Source: Podarcis liolepis (Eukaryota). From it: 64,000 nucleotides of DNA. Positions 1-64,000 of this stretch are shown piece after piece. The stretch lies in NCBI GenBank assembly GCA_965112155.1, contig OZ218098.1; one strand, given 5' to 3'. The first letter of the stretch is position 1, and each line of letters starts with the position of its first letter. Position numbers and translations under genes: made by a program. The notes below the pieces were generated by a model. It ran no database searches, had not been told where the DNA came from, and saw only the letters and a program-made list of their open reading frames with translations.

Positions 1-49
1 CTAGTTCAAAAGCACAGAAGTGCGCACACACACACACATTTTTAATGGC

Positions 50-1175
50 AGCATCTGGAGAGGGCCCAAATGGGAATTGGGGTTCCAGTGGTTCCGGTAC
101 TACCTCAGGACCGAGTCCAGAAATTAGCACTTGGGAGAGTGCTTTTCAGTCCCATGGCAGTTGTGTTATGGGGTGCCATGCTGCAGGGCACTATTTTATC
201 TCCAATGCTATTCACCGTATTTTTCACTCCATAAGACGCACCTGACCATAAGACGCACCTAGTTTTTAGAGGGGGAATGCAAGAAAAAAAAATATTTAAA
301 GGGAGCGCTGAGCAGAGCCTGTATGCATCCCAGGCTCTGCTCAGCGCTCCCTTTCACAAGCCGCGTGGAGCGTGTGTGCAGCGCTTGAAGGCTTTTGCCC
401 GAGGAGGGAAAAGGGCAGCCCGTCAGTGATTCCCTCCTCGGGGAAAAGCCCCCCAAGAGCCACACACGCTCCGTGCGGCTCTTTAAAGGGAACTTTTGGG
501 GGCTTTTCCGGGAGGTGGGGGAAGGGACTGATGGGATGAAGGCTCCCCCTGTCCTGAAGAGGCTTCGCACGGCTAAACCAGAAGCTAGAACAGCAAGAGG
601 GAGCGCTGCGCAGCACTCCCTCTCACTGTTCTGGGTTCTTGGGATAGCCGCGTGAAGCCTCTTCAGGGCTGGGGGATGAAGGCTGCGCTCAAGAGGCTTT
701 GCGTGGCTATCCCTGAAGCCAGAATAGCAAGAGGGATGGGTGCGCAGCAATCCCTGTTGCTCTTCTGGCTTCAGGGATAGCTGCGCAGCCTGCATTCGCT
801 CCATAAGACGCACACACATTTCCCCATACTTTTTAAGAGGGAAAAGGTGTGTCTTATAGAGCTAAAAATACAGTAATATCTATATGAAGCTGCTGGGCGT
901 GCTCGTTAGGAGTTTTGGGGCAAGTTGCCATTCAAACACTGATGTTACTCAGATCTGTTTTTTCACAACATTTGAATTGTGTGGCTTGAATCCTGGTAAA
1001 ACAGAGGCTCTGTGGGTGGGTAATTCAAGAGATCATCTGCACTAGATGAAGCTGTACTCTCCCTGAAGGAGCAGATATATAGTCTGGGGGTGCTTCTGGA
1101 AACAGTTCTGTCACCAGAAGCCCAGGTAACTTCAGTAACTAGACGTACCTTTTACCTCTTGTGCCTGGTACAATA
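50..1175 (+). mobile_element. Degraded L2 LINE reverse-transcriptase fragment, interrupted by a MITE at 215-873
   Basis: Decayed GVP-QGTILSPMLF before the MITE and NIYMKLLG..RSFG..CH...D.TQ after it. These are L2 RT motifs. Boundaries approximate. Confidence 0.7.
215..873. mobile_element. Non-autonomous Tc1/mariner-superfamily (Tc2/pogo-like) DNA transposon with GC-rich interior
   Basis: Ends CCGTATTTTTCACTCCATAAGAC and GTCTTATAGAGCTAAAAATACAG are inverted repeats. TA on the right flank, CA (likely mutated TA) on the left. Confidence 0.8.
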
Positions 1176-2095
1176 TTGCTGTGTTCATCCTCTGAGCCAA
1201 AGGTAAGACCCATGTTGGCTTTTGATGCAAAAGGCTAGAAAAAGTTGAACACTGGGCAGCTGATGCTCTGACTTAGGGCAGAAGGAGTAAAAATAGTCTC
1301 CCCTGTTTCTGTCCCTTCTTCTCCCTTTCTGTCCAAAAGGATACTGGTCTGTTTTTATTGCTGCCATCATCTTCCACACAAGTCAAAGTAATCTTTCTGA
1401 AGCGCATACTTATTCATCAGCTTGCTTAATCAGAAGCTATTGTATTTTCATTAAAACGAGGAACTGTAGCCCAAAGAATCACGCTCCCCAAAGGAGGCAC
1501 AGCAATTCAGGTGCCTTAACAGTACAAGCCTATACATGTCTACTCAGATGCAAGCCTTCATGGGAATCACTTGCACATATTGGCCTGCAGGATTGATTTC
1601 AAGCAAAGGCTTGACTAACAGTGCAAGAAACCGTATCTTAGCCATGGCATTTGGCAAAGCTTCAGAAGGCACCTAACCATTTTGGAATCTGTGCTGTCCA
1701 CTTGCGATGGCCAACCTTAAAAAGGATTCTTTACATTTCCACAGAAACAGGGGTGCTTTCCCTTTTTGCCCTGTCACCCTCTTTTCAACCCCTTTCTACA
1801 TGCCCCATGGACCAGTTATCTTTAGAAGCACCTTCAGGGCGTATGTGTGTCATTAGGGAAGTGTTAGAGTAATAAATAAGAATTCAATTTTTTAAATGGA
1901 ACTCCTGAGTTATTTATGTCTCTTCAGGGACTTAGGTACCAGAAGGGTTATTACTAGCATCATAAATTTTAGATGTTTCCCTGCAGACTGTATGCTGCAG
2001 GATCTTTTGAATAAGGAGTAGAACTTGAAGATCTCAACTTGGGAGTGGAGATGCAAGTTGCTAGTTCTCATAGTTATATAACTATGACAACCCCC

Positions 2096-2817
2096 TAGAA
2101 TCATAGAGTTGGAATAGACCACAAGGGCCATCGAGTCCAACCCCCTGCCAAGCAGGAAACACCATCAGAGCACACCTGACATATGGTTGTCAAGCCTCTG
2201 CTTAAAGACCTCCAAAGTAGGAGACTCCACCACACTCCTTGGCAGCAAATTCCACTGTCAAACAGCTCTTACTGTCAGGAAGTTCTTCCTAATGTTTAGC
2301 TGGAATCTTCTTTCTTGTAGTTTGGATCCATTGCTCCGTGTCCGCTTCTCTGGAGCAGCAGAAAACAACCTTTCTCCCTCCTCTATGTGACATCCTTTTA
2401 TATATTTGAACATGGCTATCATATCACCCCTTAACCTCCTCTTCTCCAGGCTAAACATGCCCAGCTCCCTTAGCCGTTCCTCATAAGGCATCGTTTCCAG
2501 GCCTCTGACCATTTTGGTTGCCCTCCTCTGGACACGTTCCAGTTTGTCAGTGTCCTTCTTGAACTGTGGTGCCCAGAACTGGACACAGTACTCCAGGTGA
2601 GGTCTGACCAGAGTAGAATACAGTGGCACTATTACTTCCCTTGATCTAGATGCTATACTCCTATTGATGCAGCCCAGAATTGCATTGGCTTTTTTAGCTG
2701 CCGCGTCACACTGTTGGCTCATGTCAAGTTTGTGGTCAACCAAGACTCCTAGATCCTTTTCACATGTACTGCTCTCAAGCCAGGTGTCCCCCATCTTGTA
2801 TTTGTGCCTCTCATTTT
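2096..2817 (-). mobile_element. 5'-truncated young CR1 LINE (ORF2 C-terminus and 3' UTR)
   Basis: Open 178-aa ORF 2258-2794 with [22 protein letters not shown] and LEKRRLRGD, followed by an ATTCTA-type tail. Confidence 0.95.
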
Positions 2818-3039
2818 CCCTTTCATAATATGTGATCAGAAAGCAAAGGGGGAGAATTGCTAGTGGTCAAGCGTGAATATTTTTTCTTTACATGGATTAA
2901 TGGGAGCAAAGGACAAAGGGAAAGGATTTGCAGTGCAGGAAATTATGTTTTTCCCCTCTGTCTCGGGCTCTACCTCACTGCCACACAGTTGGGCACAGAG
3001 TTGCTCTCTGCTACCATCCGGCAAAGGGGAAAGGGTGCA

Positions 3040-3312
3040 TCTCAGGTCCAATCTCCAGCTGGGAACAGGACTCCTGTCTAAAACCCCAGAGAATCACTGC
3101 CGGTCAGCATAGACAATATTATATATGTTCCACTTTGTGCATCTAATGAAGTGCTCTTTAGTCCACAAAAACTTCTACCATTTTTAAGGCACCACATAAT
3201 TCTTCGTAGATTTTGCTGCAACAAACTAATACCAATACCCCTCTGTAAAAGTGTAGACAACAGTGAGCTAGAAGAATGTAGTGTTCTGCTCAGTCTAAGG
3301 CAGCTTCCTATG
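3040..3312 (+). mobile_element. Squam3-type SINE remnant interrupted by a Penelope-like fragment (~3117-3250)
   Basis: SINE body ...ACTGCCGGTCAGCATAGACAA resumes as AGTGTAGACAA...TAAGGCAGCTTCCTATG. The insert resembles a Penelope terminal repeat. Confidence 0.55.
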
Positions 3313-6300
3313 AGGTATCTTGGCATATGAACGATCTCCATTTTAGCCCTTATCCTCTGCCCCAGGCCACATCTTCATTACTAAGCTTCATGTCTTCCAC
3401 AACTTCTGTATGTAAGTTATCTGTGAGAGAGATTTGGATCATGTCCACGGTTGGTAACCACACCAATTAAGTTCTACCTGTGCTTTAAAACGATGCTTAT
3501 GCAGGAGTAGTAGTTGCACAAGTACATGGATCGGGATGTGCAATCAAATGTGGACCCCGTGGAAAGCAATGCGATGTAGTTAAACAGCATCAAAGCTTGG
3601 CTGCTTGTTTCAATTTGTGCTTCGAGTGCGCATTTATGTATGAGGCTCAAGATCTAGCAAGTTATGAGCAAAAGCCCAAAGTGGCCACTCATTCAAATGG
3701 ATGGTCACCTGGAAGTAAGATCAAAGCATTCAATGGTGTTTACTTCCCAAGCAAATGTTTGAAAGGCTGCAGCCAAAGTACACCATTTTGTTATCTAAGG
3801 CACTAATTTCTGCACATTAGTGCCACATTTAATTAGGGTTAACAGGAGCTCAGAAAGGATCCACAATTTATAAATCCCCTGGAATATTTGGTGGTGCAGA
3901 ACTCTTTGAGTGGATTCTGACAAACTAATTGTGTTGGTGCAAGGATTTTCTGATTGTGCAAATGGACTTACCCTCCTTCTCTTCTCCCTGCACACCCTCT
4001 GTGCCCTTCCCAAATCTGCTCTGGGTGATTGGGGCCCCCCAATAACAAATTTAAGGGATATGCAGGGGTGCAAGGAAAGAGGCGAGGGAGGAGACGTTCT
4101 GTTGCACACCCAAAATTCACTGACACTAATAGAACTACTTCATTGGACACCACCATTTATTTTTTAATTTACATTTTCTTTTCCTTCAAAGAATACTTAG
4201 GGGCATCTCAGTGACTCTAAATCACATAATAAACATAAATTCATATTTCAAAGACGAAATATTTCCACCTTTATTGTGGCTCTTTCACCACAACCTCACC
4301 AAAGCACTTTACAAACAGCAGCTAATGATGTTTGCTTTGCTATAATCTGTCAGGGCAAGAGGAAGAAATCTGACATTCCTCTTGTTCATTAAAATACACT
4401 ACCACCCTGCAGTCCTGCCCGGACATTATCTAGTAGTACCATATATGTTTTGTGGATCTAATAGAAATAAGTGCATTGTGTTTGTCTCCCTCAGTAAAAG
4501 TCAGCACCAAATTCAGGAGCCAAAGGAACAGAAGTCATTGGAATGGAGAATATCACCATATCAGTATCAAGAGAACACATGTACAATTTGTAAGATACCA
4601 GAGTGGTAATCCCACCTCTCTGGGGCTGGATCCTGCAGGCTTCATTAACAATAAGCAAACAGATGGTGAAACCATATGGGATCATGTACCACCCCATATG
4701 CCAGGGTCCCCACCAGCACTGGCATTGGTAATATGTGAGATCATTTGCTTATCTAACAAGATTTGTATACCACTTCTTTTTTTAAAAAAAAACTCCAGTA
4801 ACCTTACATTGTTTACATAAAGTAATATAGGGTTTCATCCACCCCTGCCATTCCAGTCATATAACAGAACTTCCCTTTCTTCCCCTGAGACCCGCACACC
4901 CTCAAGATCTGCTCCAGAGGGTTCTAGGACCCTCTCTAACATATTTTGGAGACAAGCAAGGAGAGGGTGATGAAGTCCCATTGTATGAGCAGAATGCCAC
5001 TCACAGCGCATTAGATACAACCCACAAAGTATTGTTTTACATGATTCAACTAGCTAAATGCTACTGGAGTGGAATCTGGGCACACAGCAGTGATAACTAT
5101 GCCATCCCAGGTAATGTATGGACTAAGGTATATTTATTTATTCGCAGGCTTATTTGCACCACCCTTCGAAGAAATCCCTAGCATGACACACAACAAAATC
5201 AAAATGCATTAAGACGAGCCAACCAAATAAAAACAGCATACTAAAAATAATATTCTCAAAGCAGGCGTGATTCTGGGGAGAGCATTTGGTAATCACTGTG
5301 TTGGTATTTAAACACCTAAGAAGGTGTTTTCCTTTGTTACCACCCACCACACCTTGGTAGAGCCTCTACTGAAGATTTTACTGCCTGGAGAAACAGATGG
5401 GTAAACCTTTTGCAAACTGACTTTTAGAGGGAGGAATGGCACAGTTTCACAAAATGAATAGCATGCCCTAAAGATATATGTAATGCCCCAGGGCATCTAT
5501 ATGCAATGAAGATATTCCTTAATAATTTTGTTATACTAAATCACAATGTGCAAGAGAAAGCAGTCCTGTCCATTCTATTCTTCTCTAGTGCATAGCTTAA
5601 AAAATAAATAAATCGCAGTCTGATGAGTAGATCAGAATGTATTACAAATGTGAAGATGAATGACCACTCTTATTTTAATACATGTATATAGTACCAATAA
5701 GAGAAAAGAGAAATTAAAAGATTATCTAATGATTATCTTATCAAAGTTTCCGATTTACATTTAGTCACAGGTATCTTAAAAACCCACTGCCAGTTCTTTT
5801 TTTGGCAACATAACCAGACAGGCCAGAAAAAGATTATATTCTCTCTGGGTTTAGAAGTCAAAAGGGAATGATAAGTAGTAACAGAGACTTGCAAATCAGT
5901 AAAAATCAACGCTTATGTAACACTGCATAATCATTCTTTTCTCCTGCTGCTCCCTCATGCATTTGATTAATGTATTGTACCATTGATTTGCACTGTTTGA
6001 CATATCCCAGCTACATTTTGTATGCATAATTCCACAGATAAAGAAAAAGAAGTGAGAGTTTAATTAGAAAAACTGTCAGTTTTAAAGAATCAAAGATTTA
6101 AAACTTTCTGGATCACATCAGTCTTGATAAGCAGAAGGCAACTCACCAAAAACCCAAGTCACCTGCAAGCTAGCAACAGATCAAATTCACATTGCCAAGA
6201 ACATATTTTTAATGATGTTAGTATATGTTTCAAGATTCATAAACTAATAGGGTATTTCGGGACAGTGGGATACTGAAAAGGTTTGCAAGTGGTTACAAAA

Positions 6301-7116
6301 GCTAATATAATTTATTCAGTTTACCGGGAAATTGGAAAATATCTATAAGATAAACAAAATATACTATTTAAATAATCACATGGTATCCAGAAAAGCAGTT
6401 CCGTTAGTACAAGTACCCCTTGCTCTCCTCTCCCCACACATCCCTAAAACTGTTCTGGGTTTCCCCCAACTCTCAGGAGCAGCTTTTTGTGGGGGGTGTG
6501 GAAGGGAGAGGAGAAAGAAGGGAAGATCCATGGATCAAATGGAATTCCTTGCACTCACAGAACTACTTTACTGGATAGAACCTATGGAATCAGATTATAC
6601 ATCAATATTTAGCAAATTATATATCTACTTATCCCAATGATGTGTATATCATACTCCTTTTACGCACATGCCACATTTCCTCTTCACCATATACTACGCT
6701 GTTCCATTAAGCCATTTCAGAACTACACCTTAATAATGAGGCATAGATGTGTGAACTCTCCTGGAGACCATTTATGGACTCCCATACTGCAGAAACTGCA
6801 CAAAAATGCATTTCTGGTTTCAAGACCTAGTTTCAAGAACTGTGGCTTTGTATAAGAAAAAGCATCAGTAATGACTGACAAGCACAGGGGAGTTCTCATA
6901 CTTCTCCAGGAAAAGTAGAAAGAAAAAATTATAGAGTGGACTGTGCTTGTTATCTAGCACATTCTCTGGTAAGTGGGGAGGCTATTGTGCTCTCCTGTCA
7001 TTCCCAATACTTTCTAGAAGATACTGGCATTTTTCAAACTGGTTCAATGGTCAGAGGATCCCACTAGAACTGTAGTGTTCAAGGTTCAAATTGCCACCTA
7101 GCCATAAAGTTTATAT

Positions 7117-7714
7117 GGTGACTTTTGTGGGATGTGAAACACAGGAGCAGTCATTTACAACATTCCTAGAGTGTACATGTTCAGACATGGGGAGGGATGT
7201 TTGTCCAGCCAGCAGGTAAACTTCCTGTTTCCCTCTGAGCTGGGACAGACTTCCTCTGCATGTGACTAGAGGTGGGTGTGGCCTCACCTGTGCAGGTAAT
7301 GATAAAAGCACAGGGCAGGGGCAGCCATCTCTCTCTTACCTCTCTTGCCTCTCTTCCATCGAACAAGCAACATCTACTAAGCTAAAGATGCCCTCTTGGC
7401 TGCCAGCCAGGAGAGGAGAAAGGGACTATCTTCTTATAAGATAAAATCCAAATGTATATTACTTCACTAAGACTAAGTCTGCCTTCTGGGATCTGATGTG
7501 AACAGAATGTGAGTAAACTCTTTTTATACTTTTGTAAAGGACTGTGTCGTGTCTTCTATTTTAAGAGGGAATAAGGGGAAATTACCAGAGTGATTATTAT
7601 AGAGGCTTAAGCAAGCCTGAAGAAACGCTGCCGTTGCAAACTTAAAGGGGAATATTTTACTCTGCTGATATTGGAAACTTGTTAACACAAGTTGGATAAG
7701 GATATAATCTCACA
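7117..7714 (+). mobile_element. Probable solo LTR
   Basis: Ends GGTGA (likely mutated TGTGA) and TCACA, 4-bp direct repeat ATAT on both sides. TATA-like GATAAAAG (~7301) and AGTAAA (~7512) in LTR order. Confidence 0.55.
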
Positions 7715-8920
7715 ATATATCCTCTCCTACATCCCTGAACATTCCCACAACTTTGAGCATAGTCCCCAATCCAACCTATTTCATTGCCCTGTGCTGGAAG
7801 GAAGGGAGGAATAATAAAACTGAATGAAGAAAATTTTAAAAATGAACTACTAAGAGCATCTTCTGTGTTTGTTTTAGTAATAAGGCCATCAAGGGAAGCC
7901 TGGAACATGTAATTCAATATTACATATGTTGGAGAGAGTCCACTGCTATTTCATTTTGCAAACAGGATGGCAGCAGCAAATCAATTCAATTCAAAGTACC
8001 ACAAACTGGATCGTGCCAGAGGTGATGTATTTGGAACCAGAGACAGTATACTAGCAAAGATTGTTAAAGAACCTATCGACAAACTGTATGTGCTGTTCCC
8101 ACAGACAATTAAATTGCTCAAGCTGCTTTTTCAGCACAAAGAACCTATGAAAATGCAGGCTGCAACCAGCTGTGATGAAGCTATCTCAAGTGCTGGCAAA
8201 GATGCTTCATTAATTTTCCAGGGATGTGAGAATAATGACAATCTTCCAGAAACATTACGGCCACTGATAGTTGTTGTTGCTTCCAGAATCCCAAAGCACA
8301 TTTGTTTGCTGGGTTTTCTGGCACCCCAGATGAGTAAGAAACAGACCCTTAAGGAATCAACCTGATGCTGTCAAGTAACACACTGTGGCGAAAGGATTGT
8401 AATCAGGAGTTTGTTCATAGTTTTCATGAAGTGAAACTGTAACCTGTATTCAGAGTTGCTGTTCTGTTTGATACTCAGGGCAGAGAACAAATTCAGCTTC
8501 TCAGAAATAGATACTCTGCTGAAGAAATCCCCCAGTGAACAACCACAACACAAGATTGTGGCCACACTGTGCACTGAAACCATGCAGTCCTAAGATCTAT
8601 TGATGTACTCCATACATTTTTTTGTCCTGGACTCAGATGAAAAGTCCTCAGATGCAGAGACAGATTCACCCACCAAACCTTTCCATGTGTATCTCCTGTC
8701 TCCATCTCCTCACTTGAACCTGAGGAGGCACCTAAGCTGCTAGACTCTTATGACTGGACCATAAACTCTTCAGAGAAAATACCCAAGGAAGCCCTCAAAG
8801 TAGTGCACACAGCTTGAAACCAGGTTGCTTGGAAGAAGCCAATGGCTGCAGAACAAAGTACTAGTCCGTTAACTTGCCAGATTCAACACTCAAGGGATGG
8901 AACTTTAATCTTCACTACCT

Positions 8921-9290
8921 AAAGGTAAAGGTAAAGGTACCCCTGCCCGTACGGGCCAGTCTTGACAGACTCTAGGGTTGTGCGCTCATCTCACTCTAGA
9001 GGCCGGGAGCCAGTGCTGTCCGGAGACACCTCCGGGTCACGTGGCCAGCGTGACGAAGCTGCTCTTGGCGAACCGGCACTAGAGCAGCACACGGAAACGC
9101 CGTTTACCTTCCCGCTATAAAGCGGTACCTATTTATCTACTTGCACTTAAGGGTGCTTTCGAACTGCTAGGTGGGCAGGAGCTGGGACTGAACGATGGGA
9201 GTGCACCCCGCCGCGGGGATTCGAACCACCGACCATGCGATCAGCAAGTCCTAGGCACTGAGGTTTTACCCACAGCACCACCCACGTCCC
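8921..9290 (-). mobile_element. Sauria (Squam1) SINE, full length
   Basis: tRNA-like head GGGACGTGGGTGGTGCTGTGGG with B box GGTTCGAATCCC, (ACCTTT)n tail, TSD TTCACTACCTA (8911-8921 / 9291-9301). Confidence 0.93.
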
Positions 9291-11967
9291 TTCACTACCT
9301 AGCCAGGGCTAAAAAGCTCTGATAGTTGTTCCAGGACAATGTTGAGACGACAAGACTGCCAGTCACGATCCTGAACCTGAATCAGCACCTTGGTCCAGAC
9401 TATTTCAGAGCCATGCTTTAAGAAAGTATTCATCTGATAGATATGGTCAAGGAAAACACATCTAAAATCCAAAGCTCCGAGGGAAACCAGCAAAAGTACA
9501 TTCTGCAACTTGAACACACAGGAAATAGAAAGCCTCTGTTCACAGAAGAAATGCAAAGTCAAATGTATTCAAGAACTCTGCAAAACTGCCATCCTCCAGT
9601 ACAATCCAGAAGGCTGAATTAGCACCATATACAAGTTGGATGGCAAAAATATAGATACCACAAACTGGACCGTGTATCAAGGTAAACTACTTCAAAATGT
9701 TTTTTATTATTAATTATTATTCTTATTGTTATTATTATTATTATTGCAAATTTCTGTGCATAATTTTTATAGTACTGTTGATTATTAATTAATTTGCATT
9801 GTATTATTACACTGTAGCTTCATATCTCAAAAAAACTTGTGTTTGGTTGCTGACTTTGACTCTGCCATGTAAACAGCTCCTGGTATGCAGTGCTCTGCTC
9901 TGACTTTTTACTTTTCAGTTCTTCAACATGTGGATTTAATTCTTTCATGCAGGTCTCGGTCTGTAGCTACCAATGACCCATCATTACACTTAGTCCTTAT
10001 CATTTAATCAGATATAGTGTTCCAGGCCTTTATATAAGGACATTCATCTCAAAGCCAGGTCTTCAGCCTTGCCTTCAGTCCTACTTATGATATTCCATAG
10101 TCTCTTGGGAGGTGGAGGTTAAAATAAAAATTCTGATCTGCTTCTGAGTTGCACTGTGCTGTCTGCTTCCATTTGTGCTTCAAATTCAATGCCACTTTCT
10201 ATAAAATAAAGCTCTGAGTACTCCATTCGCTATAAACAGAATCTGAAAACAGCTCTAACTCCCCCTCTTTTGACCAAAGTGGATGAAATTTGCAGGCACA
10301 AAAGCCCTACCAGAGAGGATAAATTCTGCCGAATTGTACACAGGAGTTTACATGCATGGCCCATTTAAAGGTTTGGTTTTTTTAACTAACTTTTTCATTC
10401 TCTGCCATAATTAGATGTGATTTGCAGGCACGGTCACCCCTTCTGTGGAGGTGATGCTTGCCCAATTTCAGAATGCTAGCTGCTGTGGCTCTCCTGTAAG
10501 GGCAAACTTTAATCTTTGGGGATAAGTACAACAGGAATCAGGGGCGGGGGGTTAGGAGAAAAGAGTATGGATCCCCAGGAAAACCTATTATCCCTGAGAG
10601 GCAGTTTATTAACTCTTTTACTCACATGTCCCCAACAACAGTAAAATATTGGGGAAGTGTGATATTAACCCAAATGAAGCATTGTATTTTGGAAAGCACA
10701 TGTCTCCACATGCAAAGGAACTTGCAGTGAACATTTGATAAATTATAAATAGATTGTCCTGAACAGACTTAGGAGCCTGAGGGCTATTGTTTTTCCCTTT
10801 TCATAAGCACCAAGCCATGATGATGGGATGTGACATCCTTGCAATGTTCGCTTCTCACTGCATGATCCTAAAAACAAATTGCTTACAACAAAGGGATGAC
10901 AATATTACTGTATCCTACATACAGATGTGCGTGGCAGAGAAAACTAATAAGAAGATTACACTGAGTCAGAATTTCCAATTTTAAGAACAACTGACACTTT
11001 GGTGGGGTGGGGGATGTATACTGTGTGAAAACCACATCAAAAAAAGCCCCATCTGCAAATCTCCTGACTTTCATCATCCCCAATATGGAAGATAAAGAAA
11101 ATGTGAAAACAATTTCTCTCTGTGCTCTAAGCTGAACATTTCAGTTCAAACTTTGCTTTTTCTTCACACTTCAGCTGCCTCAGACTACATCTCTTTAATA
11201 CTCAGGAAGACAGTTCCCTGAATCAATAAGCAATGGTACATGAGACACAAAAATCTCTGTTTTTAAAGATATGCTGGTCCAGGAGAGAGGGGGGACCTAA
11301 CAAACTACAAAAGAGACAGCTCAAGTTTGTGGCACAAAAACGCCCAAAAATAGAATAAACAAAAGCTGACAACTATTAGCATGTGATTCTCAAAGGTATT
11401 CAGGGTAAACTGAATTAAGGTCCCACAGAGATCCAGAACTGAGGCAATATTAAAGGCCATTCCAGAATATTAAAGGCCATTCTACACATTATGGGCCAGT
11501 AAACCCGTGTTTGTTCTTAAGCGCATACATGACCAAGAGCTGTAGCCAACACTGGCTCTCCAATGCATGATTCCAAATGCTATATGGATTTTCAGATATG
11601 TGTACAATTAAAAACATAAGCAGTCCCCGTTATATTAACCACATGTGAAATGATCAGAGCTACTGACAGATACAAAAAATGGTGAAAACGAAGGGGGGAA
11701 ATCAAATGTCATTTCCCCACCACCATCTCTCTTTTGTTTTATAACCAGTAAGTAAGAATAGTTTTGTGCTCTGTGTACAACATACATGTAGAACGTAAAA
11801 ATGGCCTCCTACCCTGCTCAAATATGGTTTAATGTTCCTACACAATTACAGGCTCCACATCAGAAAATCTTCTGAGGTCAATATTTACAAATTCTTCCAA
11901 TGTCTTATCATGATCTTTATACATTTATACTCTTATTAATACCTATAGCACCCTTTAAACATTTATA

Positions 11968-12193
11968 CAGTGGTACCTCGGGTTACATACACTTCAGGTT
12001 ACAGACTCCGCTAACCCAGAAATAGTGCTTCAGGTTAAGAACTTTGCTTCAGGATGAGAACAGAAATCGTGCTCTGGCAGCGCGGCGGCAGCAGGAGGCC
12101 CCATTAGCTAAAGTGGTGCTTCAGGTTAAGAACAGTTTCAAGTTAAGTACAGACCTCCAGAAAGAATTAAGTACTTAACCCGAGGTACCACTG
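11968..12193. mobile_element. Tigger/pogo-like MITE
   Basis: Perfect 18-bp TIR CAGTGGTACCTCGGGTTA, TA target duplication. Confidence 0.9.
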
Positions 12194-12339
12194 TATGTAG
12201 CACCTTTTATACATTTATACACAATGCCCTTTATGTTTACTTGCTTACTCTGATGTATCAGTCAAACAAAGACAGCTCTTAATATTTATTGCCTTTAAAT
12301 AAACTATTTGTTTTTAAATATGAACTCGAATACATACAG

Positions 12340-12665
12340 CAGGCACGTCCAACAGGTAGATCGTGATCTACTGTTAGATCACTGGACATCTGTGGTAGAT
12401 CACTGGCTCCCTCCAAAGAAGCTCAACAACTTTGGCTGCCCTAAAAAAAGCTCATTTTTTTTGCCCTGCACCCCCCAAAAATGGGGCTTTCCTTCACCCT
12501 ACAAAAAGCTCAACAACAACTTTGATCTGAATGCCTAAAAAACAGGCCTTCCTTCTCCCCAAAAAATCTCAACAACTTTGACCTGAACCCCAAAAAGGGG
12601 GTAGATCACTGCCAGTTTTTAACTCTGTAAGTAGATCACGGTCTCTTGGGAGCTGGCCACCCCAG
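12340..12665. mobile_element. hAT-type MITE with internal AAAAGCTCAACAAC repeats (related fragments at ~13245 and ~15088)
   Basis: CAGG...-type terminus, 8-bp flanks ACATACAG / ACACACAG, repeated GTAGATC subterminal motifs. Confidence 0.6.
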
Positions 12666-13706
12666 ACACACAGTAACTATACTCATTGCCACCTATGACA
12701 ACTTTAAATCTTGCCAAACGTTGCTTTTCTTTTTAGCAGATTGCTACTTCCTGTTTCCTGACTGTCTTTCTAAAACAATAAAAAGGACCTATGGCAGGTG
12801 CTTGTATTTACCCCAGCTGTTTTCTCTGTTGTACTAGACCCGTAACATAACAATAACCAGCCTCCCCCGACTTCCAGTGATATAAAGCAGCTGGTCAAAC
12901 TAAGGCCATTAAGCATGAAGTGCACTGAACTATAACAGCACATAAACTGGCACCAAGCTGAGCAACATTCTGGGGCTCTCCAAATATTCATTTGGGCAAT
13001 CATGTCCCAACAGTCATGCACAATATTCTGATTTTATTTCATTTCATTGACACAAACTTATCACTTCTGTAGCATAAACTGTGGCTGCTGTACAAAAATG
13101 ACTCTCTTTCTTCAGATTTTAAGGGTAATAGTCTTCTCTTTCTACTGTTGATGCCGCCACCATTCTTCCATTGTTTTTCTGTGTCCATTTTCGACTGTAA
13201 GCCTTGGAGGGTAACTACTTACGCAGGGAGACTGAACAATAAATCAGGGGTGTTCAACTTCCAAGAGACTGCGATCTACTCCCACTCAACAAGAGTTGAG
13301 CTTTTCTTCTTTTTTAATCGCGTGATCACGTGATCAACCGGTTAAACAGGCCTGATATTAATCAACTGACTTTCTCTCAAAAAGTAGGCAAAGGGTTTTA
13401 TTATTTCAGCAGTAGGAATCAAAATAAATCTCAAATTCACTTTCAGTTGTCAGTAACCATTAGCTTGAAAGAGAGAACACCTTCACAACATTTCCTCAAT
13501 TTTCCACATGCCACTATTTGTGTGTGCCAGTGGAGCAGATATGATTATTCCTTCATTAGTCGTCACCATGGATCACTAATGATAGTACGGTCACATAACA
13601 AAGCATCCCAAACAAACTTGCCAATAATAGTACCATTTTTGCATGAGCTGTGCAATACAAGCCAATAATCAAGAAAGACAGTACTTGGTTGTGAAACAAT
13701 ACTTTT

Positions 13707-13714
13707 TATTATTA

Positions 13715-13767
<53 letters not shown>

Positions 13768-13770
13768 TAC
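13707..13770. repeat. (ATT)n microsatellite
   Basis: Read directly from sequence. Confidence 0.95.
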
Positions 13771-14223
13771 TGTCATCTAGACTTCTTAGTCACTTGTTAC
13801 CCAATGGTCTCCAAGTGACTTGCAACAAATTTAAAAACAAACATCAATAAATACCATTAAGAAATGCATATGCATCACCTACAATCCATACACGCAGACA
13901 CCTCACAAAAAACCACAGGAGGTATGTATTAGGAGCATCTAATATAGACATTTTAAAACATAATATTTATCCTGCTGTAGAGTGGCTAATTCACTTAAAC
14001 ATGTCTTATATGAGAGGCTCATGTAAGAGCTTAATACATTTATGCTTCTATGTGTGGACCCATAGGATTTAGATAGCGGGCTGTATACAACTATGTTTTA
14101 CTGAAAGTAGACCTACTGAAATTAATAGACCTAACTTAGTCATGTTCAATAATTTCAATGGTTCTACACTGAAAAAGTAATAGAGTTTAGTGCTCACATT
14201 ACTCTGCAGATTACCCAGCACAT

Positions 14224-14363
14224 CAGGGATGGAAAATATCTGTGGCCCTCAAGATACCGTTGGATTCCAACTCCCATCAGCTTCAGCCAGCATGGCACAT
14301 GTTGGAGGATTATGGGAGTTGTAGTTAAGCAAAACCTGGAAAGCCACAGGTCCCCCATCCTTG
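14224..14363. mobile_element. Short palindromic hAT-like MITE (~140 bp family; other copies near 31395, 43482, 43730, 55783, 61808, 62172)
   Basis: CAGGGATGG...CCATCCTTG ends with internal CAACTCCCATCA / TGGGAGTTGTAG inverted arms. Confidence 0.7.
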
Positions 14364-16961
14364 CTTTACAGCAAGTTCAGGCTTCCTTGACATAAGCATA
14401 TTTAATGGCTTAAATATAAGAAATGAATTTAACACTGCAGGATTTCTATAGACCACAAGCATGGCAAAATGTCTTAACATACAATCTGTGCTGCTACCTA
14501 ACTTCACCCACTTCAATGCGACTCTAGCAAAAGCCCTACTAAAACCAATAGAAGCTGCTGGTGTGATCCCACCACATACAAAGATATCGCTATGATATGT
14601 AATGATAGACAGAAATTAGTGTTGCTTCACTGCATAGCTTCATAAATGTTCTCACAAATATATTTGCTGTTAATAAAGAAGGTGACAAAAATAACAATAT
14701 TTATCTTGTGGTCAGTGTCTTTAGATGCAAGTAGGTATGTAACCATAGCTACATTCACTCCAAATCTGTGGTAAAAATGTTTCCTTTACTAGTTCTCTAA
14801 AGTTGTCTCCCTCCTCTTAAGACACCCATGTTATGCAAAAAATCTGGCAGTTTTGGAGAAAACATAACTACTCTTAGACAAAGCTGGACTTATTGTTGCA
14901 AGCACAGAAATGCAGTTAAAAGAAAGCCAGTTAAATATGCAGAACTGCAGAGGAAAAATTAGAATGCCTCCCATTTTGAACTCCACCTGGTCAGAATTTG
15001 TGTGCCCCTGTCCAAAAATAAAAATAAAAATATTCCAAGTAACTCATGGGGCTTTTTAATGGCTCAGCATAAGAGCTTCCCATAGATCAGGGATGTCCAA
15101 CTTCCAAGGGACTCACACTAAAAAAAACACTGGCAATGACCTCGGCCAGAGTTGTTGAGCTTTTTTAGAGAGACAAAGTTGTTGAGATATTTTCTTTTTT
15201 TCCCTGGGGGTCAAAATATTGACCAGGGATATCAACCAGCAGGATGCCAAAATCTGAATGCCAAAATTGGTACCTACTTAAAAGATTAAAGATGATGTGA
15301 GCTACCCATACAACATGTATTATTGGGCAGCCATTCAAACAGAGTTAAATCAATCAATCAATACATGTGGGGAATGTAAAGGTTTAAAAGGAGAGGCTTC
15401 ATGTTTCAAAGCCCTGCTGAACATTTGGATGCATGAGAGCTGAGCTGTGGGGGCAGTCTGCCACATAAACTTCCTCAAGTTCTCTTCGTCCTATAATGTA
15501 AGGGGTAGTCCACACAGCGTATTCTAGAAGCCATTGAATTACATCAACTTCCTTCAGCTGCAGGAGTATGACAAATCGCATGGGGTGAAGGGACCTAGAG
15601 TCCAAGAGCACTGTAAGGTACCACACTGGCTAACCTTGATATATGCCTCTACAGCAGAAATATTACTTACTCCTCCCATTGCAAGAAATTCCTCCCACTC
15701 TACAAAGAATGTGGCAATGGCTTGGATTCAGACTTAGGCATACTTAATCAATGAAATCAATTAAGCTAGTCAAGACTAAATTGCCTCACTGATTTCAATG
15801 AGTCTCTTATCATGACCAGGTCTGGTTCCAAATCAACATGTGTGCTTTTGTGTTAACCTACCTGACTTCTTCTGACAATACTCATGGCTTACCAGTGAAT
15901 ACCTTGACCCACAATACAATGTTTTCTATTCTTATTTAATAGAATAATTAATGTTCAGTGTTGTGTCCAAATATAAGGAAAAGGGAAAGAGAGGAATGGA
16001 CCACAATATGAAAGAAGCTTCTTCATCCTGCTAAACAAAGATGGGAGTATCTGCTGCTATGTTATGGCAATGCTTTGCATAAGCTGCAGTATCTGTGAAG
16101 CACAACCCATATGATGCAGAAGAGGGTGGGTTTTTTCCCTGCACACACAGTACACGCACAAAAGAAGCAGTTTCCCTAGCAACCAAGCCGCAGTGAAATT
16201 TATCAGGACAGCTCCTCACCCTCTACATGTTATTGGATAACATCGTATGGATCAGCTGACACCTAGTGTCTGGTCTGAATGCCTGCTGCATGAAACCATT
16301 TCCTAGGAACACTGTAGCAGGCAATTAGAATATTTTCCTCTTTCAGGATGACATACACTAATAATCATTAACACTCTCTCTCACCCACACACCCACACAC
16401 CACTGCCATCCATTTCTAAAAGCAACAAATACCATTCCTTCATTTTCACTTCTAGTCGGGTAACATTTCTTTAAAAATAGGTTGAAAATGAAAGAAAGAT
16501 AATGAAACTATAACAAACATTCTAGAAGAAACAGATGCTACGTCAACATATGCTGAAGTACTTTACAGCCATGTTTGTTTTGAAAAAATGGTACTATCCT
16601 GGGGCTGGCATTCAGCAGTCATCCCTGCTAGCACAGCATCCCCTGCACAGAGTTCTGTTGATGGAAGGAGGGGCTGGATTTTGCCTGCACCCCCTTGTGC
16701 TCTCTGCAAATCCAGTGTAGGAGGTGATGCCGAGTTCTGCAAGCGAGGAAAGGGGGAATTGGCAAGAGCCACTTTCCATCCTCTCCACCAGTGAGATACC
16801 TCCATTGGATCAAAAGCTTCCATGTTTCTGACTTCGGCCATTGGTGCCAACATGTTGGGAGGAGGAGGTGTCATAGACAGAGTGATGCTAGGGTGAGGGA
16901 GCTGAGTGTACTCGGAGTTGTGCCTCAGAACAGGCTTGTTGGAGGCACCACTCCTTTTGTA

Positions 16962-17623
16962 GGGACACAGGTGGCACTGTGGTCTAAACCACTGAGCCTC
17001 TTGGGCTTGCTGATCAGAAGGTCGGCAGTTCAAATCCCCGTGATGGGGTGAGTTTCCATTGCTCTGCCAGCCTAGCAGTTCAGAAGCATGCCAGTGCAAG
17101 TAGATAAATAGGTACCAGTGCGGCGGGAAAGTAAACGGAGTTTCCTTACACTCTGGTTTCCGTCACGGTGTTTCGTTGCACCAGATGCAGTTTAATCATG
17201 CTGGCCACATGACCTGGAATCAGTGCCGGATTTACATATAAGCTAAACAAATTATAGCTTAGGGCCCCACTCTCTTGGGGGACCCCAAAAAATTAAAGGG
17301 GGGGACTGGATGTACATTTCCAAAATGTAAGATAAAAAACAAATAAAATAAAACCTACATACAGCAACAGTGTTTTGTGTTGTGTAGGCTCCTGTGATGT
17401 AAGTAATGGGCCCCACCTGCTAGCCAGCACCCTAAAATATCCCATATACAGGGCCCCATTACCTTCAGTAGCTTAGGGCTTCATCAAACCTAAATCCGGC
17501 CCTGCCTGGAATGCTGTCTGTGGACAAACGCCAGCTCCCTTGGCCTGAAAGCGAGATGAGAGCCACAACTCCATAGCCACCTTTGACTGGACTTAACTGT
17601 CCAGGGGTCCTTTACCTTTTACC
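16962..17623 (+). mobile_element. Sauria (Squam1) SINE split by a hAT MITE
   Basis: Head GGGACACAGGTGGCACTGTGG, core GTAGATAAATAGGTACC, tail CCTTTACCTTTTACC. The body is continuous once 17221-17504 is removed. Confidence 0.9.
17221..17504. mobile_element. hAT MITE nested in the SINE
   Basis: TIRs CAGTGCCGGATTTA / TAAATCCGGCCCTG, perfect 8-bp TSD CCTGGAAT (17213-17220, 17505-17512). Confidence 0.92.
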
Positions 17624-17652
17624 CTTCTGAAGACTTCAGCTGCATGCATTAA

Positions 17653-18111
17653 TGTCACGGTCTGGTTCACCAGTGATTGAAGTCCTGGCAGGGGACGTCA
17701 GGACCAGGGGCAAGATGGTGGGGTGGGAGCAGGAACGGGGGTCCAGAAGCCAGGATTCAGGAAGCCGAGGGTCCGAGGGTCAGGAAGCAAGAGTCACAAA
17801 GTCAGGGGTCCGAGGATCAAGAAGCAAGGGAGTCAAGGGTCTAAGGATCAAGAAGCAGGGAGTCAAGAAGCCAAGGATCAGGAAGCAAGAAGCCAAACAC
17901 AGCAAGGCAGGAAGTGTGTTACTGTGGCAAAGAGCTGAAGGGAAATGCTGACCTTATAACCCTTCCTGGCTCTTGCCACCAGGTGCTGCGAGTTACCAAT
18001 CGGCCTCACCTGTGAGGTCGTGCCTTGCCTCTTCAGAACAAACTTAGGAAGGCCCCAGTCCTGCAAAGTCCTATTGGTCACAGGGCCTGGCTCCTGCACA
18101 CACACCTGACA
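17653..18111. mobile_element. Solo LTR (Gypsy-like), probably minus orientation
   Basis: TGTCA...TGACA termini, perfect 5-bp TSD ATTAA, internal ~20-nt tandem repeats (GGATCAAGAAGCAAGGGAGTC), TTATAA and CCAAT elements. Confidence 0.8.
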
Positions 18112-20897
18112 ATTAACACAATGGAGGAGGGAATACTAGACACAAGTGGGGGGAGGGAGGCAGGGGCTGAGGACAGAGCTGGAAGCTCACCTCAAACCAG
18201 GTTTGCTGGAGGCACTGCGACTACTCCTCCGTCCCTTTCCTTCATGATAGTTCCTCAGCACAGGCTCCATGGAAAAGGGGCAGCAATGGCAGAGCCTGGG
18301 GGCCTCTCATGCCATTTCCACACTGTGAGAGCAGCTGCCTCATGCTGCTGGTGTGGCGCTAGTGAGCAAGTGCCTCACAGAAAGAGTAGAGAGCACCATC
18401 ATTTATGACATGGTGCCCCCTACTCTACTGTGCCCCCAGAGAAAGTATGAGAAAATGGTTAAGCGACTTGCCTGAACCCTAGCAATTGCATTTGTTTCAT
18501 AGAATCATAAAATTGTAGAGTTGGAAGGGGCACCATGGATCATCTAGTATGACCCTCTGCAATGTAGGAATCACAACAAAAGCAGACCTGGATTCAGTTC
18601 CCTGTTACTGTAACATGGCATAAGTCACTTATATAAATCTATATTTAGCTACTTCAGAACAGGAGACTTGACGGTAGTTTTTGAATCCAAACAAAAATAG
18701 CTATTGTGCCTATTTTGTGCTGAAAAGTATATTCAGAATATATGTGTGTGTCAAGGCAGAAATAGCAAGAAAAAGCTGATTACTTACAAACACTTCCTTT
18801 CCCTATAACCAGTACTTGAGCAAGACAAGTAGAGAAACAGATGGGAAGTACATTTACTTTCATCTATTTAATCCCGCCATGGCCATGCCATTTCATATCT
18901 GGCTTCTGTGCTTCCAGTAGTTCAAGCCGTGAGACCACTGTGACCCCAATCTGTACTGAAGAATGCAGTATGCTGGGAAGGGACAGGAAATTTGGTGGGG
19001 GGGGGGTTCCAATACATTGAAAATTAATGCTGAAGAGCATGAAATAAGCATTTCTTTCCAGGAAGAGAGAATGGCACAACTTAATGGAAAGAAGCTAAGC
19101 ACTGACACAGCACATCAGAACAGAAAACTGCTAAAGCTTTCAACTTCAATGCAAAATAGCTATCACAACCCCCCGCCAAATATATTTTCTTTAATTTGCT
19201 TCGGTTAAGGAAAAAGTAATAGCCTCCCCAGTTTTCCTTTACTTTTTTTAAAAAGGACTGTGAACAATAGTTTTAGATTTGAAATTCAGTAGAGCTATCA
19301 TAGCCTTTTTTACAAATGGAATCATTTTTAAAAGAAAAAAAGGTTTAAAAGTATACAATTACAAATCTGATTTCTCATTACAGAGAGAACAGCTATATAT
19401 TGTGATAATATACTGGAATGATAAATCAGTCCAAATGCCACAACATTTGTATTCTACCGGTCTTAGACCTTCAGAGGTCAAGAGTTCTCTAGACAACAAG
19501 GATTGTGTCACAGAGGGCTACAATGGGAAGGAAGAATCATCTAAAACCGGACAGAAAAACCTTGAATGTGGGGGTATAAAAAGTGTCAAAAAAATTCTTA
19601 AAGTGTTCTTCCTCTCTTGTGTATCCTGTTGCCTGCCTCTGGAAATGTATTCAACTGATTATTGTCTACTGAATCCATACAGAAGGATACAAGTTGCATT
19701 CTCTGCATAATTCACATTTTCCTAGATGGACATCTGGATTAAGCTTTTCATGATATATTCATGTAGCAATTGGAGATAAGCAAAGTAATCCAAACCACCA
19801 AACCACTATGCTGAAGGGAGTCTGGGTGGAATGGAGGTCTCTCTTCATGCAGTCAAGGAAGATCTACATGTCTGAAATTTGTTGGGGTTCATCTCTTCCT
19901 GAGGGGCTACCATGTTTCCAAATTTCATGCAACTCCATATAAAAATATGGCCATTTTGGTTTCCCAATGCAAGTCAATGGGAGGACCAAAATTTCAGATG
20001 TCCTGAGGTCCAAATTGATCCAATCCAAATCAGGGCTTGAATCACTGAATCAGATCCAAACCAAAGCAGAGATGGTGGTGGTTGCACAACCCTAATTACC
20101 AGTATAAAATATTCTTCTTTTCAAAGTATTAATGGGCTTCATTAATTTTGGTGTTCATGGTTCTACATGCAAATTTTTCATTGGTAAACAAATTCATATG
20201 CTCAACAGACATGACTACAATCACTGGCACTAAAACCGAGCTACATAATGATCTACGAGATGTATGTTTTGGTCTGCTCTTGGCAGCTTTCTCCTTCTAT
20301 ACTTTGTAAGACAGTGCCATACTGTGGACATTCCCATTTCTTTGCTGTTTTGCTCTGCAGTCTCTGCAGGTACAGTAGGCATGTTTTCTGACCCAGTTTC
20401 CTCACCAATCTCTACTTAGCTGTACACTGTTAGTGACGCTCCTGGCATGCCAACCAGATACTGCAGCCTGCAGTGCAGTTTGTTACAGCACGTTCACAGT
20501 TCCTACTTAAAAAACAACAACAGTGGAAAAGTACCGTTATCAACTAAGCCTAATTAAACTGAAGCCACTTTCATATATGTGCCTGGCACACTTACATATG
20601 CTAATTTGTGAATGCTTGTGCATCCTCAACAAGCAGAAAAAATACATTTTTTAGCTGTGTGTGAGAGAGAGAGAGAGAGAAAGGGTGGGAGGGAGAGAAT
20701 TCCAATTTTCTCTTATGGTCATGGTTTGGGAAAGAAAGCTCACAAAACTATTAGCTTAAGCATGTCTTTTTATCAGTTACGGAACTCACTACAAGAGAGA
20801 CCTCGCTCAATTTGTCTTACTTTCATTTATCCAACACTACAAACAAGCAGTTTGTAAAATCAGGTACAATAATACAGTGGAAGCACAAACACATGTA

Positions 20898-21106
20898 CAG
20901 TCAAACCTCAGTTGTCGAACGTAATCCGTTCCTGAAGTCTGTTCAACTTCCAAAACATTCAACAGCCACAAACTCAAAATGGAAGCCGCGTAGCACGTTT
21001 GGCTTCTGAAAATCATTCAAAAACTGGAGCAGTTACTTCCGGGTTTCCGACGCTCGGGAACCAAAACGTTCCAAAATGGAGGCATTCAGGAACCGAGGTA
21101 TGACTA
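20898..21106. mobile_element. Tc1/pogo-type MITE (same type as 30062-30313)
   Basis: Ends CAGTCAAACCTC and GAGGTATGACT, TA flanks. Confidence 0.7.
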
Positions 21107-22827
21107 TAATACGCACACATAATTGAGGGCACAGCTTTGTCCAGCAGATTTGGGCTAATGTCCAACTCATGAGGCTATTCTGACACTTAGTCCTCAGCAT
21201 GCTATGCTAAAATATAGTAACTACTGGACATTAGCTATTCAAAAGTTGTCAGCTGCCATGCTGAGAATATATCATCTTGAATCCGGGCCAAACAGACACA
21301 ATCTTTGGAGGATCAAGACATCATGAATACTTAAAATTAAGATTTGTTTGAACAACACTTGATATAAAACAGTAGTGGATGGTGTGATGGGCCACTGATC
21401 CTCACGTGACTTTTGGTCAGTCATGTTGCTGCTGCTTACCAAGAGGTAGAGCAGCAAGGAATCTGGTGGTAAATATATGTTTTGGAAGAGGATATATTTC
21501 AGTAAGCCCATTACAAGATTTGCTTCCCGATAACCCAGTCCCATGGATCCTCATGGAACATGCCTCTTACGATGACAGCCTCAACTGCATCAGGGGCTAC
21601 TGGGAGATTAAGTTCCTTTCTCACCTTTTATTCTGGTCAGGCTGGAGACAGCAAATGAACTGGTCGCTGCGGAAGTGCAACACAAGGCAACTTCTCTCTT
21701 TTCCTTTCTCTGCTCCCAGCTCCATTATTCTCTAAAAACACACACCTTGGCAATTTCTGGGTAAACCTAGAAAGGGGGGTGTTCAAAATTTTCAGGATCA
21801 CACCCTCAGATTATTGCTTGGAAGAAATGGGTAGGAGAAACAGTATCTGTCATAGACAAATTTGAGGGAGAAGTTTTACATGAATGTATTCATTTTCATG
21901 AGCATCATAGAGCCTGCTTCCTACTAGTTTGGAAGGGGTAAAATCTTCTTTGGGTTAAATAAGGAGTGTGGGCACAGGGAAAGTAGTTGAAGTGCAACCT
22001 TCAGGTCATGCAGAAGGAGAACCCATGTGAAAATTTGGCTGTTTCTTCTTATGATAGTTGATAGTGGAATTTTACAAAAAGTAGTATTAGAAATTGGTGC
22101 GACCAACACTTCACGGAAGACAGGTTCCATGGAAGCAGTTGCTGTTGGAGAGGCAGAATACCCCATCTCTCCTAGCCCTCAAGAGTCTAGAAATTTATTT
22201 TCAAGCTAAACAGCCTTTGTGAGCTTATTTAAAAGGTTAATATAAAATAAATTTTTCAGAGAAGACTCCACACAGTAAAACAGGATAATAAAACTGCATA
22301 TCCATAAGAATGTCAAACACATTTACATTTATAGTAGAAACACAAACAGTAAGTGAATCATTATTATTATGTACAACTATCAGACACTGATCTGACCCAA
22401 CAGTGAACCTCATCTTCAGAGGGAAAAGATAACAAAGTCCAGCATGCCTTATGCCTGAACAAATGATACATTTCACATGCTGCAGATCTTTGTTTAAAAT
22501 AAGATGTGGTGTTTTTCAACATGTTGGGCAAAATAAATTTTCTCTTCTGCAAGAGCTCTTCCATAAAGAATAGTTCCGACTCTTATGACTCACTGAGTTT
22601 TAGAGTTTCCACTCAAAGTTAAAGCCGAATGTGTGAACAACATATATTCTATCACAGTCCTTTTAACTTCAGGTAACAGACTAAATAAATTATGCTCAGG
22701 AATTGAAATTATCTCAAATGGTAAGAATCATTTCCCTAAGTTACTCAAACATCCCCTAACTGCATCCTTTAAAAAGCTGTAGAAAAAAGTCATCAGAATG
22801 TCACCATGGATACACATTTCTCTAATG

Positions 22828-22963
22828 CAGGCATCCTCAAACTCGGCCCTCCAGCTGTTTTGGGACTACAACTCCCATCATCCCAAGGTAACAGGACCAG
22901 TGGTCAGGGATGATAGGAATTGTAATCCCAAAACAGCTGGAGGGCCAAGTTTGGGGGTGCCTA
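22828..22963. mobile_element. Short hAT MITE
   Basis: Near-perfect hairpin, perfect 8-bp TSD CTCTAATG. Confidence 0.88.
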
Positions 22964-23189
22964 CTCTAATGTGCGATTGATCAGATGTGAATCCAAGGTA
23001 TGCATGTAGACAAAGCTTCAGATGAAACTCATCTGTTGTTCTCAGGGTCTCACATCGGAGTAGACACACATTCCAAACATGGGCCTGAAGCTATTTTCCA
23101 GTTGCCTCCCAGGATGCTTCCAATGACCAGAACACTAATAATAATGTGATGTTACCTAAGGCCTGTATTTTCACTTACCAAACTGTCTA

Positions 23190-23449
23190 CAGTGGAACCT
23201 CTGGTTAAGAACTTAATTCGTTCCGGAGGTCCATTCTTAACCTGAAACTGTTCTTAACCTGAGGTACCACTTTAGCTAATGGGGCCTCCCGCTGCCACTT
23301 ACCTCAGGTTAAGAACTTTGCTTCAGGATGAGAATTTCTGTTCTCATCCTGAAGCAAAGTTCTTAACCTGAGGTACTATTTCTGGGTTAGCAGAGTCTGT
23401 AACCTGAAGCGTCTGTAACCTGAAGCGTTTGTAACCCAAGGTACCACTG
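23190..23449. mobile_element. Tigger/pogo-like MITE (family of 11968)
   Basis: CAGTGGAACCTC...GGTACCACTG ends and shared internal sequence. Confidence 0.85.
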
Positions 23450-23469
23450 CAATTTTATCTAGCCGTCTT

Positions 23470-23602
23470 GGGAAGGGCCATAGTTTAGTGGGAAAGCATC
23501 TTCTTTGCATGCTGAAGGTTCCAGGTTCAATCCCTGATGTTTCCAGGTCAGCCTGGGTATACCTAGCTAGAAAGAGTAACATTCTGACTCTATATAAGGA
23601 AC
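23470..23602 (+). mobile_element. Squam3-type tRNA-derived SINE remnant
   Basis: GGGAAGGGCCATAG..AGTGG..AGCATC...CCAGGTTCAATCCC head with A and B boxes. Confidence 0.7.
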
Positions 23603-23751
23603 TGGGGTTTTTATACTTTTGCTCCTGGAGAGCTTTAAAATCTGTCTGTGAGAACAAATAGTTACATTAGAAGTGCCCCCATTATTTTTGATGCAAGCAC
23701 TTTCTAATTAGGATGACTGTCAGTGGCTAGAGTTAAACCTCTATGTGTCTT

Positions 23752-24102
23752 AAAGGTAAAGGGACCCCTGACCATTAGGTCCAGTCGTGACCAACTCTGG
23801 GGTTGCGGCACTCATCTCGCTTGATTGGCCGAGGGAGCCGGCGTACAGCTTCCAGGTCATGTGACCAGCATGACTATGCTGCTTCTGGTGATCCAGAGCA
23901 GCGCACGGAAACGCCGTTTACCTTCCTGCCGGAGCAGTACCTATTTATCTACTTGCACTTTGAGGTGCTTTCAAACTGCTAGGTTGGCAGGAGCAGGGAC
24001 CAAGCAACGGGAGCTCACCCCGTTACGGGGATTCGAACCTCTGACCTTCTGATCAGCAAGTCCTTGGGTCTGTGGTTTAACCCACAGCACCACCCGCATC
24101 CC
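23752..24102 (-). mobile_element. Sauria (Squam1) SINE, full length
   Basis: Same body as 8921, imperfect TSD TATGTGT(C/T)TT. Confidence 0.93.
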
Positions 24103-25332
24103 TATGTGTTTTACAGCCCCATAAAAGCCAGCACATTCATTATGGTATAAGCTTCTGTAGGCTTAAGACCACTTCATCAGCATTTTGATGAAATGGACTC
24201 CACACAAGTGTGACTTCCCAGCACTCTTTTCCCCAAACTTACCAAAAGGTAAAATGCAGTAAGAGAAGGGCTCTAGAAGTAGTAAGGCCTCCGTTAGGCA
24301 ATGCCACAAACCCACACGGCCGTGGTCGGGGCTACCAGGAACCACTGAGAAATGTGGTTGCATCCCTAGAAGATGCCACGAGTATGCATTTCAAATGGTT
24401 CTCCATTCCCTTACAGCAGAACATGCTCAGCGTACATCAAGGGGCCAACAAAGACCTTACATTGCACCTCAATCCTCCCTTCACTTCCATGTCCAGGAAT
24501 ACAGGGAAAGAGTGATGAAGAGATGCACTGAGGCACTACAGCTGCAGCACTACCCACAGCATACCCAATTCATACCCTGGATTACATTTCCAAACATCTT
24601 GAGGAATTCGACAATGTGATCCAATTCCCCCAAATGATTTCTAGTACACGTGGGAAGGAATCCACTCGGCAGATGGTGTCACCTCCTCAGGCAAAGTGGA
24701 CAGCAATTGTGGAAATACAGCAAATGGCCAATTCTGAGCCATCTGGCATGACTAAAATAAAGGCAGTGCCAAGAAAGTGGCCTGATAAACAAAAGAAAGG
24801 TCTTTTGCTGAGAAACAGCACTTCTGCCATCTGAATAAAATAGACACACCAACAATAACTTCAGTAAGTGAAAGCCTTGCCTGATAAGGAAAAAAAATGC
24901 AGCTCTTGTGAGAATGATTGAATTAGCGTCTTATAAAGCGATGCAAGTAAATCAACGTAATAAATTCATGGAGAAATTGTATTTTTCTTGATGTATTGGA
25001 ATAGTAAATATAACACTGAAGTACAACCATGTGCTGTTTTCAGTTTATTGCAAGTTTGCTTTGTTATTTGGAATTTTGTACTTTTGAAATACTGTAAAGT
25101 TTTAGAACTACTTTTAAAAATTCAACTGTTTTTCGGTTGTACAGAATTCGGACAAGATTGTCCCGTAGTACGTTCATGGCATCCTGCTCTCAACACTTGC
25201 ATTTTCAGAGATCACACAAGAAAATGTGCCCACCATTTATTTTAACTCTCAGGCTATATTAAGCCAATAACAATGCTGTTTTGTCTGCTGTTATAAATGG
25301 ATGGGTGGTTGTTAAATGTGTTATTTTAACTA

Positions 25333-25558
25333 CAGTGGTATCTCGGGTTAAGAACTTAATTCGTTCCGGAGGTCCGTTCTTAACCTGAAACTGTTCTTAA
25401 CCTGAAGCAGCACTTTAGCTAATGGGGCCTCCCGCTGCCGCAGCACCGCCAGACCACAATTTCTGTTTTCATCATGAAGCAAAGTCCTTAACCCAAGGTA
25501 CTATTCCTGGGTTAGCGGAGTCTGTAACCTGAAGCGTATGTAACCCAAGTTACCACTG
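25333..25558. mobile_element. Tigger/pogo-like MITE (family of 11968, opposite orientation)
   Basis: TA-CAGTGGTA...TACCACTG-TA. Confidence 0.88.
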
Positions 25559-27827
25559 TATGTGGTTTCAATGTGCTTTTAATTTTAGCTACTTTGGGGG
25601 GCGCAGCTGGGGTTGAAAGGCAGCAGAAAAAAATGAAAAGATAAATCAATATTTGAAAGCTACAGCTGATACAGAATGCAACAGCTTTCCTTGATCATGA
25701 GGGCTGGACAGCAACAGCATATTATACTAGTCGTCCCACCTGGCACCCTGCAATCTTTAAGGCACAGCAGACAGTGTTAGTTTTGACTTTCAACACCTAA
25801 AAAAAGCTTTGATGCTAACATGTATTATTCCCTTTATTTCATGATGATCTCCAAGTTCAACCTGAATTCCCTCCTGACCAGCTTTATTTACATTCCACAA
25901 CTTGTTATGTTGGCAACTCTATGTGCAAAGCACATCCGCATTCTTCTGTTGGCACCTTGCTTATCAACTGTAGAACTTGTACCATCTCTCTGTAGTGTTT
26001 ATGGAATCTTAAATGTTTTTTTTAAACAAAAATGATTTTAAAAGAAGATCCAAGTGGCTCTGTGTTAAAACGAGTCACACTAGAGAAATGGATAGTAAAG
26101 AGTGTTCAAAAGTAGGAGCATGATGTGCTCAAAAATCTTCATATTAATTCTTTTTTCTCCATTTTCTTTCTAGTGTCACTGAGTTAGCAACGTGCAAGTT
26201 GGAAAAGTACAGCCACCTTGCAAACACCAGTTCCGCAATTTCAATGAACAACATGTTGTTAACATTGCTTTGACATACATATAACCACATTCTGATCATC
26301 ACTACTGAACTGCAGGGCATGAATTTTAAGCAATCAACCATATTGGGGAAAGGGGCTAAATCCGTTCATTTTAGTTGATCGTGTTGGTAGAAAAGAATAT
26401 TTGCTAAATACTCATTTCTTTATCTCTCAGGAACAAAGCGTGATTGGAAGAGGGGATCTATGTTGTTTTTGAGGATGAAAAAAAGAGGGGTATGGATTTC
26501 ATTTCATCTATTTTTAGTGCAAGCTGAACTAGTGCATCAGAACTAAATGAAATGAAAAATTACCTTTGGATTTAAAGATGCCGTATGTCAAAACTATTAT
26601 TAGTATTATTATTTATTTTAAAAACCCATCTTAGAGATATTTTTTTATGCTCCAATGATTCTTAAATACAGCTACAGATTGGCTTGCTGAGATAGGATCA
26701 ATAATAATATAACTTCCCCAAATCCTGATAGACACTTCCAAGGAACACATTAATGACACCGCTCCTCCAAAGGCAGACATGTTATCTTTAAATAGTTTCC
26801 CTCATTTATCACTTTTACCTTTTTTTGCCTGATGCAAAACCAGAATGTTAGCAAATACCTGTTGATGGTGATGCTTGTTTATTGTTGTTCTTTCAGTTGA
26901 TTATCCACCCTTCACCATACGATCCCAGAGCAGGTTACAACAATTTAAAACAAAGTACTGTCAGAAGAATAGGGTGGGTCCATGTATATATACCTTAATA
27001 GCCCACCCACTGTTGATCAACAGAACATTGTAAGGTCATAGGACAATATCAATTGCTTCTTAACTATGTTCTGTCAAAGACTGCAGGGCTTCAAGCAGGA
27101 GACCTCATTGTCAGAGACTTGTCCCCATACCACTTGTTCTATTCAAATATTGACAGCAAATAAAAATGTGATCACTTTTAGATGAACTTAACTGAAGGCT
27201 GATGATTTTTATTCACACACGAAGGACCGGGTCTCACCCAGAACATTGCCACTAATTTTGATAAATATATTGCCAACCTAGGCCCCCATTAAGATCTGCA
27301 TTGTATGATTAATTAATTCAAAATTTCATCCATGGGTTGTATGAGTGGAGTTCCACTCACATAACTGGACAGTTGTTTCTACTCTTCCCTCTTTATGTCC
27401 CCATAATCTGCTACAGTGGGCCCCCAAACCAGCTGGAGCTAATTTTGAGGGCACATGGGAGGCTGGAGAGAACAGGAGAGGAAGAGGAGGCACTGATACG
27501 GACACAAGAATTTGTTACAAGAGTGAAGCTGCAGCACTGGATACAACCCCATGGACCAGCCTCTCCCAGTCAGATATTGTTGCAGATAAAGGTACTCTCT
27601 CCTTTTTATCCTCCTCTCTTCTCCAGGGACCTGTGAGTATTATTAGCTTGCTTTTATCTTGCCACATCCACTTTTAGATACCAATACTGTGTTTTTTCTA
27701 AGTGGTTTTTGTTAGTGCACTTTGAACCTAAAATATCATTCCAGAACAGTTCATTCACAAACATGCACACCAAAACCCCTGTTCAGTCATGTCATTCCTT
27801 TGTGAAAATGAATGGAGGCAAAATAGA

Positions 27828-27993
27828 CCGTATTTTTCCGTCTATAAGACACCCCCATGTATAAGATGCCCCCTATTTGGGGGGACTCAGATTTAAGTAA
27901 ATGGGGGGAGATATATCTGTGTATAAGACACCCCCTAATTTTTGACATTATTTATTAGGGGGGAAACCTAGTCTTATACACAGAAAAATACAG
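27828..27993. mobile_element. Short Tc2/pogo-like MITE (TIRs related to 215-873)
   Basis: CCGTATTTTTCCGTCTATAAGAC...GTCTTATACACAGAAAAATACAG. Confidence 0.8.
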
Positions 27994-28104
27994 TACTTCT
28001 CTGAGAGTAACCACATATCAGGATTTCATCAGTGAAAATAAAATGATCTCTGATTACTGGCACACTTTGGAAGGAAGTTAGAGTTTATCTTCAGTTTGCC
28101 AGAT

Positions 28105-28299
28105 CAGGGCCAGCCCACACGAGGCATGGTGAGGCAACCGCCTCAGGCAGCAGGATCCACTGAAGCAGCATATCCTGATGTTGATCTTTCTTCTATCCTT
28201 GTTCCTGATGTAGATCTTCCCTCACCCCTTCCCTTCCGGAGAGGCAAGATGCCATTTTGAGGTGCGCCTTAGGTGCCAAAATGTATTGGGCTAGCCCTG
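28105..28299. mobile_element. hAT MITE (related fragments at ~48887-49140)
   Basis: TIR CAGGGCCAGCCC / GGGCTAGCCCTG, TSD TGCCAGAT / GGCCAGAT. Confidence 0.8.
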
Positions 28300-29559
28300 G
28301 GCCAGATAGTTACTACATGAGAAGGCTTCTGCTGTGCCCAAGTCTCAGGGTATACTTTACTGTACAGTCAAACACTCAAGCACTTAAAGAGAGATAAAAT
28401 GGACACTTTCCAATATGAGAGCAAACCTTTTTTTCCATTTTGTTCAGAAGTGATAACAAACTTCAGACACACAAAAAGGGAGGAAATTAGGAGCTTCCTA
28501 TCTTGCCTTGCTAGTGCATCCAAACACAGTAAACTATGGATTGGCCAAACCACTGTTTGCCCACCAAACCAGAATTCAATCTATGGCTCAAGCTAACCGG
28601 GGTTTGCTATGTTGTAAAACAGCAATACAATTCAGGTCATTTCATTCATCTCATTACTATTCCAAGTATAATGTACTCACAGAAGCTAAGGGTTAAAACA
28701 GATATGAACAGACCACTCTGTCCATTAAGACATCCATCACAATCACTTAACACTAAACAAGGACACCTTTTGGTACATAACTGCTTTGCTCCAAGACTGA
28801 ACCAGCAAGTAGCTCTGTCCTCAACTCTGCCCAACAGTGAACGTATTTCAGTCATGTGTCATTTCAGAACCCCCATTAAAGTGCTATCATCTGGCTTTAT
28901 TCTAGCAGCTAAATTAAGAGTGATGTTCAGCTTTTGATATGTTATACATATTCCAGGGAGGCAGGTATCAATTAGAAGTTTCATATTTTTAGCTTTTTAC
29001 ATCTCATGGACATTTGGGATAGCATTGGCTAAATACTTAAATACACAGAGCTTAATTTCCTAGGAAGTTCTTCTATTCTATTCCTGGTGGATTGTTCCCA
29101 TAAATTTTACACTGTGCAGCTGGAAAACAAAATAGTTTTTAGTGTTATGCTTTTCCTTCAAAATGGGCAATGGTGGAAACTGTACACTGTCCTAATTTTC
29201 AGGTACAGCAGTGTTCTAAAGCACTGCTTCTTTTGGCTGACTGTTTAAATAATTCACTCTTCTTAAAAGCACCTTCACAGACCTCACCCAAAAGAGAAGC
29301 ATTCTGAAGGGCTTAGGGAACACAACAGTGTGAGATAATGCAAAGATTTGTACTCAATATATTCTGGGATCTTGTTTTCAAGGAAAAAGGAAAACATCAC
29401 AATTCAGCCTATTGATCCTATACCACAGATCACACTCTTTGTCTCGTTCTTGACTTCTTACAGCACCTGTTAAATAAAGATTTAGCTATTTCTCTAGTTA
29501 GTGCTACATATTCAATATTCAACACTGGATGCAACCATAGCTGCTTGGCATTTGCAAGG

Positions 29560-29730
29560 ATCAGCAGCAGAGCACAGGCTTTGCATGTAAATGGTCTCAG
29601 GCGCAGTCTCTCCTATCTTCAGGTAGACCTGGAAAAAACTCCTGTCCTGAATCTCTGGAGAGGCTCTGCTAGTTAGTATGGACAGCACCAAGATAGATGG
29701 ACCATGTATTGATATAAGGCACTTTCCTAC
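29560..29730 (+). mobile_element. Squam3-type SINE remnant
   Basis: AGAGCAC..CTTTGCATG...ACTCCTG..CTGAA..CTGGAGAG...AGATGGACCA...ATAAGGCA body. Confidence 0.65.
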
Positions 29731-30061
29731 AAGTTGGGTACGAAAGTTCCAAAAGTTCACCCCACAAATTCACCTATCCAAAAGAAAGTCTAAAACTGAA
29801 GATTTTCATACTATGTGGTATCCTTTTGTCTGTTTTATTATGAATTAACCTCATATTATGCAAAATACCTTCTCTGATATTATTTCAACTTTTACGGTTT
29901 TCAGCAACTTGTATATAAGTAATATGCAGCTTTTGGTGTTCTACAATTACTTTTATTTTTTGTATGTGAACTCTCACTTTCACTGATTATAAAACATAGT
30001 TTTAGGGACATGGATTTTATACTGAAGATTTTTCTGTACCAATCTTTTAAGTTACTCTTTA

Positions 30062-30313
30062 CGGTGCTACCTCTGGATGTGAACGGGATCCGTTCCGGAG
30101 CCCTGTTCGCATCCTGAAGCGAACGCAACCCATGTCTGCGTGTGTGCAGGTCACGATTTGCTGCTTCCACACATGCACGTGACGTCATTTTCAGCATCTG
30201 CGCATGCGCGAGCGGCGAAACCCGGAAGTAACACATTCCGTTACTTCCAGGTGGCCACGGAGCACAACCCGAAAACACTCAACCCGAAGCTACTTCAACC
30301 TGAGGTATGACTG
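30062..30313. mobile_element. Tc1/pogo-type MITE, CpG-retaining
   Basis: TA-CGGTGCTACCTC...GAGGTATGACTG-TA. Confidence 0.75.
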
Positions 30314-32493
30314 TATAGGTATATATCGGTTTCCTCCAAGCTTATTCTAAAACCATTAAAATTAGTATTAAAAGTACAGTTAGGTTTAACCACTGTCATA
30401 ATGAGAAATAGCTATTGAAATGTTTATCAGTATCTCAGACAGAAAACCAAGACATTACTGGAGCGATTTGAATAAGTTGGTTAGACATCAGATAGGTATC
30501 CTCTCAAGACGGCAACTTCACACAAAGGCCTATGAACATGAGAGACCCACCCTGCAGATGCTCATACTTCTAACTGCTTCTGGTGACCTCAGCAAGCCAA
30601 TGAGCCAACTGAATTCAGAGTGTGAACCTGGACATTTCTCTCCTCCCCAGCCTTGAATGTTTGTGCTGGCATGGAGAGCCACTGCACATGAGCAACTTGC
30701 TGTGTGAGAGGAGGACAGAGACTGGTTCTTAAGAGGTCTGACACTAGTCAGATTTTTCCTTCCCCCCCCCCCTTGTGTTCTGTGGAAGATCAGAACTAGT
30801 TTCTATCTGGCTTTTCCCCAAACCAGTGTAAGGACTCTGGAGCAAGCGGCTCACAGCTTATATTATTCAATCTACCTTGCTTTACATTTTCCTACATCTC
30901 CCACCAAACTTAAAACAACTTGTAAGGTTACTAATGAGAGACTGAATGTAATGGTGGAAGTTACTTGTTGTTAACGTTATCTTACTTAACATAACAGAAA
31001 GCACACCCTTTTTATGTAAAAGTCTAAACCGCAAACGTTAAAGAAAATTTCAAAAAACTTGGGGAATGTTTTTAAATAAAGTGACTTTGTTCTAATTATT
31101 TTCAGTATGGCTTTCTAAGCATGGAATCAGTGTGAGTTAATAGCCTATTTCCTCACTGGCTCGCAGCCAATCTGCCTCCACACTGACACTGTACACAAAC
31201 CAAAAGTCACCTCCAAAGATAAAGCACTTGTTCGGTCTGAGTACAAGCTTAAACCAGAATTGAGGAGAACTGAGACACAAATAAACAGAAAAGGCCATGC
31301 TTTTTTAGGTCCAAACTAGATATGAGGCAGCAAGCACATCTGTATATAGTCACAGAGTCATAGACAGGCTGGGACAAATGGGCCTGTAAATTAAGGATGG
31401 AGAATCTGTGCCCCTTCAGAAGTTGTTGGACTCTAATTTCCATCAGCCAGCATGGCCAGTGGTCTGAGATTATGGGATCTGTAGTCCGACAACTGGAGGG
31501 CCACATGTTCTCTGTCCCTACTATAAGTGACAGAGATTAAAGAGGAAGGTTCCAGAAAAAAGCACAATAGTGTACAAAAACAAGGGGGGGCAGTAATGAT
31601 TCTGCACCTAAATCACCTCACACCTAAAGATCTATCTTTACAATGCAAAATTTGCCATGTGATTATTCTCCTTTTACACTGAGTTTATTAAAAACAGAAC
31701 AGGACCCTAGTCTCTGAAACATAAACATGATAAGCAGCAGGGATGGCCAGCTTCTGTAACCTTAAGGTTATCAGCTCTCTTATTTCTTACCACCTGAAAA
31801 AGTTTTTACCCCTTCCCTAATAGGTAAAATCGCAAAATTTTGTCTAAATTTTTCATAGGGCCATCACAGATCAAATAATTCAGAGGCTACTCTAGCCAAG
31901 AAGCCACCAGTTGGCCAATCCAATGGATAATGATGCTGTGTTGTAAATTGCTCTTTTTTCCCCTTTCTTCTCTTCAGTTTGCTGATATTAAGGCAAGGGA
32001 AAAGATCATCATCTTCCTCCTGCTATTTTCATCAGCTGTTTTTTAAACAAAATTAACTTTTCAGGGCACCAGGAAAGAGCAGACAATTAAAAATGCACTT
32101 ATTGCATTATCTATTTCCTTAAGACCTACGGTTTTGGTAATCAGCTTAGTGATACATCTAATGTACTGAAGACTTGCTCTCGGCAGCTGAATAGCAAATC
32201 TAGCTTCAAAGGCTTATTATATTCCCTGAAAGCCTTTGTAGTCCACATTTTTACAGCAAAATGTGTTAAACCCATGATACCCATATTCCCCCAAAATATA
32301 TGCATAAATCTATATACATTCAACAGCCTAGATTTGGATAAAAGTTGCTATTAATATTGTATTGATTTCATTTATTTATTAAATTTGTATACCACCCTTC
32401 ATCCAAATATGTCAGGAAGGTTCACAGTATAAAAATACAAAATAAAAAATGCATAATAAAAACAAGAGAAAAAACAAAACAAGCCCATAATCC

Positions 32494-32495
<2 letters not shown>

Positions 32496-32540
<45 letters not shown>
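32496..32540. repeat. (TTG)n microsatellite
   Basis: Read directly from sequence. Confidence 0.95.
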
Positions 32541-32542
<2 letters not shown>

Positions 32543-32652
32543 ATATTATAGATTATTGTAGATTATTAGTATTATTGACCTAATAGGCTAGGACGATAGG
32601 CAAGGCCTCATGCAAGTTCATCCTATCAGCTTCATTTTTGGGTGGGGATTTG

Positions 32653-32806
32653 NNNNNNNNNNNNNNNNNNNNNNNNNNNNNNNNNNNNNNNNNNNNNNNN
32701 NNNNNNNNNNNNNNNNNNNNNNNNNNNNNNNNNNNNNNNNNNNNNNNNNNNNNNNNNNNNNNNNNNNNNNNNNNNNNNNNNNNNNNNNNNNNNNNNNNNN
32801 NNNNNN
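32653..32806. other. Assembly gap (154 N)
   Basis: Run of N. Confidence 1.
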
Positions 32807-33354
32807 CTAGTCCAGTGCTCTAACCACACTGGCTGTTCAGAATTCAAGATCTGACGCTTATTCAGGTTTCATATTATTGTTTATTTTATCTGCCTCACCA
32901 AACACAGCCGTTTACAGTGGAATATAGTTCAATGTAACAGAACACTTCTCCACTTTGTTACTATATGTGCATTTTCTCCTTATATGTTTAGAATTCCGGT
33001 AATAATATTAGAGCTCAAGGTTGGAAGCAATCATATGTATAAAGAGAAAATATGTGTTACTTCGGCACAGTGACAGCTCTTCAATGATTTCCAAAGTGTG
33101 CCTGTGCTAATCAACTTGGAATAAATTGATAAGTTGAATAAGTACACTTTGCACTTTCATGGGACCCTGAAGCCAGACACTGAGGTTCCCCAGACGATAC
33201 CACAGAGGAATGGCACATGGCGAGGCAGTGACAGCACTGCACCAGCCAAGGCTCCAGCTGACCACCAACCTCATTTCCCAGAATGCCTCTGGGCTCAGAG
33301 AAGAAGATGGCAGGCAGCTGGCAGCAGTTGCACTAGTTAGCAGTCTATTTAGAG

Positions 33355-33800
33355 TCCACCTTAAAGTACATATTTTAACCTTTTAAAGCCACCAACTGCT
33401 TCGGTCCAAGTTATTTGAAGGGCACCTTCCCCCATATCAGCAGCTCTGTACATTATGCTCATCAGTTGAGGCCTTCTGCCCATCAGAATAATCAGGTTGG
33501 GCAGAAGTGTGTGTGTGTTTTCTCCCCTGTAGTGATTTTATCCTTCTGAAATGTGCTGCTGATGGAGGCAAGTCATCCTCATTCCCTACAGTCATTTAGG
33601 GGAGTCCTTATAACCCATCTGTTCTCACTGCCTTTTCCTTGAAGGTATGTTTTGCTTTATTGCATTGCTGATTGTGTTTAGCTTGCAGCTGGCTGTTTTT
33701 AATGCAAGTGGCTTTCATTATGCATATTTATTTTTATTATATTACACTTTTATCTTGTAACTTGAAAGTGCGTCTACCCTTAAAGGCAGCTTTCAAATAT
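33355..33800 (+). mobile_element. Old L2 LINE 3' end (a similar remnant lies at ~35262-35620)
   Basis: Decayed TFKA...GPSYL..HL.PY...R.L.S motif followed by a T-rich 3' UTR. Boundaries approximate. Confidence 0.55.
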
Positions 33801-34564
33801 TTAAAATAAGATAACCAGAACTATTCCAGGACAGGCAACTTAACACTAATGTGGAAAAAAGACAGTTTTATAAAGGCAAGTATGCATGAATGTTGACATG
33901 CCTCATATTATTATTTTCTGCTGTATCATCCTTGCTATCACATTGCTGGAAGACTTGATAAACTGCAAAAAGGAGCGTTAAAATGTTTCTGCGGGAATTT
34001 CTTGCAGTGTTCCTATATGCCAGCATCATTAATAGGTGTACACAAGGGAAAGGGGATAATCCTTCTGTAGAAGAAAGCATGAAGACAATGCTCTTGATGA
34101 AGAATACGCCTACCTACAAAATTTCATGTTCCATCAACTTTTTTTAAAAAAACTAATTAGATTAACTTATTCAAAATATCTCTCCCACTCTCTCTGTATA
34201 TATGTTTCTTGATTCGGAATGTGAAAATTGAATGCATATGTTAATTAACCAGAACTTTTCCCCCCTGCTCAGAAACAGCCTTTATTTTAAGGGCAGGGGG
34301 AACACCCAATCTAGAAGCATTTGATGTGCAAAATGCTTCCTTGATTTAGTGTTGGATTTGCAGTTGATGTCACCAGTGATCAGTGATGGGGTCTCTGTGC
34401 TGTGAAATGCCCCTTGTCACAGTTCAAGCTGATGCGGGCAGAAGACTTTGACACCCAAGTATTCAGGTGTTTTACTTCTGACATTCTCCACAAGGGACAG
34501 TCCCATTTTTAGCTACATTCCAGGATTGTGACTGCCACCAGCTAGTGCCAAAATGTCAATATTG

Positions 34565-34567
<3 letters not shown>

Positions 34568-34613
<46 letters not shown>
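34568..34613. repeat. (TA)n microsatellite
   Basis: Read directly from sequence. Confidence 0.95.
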
Positions 34614-34616
<3 letters not shown>

Positions 34617-34876
34617 AGTTACACTTAGGTTCTTCATGATCTGATTATATCTGACATCTCAAGGTTTTAGCTATCCAATTCAGCCCTGTAAGCTCTTTCA
34701 TTCTATATCAGTAGCAGCTTAAACACTGCTGATCTTACTAAGATGTTTATTAATAAAACAAACTCTCACTTCCTCCCACCCGTGAGTTCACAGTATTCAA
34801 AGTTTCTAAAGTTGCTCTTTTTAATTGGCCAAACTCTAGGCAACTTCTTTTTTCATTTAGGTATAAGTCCATTACA

Positions 34877-35093
34877 TTGGCCATCTCATGAGAAGACTCC
34901 CTGGAAAAGACCCTGATGCTGGGAAAGATGGAGGGCACAAGGAGAAGGGGACGACAGAGGACGAGATGGTTGGACAGTGCTATCAAATCTACCAACATGA
35001 GTTTGAGGCAGTGGAAGACAGGAGTGCCTGGCAAGCTCTGGTCCATGGGGTCACGAAGAGTCTGACACAACTAAATGAGTAAACAACAACAAC
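34877..35093 (+). mobile_element. Bov-B (RTE clade) LINE 3' fragment
   Basis: DSLEKTLMLGKMEGTRRRGRQRTRWLD, (CAA)n tail, TSD ATAAGTCCAT / ATAGGTCCAT. Confidence 0.9.
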
Positions 35094-35660
35094 ATAGGTC
35101 CATAGTCCTTTGAAACTCTCAGCTCCACAAAAGATGGTACATCAGAACATGTACATGGAAAAACTGAACTACAGATGCACTAAAATATAATATGCTGTTA
35201 CTAAGCAGGAGGGGAAACATAACCAGGCATATCCAGATTATGTCAAACAAAACTCAACACTTAGGATCGCTCTTAAAATAATATATCTGAAAGACCAACT
35301 CCCTTCCTACGGACTGTCTGGGGTGTTGAAATAGGCAGAGGAGGCTCTCTTGTAATTTCACCAAGCTCACATTTGGAGTGGAGAGGGAGTGGCAACCCCT
35401 AAACAGTGAAATTCCTTTCCCAAAGAGTACCTTCATAATATAGTTTCCATGGTATGCTGAAAACACACTACCTTGCCCGGCTTTTGATGGCCAAGGTATA
35501 AATTTTAGAGCCCACCCTAGTCTCCTGACTGCAATTTAACTGGTTTTAGTACTGTATTTTTTATATTATTGAAATCCATGCTGGGATCTCATGACGAAGA
35601 ACAGAGAAGGAACCATCATCATCATCATCAGTCTGGATTCAACTAACCTATTCCTATAGC

Positions 35661-35946
35661 TCACTGGTGCTCACTGGAAGGACAGATCCTGAAGCTGAGG
35701 CTCCAATACTTTGGCCACCTCATGAGAAGAGAAGACTCCCTGGAAAAGACCCTGATGCTGGGAAAGATGGAGGGCACAAGGAGAAAGGGACGACAGAGGA
35801 CGAGATGGTTGGACAATGTTCTCGAAGCTACAAACATGAGTCTGACCAAACTGCGGGAGGCAGTGGAAGACAGGAGTGCCTGGCGTGCTCTGATCCATGG
35901 GGTCCCGAAGAGTCGGACACGACTAAACGACTAAACAACAACAACA
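35661..35946 (+). mobile_element. Bov-B (RTE clade) LINE 3' fragment
   Basis: LKLRLQYFGHLMRREDSLEKTLMLGK...HGVPKSRTRLND*, (CAA)n tail, TSD ATTCCT(A/C)TAGC. Confidence 0.93.
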
Positions 35947-36440
35947 ATTCCTCTAGCAGAAGTCACAAGGACCCCTGTTGATGCAGCAGGGCTTCCCCCC
36001 ACCCCATTCCCTAAGTCTTTCCCAAACCCCAAGAAGAAAATCCATGGGGAGAAGAGGGGCAATTGTTCCATCTCACAAACAGAAATGCTTGCACTGACAG
36101 AACAATCTCCTTGGCGCTATTTTGCATTCCACCCAATATATACTTTTAGATGCACAAATGTATCTGGGAAGTTTGCCTCTCTTTATATTGCTGCTACTGT
36201 AAAACTGGACTTTTGTTTTCTAGGTAGCAGAGTCCCATCTTCTCAGAGACTGCTTCAATAGATACCACCAGAGGTACAAGATGGCGGTCTTCTGTTGTTA
36301 CCACCAAAGCTTGGATGATCTTTCCCAGTGTATAATGTCTGATGGCTACAGATACCCCTTGCTCAAAAGGTAAGTTAGTAACACAAGACAAACAAATAAT
36401 TAGAGGTCTGACCTTAACAAAATTCATGGTTTCTCCTTAC

Positions 36441-36607
36441 CTCAGATGCTCCAGAGAGGCTGGGCACTGCAACAGGTGCACTGATTTGCTTTTTCAAACA
36501 GTGTTCAGTCGATTTCTTTCCATCCTGGCTCTCTCCTTCATTCAGCATCCTGCTCCATCCAAGTTGACCATAGTCTCCTCTACCCCATGTAAATACTTTC
36601 CCTGTTT
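36441..36607 (-). CDS. SERGEF: SERGEF exon 9 (ETGKVFTWGRGDYGQLGWSRM...VPSLSGASE); gene continues beyond the exons found
   Basis: TTCAG acceptor, GAG|GTAAG donor, 167 nt. Exons 1-9 total 999 nt with no stop codon. Confidence 0.95.
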
Positions 36608-36711
36608 CTGAATAGAACACACGCAGTTGTTCAGCATTAGTCCTCCAGACAAAACTTAATCACTGTGAAAACACCAGCAACTCAGCGATATAAGAAAAAT
36701 AACAAGAAACT

Positions 36712-37248
36712 TTACTTTTGGAAAATATACTTTTCCAAAAAAGCCAGAAGAACCTGCTAGGTTTGGTGGGAGAAGATATTAAGAAGACAGACCAAAGATT
36801 TTATCTGTATGCAACAACAGCAGCTAGAGTTTTAATAGCCCAAAAGTGGAAGTTACAGGAGATTTCGACTGTAAGGGAATGGCAGATAAAGCTGGTCGAA
36901 TACGCTGAAATGGCAAAATTGACACACAGAATTCGAAATCAGGAGGAGACGAAATACCAAAAGATTGGAGTAAATTTATGGTTTATATAAATGAGAACTG
37001 TAGAAATATGAAAACGTTGGCAGGATTGAATTAAATCTTATGTCACGGTGTAATTTTTAACCAATGAAACTGTGAATTATAGATTGGAATAAGAAAACTT
37101 ATGGAAGGGACGGATGGAAGTCAACGGCTCTATGGAGCATAAAGTAGGATATATGTAATATGCAATAAGATTTGATGTTTTTGTTGGTTGGTGTTGGTGT
37201 TCTTAAATGTCAATAAAAAGCATTTGGAAGAAAAAAGGGGGGAAGAAA
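36712..37248 (+). mobile_element. 5'-truncated L1-clade LINE, antisense to SERGEF
   Basis: YATTAARVLIAQKWK...EWQIKLVEYAEMAKLT ORF2 C-terminus, AATAAA and A-rich tail, perfect 20-bp TSD AAGAAAAATAACAAGAAACT (36692-36711 / 37249-37268). Confidence 0.9.
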
Positions 37249-40009
37249 AAGAAAAATAACAAGAAACTAGGCTTTTTTAAAAAAATGCACTCCAAGCTCT
37301 TCTGACTTCAACGGTTACCGGTAATTAACACTCAGCTTCTTTTCCTACTTCCCCAGTTCATATTTCTCAAATTCCCCTCTCCTTACATTTTCCCTACAAG
37401 TTCCAGTCTATCTCAAGGTGGTGGTAGAGGCTTTTCTGTACAAGCACTGAGATTAGTAATGAGCTGGATAGATAAAAGGTAACCCAGGCAAGAGGGAGCT
37501 GATGATTCGTCATGCTGGAGAGAGAGACTCAGTGGACCAGTTGGTCATAAAATATTAGTTCTACCCAGATGGGCTCCTACTCCTTATTGAGTTGCAGGTT
37601 CATATTCTGAAAATACTTGTCCATCCAGCAATTCTCCTAAATGATCAGGTAACAATAGTCCTGTAGCAGCATTTTACCAACTTTAGTTGCACCCCCTACT
37701 GGAAAAGAGATGCCTGCTACTGTCATTCATGCCTTGGTGGCAACAGGGGCCTGACAATGAAAGTCCCAGGGTATAGGCTGAAGGCACATGAGGCTACCAT
37801 CTTGCTGAAGCTAAGCATGGCTGGGTTGGGTCAGTGTCTGAATGGAGGTGAGTGCCCGGAAACCATGTGTTTATCGTCTTGGGTTCCACAACAAAAGAAA
37901 GGTAGGATACAAATTTTAAAAAAATAAAAATAATAAAAGTGATCTGGAAACTTTGGTACAGACATCCATCTCTTCACAAGTACACACCTAGGAGGACACA
38001 TAATACCCATTCTGAAGCCCTCTTCAATAAGGAAGCTTGTAAGCACATCTAAGCAAACACCCCTTTCAGACTTTCATGCCAAACATGCCCTAGGTGGTCC
38101 ATTTCTTTACTGCACCTGTCTTCCTTTCAGAAACAGGAAAAAGCGGTTTTATTCCCTCAAGCTCAGGCAAGTTAAGTTCTTAAATTGTTGCCTTATGCTG
38201 CTCTTCATTCCTTTATTTAGGTTTTTTTTAAGCTGTCGTGTTTTTTATGATTCCTTAAATTAGTTTAATCTGCTTCTATGTAAGCTACTTTGACAATGCT
38301 TGTATGAAAAAAACTGCACATAAATATCAAATAAATATTCTCTCCTAAATATTTTTGCTGCCTGTGGGCAAAGGAAAAGATGGTGCCTTTCCCATTCCAG
38401 ACACAGAAGCTGACCAGGGTAGAAGTTGAGTTCAGCATCCTCCATTGCACCTGTGGCCAGAAGCTATCTTAGGGGATGTGAGGTGAGTTGAATGGCACAC
38501 AGAGTTCTGTGCACTTCCTGTCCCCCAGCATGTTCTGCCAAAGGCGCCTGCTTCACTCTGCCTAACAACAGGGCTGGCCTGTTTAGGGGTACTCTCATTT
38601 ACCTACTCATATTGAAATACTGCTGCCCAACGAGGCCAAACTTAGATTCACAAAATCATTAGGGGTATGCGTACCCCTGCGTCCCCCCCAGAAAAAAAGC
38701 ACTGGGGCTGGCCCTGAAACCAGTGCACTGAGGCAGACTGGCTGTTGCTCCTTCTGCCTCAGCCCTCACACAAGGACTTTCCTCAGAAAAGCTTATGAGC
38801 AAGCCTCAAAAAAGTGAACTCCCTTCTCCTACTTCCCCCTGCTTCCTTCACTACAGAAAGAGGCGAGAGCCCGCACCAGGAGATCTTGCAGCTATTTGAC
38901 CATGTGGACAGTTCATTTGCAAGACAGGCTGCCAAATCAAAGAACACTTGTTATTTATCACTGCCAACCAAGGCTTGGGCTTGTTTAAAATTCAAGCTAT
39001 GATGCGCCTCTCACTTTTAAACTTTTAATAGCAATATCTAAATGCAGATAGCAGTCTAATTATAGTTATGCAATTAAAAACAAATGTAGCTCCTCATTAT
39101 CCTTGCAAGTTTAACTGTTGCTCTGAAGGTTCAAGAAAGACATTGGTTTCTCATATTAATAACAAAAAACCATATAAAGGACAAGGAAACGATGAACCTG
39201 CTCATCTCTTTCAGAAGGCAAGGATGCCAAAACATTAGCCATTACTGTATTTGGAAATGCATCACAGGGTGACCAAAGGTTTATTTTATAGTGTGCTACA
39301 GTACCTACAGTATAGTTTATTTTACACTATTCAGATGTTTGTCTCAACATGCAGGTGAAGGGGTATAGGATTGCAGCCCCTTGTGGCTGCAGGCTTCCGC
39401 CCAAAACAAATTCAGAACAGCATATGAGAGAATTTATGCCTATGCTCTGCCCACATGATCTCAGCTTAATTGTATGGACAGAGTGATACACACAATTCAT
39501 ACACACACAACTCCTGAAGACATTACTCTGGACACATGCACAGGTGGAGCCAACAGCCACACTCTATCCCTTTCTGTGTATTTGAGCACCTGAACAAGTG
39601 GTAGCATTTGTTTATTAAATTGTAGGTTATCTCAAGCATCCTTCAGTATCCTCAAAAAGGCATCTACATTAAGGTTAATAATAAGCAAGTTTCAAAAAAT
39701 TTAAAATTGATGAAGTTTATCACACCCACTTACTAATTTAATTTGTGGACTGTCATTTTTACAAATCGTATTAAAACACTTATATTAATTGTTCTGTGGC
39801 TTTAGCCATCCCCTGGAGCTAGTTTTTAAAGCAGCACTGCAAGAATTTACCATCACTTAAAATCTCAGCTATTCTAAGAGAAAAGCCAAGCACTGCTTGC
39901 CTTTGCAATCCACCATTGTCCAAATACCGCAGATCAAGACAGATCTATTGTCTGCTCTAAGCTGCCGACAGTAAGGTGGCAGGGAAATAAAAATATGTAG
40001 ACATCAATG

Positions 40010-40027
40010 CTGCCCTCTAGAGGGTAG
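40010..40027. promoter_or_regulatory. Candidate CTCF site (near-palindromic)
   Basis: Minus strand reads CCCTCTAGAGGGCAGC, versus the CTCF core CCACTAGAGGGCAGC. Confidence 0.5.
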
Positions 40028-40847
40028 TTGCAGCACCACAAGCCAGATTTTCTTTGTTCCAAACTTGGCCAAATTCCAACAAGCAATTAGACAATTTACC
40101 AGCACTGCTTTATCTAAAGAAGTTATGTAGTTAGCAATCCCTTATTGCTCCCTAAGGACCAGAAAGTCAAGAGAAGCCCCCTCCTTGCACTCTGAAGTTT
40201 CCATCTTCAATTCATTCCTGTCCTCAATGCTCTCCCAACAAGCTCTTCTCCCTGTAATCCTTAGCCCTGGTTCTTCTCCCTTCATCAGATGTCGATGTTC
40301 ATGTCTGTGTGCAGCTGAATGTCTCTAAAGGATGGCAAAGAGTTCATGCCCTAGAGTTCTGTGATTCAGTTGGGCCTCTTCCTACCTGTCAATGATTTGT
40401 TCAGTGTTTCCATAGCCATTCCAATTTTTATCTACTGGTACAACTAAAATAGAATAAAATATACAGATAAGAGATGTGCCAGAAAGCTTTGTATGTTACT
40501 GAACTGAACACGCAATTTTCGTCCTTCTATTTTCACATCCACACACGGATTGCGATATTACACAGTTTAGGCACCAGATGGCACTGGGCTTGGCTGTATC
40601 TGGGTGGTGAGAGTTTCCCTCTTGCTGTTCTTGTCTTAAGAGAGAGAAAAGTATGTAAGATTACAGTATTGTCTAACTTCCCAGTTAGACAACTGTGTAA
40701 GTCTTCCTTGACCTTGAGACCTACCCTGTGTTGAATTTTAGATCGCAAGTTCCATAGGACATGGCTTGTCTTTGGTGCTACTTTGTAAAACACCAAGCAT
40801 GTTAGGGGTGCTATTTATTATTATTAAGGAAAGCTTTTACTGTAGAA

Positions 40848-41228
40848 CAGAGGTCGGCAACCCGCGGCTCCGGAGCCGCATGCGGCTCTTTTACACCTTT
40901 GCCGCGGCTCCGCAGATCCTCGGGGACCCTGAGCAGAAAAGGAGAAGCGCCAGAAAGAGGAGGGGGATGGAGCTGGGCAGCCGAGCCGGGCAAAGCAAGG
41001 CAGCGGCGGCAGCGGAGCTCGAGAGGCGGCGGCTGCTGGGATGGAGGAGGAGGCGGCGGCGGCCAGAGAAGGGCTGCTGCTGCTGCTTCTGCCGCTGGAG
41101 GGAAGTTCTGCCAGGCGGCTTCACGGCTCATAGCTTCCCCCGCCCACCCAGGCCACGCTCTCCTCAGCCCCGTGCGCGAGGCACCTGAGGCGAGGGGGGA
41201 GAGAGAGCGCGCTCGAGATGGCGGGGCG

Positions 41229-41259
<31 letters not shown>

Positions 41260-41496
41260 GGGTGGCGGTGGTGCTTCGGCTGCTGGGATGGAGGAGGAGG
41301 CGGCGGCGGCGGCGGCGGCGGCGGCCAGAGAAGGGCTGCTGCTGCTGCTGCTGCTTCTGCTGCCGGAGGGAAGCTCTGCCAGGCGGCTTCACGGCTCATA
41401 GCTTCCCCCGCCCACCCAGGCCACGCTCTCCTCAGCCCCGCGCGCAAGGCACCTGAGGCGAGGGGGAGAGAGAGAGAGCGCTCGAGATGGCGGGGC

Positions 41497-41562
<66 letters not shown>

Positions 41563-42414
41563 GGCGGTGGTGCTTCGGGATCCTTTTCCGTGCCTTGCTT
41601 CTGAGTGGCTGCCGAGTTGAGGGAGAGCACCTGAGGTGAACCACAAAATGGGCCCGCCCTCCCTGTCAGGGAGGAAGGGGTGAATAACGTCAGTGACGAG
41701 GAGGGGGTCCAGAGGTAGCCAGCAGGAGAGGCGGGGGAGCACGAGAGCAATTGCAGAGGGAGGGGGGCTGTTAGGCACCAAAATCCTGCATGCGGGATTT
41801 CCCCCATTCTCTTGTGCCTATGCAATTCCTGCCCTTCTCCCTTCCCCCTCAAGATTTGCTGCAGAGACAAGCAAATGAAGAAGGGAAGAGTATTAGCTGG
41901 CATGTCCCCGGATCCCATGGAAAGCACTACAGATTCCTTTGCTTATTTTAAGTTGGCTTCAAACCTGTAATTGTGCAGGTGTATGTATGTATACATATAC
42001 ACATATAAATATTCATATCTCTTCCCTCTCACCTTCCTTTCACCCAGTTTCTCTGGCACTGGTTTATAAATGCTGCTATGTAGAAATGATGAGAAAGTTG
42101 CACCAGCAGAAGGAATGGATATGTACTGTTAGTAAAAAGAGAGGGAGTTGAACTGCAGGGAGGGACAGACACTTTTCTATGTATTAATTTGTATAATGCC
42201 CTCTTTGCACATGGTGCTTTGCAAAAAATGGATATGAGAGGTACCATACCCCTCTTTGCTATCTGAAATAGACTCAGGGAAAAGAGAGAGAATGGGGGAA
42301 GGGGAAGAATGTGTGGTTATTTACATTTGGCTTGCTTTGCGGCTCCCAGTTTTTTTTCCCCCTTCGGAAACGGGTCCAAGTGGCTCTTTTTGTCTTAAAG
42401 GTTGCAGACCCCTG
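40848..42414. mobile_element. Non-autonomous hAT (Charlie-like) transposon, 1567 bp
   Basis: TIRs CAGAGGTCGGCAACC / GGTTGCAGACCCCTG, perfect 8-bp TSD CTGTAGAA (40840-40847 / 42415-42422), subterminal GCGGCTC repeats, no transposase ORF. Confidence 0.93.
41030..41575 (+). repeat. Two-unit tandem duplication (247 bp + 299 bp) inside the hAT element
   Basis: Units start CGGCTGCTGGGATGG at 41030 and 41277. They differ mainly in microsatellite length. Confidence 0.9.
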
Positions 42415-44313
42415 CTGTAGAAGAACAATAGTGTAGTGGGTGAGCTGTGAACCATCACGCTCAAGTTTGATATCTCACCTCTGCCTTGCCTAAAACACAC
42501 ATCAGACCATATCAGACCATGCCATCTTGTTGCTCATTTGATGGAGAACAGGAATATTATACATATTTTGAAGCAAGCAAAGAAGCTTTGCCTCCAGGCT
42601 GTTTAAAGTCGGTACTTTCCTACTGCCGAAGTTTTTCACTGCCATAATTTTAATTTGTCAATCTCATGGCACTTCAAGTATGCACCAAGGTTTAATGTGA
42701 TGTAATACGATGTAACATTTACAATTTAATTTGTGGGTTTTTCCCTCAGGGAGCCAAATGACAATCAAAATGAATAATATACTATAAATTCCTGATTCAG
42801 CGTAACTAGGTTTGACAAGGCCCATTGGGTCTGCAGTGATTGTCATAAACAGAAAATTTCAATCTCCTCAGTGAATTTCTTTGGACAATCTATTAGGCAT
42901 TATCTAGAAAACCAAGCTGAAAAATATCATTTTTCAACTTATCTCTTTGCGGAAGCCTTTGTTCTCATAGCTGCCTCAGTCTCTACTGAAATAGTACCTC
43001 TCAGCCACTGTGTTTGGGATGGAATGAGAAGTGGAAAACCCATAGATCACCACCTGGTGTGGCTCAGTTGTGTGTCAAGATGTTTGTATGAGCAAGAAAG
43101 CATTGGCCAAGGCAGAACAAGTTCAAATCCACAAAAGAAATGAATGTACAATTCAATAAAGCATAATATCACACATATCTCTCTCGCTCTCTCGCTCTCT
43201 CTCTCTCTATATATATACACATACATACATATACACACACACACACACACACACCACAATCATTTTCACATTCTGTTTCAAAGAGATAAATAGACATAAA
43301 GGGTGGGGATGAGGCATCTTGGCCGTCTGGCCTCCTGTTTAGAGTTCTGCACTTGAATCTGAGAGACCAGGATTTAAATTACCACTCAGAAGTGGGAAAT
43401 TACAGGGTGTCAATGGGTAAGGCATTTTCTCTTTGTTCACCAGCTGTGGAAAAATGTGCCATAAAAGCAACTTGTTTATAGCAGGGCTTGGGTACTTATG
43501 GGCCTTCAAATGATATCAGATGCCAACTCCCATCAGCCCAGGTCAAAGTGGTCAATAGTCAGGGACGATGGAAGTTGTAGTATGGCAACATCTGGCAAGC
43601 CTAAATGTTCCCCACCTCTGAGCTTTACAGGGTTACTGGCGGGATTAATGTGGCCTGTAAAGAAATTAAGTAAAATAAGAATGGACAAAATAAAGAATAC
43701 AATCTTATGAGATTTCAGCCTGTATCAAACGGGTGGGGAACTGTGACAGCCTTTGCCAACCCTGTGTCCTGATATTGTGGACTACAGCTTCCATCAGTCC
43801 TAGTCAGCATGGCTGTGGAAGGCACAAATTTAGCAAGGCTAATCTAGTTAGAGTGGTTGCATGAATCAAAGCCATTGTGCAGTAACTTCCTAATGATTCT
43901 GATTAGGTCTGCCTGCCCTTCAAATAAAGAACATAATAAAAACCCTGCTGGCTCAGGTCAGAATCCTGTTTCCAACAACAGCCAACCATATGCCTCTGGA
44001 AAGCCCACAAGAAGACATGGGAAATAGCATTGGTTGCCATACGTCTCAAACATATCTGTAATACCATAGTTGGTAGCAGTGTCCAGGTATAAATCAGCAA
44101 AACATAATTTTTTAATGCAAAACTAAAAAAAAACACACCAGCTTAACAACTTTGCCCAGTCTGGGTCTTTCCCCAGTTAGCTGGCAACCCTAGTGCTTAT
44201 TCATATGACTAAGTGGTAATAGATAATACATCTGGGGGTTGGAAACTCACTACTGTATGGGGATGCCAGTTCCTATGGACAGTATATATCTATGTATGTA
44301 TGTGTATGTATGC

Positions 44314-44388
44314 ATTGCAGGGGGTTGGACTAGATTACGCTTGGGATCACTTCCAACTCTATACAGTTCTATGAATCTATGATTCTAT
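44314..44388 (+). mobile_element. CR1 3' tail fragment
   Basis: GCAGGGGGTTGGACTAGAT...TTCCAACTCT...TCTATGATTCTAT. Confidence 0.8.
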
Positions 44389-45631
44389 AAACCAACTCCA
44401 TATTCTAAACACTCGGTTGTTATGTTCTCCACCACACAGTTGAAAGACTTTGCCCTAGACAGATGTCCTAAGAGCATAAACTACATCTGAGGCAGGCCCA
44501 ATATTTTGATTTTCAGCACATTTGTTTGGATATTTGATATTTGTTAATATCAGTGAGTTCGTATCTCAGTTAAGTGTGTTTAGAATCATAGAGTGGCCCT
44601 GTCCTGAATTAAAATGAAGACAGGAGAACATGTTTTTCAACACACAGCCCTCTACATTTTAACAATTTGGGGATAGTCACCCTAGATTATATACAAATTC
44701 CAAGGTTTAACTATATCTGTAGATGCATAAAACATTTCTAAAATATAGGGGGCATTTTTCATCAGATTAGCAACATTGGTTTCTATTGGATTCCAAACAA
44801 CGGACAAATAGATAATGGCTCATTTGCATTTGTGATTCTCACAGTATCATTAGCTGAAGAGATGACTTTCTTAAAAAGGAACATCTACATAGCTCCCAAC
44901 TAAACCCCCGTTCTACTGTCTCTTTTTATAGCAAGAATTAGAGACTCTTATGGGAAGAGTAGGTGAATCTCCATGCCCCTTTAATATTCTGATTTTGACA
45001 GGGGATTCCAAGGGTACACTAGAGGGGATGGAAAACAAGAAAGAGAATATGTTAAAATCCAATATAAAAAACATTAATATTCCTAAGAGCCTAGCCAAGG
45101 ATGAGGTTGTTAACATAGCAGGAAGAACATTGTGCCATCTTCGGATGAATCATACTTAATGGATGCTCACAAGGCTTTTGTACAGCTCGTTTCCCAGTGT
45201 GTCAGGTAATGTCAATTATACAGCGGTTCCCCCCAGAACTGGACCTACTGAACATCTTCCAAGATCATAATGCCCACTCACATTATAACGAGCCCATAAC
45301 CCACCTCCTCTCAGCAGCCGGAAACATTATAGCCAGACACTGGAGAGACCTGTCAGGAGTAAGCATGGACCAATGGTATCAAATAGTATGGGAAATAGCC
45401 ATACTAGAAAAACTAACCAATAAACTGAAACTGATACGGGGATCAATAGAAGACGCCTTCACCCCAGTATGGTTCCCCTTTATCACATACATAGCCCAAC
45501 AAAACAACAAGAATCTGCCGACAGCATATGAATCAATCTGGCTAACCTGATCCAAAAATCCACCCACACACCCCACACTCACACACATAAACAAATCTCA
45601 CTACGCCAACCAAAGACAACCAACCACACCC

Positions 45632-45779
45632 TAGAATCATAGAATCATAGAGTTGGAAGAGACCACAAGGGCCATCGAGTCCAACCCCCTGCCAAGCAGG
45701 AAACACCATCAGAGCACTCCTGACATATGGTTGCCAAACCTCTGCTTAAAGACCTCCAAAGTAGGAGACTCCACCACAC
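45632..45779 (-). mobile_element. CR1 3' fragment (same subfamily as 2096-2817), nested
   Basis: Nearly identical to 2096-2235. Flanked by ACCACACCCTA repeats. Confidence 0.9.
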
Positions 45780-45781
45780 CC

Positions 45782-46679
45782 TAAAGGTAAAGGGTAAAGG
45801 GACCCCTGACCGTTATGTCCAGTTGCAGACGACTCTGGGGTTGTGGCGCTCATCTTGCTTTACTGGCCGAAGGAGCCGGCGTTTGTCGGCAGACAGCTTC
45901 CAGGTCATGTGGCCAGCATAACTAAGCCACTTCTGGCGAACCAGAGCAGCGCACGGAAGCGCCATTTACCTTCCCATCAGAGCAGTACCTATTTATCTAC
46001 TTGCACTTTGACGTGCTTTCGAACTTCTAGGTTGGCAAAAGCAGGGACTGAGCAACAGGAGCTCACCCCGTCGCAGTGATTCGAACCACCGACCTTCTGA
46101 TCGGCAATTCCTAGGCCAGAGGTTGGCAAACTAAGGCCCGCAGGCTGGATATGGCCCACTGGGCTCGTTAATCCGGCCCACATACCTTGAGGACCCTGCC
46201 GCCCACTAGGTCAGTCCCCGCGCTAAAAAGGCACGGCACGGAGGCCTCACCGCCTGGAGACTGACTTCCGTGACGTGGCATGGCTTCTGATTGGCTGCAG
46301 GAAGCTCCTGTAGCCAATCAAAAGCCGTGGATGCCTCTGGGCGCCGCCCCTTTCTTCCCACTGAGGCGGCCAATGGGAGGAAACAGCCGAGTGGGAAGGA
46401 AGCGGCAGCAGCGAAGAGGCTGCCTCCACCTCCCAGGTCAGCGGCATGGGCTCTGTGCCAAGATGGAGCACACCGACGCTGCCAAAGAGGAGGTGGCGTC
46501 GGCGGCTGCAGCATGAGTGGCATCGCCGGGCAGGGGCCTTTTGGGAAGGGGGTGCTTTCGGGAGGGGTGGGTCTGGCCTCCCACAAGGTATGAGGGACAG
46601 TGGACCGGCCCCCTCCTAAAAAAGTTTGCTGACCCCTGCCCTAGGCTCTGTGGTTTAGACCACAGCGCCACCAGCACCC
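45782..46679 (-). mobile_element. Sauria (Squam1) SINE, nested, split by a hAT MITE
   Basis: Tail at 45782, head at ~46679. The body is continuous when 46117-46638 is removed. Confidence 0.9.
46117..46638. mobile_element. GC-rich hAT (Charlie-like) MITE inside the SINE
   Basis: TIRs CAGAGGTTGGCAAACT / AGTTTGCTGACCCCTG, TSD TCCTAGGC / CCCTAGGC. Confidence 0.88.
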
Positions 46680-46890
46680 TGATAACCACACCCGAGGCCA
46701 CCCCTAACCTCTCTCACCACCAATGAAATATAACAAGCGAATAGTAAAAGAATCCATACAAGCGACGCTGACACAAAACCCCACATGTACACTAAGTAGA
46801 AGAATAGAAGCATAACCACCCCACCCCACCCCCCTCACCATGTCCCCCTCTTTTCCTCCCAACCTAATACTGCATGCAACGCTAATGTCT

Positions 46891-47181
46891 GTTTGCACTA
46901 CTGCCTTCTGGCAGGAGATATAGAAACATCAAGTCAAAGACAAATAGACTGAAAAACAGTATCTATCCAAGAGCTGTGGCCTTTTTGAATGCTGTAACTC
47001 GATAGTGTGACCTGGGAGTTTGATGGGTGTGGTGTGGGTGTGGCTGGAATGTGGTTTGTTTGGTTGTTGTTGTTGTTTTGCTTTTGTTGTTTTAAGGGAT
47101 GGCATCCAATTTCGTTGCACTTTGTGCAATGTTGCACTTGTGTAATGACAATAAAGAATCTATTCTATTCTATTCTATTCT
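46891..47181 (+). mobile_element. Rex1/Babar-clade LINE 3' fragment
   Basis: Translates FALLPSGRRYRNIKSKTNRLKNSIYPRAVAFLNA, the typical Rex1 RT C-terminal motif. Ends GACAATAAA followed by a (TATTC)n tail. Confidence 0.85.
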
Positions 47182-48567
47182 ATAACCACCCCACCCCACC
47201 CCCCTCACCATGTCCCCCTCTTTTCCTCCCAACCTAATACTGCATGCAACGCTAATGTCTCACAACAAATGAAATTGATCTGTAGAAAGCGCAACTCGAA
47301 AAAAGAGACAATGCACATGTTTTTGTAAACTAAGAAATCGTTAACAAATAATAAAAATACAATTATACAGCGGTTCCAGGGAGGTTTTACTAAAGGTTTA
47401 TGGAGCTCTCTCCTTAATACAATAGGGAGTGGTCACTGCCATTTCATTTCCAGAACTCTCCAGCTCTCCCCAGCTTGCTCACACAACCTATCTATTGTGG
47501 CGCAATTCTCTGAAGGGAAAGTGTTTGACGGCTTATCTTTTTCCATCTCAGTCCCTAATTTCCATCTCTCACATCATCCCATTGTCTAAGGAAAGTCAGT
47601 AAGACCTAATGAAACACTATCAAGATCACTACCACGGACATGTTCTTTTACCTTTTGGGGGGTGGGGTGGAGGGTCTGCAAACTGCCTTAGGAGGTAGGT
47701 TTAGGTATCCAGTACCTTTCAATGCAAATTACTAGGGTAGTTTATAAAGAAAAGCACAAGCCCTTTTCAGGCATTATGCAAGTCAAACTGTGTCGAAGGC
47801 ACGGCACTAGCCCCCTTCCCTTGAGGCCTAACCTTGCTGCATTCAGCAGCAATGGGGGGGGGGGGGAGCTTGGAAGTATGTTCGCTTGAACACTCTTACA
47901 AGCCCCGCAAGGATCAGGAACCCTGGGCGAGAGGTGTCCCCGATTTGCAGGGAGGCTTGTAATCATGCTCAATTGAACATGCTTGAAAGCCTCCTTCAGA
48001 CCTTGCTACTGAACGCAGCAGAGGCAGAGGTAGAGGCGGTGAGCTCGTGTGCATGGCCCCACACTTCCAACATGGTTTGACCTTTACAACACCTGAGGAG
48101 GACTACAGAATCCTAAAAATACAATAATAAAGTGTCAAACAGTTCTTTAAAAAGAGCACAGTCAAAGTGGCAATGACACAAACATGGTAAAGTTCCTTGG
48201 ATGGTAAATGCCTGGAATTTGTTTTTTTTTAAAGACTTTTCCTCGCATTAAAAAGGTGTTGAAAGAGATATAAAGAAAGCCTTCCTGAGAAGAGACCATA
48301 CCTCTGCCAATATCACTTAATGACAGACTAGCAGCAATTTGAACCTAGATCTGCCATGTACAAACCCCAGTGATGTATCCACTGCACCACATTGTCCCTC
48401 AAGGACTTGAACACTACAATTTAACATTGAGAAGAGGAGCAGTAGGGAAGAAAGGAAAAATACAGTGCTAATTTCCAAAAAGAATGCTGGTGATTTACAC
48501 CAAGTAGTTTAATTTCAATCTATAGCAAGTGTGAGCAACTTTTTTTCTGTCCAAACTCCTTCAGCTC

Positions 48568-48568
<1 letters not shown>

Positions 48569-48625
<57 letters not shown>
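48569..48625. repeat. (TTA)n microsatellite
   Basis: Read directly from sequence. Confidence 0.95.
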
Positions 48626-49596
48626 TATTAAATTTCTACACAATCCTTTCCCCCAAAGCAAGTAATCTGTTGGAGGCCTCATGTTGGTGTTGGGCAAAGA
48701 CAAATACGTTCTAGATGAACAATTAAGGGGAAGAAAGATCCTCCGTTCTCTGTTTTCACCATGGCTACCTCAGAGGAGAATTCTCTACACAGAAGTGAGG
48801 CCCACTGGGTTTGGTGGGGTTACTCTCAAGCAAGTATACAGATGGTATTGCCTTGCTGTTTTTAGTACAAAAGGCCAATATACCTACCAGGGCCAGCCCA
48901 CCTAAAAGTAAAGGTAAAGCAGCTGTCTCGGGCAGCAGGATCCACGGGGCAGCAGATGTGGTGTAGATCTTTATTCAGGACCAGCCCACCCATGAGGCAA
49001 GGAGAGGTGACTGCCTCAGGGGCTGGGCTCACCAGGGCAGCAAATACCAATGTAGATCCTCCTCCTCCCCATTCTTCCTCCTGATGTCAATCTTCCCCTT
49101 ACCCCTTCTTCCCTGGCATGGAGGCCGGAGCAATTTTAGAGCCCAACTATAAGCTGAAGGAGGAGCAGCTGCAGAGAGCTTGCTTTGGCCCTTCCCAGCT
49201 AATAAGCGGTAATGCCTGAGTATACTTTCTTCCTCCTCCCCATCCATTTCCCTTTTCTAAATACATTTTAGACTGGAAGCCTATGGGGCTTCTGTATATG
49301 CTGGGAGCCACCCAGAGCGGCTGGGGCAACCCAGTCAGATAGGCAGGGTACAAATAAGAAAACTGTTGTTGTTGTTGATCGTTGTATGCCACTCTGAGAG
49401 TCTTTTACAGCTGAATAGCAGGATAAAAATATTAAAAATAAATAATAAAAGATTTTTATTGTGCTGTTTCCCCAGAGGCATGATGGTGCATCGTTCCTCT
49501 GAGATTCTTTACAGCTCCCATTGGATTTTTACAGGAGGCAACAATGTAAGATAGAGAGTGTTCTCTCTCCCTCTCCCTCTCCCTCCCCCCCTCTCT

Positions 49597-49628
<32 letters not shown>

Positions 49629-50776
49629 TTAAAAAATAACCCTTCTGGGGAAGGAGCTTGTAAGTCTTTGGTTGTACCAAGAATTTCTTTACCCAATTTT
49701 ACAGTAATTTGATTTGATAGTACATGACAAACGGATTAATGGATTTATTCGAGAGAACACCAAGATAAATAAACTTCCTTAATTAAAGCTGTCTTCGTTA
49801 TCAGCCATACCAGTTTGTGGAAAGCACTTGTTCTGAACTGAGGATGACTCACCTTTTGTAAGGCTTAAAACTATCATTCTCTCTCCTGTTCTTCACCACC
49901 CTTCTGCTATATTTAGGACTGCCTTCAGTCAAACAACTTCTATGTTATCCTTATGTAACCTAATTTACATCGGCAGCATTACAGAACCCAGCCTCATCAT
50001 CATGAGAAATATAAACGATAAGCAGCAAGTTTCAGCTTTGATTGCGCACTTCTGCAGTTCTTTGGCAATGAAGCCTGCAAGCACAGAGAACATGCAAAGA
50101 GGTGGCACCATGGCACCCTCATATACCCTCCTTGGCACTCATCAAGACCCCCTCTCAATTTAAATTTTTTAACATTTAAATTAGGGGTGTATTTTTTTGC
50201 TGGTGGGGGTGTTTTGACTGAACCAGGCTACGATGTTGGGGAGGGAGTTTCCCTGGGCAACTGGTTACTGGTCCTCAGAAGGATGCAAAGCTATTCAAAC
50301 AGCAACTCGTGCAACAAACCTGCCTTCTTCTTCCTTTCCATATCACAAGTACTACTTCTGAATTGGAGCTGGATTCCCCTAACCGAGTGCACTAGTGGAA
50401 GCCAGCATAAGGACTCCTGCCAGCTCAACAAGACCACTCCCTCCTCCCACAAATCTGCACTGGAAGGTCAGGAGAACGCCCAGAATGATGCATGGGGAAG
50501 AGGGAAATCACCCTGTCTGTCAAGCAGAACAAGCAGAAATGCTTGCACTGGCAGAACAACCATCAAAGTGGGAACTTCAGCAATTGTGGGGAGGGGGAAC
50601 CAACACAGTTCAGCCCTAAAGCCTAAATCACACATTTCCCACATTTCTAAATGCAGGGTTTTTTGCCACACTGTCCAAACAACTCAACCTGAAAGCACTT
50701 TTTTTAGAAACCATCCAAACATCACATTCGGTAAACAAAGTATTTTTATATGCAGCATCTGCAGTTGATGTCCTAC

Positions 50777-50935
50777 CTGTCTGTGCCACCATGTGCGTCC
50801 ATCCATTCCAAACTCTTCTGACCTTTTCGCCCCCAAAATAGTGGGTTTCTATCTTCTGGGGATTCAAAAGAAAATCATCTTTGCTCACTAACTGCTTGTG
50901 TCTGTTGCTCCCCCAAACATATAACTCTCCTTCAT
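50777..50935 (-). CDS. SERGEF: SERGEF exon 8 (DEGELYVWGSNRHKQLVSKDDFLLNPQKIETHYFGGEKVRRVWNGWTHMVAQT)
   Basis: TTAAG acceptor after a pyrimidine tract, G|GTAGG donor, 159 nt. RCC1 repeat. Confidence 0.95.
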
Positions 50936-51390
50936 CTTAAAGAAGAAAAGGAACATATTAAAAAAAGGGAAGTTAAAGGACACAAAAATGTTGACTAAAT
51001 GTCATTTTACAGTTGCACATCTGTTCTCTGTCTAGTCTTTGAAACAGATGAACAAACATTCTAAGAAAAGTAATGCACTCAATTTTTTAAAGTGGCAACA
51101 GACTCTACAAGCACAAAAAGCATATATTTCTGTGTACACAACTGGAGCTGCAACTTAATTCTCCATGCAATACATGTTGTATGTTCAAGGAGGGTCACAA
51201 GCCTGTTTTAAATGTGGCAGGAGCAGGAAGCATGTTATGAGGGCAGCTAGATTAAATCTGAACAAAAACGGGGACACACATCTTACAGGAAATGGGATGA
51301 ACTAGTCTCGGAGACAAAATATTTTTCATGGTTCAACAGACAGACATCACTTTGTCCAAAGCTACAGCCAACCAAACAAAAGAAACTCAC

Positions 51391-51453
51391 CTGTGAGTGA
51401 TGTGACATGATGCGACCCAGAAGTGATGCTCTTTACTTTGATGTTTTCTAGAC
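51391..51453 (-). CDS. SERGEF: SERGEF exon 7 (GLENIKVKSITSGSHHVTSLT)
   Basis: CCTAG acceptor, G|GTGAG donor, 63 nt. Confidence 0.93.
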
Positions 51454-52168
51454 CTAGGACAATAACCCATTATTTTCTGTTAGCTGGAGAGGGATACTTC
51501 CTTTGGAATACAGAATGCCACAACACAACACACAGCTGCATAGGAGAGCTAACAAAAGCTGTTTGTGCAGGCTCTTTGGGAAGCTACTTGGGCCATGTCA
51601 GGTTACTACCTCCCCAACTAATTTTATAAATCACAGCTCATCTATATGCATCTAAGATATTAAAGAAAAGAAAAAGGGGACCACTAACTTTTGACAACCA
51701 TAGGTTAATTAGGCTATCAGAGAAGAGTACAAGGCCACAAGGGGAGAACAACACTGCCAAGAGGAGAGAGAGAGAGGTGAGGATGAGCTAAGGAACATAT
51801 TGTTACTGTGCAGAGCCTAATAATGTAAACAGACCCAAAATACATTTTGATTTGGCTTATTATTCTGCACTCCACAAAACGGGAAAGGGGAAAGGGTTGC
51901 AAGTTTTGCAAGTTTTTTGGGTACTGGCTCTTAACTGGTGCATTCAGCAACTGCAAACCACAATAGGACAGTGGATAGTTCAACCTGCTAACAGCAATCA
52001 GTGTCAAGGAGGCAGGGAAGGGATCATAATGCTTAAAACATTCCTAACAGAAGGTATATTGTTCCCGAGCATACAACTGGCTCTCATTGCCAGCTTGGCC
52101 AAATGACCAGAACTCCAGTTCCTGGGCAGAAGGAATAACCTCTTGAAGTGCCATCTGTGTGTTTATTA

Positions 52169-52410
52169 CAGTGGTACCTCTGGTTATGAATGCTTCTGGT
52201 TACGCACACTGCAGGTTATGAGCTCTGCTAACCTGGAAGTAGCTGCTCCTGGTTACGCACTTTGCCCCGGGATGGGAGCAGAAATTGCGCACTAGAGGCG
52301 CGCACACAGCAGGAGCCACCATTAGCGAAAGCATGCCTCAGAATAAGAACAGTTTCCAGTTACAAACATATCTCCGGAACGGATTCAGTTCATAACCAAA
52401 GGTACCACTG
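52169..52410. mobile_element. Tigger/pogo-like MITE, more diverged relative of the 11968 family
   Basis: TA-CAGTGGTACCTCTGGTTATGAA...TTCATAACCAAAGGTACCACTG-TA. Confidence 0.85.
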
Positions 52411-53372
52411 TATATCAATTTCACCAGCCTGATAACAAGAGTTTTCAAACAGTGTTATTTGACAAAAGAGATTCGTGATGTAAACATCTTAACATAAAAC
52501 TGCAAAGTACATGAGAAACTGTCAGACCAATTCCCAGTGTTAACATATTTTAACTGCTATAAGAATAAATCCATATTCCCAGTTTTCTCTTCTTGAGACA
52601 AGGACAAAGATGTGTTTTGTATCTTGTTCCTGACAAAGAGGAACCTGAAGGCCAGGATAGGGCATAAACTATGCATTTCTTCATTCACCATTTGTTTCCC
52701 ATGGTTTCTCTTTTCCCTCCATTTCTCTCCTTTCTCCCTCTGACTGAGGCCCTCCAGGGAAAAACTTCTGAAAAATCCAACTGGGAAGGGACTGTACTTA
52801 TACAGATTGCAACATACTTCTCTTCTTCAGAAAAGAAAGCAAATAAATTGAGATTGAAAGTTTGTTTCCTAGTGGATTCTTCTTGGATCATGTTGCATAA
52901 GTTTTATGTCAACGACAGTATGTTCCAGTTAGTTTCCAGGACCAATTCAAGGTGCTGGTGCTTACTGATAAAAGCTTATATGGCGAGAAGCATTGCAACA
53001 ATAATAATAAAGGACAGTTCAGGATCAACATCCAAAAGTTCACCATTAAAACACTACATCTGACTCTCTCTGTGCTGGGCATTCTCTGGGCTAAGTGATG
53101 TGTTCTGCAAAAGACAGAGTCTCAGGTGCCAAGTATATGGCTGGGGTTTGTGTTTGGGCTGATTGGGAATGGAATCAGAGAGTGCTAAGGGAATGCGATA
53201 CATGCTATTACAGCAACAACAGAGCAGCATCTGAGGACTTAGGAGTGGAGTGATCAGTATCATTGGGTATAGCCACAAATAATGGCTGGCTACTAAGGCA
53301 AGCCAAAACTTGTGGACCCCTTGCTTGCACATGACATGCTTGATCCATACCTTAAATATTTAGATAACAAAC

Positions 53373-53486
53373 CTGTTACTTTGCAAGGCTCTTTAGCCCT
53401 CCAAAAAGATGGAACCATCTGTCCTTGGCATGCCCGCTTCGCCTGAGATGCCATGCCAACTCCCCACTGGAAGACTGAACCATTTT
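53373..53486 (-). CDS. SERGEF: SERGEF exon 6 (ENGSVFQWGVGMASQAKRACQGQMVPSFWRAKEPCKVT)
   Basis: AAG acceptor (weak), G|GTTTG donor, 114 nt. VFQWG and AKEP motifs. Confidence 0.92.
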
Positions 53487-54553
53487 CTTTTCAGCATGTA
53501 CATGCAAAAGGAAAATGAAATATTCATGTTAAAGGCTATTCCCCTGCTAAAAGACATTGGGTGGGGGGTGTTACTATTTTTACTATTTATTAACCTGGAA
53601 AACGTTAACACATAAATTATAGAATAACAAAACAATCTAGCAGGAGAAATTCTCAACGCCCCAAATAACAGTACACTAGGTTCGAGACAACGTCACGCAT
53701 CTTGTTTTTAAGGTGTACATTAATATATTAAGCAGATACCTCATGTAATAAATGAATAAGGCCAATGTTTATTACACACATAGACGGAGCTGCAATTAGA
53801 TGCAGCTTCCTGGAGATTTGGTGGCAGGTTCAGGTTTGACCCTCTGTGATTTGTAAAACGGTTGTAAGCTTCTCAAGAGTCCAGGCAATAATGTCATAAA
53901 CCACAGGAGAAACTTCCATGGAATTTGCTGATAGGCCATTTGCAATTATTTGGTAATTATGACAAAGCTCTGCCAGTTGCAGAGATCTTCTCTGTGACTG
54001 TGCCTTATCAATCACTCCTTAAGTGATGATGGTAAGCCCATGTACACTTATTGAAGCTATGTATACCAAGGTGACCTGCAAACCCAAGGAGCCTCCTAAT
54101 GCAGAGGTGGGGAACCTCAGGCCTGGGGACCAGATGTGGTCCTCTAGGCCTCTCTGTCTGGCTCTTGGGGGGAAACCCACAGCCAGATATGCACCACTAC
54201 CTCAGACACTGTGCTAGGGCTTGCATGGTGTCAGAAACTATGTCGCTATCAGGCCTTCCTAATTAATTTACAAACTAACATGAAATATCAACCCACCCTG
54301 ATGAGGAACACTAGGGTAACGGCAAGTGATTATAAGCAGGCTTCTAAGGTATATTAGACTGAGGTATCAGCCTGTCAGTGAATAACTGGGGATGAAGTAT
54401 TTTTAATTGCTTCACAGCTTCCTCTAAATCACATAACAATTAAAGCTGTGGCTACAGACCCATCATCTGAGACAGTGTAACAGTTTTTATGTTGTTACAT
54501 GGTTGCAACTTTTAGTAAGGAACTACCGGGTATGTACTGTATTAATAACTCAC

Positions 54554-54614
54554 CCGTTACAGCTACTGCATGTCTGAGCCCAGCAGCAACATTCACTACT
54601 TTGTCCTGTATAGT
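54554..54614 (-). CDS. SERGEF: SERGEF exon 5 (TIQDKVVNVAAGLRHAVAVT)
   Basis: TAG acceptor after a pyrimidine tract, G|GTGAG donor, 61 nt. AAGLRHA motif. Confidence 0.93.
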
Positions 54615-54855
54615 CTATCAGACAAGGAAGAAAAAACCTATTTACATTCTCTTTGACAACTCTACAATACAGAACAATATTTTTTAGCCATGCTATTGAA
54701 ATTTTCAGAAGCCATTAATGAACGTGTAGTCCAGCATGCATGATACAAAGGAAACATCAAAAGCTGTTGATCCACAGTGAAGTGGCATATGGAAGGAATC
54801 ATCATACAACTGGACATAATGGTGAATTTAAATGTTTGTGCTGATAGCACCTCAC

Positions 54856-54950
54856 CTTAATTTTCTGTGGGACAGCATTTCCTCCTGAGGCATCAGGAAC
54901 TCCAAGTTGCCCAAAAGAATGAGACCCACAAGATAACACCTGACCATTTC
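54856..54950 (-). CDS. SERGEF: SERGEF exon 4 (GNGQVLSCGSHSFGQLGVPDASGGNAVPQKIK)
   Basis: TGCAG acceptor, AAG|GTGAG donor, 95 nt. Confidence 0.95.
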
Positions 54951-55426
54951 CTGCAAGATAGAACAGCACTGGAAATCTTCACATTTCTATTGTTTACCTC
55001 AAGGAGATACCTAGGGCACTGGAGTCCATTTCCCCACTAGTAAGAAACAGGTTCATTTTTATTAAAAGTCACATCTACGCCTCATTGATGGCGATGGAAT
55101 AAGACTACTACTAACTTAAGACCCATTCACTTCCAAACTTCACTGGATCTAATCTTTGCTACACAGTAACCTTTGAAACTAAGGCCATGGGGCAAGTGCA
55201 AGGTCAAGGCTAACTGTCTTGGCTAACAGCTCCTTTTCTTAACCATTATGCTACAGCAGCACTCGACTGAATGCACAGTCTTCCATTTCCAAAAAGTCAA
55301 CAATTTATAGCCTTGTGATTTTACATATAGCTCACTGTAAAGCTTTTGAACAGTTATGGAGACCCGGATAAAGCTTGGAGCTTTCACATCATGTAACACT
55401 TGTTTCCGCCTAGTTGCTAGATTTAC

Positions 55427-55582
55427 CTGTAAGTATGATGGTAAAATCCCAGCCACAGGCAACTTGTACAACAGGACAACCAGACAGAGAAAGGCATAAT
55501 GTAAAATGTTCCACATCTTCAGTATGACCAAGTCCCAACTGCCCATCTTTATTTTGGCCACATAAAAAGAGTTCTCCAGTGT
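55427..55582 (-). CDS. SERGEF: SERGEF exon 3 (DTGELFLCGQNKDGQLGLGHTEDVEHFTLCLSLSGCPVVQVACGWDFTIILT)
   Basis: RCC1 repeat. TTTTGCAG acceptor, G|GTAAAT donor, 156 nt, phase 1-1. Confidence 0.97.
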
Positions 55583-56423
55583 CTGCAAAATGAACAAATA
55601 CTATCAGGAACATATGCAAAATAAAAACATATGCATATTTTGACCCAATATTCACTGGCACTTTAAGACCCAATAATTGTTATTTGTCCAGAAAACTCGA
55701 GGGAGTGTTCATACTAACAATGCACAGTCCTCTCTTTCTCATTTAAAGAACTGTACTCCAGAAATGACTGAAGCACTAGGCTAGTGATGGGGAACCTGTG
55801 ATGCTCCAGATGTTGTCGGGCTCCAAGTCACACCATCCGTTCACATGGCGAATGGAGCTTATAGGAGTCCAACAGCATCTGGAGGGGCACAGGTCCCTCA
55901 TCCCGACACTAGGCAGTCCAAAGATAAAATGAATCACATTGGGAAACAACACTGAACGCTACAGTTACGTCTCCAAGGCTTCAACTGGGGCCTTTCACTT
56001 TACAACTTAAACAGCACAGGCTCCGTGCTGAACAGCTAGGAGACCATCACAGATGCAGCCCCAGCACATGCAAAATGTGGAGGACTGTACGTGCTGCATG
56101 GGCACATCTGATCCCAAAATAAGTCTCATGCAGATTTGTCCTAAATTAGCTCATTACCATTATTTGAGTCACTGAGTAGCTCATCAGCACCCTCCACACA
56201 CACGCACACAAAAGAAATGATGAAGAACAGCAAAGCAGCAAAAATCCAAAAACCTTATCCACCATTTGATGACACAAAGAGCATTTCATCACCTCATTTT
56301 AAAGAAAGATGGAAAGAGAAATTTAAGCAACCATGAAGTCGTATATGGGTAGCAACAAGAGAGTTAAAAAATTAAGTCTTGCAAATATGCTATGGGCAGG
56401 AAACAGAAATGCCAGTTTCTTAC

Positions 56424-56562
56424 CAGTAACAATTACAGAATGTCCTCCTCCTCCAGTAATACTTGTGATGTTCTTCTGACTGCAGGGCAATTCTTTAAGG
56501 GCCTGGGGCAGGAGTACATCTTCTTTATGACCAAGACCCAGTTGTCCATAGCTGTTTGCTCC
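56424..56562 (-). CDS. SERGEF: SERGEF exon 2 (GANSYGQLGLGHKEDVLLPQALKELPCSQKNITSITGGGGHSVIVT)
   Basis: RCC1 repeat signature. TAG acceptor, G|GTAAG donor, 139 nt. Not in the ORF track. Confidence 0.96.
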
Positions 56563-56975
56563 CTAAGGACATAAGAAAAGCCCTGCTGAGTCAGAACAAA
56601 GGCCTATCTAGCCCAGCATCCTCTTCTCACAGGGGCCAACCAGTTTCGTATAGGAAGCCCAGAAGCAGGACCTGAGGACAGCAGCAGTCTCCACACTCCT
56701 GATTCCCAGCAATTGGTATGGAAGCATCCTGTCCCCGACAGTAGAGGTAGAGCATAGCCATGATGGCATGATAGCTTTGTCCAAACATCTTTTAAAGCCA
56801 TCCAGGTTGGTGATCATTGCTACAACCTGTGGGGATGAATTCCATATGTACTGCATGATAAAATACTTCATTTTGTCTGTCCTGAATCTTCTAACATTCA
56901 GCTTCATTAGATGGCCTCGAGTTCTAGTATGAGAGAAGGAGGAAAAATCTCCCTATCTACTCTCTCCACATCATG
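56563..56975 (-). mobile_element. Old CR1 LINE 3' end abutting SERGEF exon 2
   Basis: MKLNVRRFRTDKMKYF...WNSSPQ.VA....LDGFKRCLDK is the CR1 ORF2 end. The 3' UTR ends GATGCTGGGCTAGATAGGCC...CTGACTCAGCAGGGCTTTTCTTATGTCCTTA. Confidence 0.85.
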
Positions 56976-58973
56976 CAGATTCTGGTCTGCATGTTGTTGC
57001 ATTGAAAGGAAATCCTTAAAGTTTAATGGTATGAGCAGTGGAAGTACTGAGACCCAAACACTCTTTTTATTAAAAAAAATCAATAAGGATGAAAAAGTAA
57101 TTAATTGAAATTATACATGGAAGGAGACTTGCCTGAAGCAATTCTAACTGTTGCACTATCTTGCAAAGGATTTGACATAATCAGCACAAGTGTAGCATCA
57201 GAAAGATTTTTTTTTTTTTTACAGCAGTCCTGTACACTTCTGTCCTTTGCAGCTGAGGATTTTACAGTCTCCTGGACTCAGGAAGTCAATGGTGAAAATC
57301 AGTCTAGACCTTATTGTAACATAAATCTCATTAGAACCACTAGCCTTTGGGCTTTCTCCCCTGGGAGACGAGCTCTATCTTTTAAGATTCTTGCCAATGG
57401 CACTTTTGAATGGCTAAGTATATGTGCATTTCATATTCAACTACCCCCCCCCCCAAGTTGGAAGCATAAAACTGGCAGGCATCTGTTCGATCTGGCTGTT
57501 ACTTGGAAGCAAGTCACATCAATTTCATTGAAAGGTACTTCTGAAAAATAATTTCAGGATCCAATACACATATATTTTACAACATCCATCCATGACTTTT
57601 ACAATGAAATGTCATTATGTGTTATCCAGCAAGACAAATCTTGGCCACCTTGGGGCATTTCCATATGTCATCCTAAGAAGTATTTCTGAAGTCATATAAA
57701 TGCTGCTAATGAGATATAATTTGGAAGTGGGGAAAACATATGCACATCCCAGCCATCTCAGGTTTTGCATATGTCTTCAGGGCCAACTTTTTTTTTTAAA
57801 GCTGATTTAAGCCTGTCTGCAAAGTTTCATATCTGATACAGAAAAACTGTTTAATAAGAACTACAAGTCTTAACAGCTTGCTTTGACATGTGGTTATAAT
57901 CCTGGCTTTTTTTGCACATTGAGAAATATTTATGCTCTCTGAAACAGACTAGCTGCTCAAAGAGTAGAATAGAAAGCATTATATCCTGTAATATTTAGCC
58001 TTATTGGACAGCTGTGGCATGTGTGCAAACATGAAGTTAAAGCTAAGGAGGCAATGCTCAAAACTCTTTACCATTTCAATTCAGTTTCCTCAGCTCCACC
58101 AGAATTATACCTAGGCATGTCACATGCATTACTTATAGTAATGGCATTGGGACAAGACTTTAGGGCATACACCAATTCAGCAGAATGAGGAGGACCCTGA
58201 AACACAAGGCTGGCTAGCCACATTTTTAAGTGATGTAATGCACATTGCCATCTATTTATATTTCATCTGTCTGACAAGATCAAGGTGGCACACGGTCTTC
58301 CCCTTCACTAATTTATTTTAACAGCAACCCTGTAGATTAGGATGTGAAATGGTGGTCAGATCTTATTGGAATACTCGCCTAACAACTACAACAAGTGGGC
58401 AGGGACAGACAGCCGTGCTTAATTATTAAATTGGAGAATTTATCCATAAATCCATCTCGGATGACTTAGAAGCTCCATTCTCCACAATGCATGGATATTA
58501 GCTAGGGTTAGGGGACTCACACCCCCAGAGACATGCTGCTGTTTATACCTCGAAGTTCTAAGGGCAAATAAAAATGGCCTCTACTGTGGCGGATGGACAG
58601 ACACCAAGGCCTAGAAAACATTTTAATCACTCCCCACAAGCCATGGGCAAACGAACCAGGATGGGAGGGCCATGAAAATCAGAAGACACTTCCATCCCTG
58701 GGCAACAGGGAGCAGCATTGGCTTAAACACCTTATGGGGATCCAAGATTCACTTGAGTCATCTGAAAGGTCCTCCTCTCAGCAGGTGTGTCCTTCTTGGT
58801 GCTTGAGGGGTGTCTAAAGTGGATTTAAAACATAAACAAAGTTCCTAGTTCACGCTTGTGAACAATGGGCTCTGCTGTCTTCCCTGCAAGCAGAAGCTTA
58901 TGCCTTTCGAAACAGCGTGACTCAACAACAGGTTTAGCTCTTCCAAGTGAGAGAATCTGGCATGCCATATGCA

Positions 58974-59298
58974 CAGGGCTACATTTAGGTTTGATGAGGC
59001 CCTAAGCTATTGAAGGTAAAGAGGCCCTTTATATGTCCCGTTGTCCTTTGTCAACAACAAATTGTTGCTGTTTGTTGTGTTGAATATATGCTATCTGGTA
59101 ATTTATAGACACAATAGGTATTTAAAACCAGTGATATTTTAGGGAGCAGGCTAGCAGGTGGGGCCCATTACTTACATCATAGGAACCTACACAACACAAA
59201 ACACTGTTGCTGTATGTAGGTTTTATTTTATTGTTTTTAATCTTATATTTTGGAAATGTACATCCAGCTTGTTCAGCTTATACGTAAATGCGGCACTG
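58974..59298. mobile_element. hAT MITE (same family as 17221-17504, opposite orientation) in SERGEF intron 1
   Basis: Ends CAGGGCTACATTTA / TAAATGCGGCACTG, TSD CATATGCA / CATATGCG, shared internal blocks. Confidence 0.85.
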
Positions 59299-59419
59299 CA
59301 TATGCGCCTAAAACGGCAGAGAGCTGAAGCCATGATGGAGCTTCGCTTGTTGGTTTGCTGCCTGTCACCCTGAGTCACAGAGCCTGCTCCTATTTTAGTT
59401 TTATTAAAGTGGGAGGGTG

Positions 59420-59990
59420 GGTACCAAACAGCAAATCCGACTAGCGCCTTGCATATTTCGACGGGTCCTTTCAGAGACGGGGGTTTGCCAATAACATCCG
59501 TCAGGGGCGGTGGAAGCGGAGAGGGAGGCTGGTGCGATGTGTGTGGGGAAACCATGTCAACAGCTCGATTCGGGCTCAGAGCAGCGCCGCCGGAGCCCGT
59601 GAAACTTATTTGCAGAGGACCAACGCATCATCATCCCACCCGACCAGCAGTAAGGAGCAAAGGGCGGCCTCGCTCCGTTCTTCCTACCCCCCCCCCCGCC
59701 CCGCCCGCCCGCCCGCCCGCCCGCCGCATATGCCCGTAGGACGACCGCTTCCGCCCTTTTCCGGGCACCGACGCAGGAACTTACCCAAGCGAACAGCGCC
59801 TGGGTCGGCTCCTCGCGCACGGCGTCCATAACGTCGCAAAAGAGGAGGAGCCACTCCCGGAAGCAGCCATGGATCTCGCCTCAGGCCGCCCGCACTGACA
59901 TCAGATGTGGGCGTGGTCGGCGTTTCCCCGCACCTTTGTAGTCGGGCTCTGATTAGTGGAAGCGGAAATACCGCGCACCTTTTTGGCTTG
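59420..59990 (-). promoter_or_regulatory. CpG island and TATA-less promoter of SERGEF
   Basis: Sharp rise in CpG and GC content around the start codon. ETS-type CCGGAAG (~59857) and tandem GGAAGCGGAAAT (~59958), plus a GC-box array (GGGC)n at 59697-59725. Confidence 0.85.
59785..59829 (-). CDS. SERGEF: SERGEF coding exon 1 (MDAVREEPTQALFAW)
   Basis: ATG in GTTATGG context inside the CpG island. ALFAW followed by donor GTAAGT. Phase 0. Confidence 0.9.
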
Positions 59991-60107
59991 CCCTGCTCTC
60001 TCTGCATCTGCTCAGTGGCTAGCAGTGGGGAGAGTTGTTGGGTTTGGAGTGTTGGGTCTTGCCTGTTATCTACGCCCAGCCTTCCCTGTTCTTACTTGGG
60101 GGGGCGG

Positions 60108-60275
60108 GAATCACAGAATGGTAGAATTGGGAGGGTCCTTCAAGGATCATCTAGCCCAACCCCCTGCAATGAAGGAATCACAACTGAAGAATCCCTGGCA
60201 GATGACCATCCGACCTCTGTTGAAAAAGCTCTCAGGGAAGGAGAGTCCACCACCTTCAGAGGAACTCCCTTCCAC
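60108..60275 (-). mobile_element. Old CR1 3' fragment upstream of the SERGEF promoter
   Basis: GAATCACAGAATGGTAGAATTGG...ATCATCTAGCCCAACCCCCTGCAATG...GGAGAGTCCACCACC. Confidence 0.8.
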
Positions 60276-60331
60276 TAGAGAAGCACTACTGTACTGAAAT
60301 TTGCGTAAAACATGTGCATACAAAAACACAT

Positions 60332-60891
60332 TGTGGGAAATTACAGTCAAATATATCTAGTAAACTTGGGACCGGTTAAAGCATGAAGAGGTAATTTCTG
60401 AACCCAGCAAGCATTAAAATCTAATCAAGGATTCAAATTTCCGAAATAACCAGACTTGACTTTGTGGTGAGATGATGGCTCATTAAGGGAACAAAGGAAG
60501 TGGGTCTGTGCCAGACAGCAAATGAGTGGGGCCCCTCCCTCAAATCACTGATAGTTAAAAAGTCAAAGGCCAGAGTTGAGAGTTGTGTGGTGTGAGCTAG
60601 AAGTTAGAAGCAGGAAGAAAAGCTGCAAGCTGGGAAGTGAGAGAGTCAAAAGTGATGTTTGATTTCTGTTTGAATCCAAGGATGCAGCTATGGGGGAACC
60701 AATGCCCTCTTAGGGTGTTAATGCTGTGAACCCCTCCATCTAGGCTCATGTTGTATATTTGTGTAAATAAACCATATCTCATAAAGACTACACATCTATG
60801 TACCTCATTCTGAAGGAAACACAAACCCTGCGTTAGCTCCTGGCACCCCTGCAATCTCACACTGCTCAGAGATTAGGGTAGTGTTATAACA
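60332..60891 (+). mobile_element. Probable solo LTR between TPH1 and SERGEF
   Basis: TG...CA termini, 4-bp TSD ACAT (60328-60331 / 60892-60895), TATA-like TTAAAAAG (~60555) followed by AATAAA (~60765). Confidence 0.65.
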
Positions 60892-60952
60892 ACATTATCC
60901 CACTCAAAATTTTACTGCCACCCAGCTTCAAGATTTTTCCAGGCCCCAACTA

Positions 60953-60997
60953 ACAAATAACACAAAGCAGTGTGTTGCTTGAAGTTCATTTTTTAAT
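60953..60997 (-). terminator. Candidate distal TPH1 polyadenylation site
   Basis: ATTAAA on minus (60997-60992), followed about 25-40 nt downstream by a GU/U-rich tract (GCTTTGTGTTATTTGTT, 60968-60953). Another AATAAA lies at 61369-61364. Confidence 0.45.
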
Positions 60998-62760
60998 TTG
61001 AAAATAGAAAAAAAATGGGGAGAAATATCATTTAGCTAAGCACTCTGGCTACTTAACAGTTCTAGCACCACAGTAAATTCACTGAAATTACTAACACAGA
61101 TGACAAAGTTTACACATCCTAAAAATTGAATATAAATATTTAAGTATCCTGAAAATATATCTACTCAGATTTTAAGTGAATTCTTGGATCCATCAAGGTC
61201 AATTGCAAAACTACAACCGGCTTCAAAGATGATTTTTTTAATCCAAGTCTTAGAGTTTAAGGTGCAAATACTCATTTAACAGTACAATGTTTTCTCTTGC
61301 ATTACAAACATAACACAGACCCAAAAATGTCTACTAAAAAAGCACAGACATGGCATAATCCAGTTTATTTCGAGAAATGCTACTCTTTGTAGAAGCCCAG
61401 AAAATCTAATCCGTTACTTCCAGTTGTTTCAACTGCAATGATTTTTTTAAGTTTCAGATTTCTAAAAACCAATTTTAAGTTAAGACAAAAGTAAGGTTTA
61501 TCTAAATATGAAGGCATATCCAGTTCAGAAGTAATTCCAATGAGCCTCTGTCTCCTGACATCTTGAGAACAAATTGGAGCAATGAGCAGATTCTTCTGTA
61601 GCAAGTCATTGTCCCTCCCATCGTTCTGCAACTACTCCACCATCTACCCCTTCACATAGTACAAAAACACGGGGCTTTTGAGGTGTAGGTTGGAGCGGGC
61701 TATAGGAAGCATAAGGCCTAAAATACTCTTCAAAGCTGGTTTCTCCTAATTTGTGCTCATTTTGCTATTCATTTTGCTATAAATTCATCACTGTGTAGTC
61801 TCTAGAGCAGGGGTAACTAGCCTGGTGCCCCCCAAATGTTGCTGGATTGCAGCTTCCCTCATCCTTGGCCATTGGCCATGCTGGATGGTGCTCACCGGAG
61901 CCAAATGCGGATATAATGGGATGAAACGACACTTATACAGCTTCCTGCAGGAGATCCCTGTTCTTCAAGTAAAAGTGTATCCAGATGCAAGTATATTGGG
62001 AAACCTAATATGAGAAAGGGCACATGCAGAGCAACTCAAGAAATAAACCCCCCTGTATTCGTTTGGATTTATTCCTACGCAGGTGTGCATCAAATTATAG
62101 TCTTCATCCTTCAACTGAAATAACTATTGAATCCTTCTTGAAACATGATGGCTTGGATACCTGGTTGGAGGCAGGGATGGGGAAGCTGTGGGCCTCCAGG
62201 TGTTGATGGACTCTAGCCCCCATCAGCCCCAGAAGAATAGCCAAGGGTCAGGGATGATGGGAGATGGAGTCATCCCTGGACTGGGTGGCAATAGGTCCTC
62301 ATTAGATCTTGGTTTCTAGTTCTATCCATTCTTCAGTAGCAGCTAGAATTAGCCCTCATTGGACTACATGGAACCACTTGCCTATTTCATTGTAACTATT
62401 CCTATGTCCACAAGTAAGTTGCATCTGCAATCCTTCCAACTTGCTGAGTATGTGGGTGAGCCATAAAAGAGAAAGGGGGATATAGTATGCAAATATTGGT
62501 ATGAATGTTTCTGGGGGGCATGTTTCAAAAACAAAGTATTTCCCTGTGATTCAGCCTTTGGTTTTAGGAAAATGGCACCCTACTTTATTTATTTATTTAT
62601 TTATTCATTCATTCATTCATTCATTCATTCATTTATTGAGTATACCACCCTTCATCCAAAGATCACAGGGCAGTAAAGCACACAAAGAGTATTTCCATGT
62701 CTAAAATGGGACACAATCCATAGGTGCCAAGTGTGGAATGGTTGATGATCACTGAGGAGG

Positions 62761-62935
62761 TTAGATTCCCAGCTGCTTGCCCATCTTGGTCAGGGCATCA
62801 CTGACAATGTCCAGTTCATGGCGTAGCTCATTCACCACAATAGCAATGCTCCTTGTGTCTTTCAGGATCTGAATGCTTTGTGTATATGGGTTGTAATTCA
62901 CTCCAAAGGGGCGCCTGATTGTCTTTGCAAACTCT
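62761..62935 (-). CDS. TPH1: Tryptophan 5-hydroxylase 1, last coding exon ([26 protein letters not shown]...[12 protein letters not shown]), tetramerisation helix
   Basis: Acceptor AACAG|A GAG TTT, TAA stop at 62763-62761. Residues are TPH1-like ([19 protein letters not shown]), and adjacency to SERGEF matches known TPH1 synteny rather than TPH2. Confidence 0.95.
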
Positions 62936-63629
62936 CTGTTCAGATGGAAGAAAAGGGGGAGTAAATTTCCAATGAAAGCCCACTTACACCTTCTCAATGT
63001 AGCTGGCAACCAAGGACCATTCCTTGTATGTGTGTGCTACAATATCTCAAGTACCACTATAACTGGTTCATAAAAACCAAAAAGAGAATTGCATTAACTC
63101 ATCAGAAATGATACTCCAAGGAAAAAGTGCTGTCAGATGTGATGCTGAGAATGGTCAGATCCAGGGACAACAGCTCAGGAAAGAGGAGGGAAACTAGCAA
63201 ATGAACTGGGATAAGATAATGGAACTGCCTGGTCTTAAACCTGCTTCACACAAGCCTCGATGTGACACAACAGCACCATATGCTGTTTTTAAGTTCTTGA
63301 CGTACATCATCTTATAATTCTTATAACAGCATGGAAATGTATTATTTTACTGCAATGTTGGGGACAGGGAGGCAGAGTGGGGTTTGAGAGAGAGTGGCTT
63401 GTTTAAGACCACCTAGCAAGTCTCCACAGAGGTAAAACTTAATTGGGACACTTTCAGATTCATGGCTGAACCTTGGGTCTCTTAGCCACCACACAGAACT
63501 GTTTAGCCAAGCTCTCGACCGCAAAGGGGTAGTGGTGGAGAATAATAACTAAGGTGTGTGAGCCCTCCCCCACAAAGGTGGATAAATAAAGACACCTTTC
63601 AATCTCCCAGGTGTTCTTAGCAAAATTAC

Positions 63630-63763
63630 CTCATCTTTTCTTTTGCATCTTCAAAGCTTTCTGAAATAAAGTAAACTTCTTGGAACGTTGTAATCATGCA
63701 TTCTTGCTTGCAGGTAACACTGGGGTCAAAGGGCTTGACTCTGGCATTTCCAGACAGGGCATG
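63630..63763 (-). CDS. TPH1: Tryptophan 5-hydroxylase 1, penultimate coding exon ([45 protein letters not shown])
   Basis: Matches the aromatic amino acid hydroxylase catalytic C-terminus. Acceptor CAG at 63766-63764, donor AG|GTAATT at 63630/63629. Phase 2 joins the next exon in frame. Confidence 0.96.
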
Positions 63764-64000
63764 CTGGTGGTCAGATGGAACAAAATGACAAAGATTGGGT
63801 TTTGCATATATTTGGGACCTCAAAGGTGTCATGAATTTATGTTCTCAGGAAAATGTTACAGAACTGACAGATATACATGAAAGCAGTGTGTCCTTCAGAG
63901 ACCCTGGTCCTAAGCTGTATAGTACTCTCTAGGGCCTAGACCAAAACCTATCACCTTACAGTGTGTCTGCAAACTGACTGGAAACCTGTGACGAGTGCTT

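Follow-up and report, generated by a model that had tools for sequence, protein, structure and literature searches.

Retroposons that lie beside acceptors are usually purged, and the contributions that they are known to make to splicing mostly create new exons. The locus studied here raises the question of how an old coding exon can come to stand directly behind the end of a LINE. In the window, by which we mean the whole 64,000-nt stretch analysed (G000:C1:72602001-72666000), intron 1 of SERGEF ends ...CTGACTCAGCAGGGCTTTTCTTATGTCCTTAG at 56563 and exon 2 starts at 56562; sequence, boundary and coordinates are as a previous sequence-only reading had given them. That reading proposed that a CR1 LINE had landed next to an ancestral exon, displaced its branch point and pyrimidine tract, and supplied replacements from its own tail. 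We favour, with a probability of about three in four, an interpretation in which an old sense-oriented CR1 tail ends at the A of the exon-2 acceptor and has likely replaced the older branch point and pyrimidine tract.

SERGEF exon 2 and its boundary

SERGEF lies on the minus strand, with the coding part of exon 1 at 59785..59829 (ending in phase 0, W|G), exon 2 at 56424..56562 and further exons to about 36438 within the window. Exon 2 is a coding exon of 139 nt that starts GANSYGQLGLGHKEDV... and is followed by GT at 56423. It encodes an RCC1 repeat (Pfam RCC1 domain, E 1.7e-9), and its peptide is 100% identical to SERGEF of Podarcis raffonei, 98% to that of Zootoca and 85% to that of Rhineura, which points to a lacertid lizard. 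The exon is single copy in the genome and its best protein matches are SERGEF; no paralogue or pseudogene retaining the old acceptor was found, with one match among 7 genome candidates.

The point at which the upstream exon joins exon 2 is conserved far beyond lizards. The motif GANSYG is present in 307 of 313 SERGEF proteins examined and is preceded by W in 251 of these 307, while the proteins that lack the W have other N-termini, all joined at the G of GANSYG, or start at the motif; W|GANSYG is found in coelacanth and tailed frog proteins as well. The claim that this exon is an ancestral RCC1 repeat is thus borne out by the Pfam match and by a boundary kept across the tetrapod and coelacanth proteins examined, and these protein sequences give good support to the view that both exon 2 and its boundary are older than the LINE.

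The annotations of Podarcis, Lacerta and Zootoca, which are predicted models, splice exon 1 to GANSYG, and those of Podarcis and Lacerta splice two further donors to it. The corresponding alternative upstream exon ends lie on the minus strand at 59425..59454 (annotated in Podarcis, MQGASRICCL) and at 58657..58695 (annotated in Podarcis and Lacerta, MEVSSDFHGPPIL), and both join the exon-2 acceptor. All three annotated donors were located in the window, each with GT after it; those of the two alternative first coding exons are non-consensus GT donors. Because alternative first exons converge on one acceptor, in predicted models rather than in reads, this acceptor appears to be in use.

Several other features were recorded in and around the gene. 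Aromatic amino acid hydroxylase exons, probably of TPH1 by synteny, stand directly upstream of SERGEF (G000:C1:72664791-72670296, minus) and overlap the final 1.2 kb of the window. A SERGEF intron holds a GC-rich tandem duplication of about 250-300 nt at 40850-41600, containing runs of (GGC)n, (GCT)n and (GA)n, whose start looks like a hAT-type transposon end. A stretch of 154 N bases occupies 32653-32806, distant from the exon-2 acceptor.

The CR1 tail and its predicted signals

The sequence before exon 2 is a 5'-truncated CR1-clade LINE of about 415 nt (56564..56979, minus strand, in sense to SERGEF) that comprises the end of ORF2 and the 3' UTR. When the 198-nt piece before the acceptor was compared with the genome, 4010 candidate matches were found, and among the 40 scored, 39 were other copies with 74-83% identity, belonging to an interspersed family of 5'-truncated copies with a common 3' end. 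The C-terminus encoded by the window ORF at 2258-2866, which we take to be CR1 ORF2, matches longer copies of this family with E 4e-14 and 3e-16, and the SERGEF copy itself with E 0.02. The proposal that some 400 nt before the acceptor are a sense CR1 3' end therefore holds, with LINE similarity running from about 56979 to 56564 and the clade given by the ORF2 match of the longer copies. The ORF used in this comparison is part of a young CR1 of another family (window 2094-2866, minus), with an almost intact ORF2 C-terminus and at most 98.7% identity to other copies.

The SERGEF copy is of typical age for its family, diverging from the family majority by 17% (71 of 415 sites; K2P 0.20) against a median of 18% and a range of 11-29% among 96 copies, and its insertion is inferred to predate the split of Podarcis, Lacerta and Zootoca. 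It retains the 8-nt microsatellite tail at its 3' end, preceded by the site of the CR1 3' hairpin at 56586..56617 (minus), a layout of hairpin plus octamer that is typical of amniote CR1 (PMC8665684). The family-majority hairpin folds with high pairing probability, whereas the inner stem is weakened in the decayed SERGEF copy, which folds no better than shuffled sequences (z -0.18). No target-site duplication above chance was detected in the 58 copies checked, namely the SERGEF LINE and 57 other old ones; CR1 target duplications peak at 3-5 bp (PMC4245944).

The end of the LINE could be placed to the base. When 29 other genomic copies are aligned with it, the family majority holds up to position -2, where 22 of 29 have A; from -1 onwards the bases are random, with G in 3 of 29. 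Genome-wide, exact tails end in TTAG in 28 of 255 cases and in TTAH in the other 227, with no hits for reversed-pattern controls. In the acceptor AG (56563..56564, minus) the A is consequently the final LINE base and the G is not LINE-encoded; most simply, it would come from the host. Apart from this G, the final 30 intron bases all belong to the LINE tail, and no part of the LINE lies in the exon. The tail had been described as running straight into the acceptor, which is correct through the A of the AG, where the CR1 alignment ends rather than more than 30 nt before it, but not for the final G. Since LINE similarity stops at -2 and the exon is host sequence, this is not a case of transposon exonisation.

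At this intron end we find the features of a U2-type acceptor: a TAG end, a pyrimidine tract and a yUnAy motif within 20-50 nt, the usual range of branch points (PMC7349775). The tract at 56565..56580 (minus) is the microsatellite tail itself, with 14 of 16 pyrimidines (14 of 18 over -20 to -3). The predicted branch point CTGAC lies at 56590..56594 (minus) in the 3' arm of the CR1 hairpin, with its A at 56591, and is the sole yUnAy match between -18 and -70; the family majority has CTGAT at this site. The motif noticed earlier is therefore present inside the CR1, its A now being numbered -29, and its function as a branch point is a prediction.

It is unlikely, though to be taken seriously, that this LINE-built acceptor works with another branch point, be it a non-consensus LINE A, several As or a distant site. 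Two AGs, at -24 and -21, stand between A-29 and the acceptor (5 and 8 nt past the A), and 77% of human branch-to-acceptor intervals are free of any AG (PMC4315302); CTGAC moreover sits in a hairpin arm that is predicted to be partly paired. The status of CTGAC as the only consensus match at a usual distance argues for A-29 instead. Splicing to the AG at -24 or -21 would shift the reading frame and bring in a stop. AGs very near behind a branch point are usually skipped.

Relative to the family majority the last 30 LINE bases of the tail carry 4 changes (13%), all from pyrimidine to pyrimidine, which is not exceptional beside 17.5% in the body of the LINE. The SERGEF copy retains the branch motif, the unbroken tract and the TA end together, which none of 29 copies selected on the LINE body does; this post hoc comparison is no more than suggestive, as some of the 29 may have lost their 3' end. 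A compensatory change in the hairpin that would make CTGAC the mark of a subfamily was considered and found weak, a G/C pair occurring in 4 copies and A/C in 16.

These observations suggest a simple course of events. The 3' end of this CR1 family offers, in this order, a branch-point motif, a spacer, a pyrimidine-rich octamer and TTA, and insertion before a host G would create a TAG acceptor precisely where the exon already began. The insertion could then be fixed because the old boundary was kept and the protein was unchanged, and an ancient exon would now be spliced with signals supplied by a LINE. Landing near an acceptor is probably a matter of chance; survival there is what the tail explains. 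Use of this AG, branching at A-29, displacement of older signals and purifying selection on the tail are all things that we infer.

Possible traces of an older acceptor

If the LINE replaced earlier signals, relatives without it might still show them. The first residues are YFVPSLTFFQ|GANSYG in a 5'-partial rattlesnake (Crotalus) model and MFFFCAHLK|GANSYG in one from a thrush; before the same G, a lemming model reads ...FFCVVFYPQ, emu MYLK, turtle MSSK and gecko MK. The rattlesnake, thrush and lemming N-termini seem to be intron read-through, that is, pyrimidine tracts ending in CAG or AAG, although in these predicted gene models the K or Q may equally be the end of an upstream exon. Against the snake peptide the last 30 nt of the window intron have 15 mismatches, and 22% of intron positions do as well. 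If the read-through interpretation is right, the snake acceptor seems to differ and to be non-LINE. An AAG acceptor general to amniotes was considered and dropped, as the snake and lemming models end in Q. The proposed displacement of the old branch point and pyrimidine tract thus gains from the different, non-LINE tract that the rattlesnake model seems to show, and the LINE most likely replaced both.

These models also bear on a different and improbable account, in which the host's old acceptor survives as the final 7-10 bases of the intron. Insertion would then have been primed by pairing of the LINE RNA tail with this look-alike stretch, and the LINE would contribute just the branch point and some of the tract. 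The emu and turtle models imply ATG-TMY-TYN-AAG, which is octamer-like; the window has C at -6 where the family majority has T; and host bases remain after the tail at the two further genes described below. The C at -6 is, however, a common LINE variant (6 of 29 copies; 5 of 28 TTAG tails). The bird and turtle ends are 2 nt longer and read AAG, and the snake end reads CAG, so neither is TAG, and the window end fits the outgroup peptides poorly (score 20, where the best sites reach 12-14).

A displaced acceptor had been expected near 56980. We searched for it and none could be secured: an AAG at 57015 ranks 5 of 209 AG sites and is unconvincing, and a CAG at 56987 ranks lower still. Metagenome contigs were tried as an outgroup and yielded 47 loci, all of them distant RCC1 relatives of at most 63% identity and so unsuitable for that purpose. 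Two candidate traces were noted 5' of the LINE, both as leads. The first, a possible displaced branch point and T-rich tract at 57069..57105 (minus), about 90 nt from the LINE, shares first place in intron 1 when the rattlesnake intron end is back-translated and compared (9 mismatches in 30, with 0.1 expected over 156 positions), and the acceptor of the unrelated exon 8 scores equally. The second is a possible 21-nt relic of exon 2 at 57001..57021 (minus), matching a squamate profile at 17 of 21 positions, with p about 0.01-0.05 using squamate profiles and no significance using the window's own exon.

Taken together, the two traces would fit a target duplication of about 90 nt, after which the former acceptor, together with the start of exon 2, decayed 5' of the LINE while the intact exon took the new acceptor. 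A TTAAT motif, a T-rich stretch at 57100-57070 and then the match to the exon-2 codons for LKEFPCN at 57021-57001 follow one another, the score of the relic is reached by 1 of 150 shuffles and 0 of 115 flank controls, and LINE target alterations include a recognised class of duplications above 20 bp (PMC4245944). We nevertheless hold a long duplication to be quite unlikely. With the window's own exon 43 of 150 shuffles score as well, the relic is absent among 21 nhmmer matches, and collinearity requires three indels in 70 nt, more than in the LINE itself; the region was picked by eye, and such a length is far from the 3-5 bp peak.

Recurrence at two further genes

The sequence-only reading had suggested that the CR1 tail is a portable 3' splice site. 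We located 287 unique tails in the genome, including that of SERGEF, and 14 more later, and searched with Pfam the open frames of at least about 20 residues behind every AG that lies no more than 30 nt from a tail; one batch comprised 71 of 74 frames and another 61 of 62, the remainder being repeats. The sensitivity of this search is about half at best, as it found 3 of the 6 other in-frame SERGEF exons. With SERGEF excluded, 2 of 300 tails stand before a Pfam-detectable coding exon, one in tyrosine hydroxylase (TH), at a distance of 11 nt, and one, at about 27 nt, in a PDILT-like gene. Among the tails that end in TTAG, 117 others were examined and no such exon follows any of them; they are 27 of 27 sites, 89 more taken from the first 100 entries of a list of 182, and a single additional one. 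Some weak matches after tails were set aside: POTRA_3 (0.051), DCAF15 (0.071) and VOMI (0.005) were taken as chance, and TB (0.008) was rejected for low complexity and the lack of a donor.

At TH the tail (G000:C1:74264654-74264684, plus) is followed by 11 nt and the acceptor. The LINE piece at this locus (G000:C1:74264470-74264694, plus) is about 215 nt long, 20% diverged and of the same family as that at SERGEF. The exon is identified by Pfam (E 3.5e-17) and by tyrosine hydroxylase as best PDB match (E 1.9e-19); it belongs to a single plus-strand gene with the catalytic exons in order, and the exon before it, ending TG|GT, has the phase that fits. Part of the 11 nt may represent another degenerate octamer. 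Elsewhere, aromatic amino acid hydroxylase exons occur as two sets in tandem within 46 kb (G000:C11:24386968-24432785, minus), which suggests a duplicated gene pair.

In the PDILT-like gene the tail (G000:C15:14462216-14462240, plus; locus 14462216-14462271) belongs to a LINE piece of about 250 nt that is 18% diverged. The exon has 138 nt and phase 0, its best solved relative is PDILT, and thioredoxin-fold exons flank it on the same strand in a-b-b'-a' order. A C-rich host tract is kept after the tail, and the sole branch motifs are those of the LINE. The share contributed by the LINE would thus range from all but the G at SERGEF, through all but a few bases at TH, to probably the branch point alone at the PDILT-like exon. 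In these two genes the octamer's CTTAT (-20 at TH, -34 at the PDILT-like exon), with no AG behind it, is a better branch candidate than CTGAC (-39 and -53), which also speaks for a branch point other than A-29 at SERGEF.

Two cases in 300 are modestly above chance. With 180,000-220,000 acceptors assumed, 0.26-0.63 cases are expected per 300 tails (p 0.03-0.13), and this expectation is an upper bound, since sense LINEs adjoining acceptors are depleted in mammals (PMC3088655). All three genes carry the tail variant CTGAC...GGG, found before an exon in 2 of 45 tails of this class and in 0 of 255 others with SERGEF excluded (p 0.022 by Fisher's test; for the 45 taken alone, p 0.001-0.004 under a Poisson model), a class that was defined post hoc. 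Pure chance without selection, with CTGAC...GGG marking a subfamily or the sampling, falls somewhat short of even odds in our judgement. It is favoured by the small excess, by the presence of CTGAC in 7 of 58 exact tails, by several search patterns having been shaped on the SERGEF tail, and by the outcome for fresh copies of the variant, 0 of 14 of which precede a detectable exon (15 further matches were listed, some in the earlier set). Against it stand the comparisons within the class, the depletion in mammals and the fact that TH first emerged from a search pattern that admitted CTGAC and CTGAT alike.

Takeover of acceptors by the CR1 tail has therefore likely happened more than once, the tail recurring near exons of two more genes, but the counts (2 of 300, and 0 of 14 prospectively) lend no support to a frequent or clearly selected process. 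We regard it as doubtful that the tail is a pre-adapted portable signal at the ancient exons of dozens or more lacertid genes, with CTGAC favoured where it is used. If this were true, LINEs would routinely feed the turnover of splice signals at constitutive exons, and sense tails should be enriched and conserved just before acceptors genome-wide. As it is, three unrelated genes in a single genome, tyrosine hydroxylase among them, appear to have had the 3' splice signals of an old coding exon replaced by the tail of one LINE family. The three insertions amount to dated natural experiments in which branch point and pyrimidine tract turn over while the exons stay fixed, and they are good presence/absence markers for lacertoid phylogeny.

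Comparison with known systems

Sense LINEs close to acceptors, at less than 50 bp from an exon, are depleted (PMC3088655), and squamate CR1s are mostly truncated and on average far from exons (PMC11303007). The SERGEF, TH and PDILT-like copies are exceptions inside this depleted zone, and tails that rebuild an acceptor are not described in the parts of these two papers available to us. Our literature search, mainly of openly accessible papers, listed no report of SERGEF with CR1 or of an existing exon whose acceptor signals were taken over by a LINE tail. In kind, the mechanism is known from the merle SINE and from Alu branch points, and recurrence in three genes adds interest.

The closest parallel is canine merle, in which a SINEC_Cf element lies at the boundary of PMEL intron 10 and exon 11 (PMC7349775). 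There, as here, a retroposon stands at the 3' splice site of an existing exon, its tail serves as pyrimidine tract and the original acceptor position is still usable. The merle element, as that paper describes it, contributes an antisense poly(A), is young, polymorphic and often harmful, and keeps the host branch point and acceptor, with a 15-bp duplication, whereas the SERGEF insertion is a sense LINE tail, old and apparently fixed, from which the likely branch point, the pyrimidine tract and the first acceptor base all come. With the branch points of exonised inverted Alus (PMC4315302) our case shares a repeat consensus that holds a branch motif beside a pyrimidine tract; those signals create new exons, whereas the SERGEF LINE serves an ancient coding exon in which no base comes from the repeat. 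The exons derived from CR1 and L2 in mammals are likewise reported as exonisations, mostly cassette exons (PMC2394776, PMC6108849), and in contrast to them the SERGEF case is one of signal replacement at a pre-existing exon.
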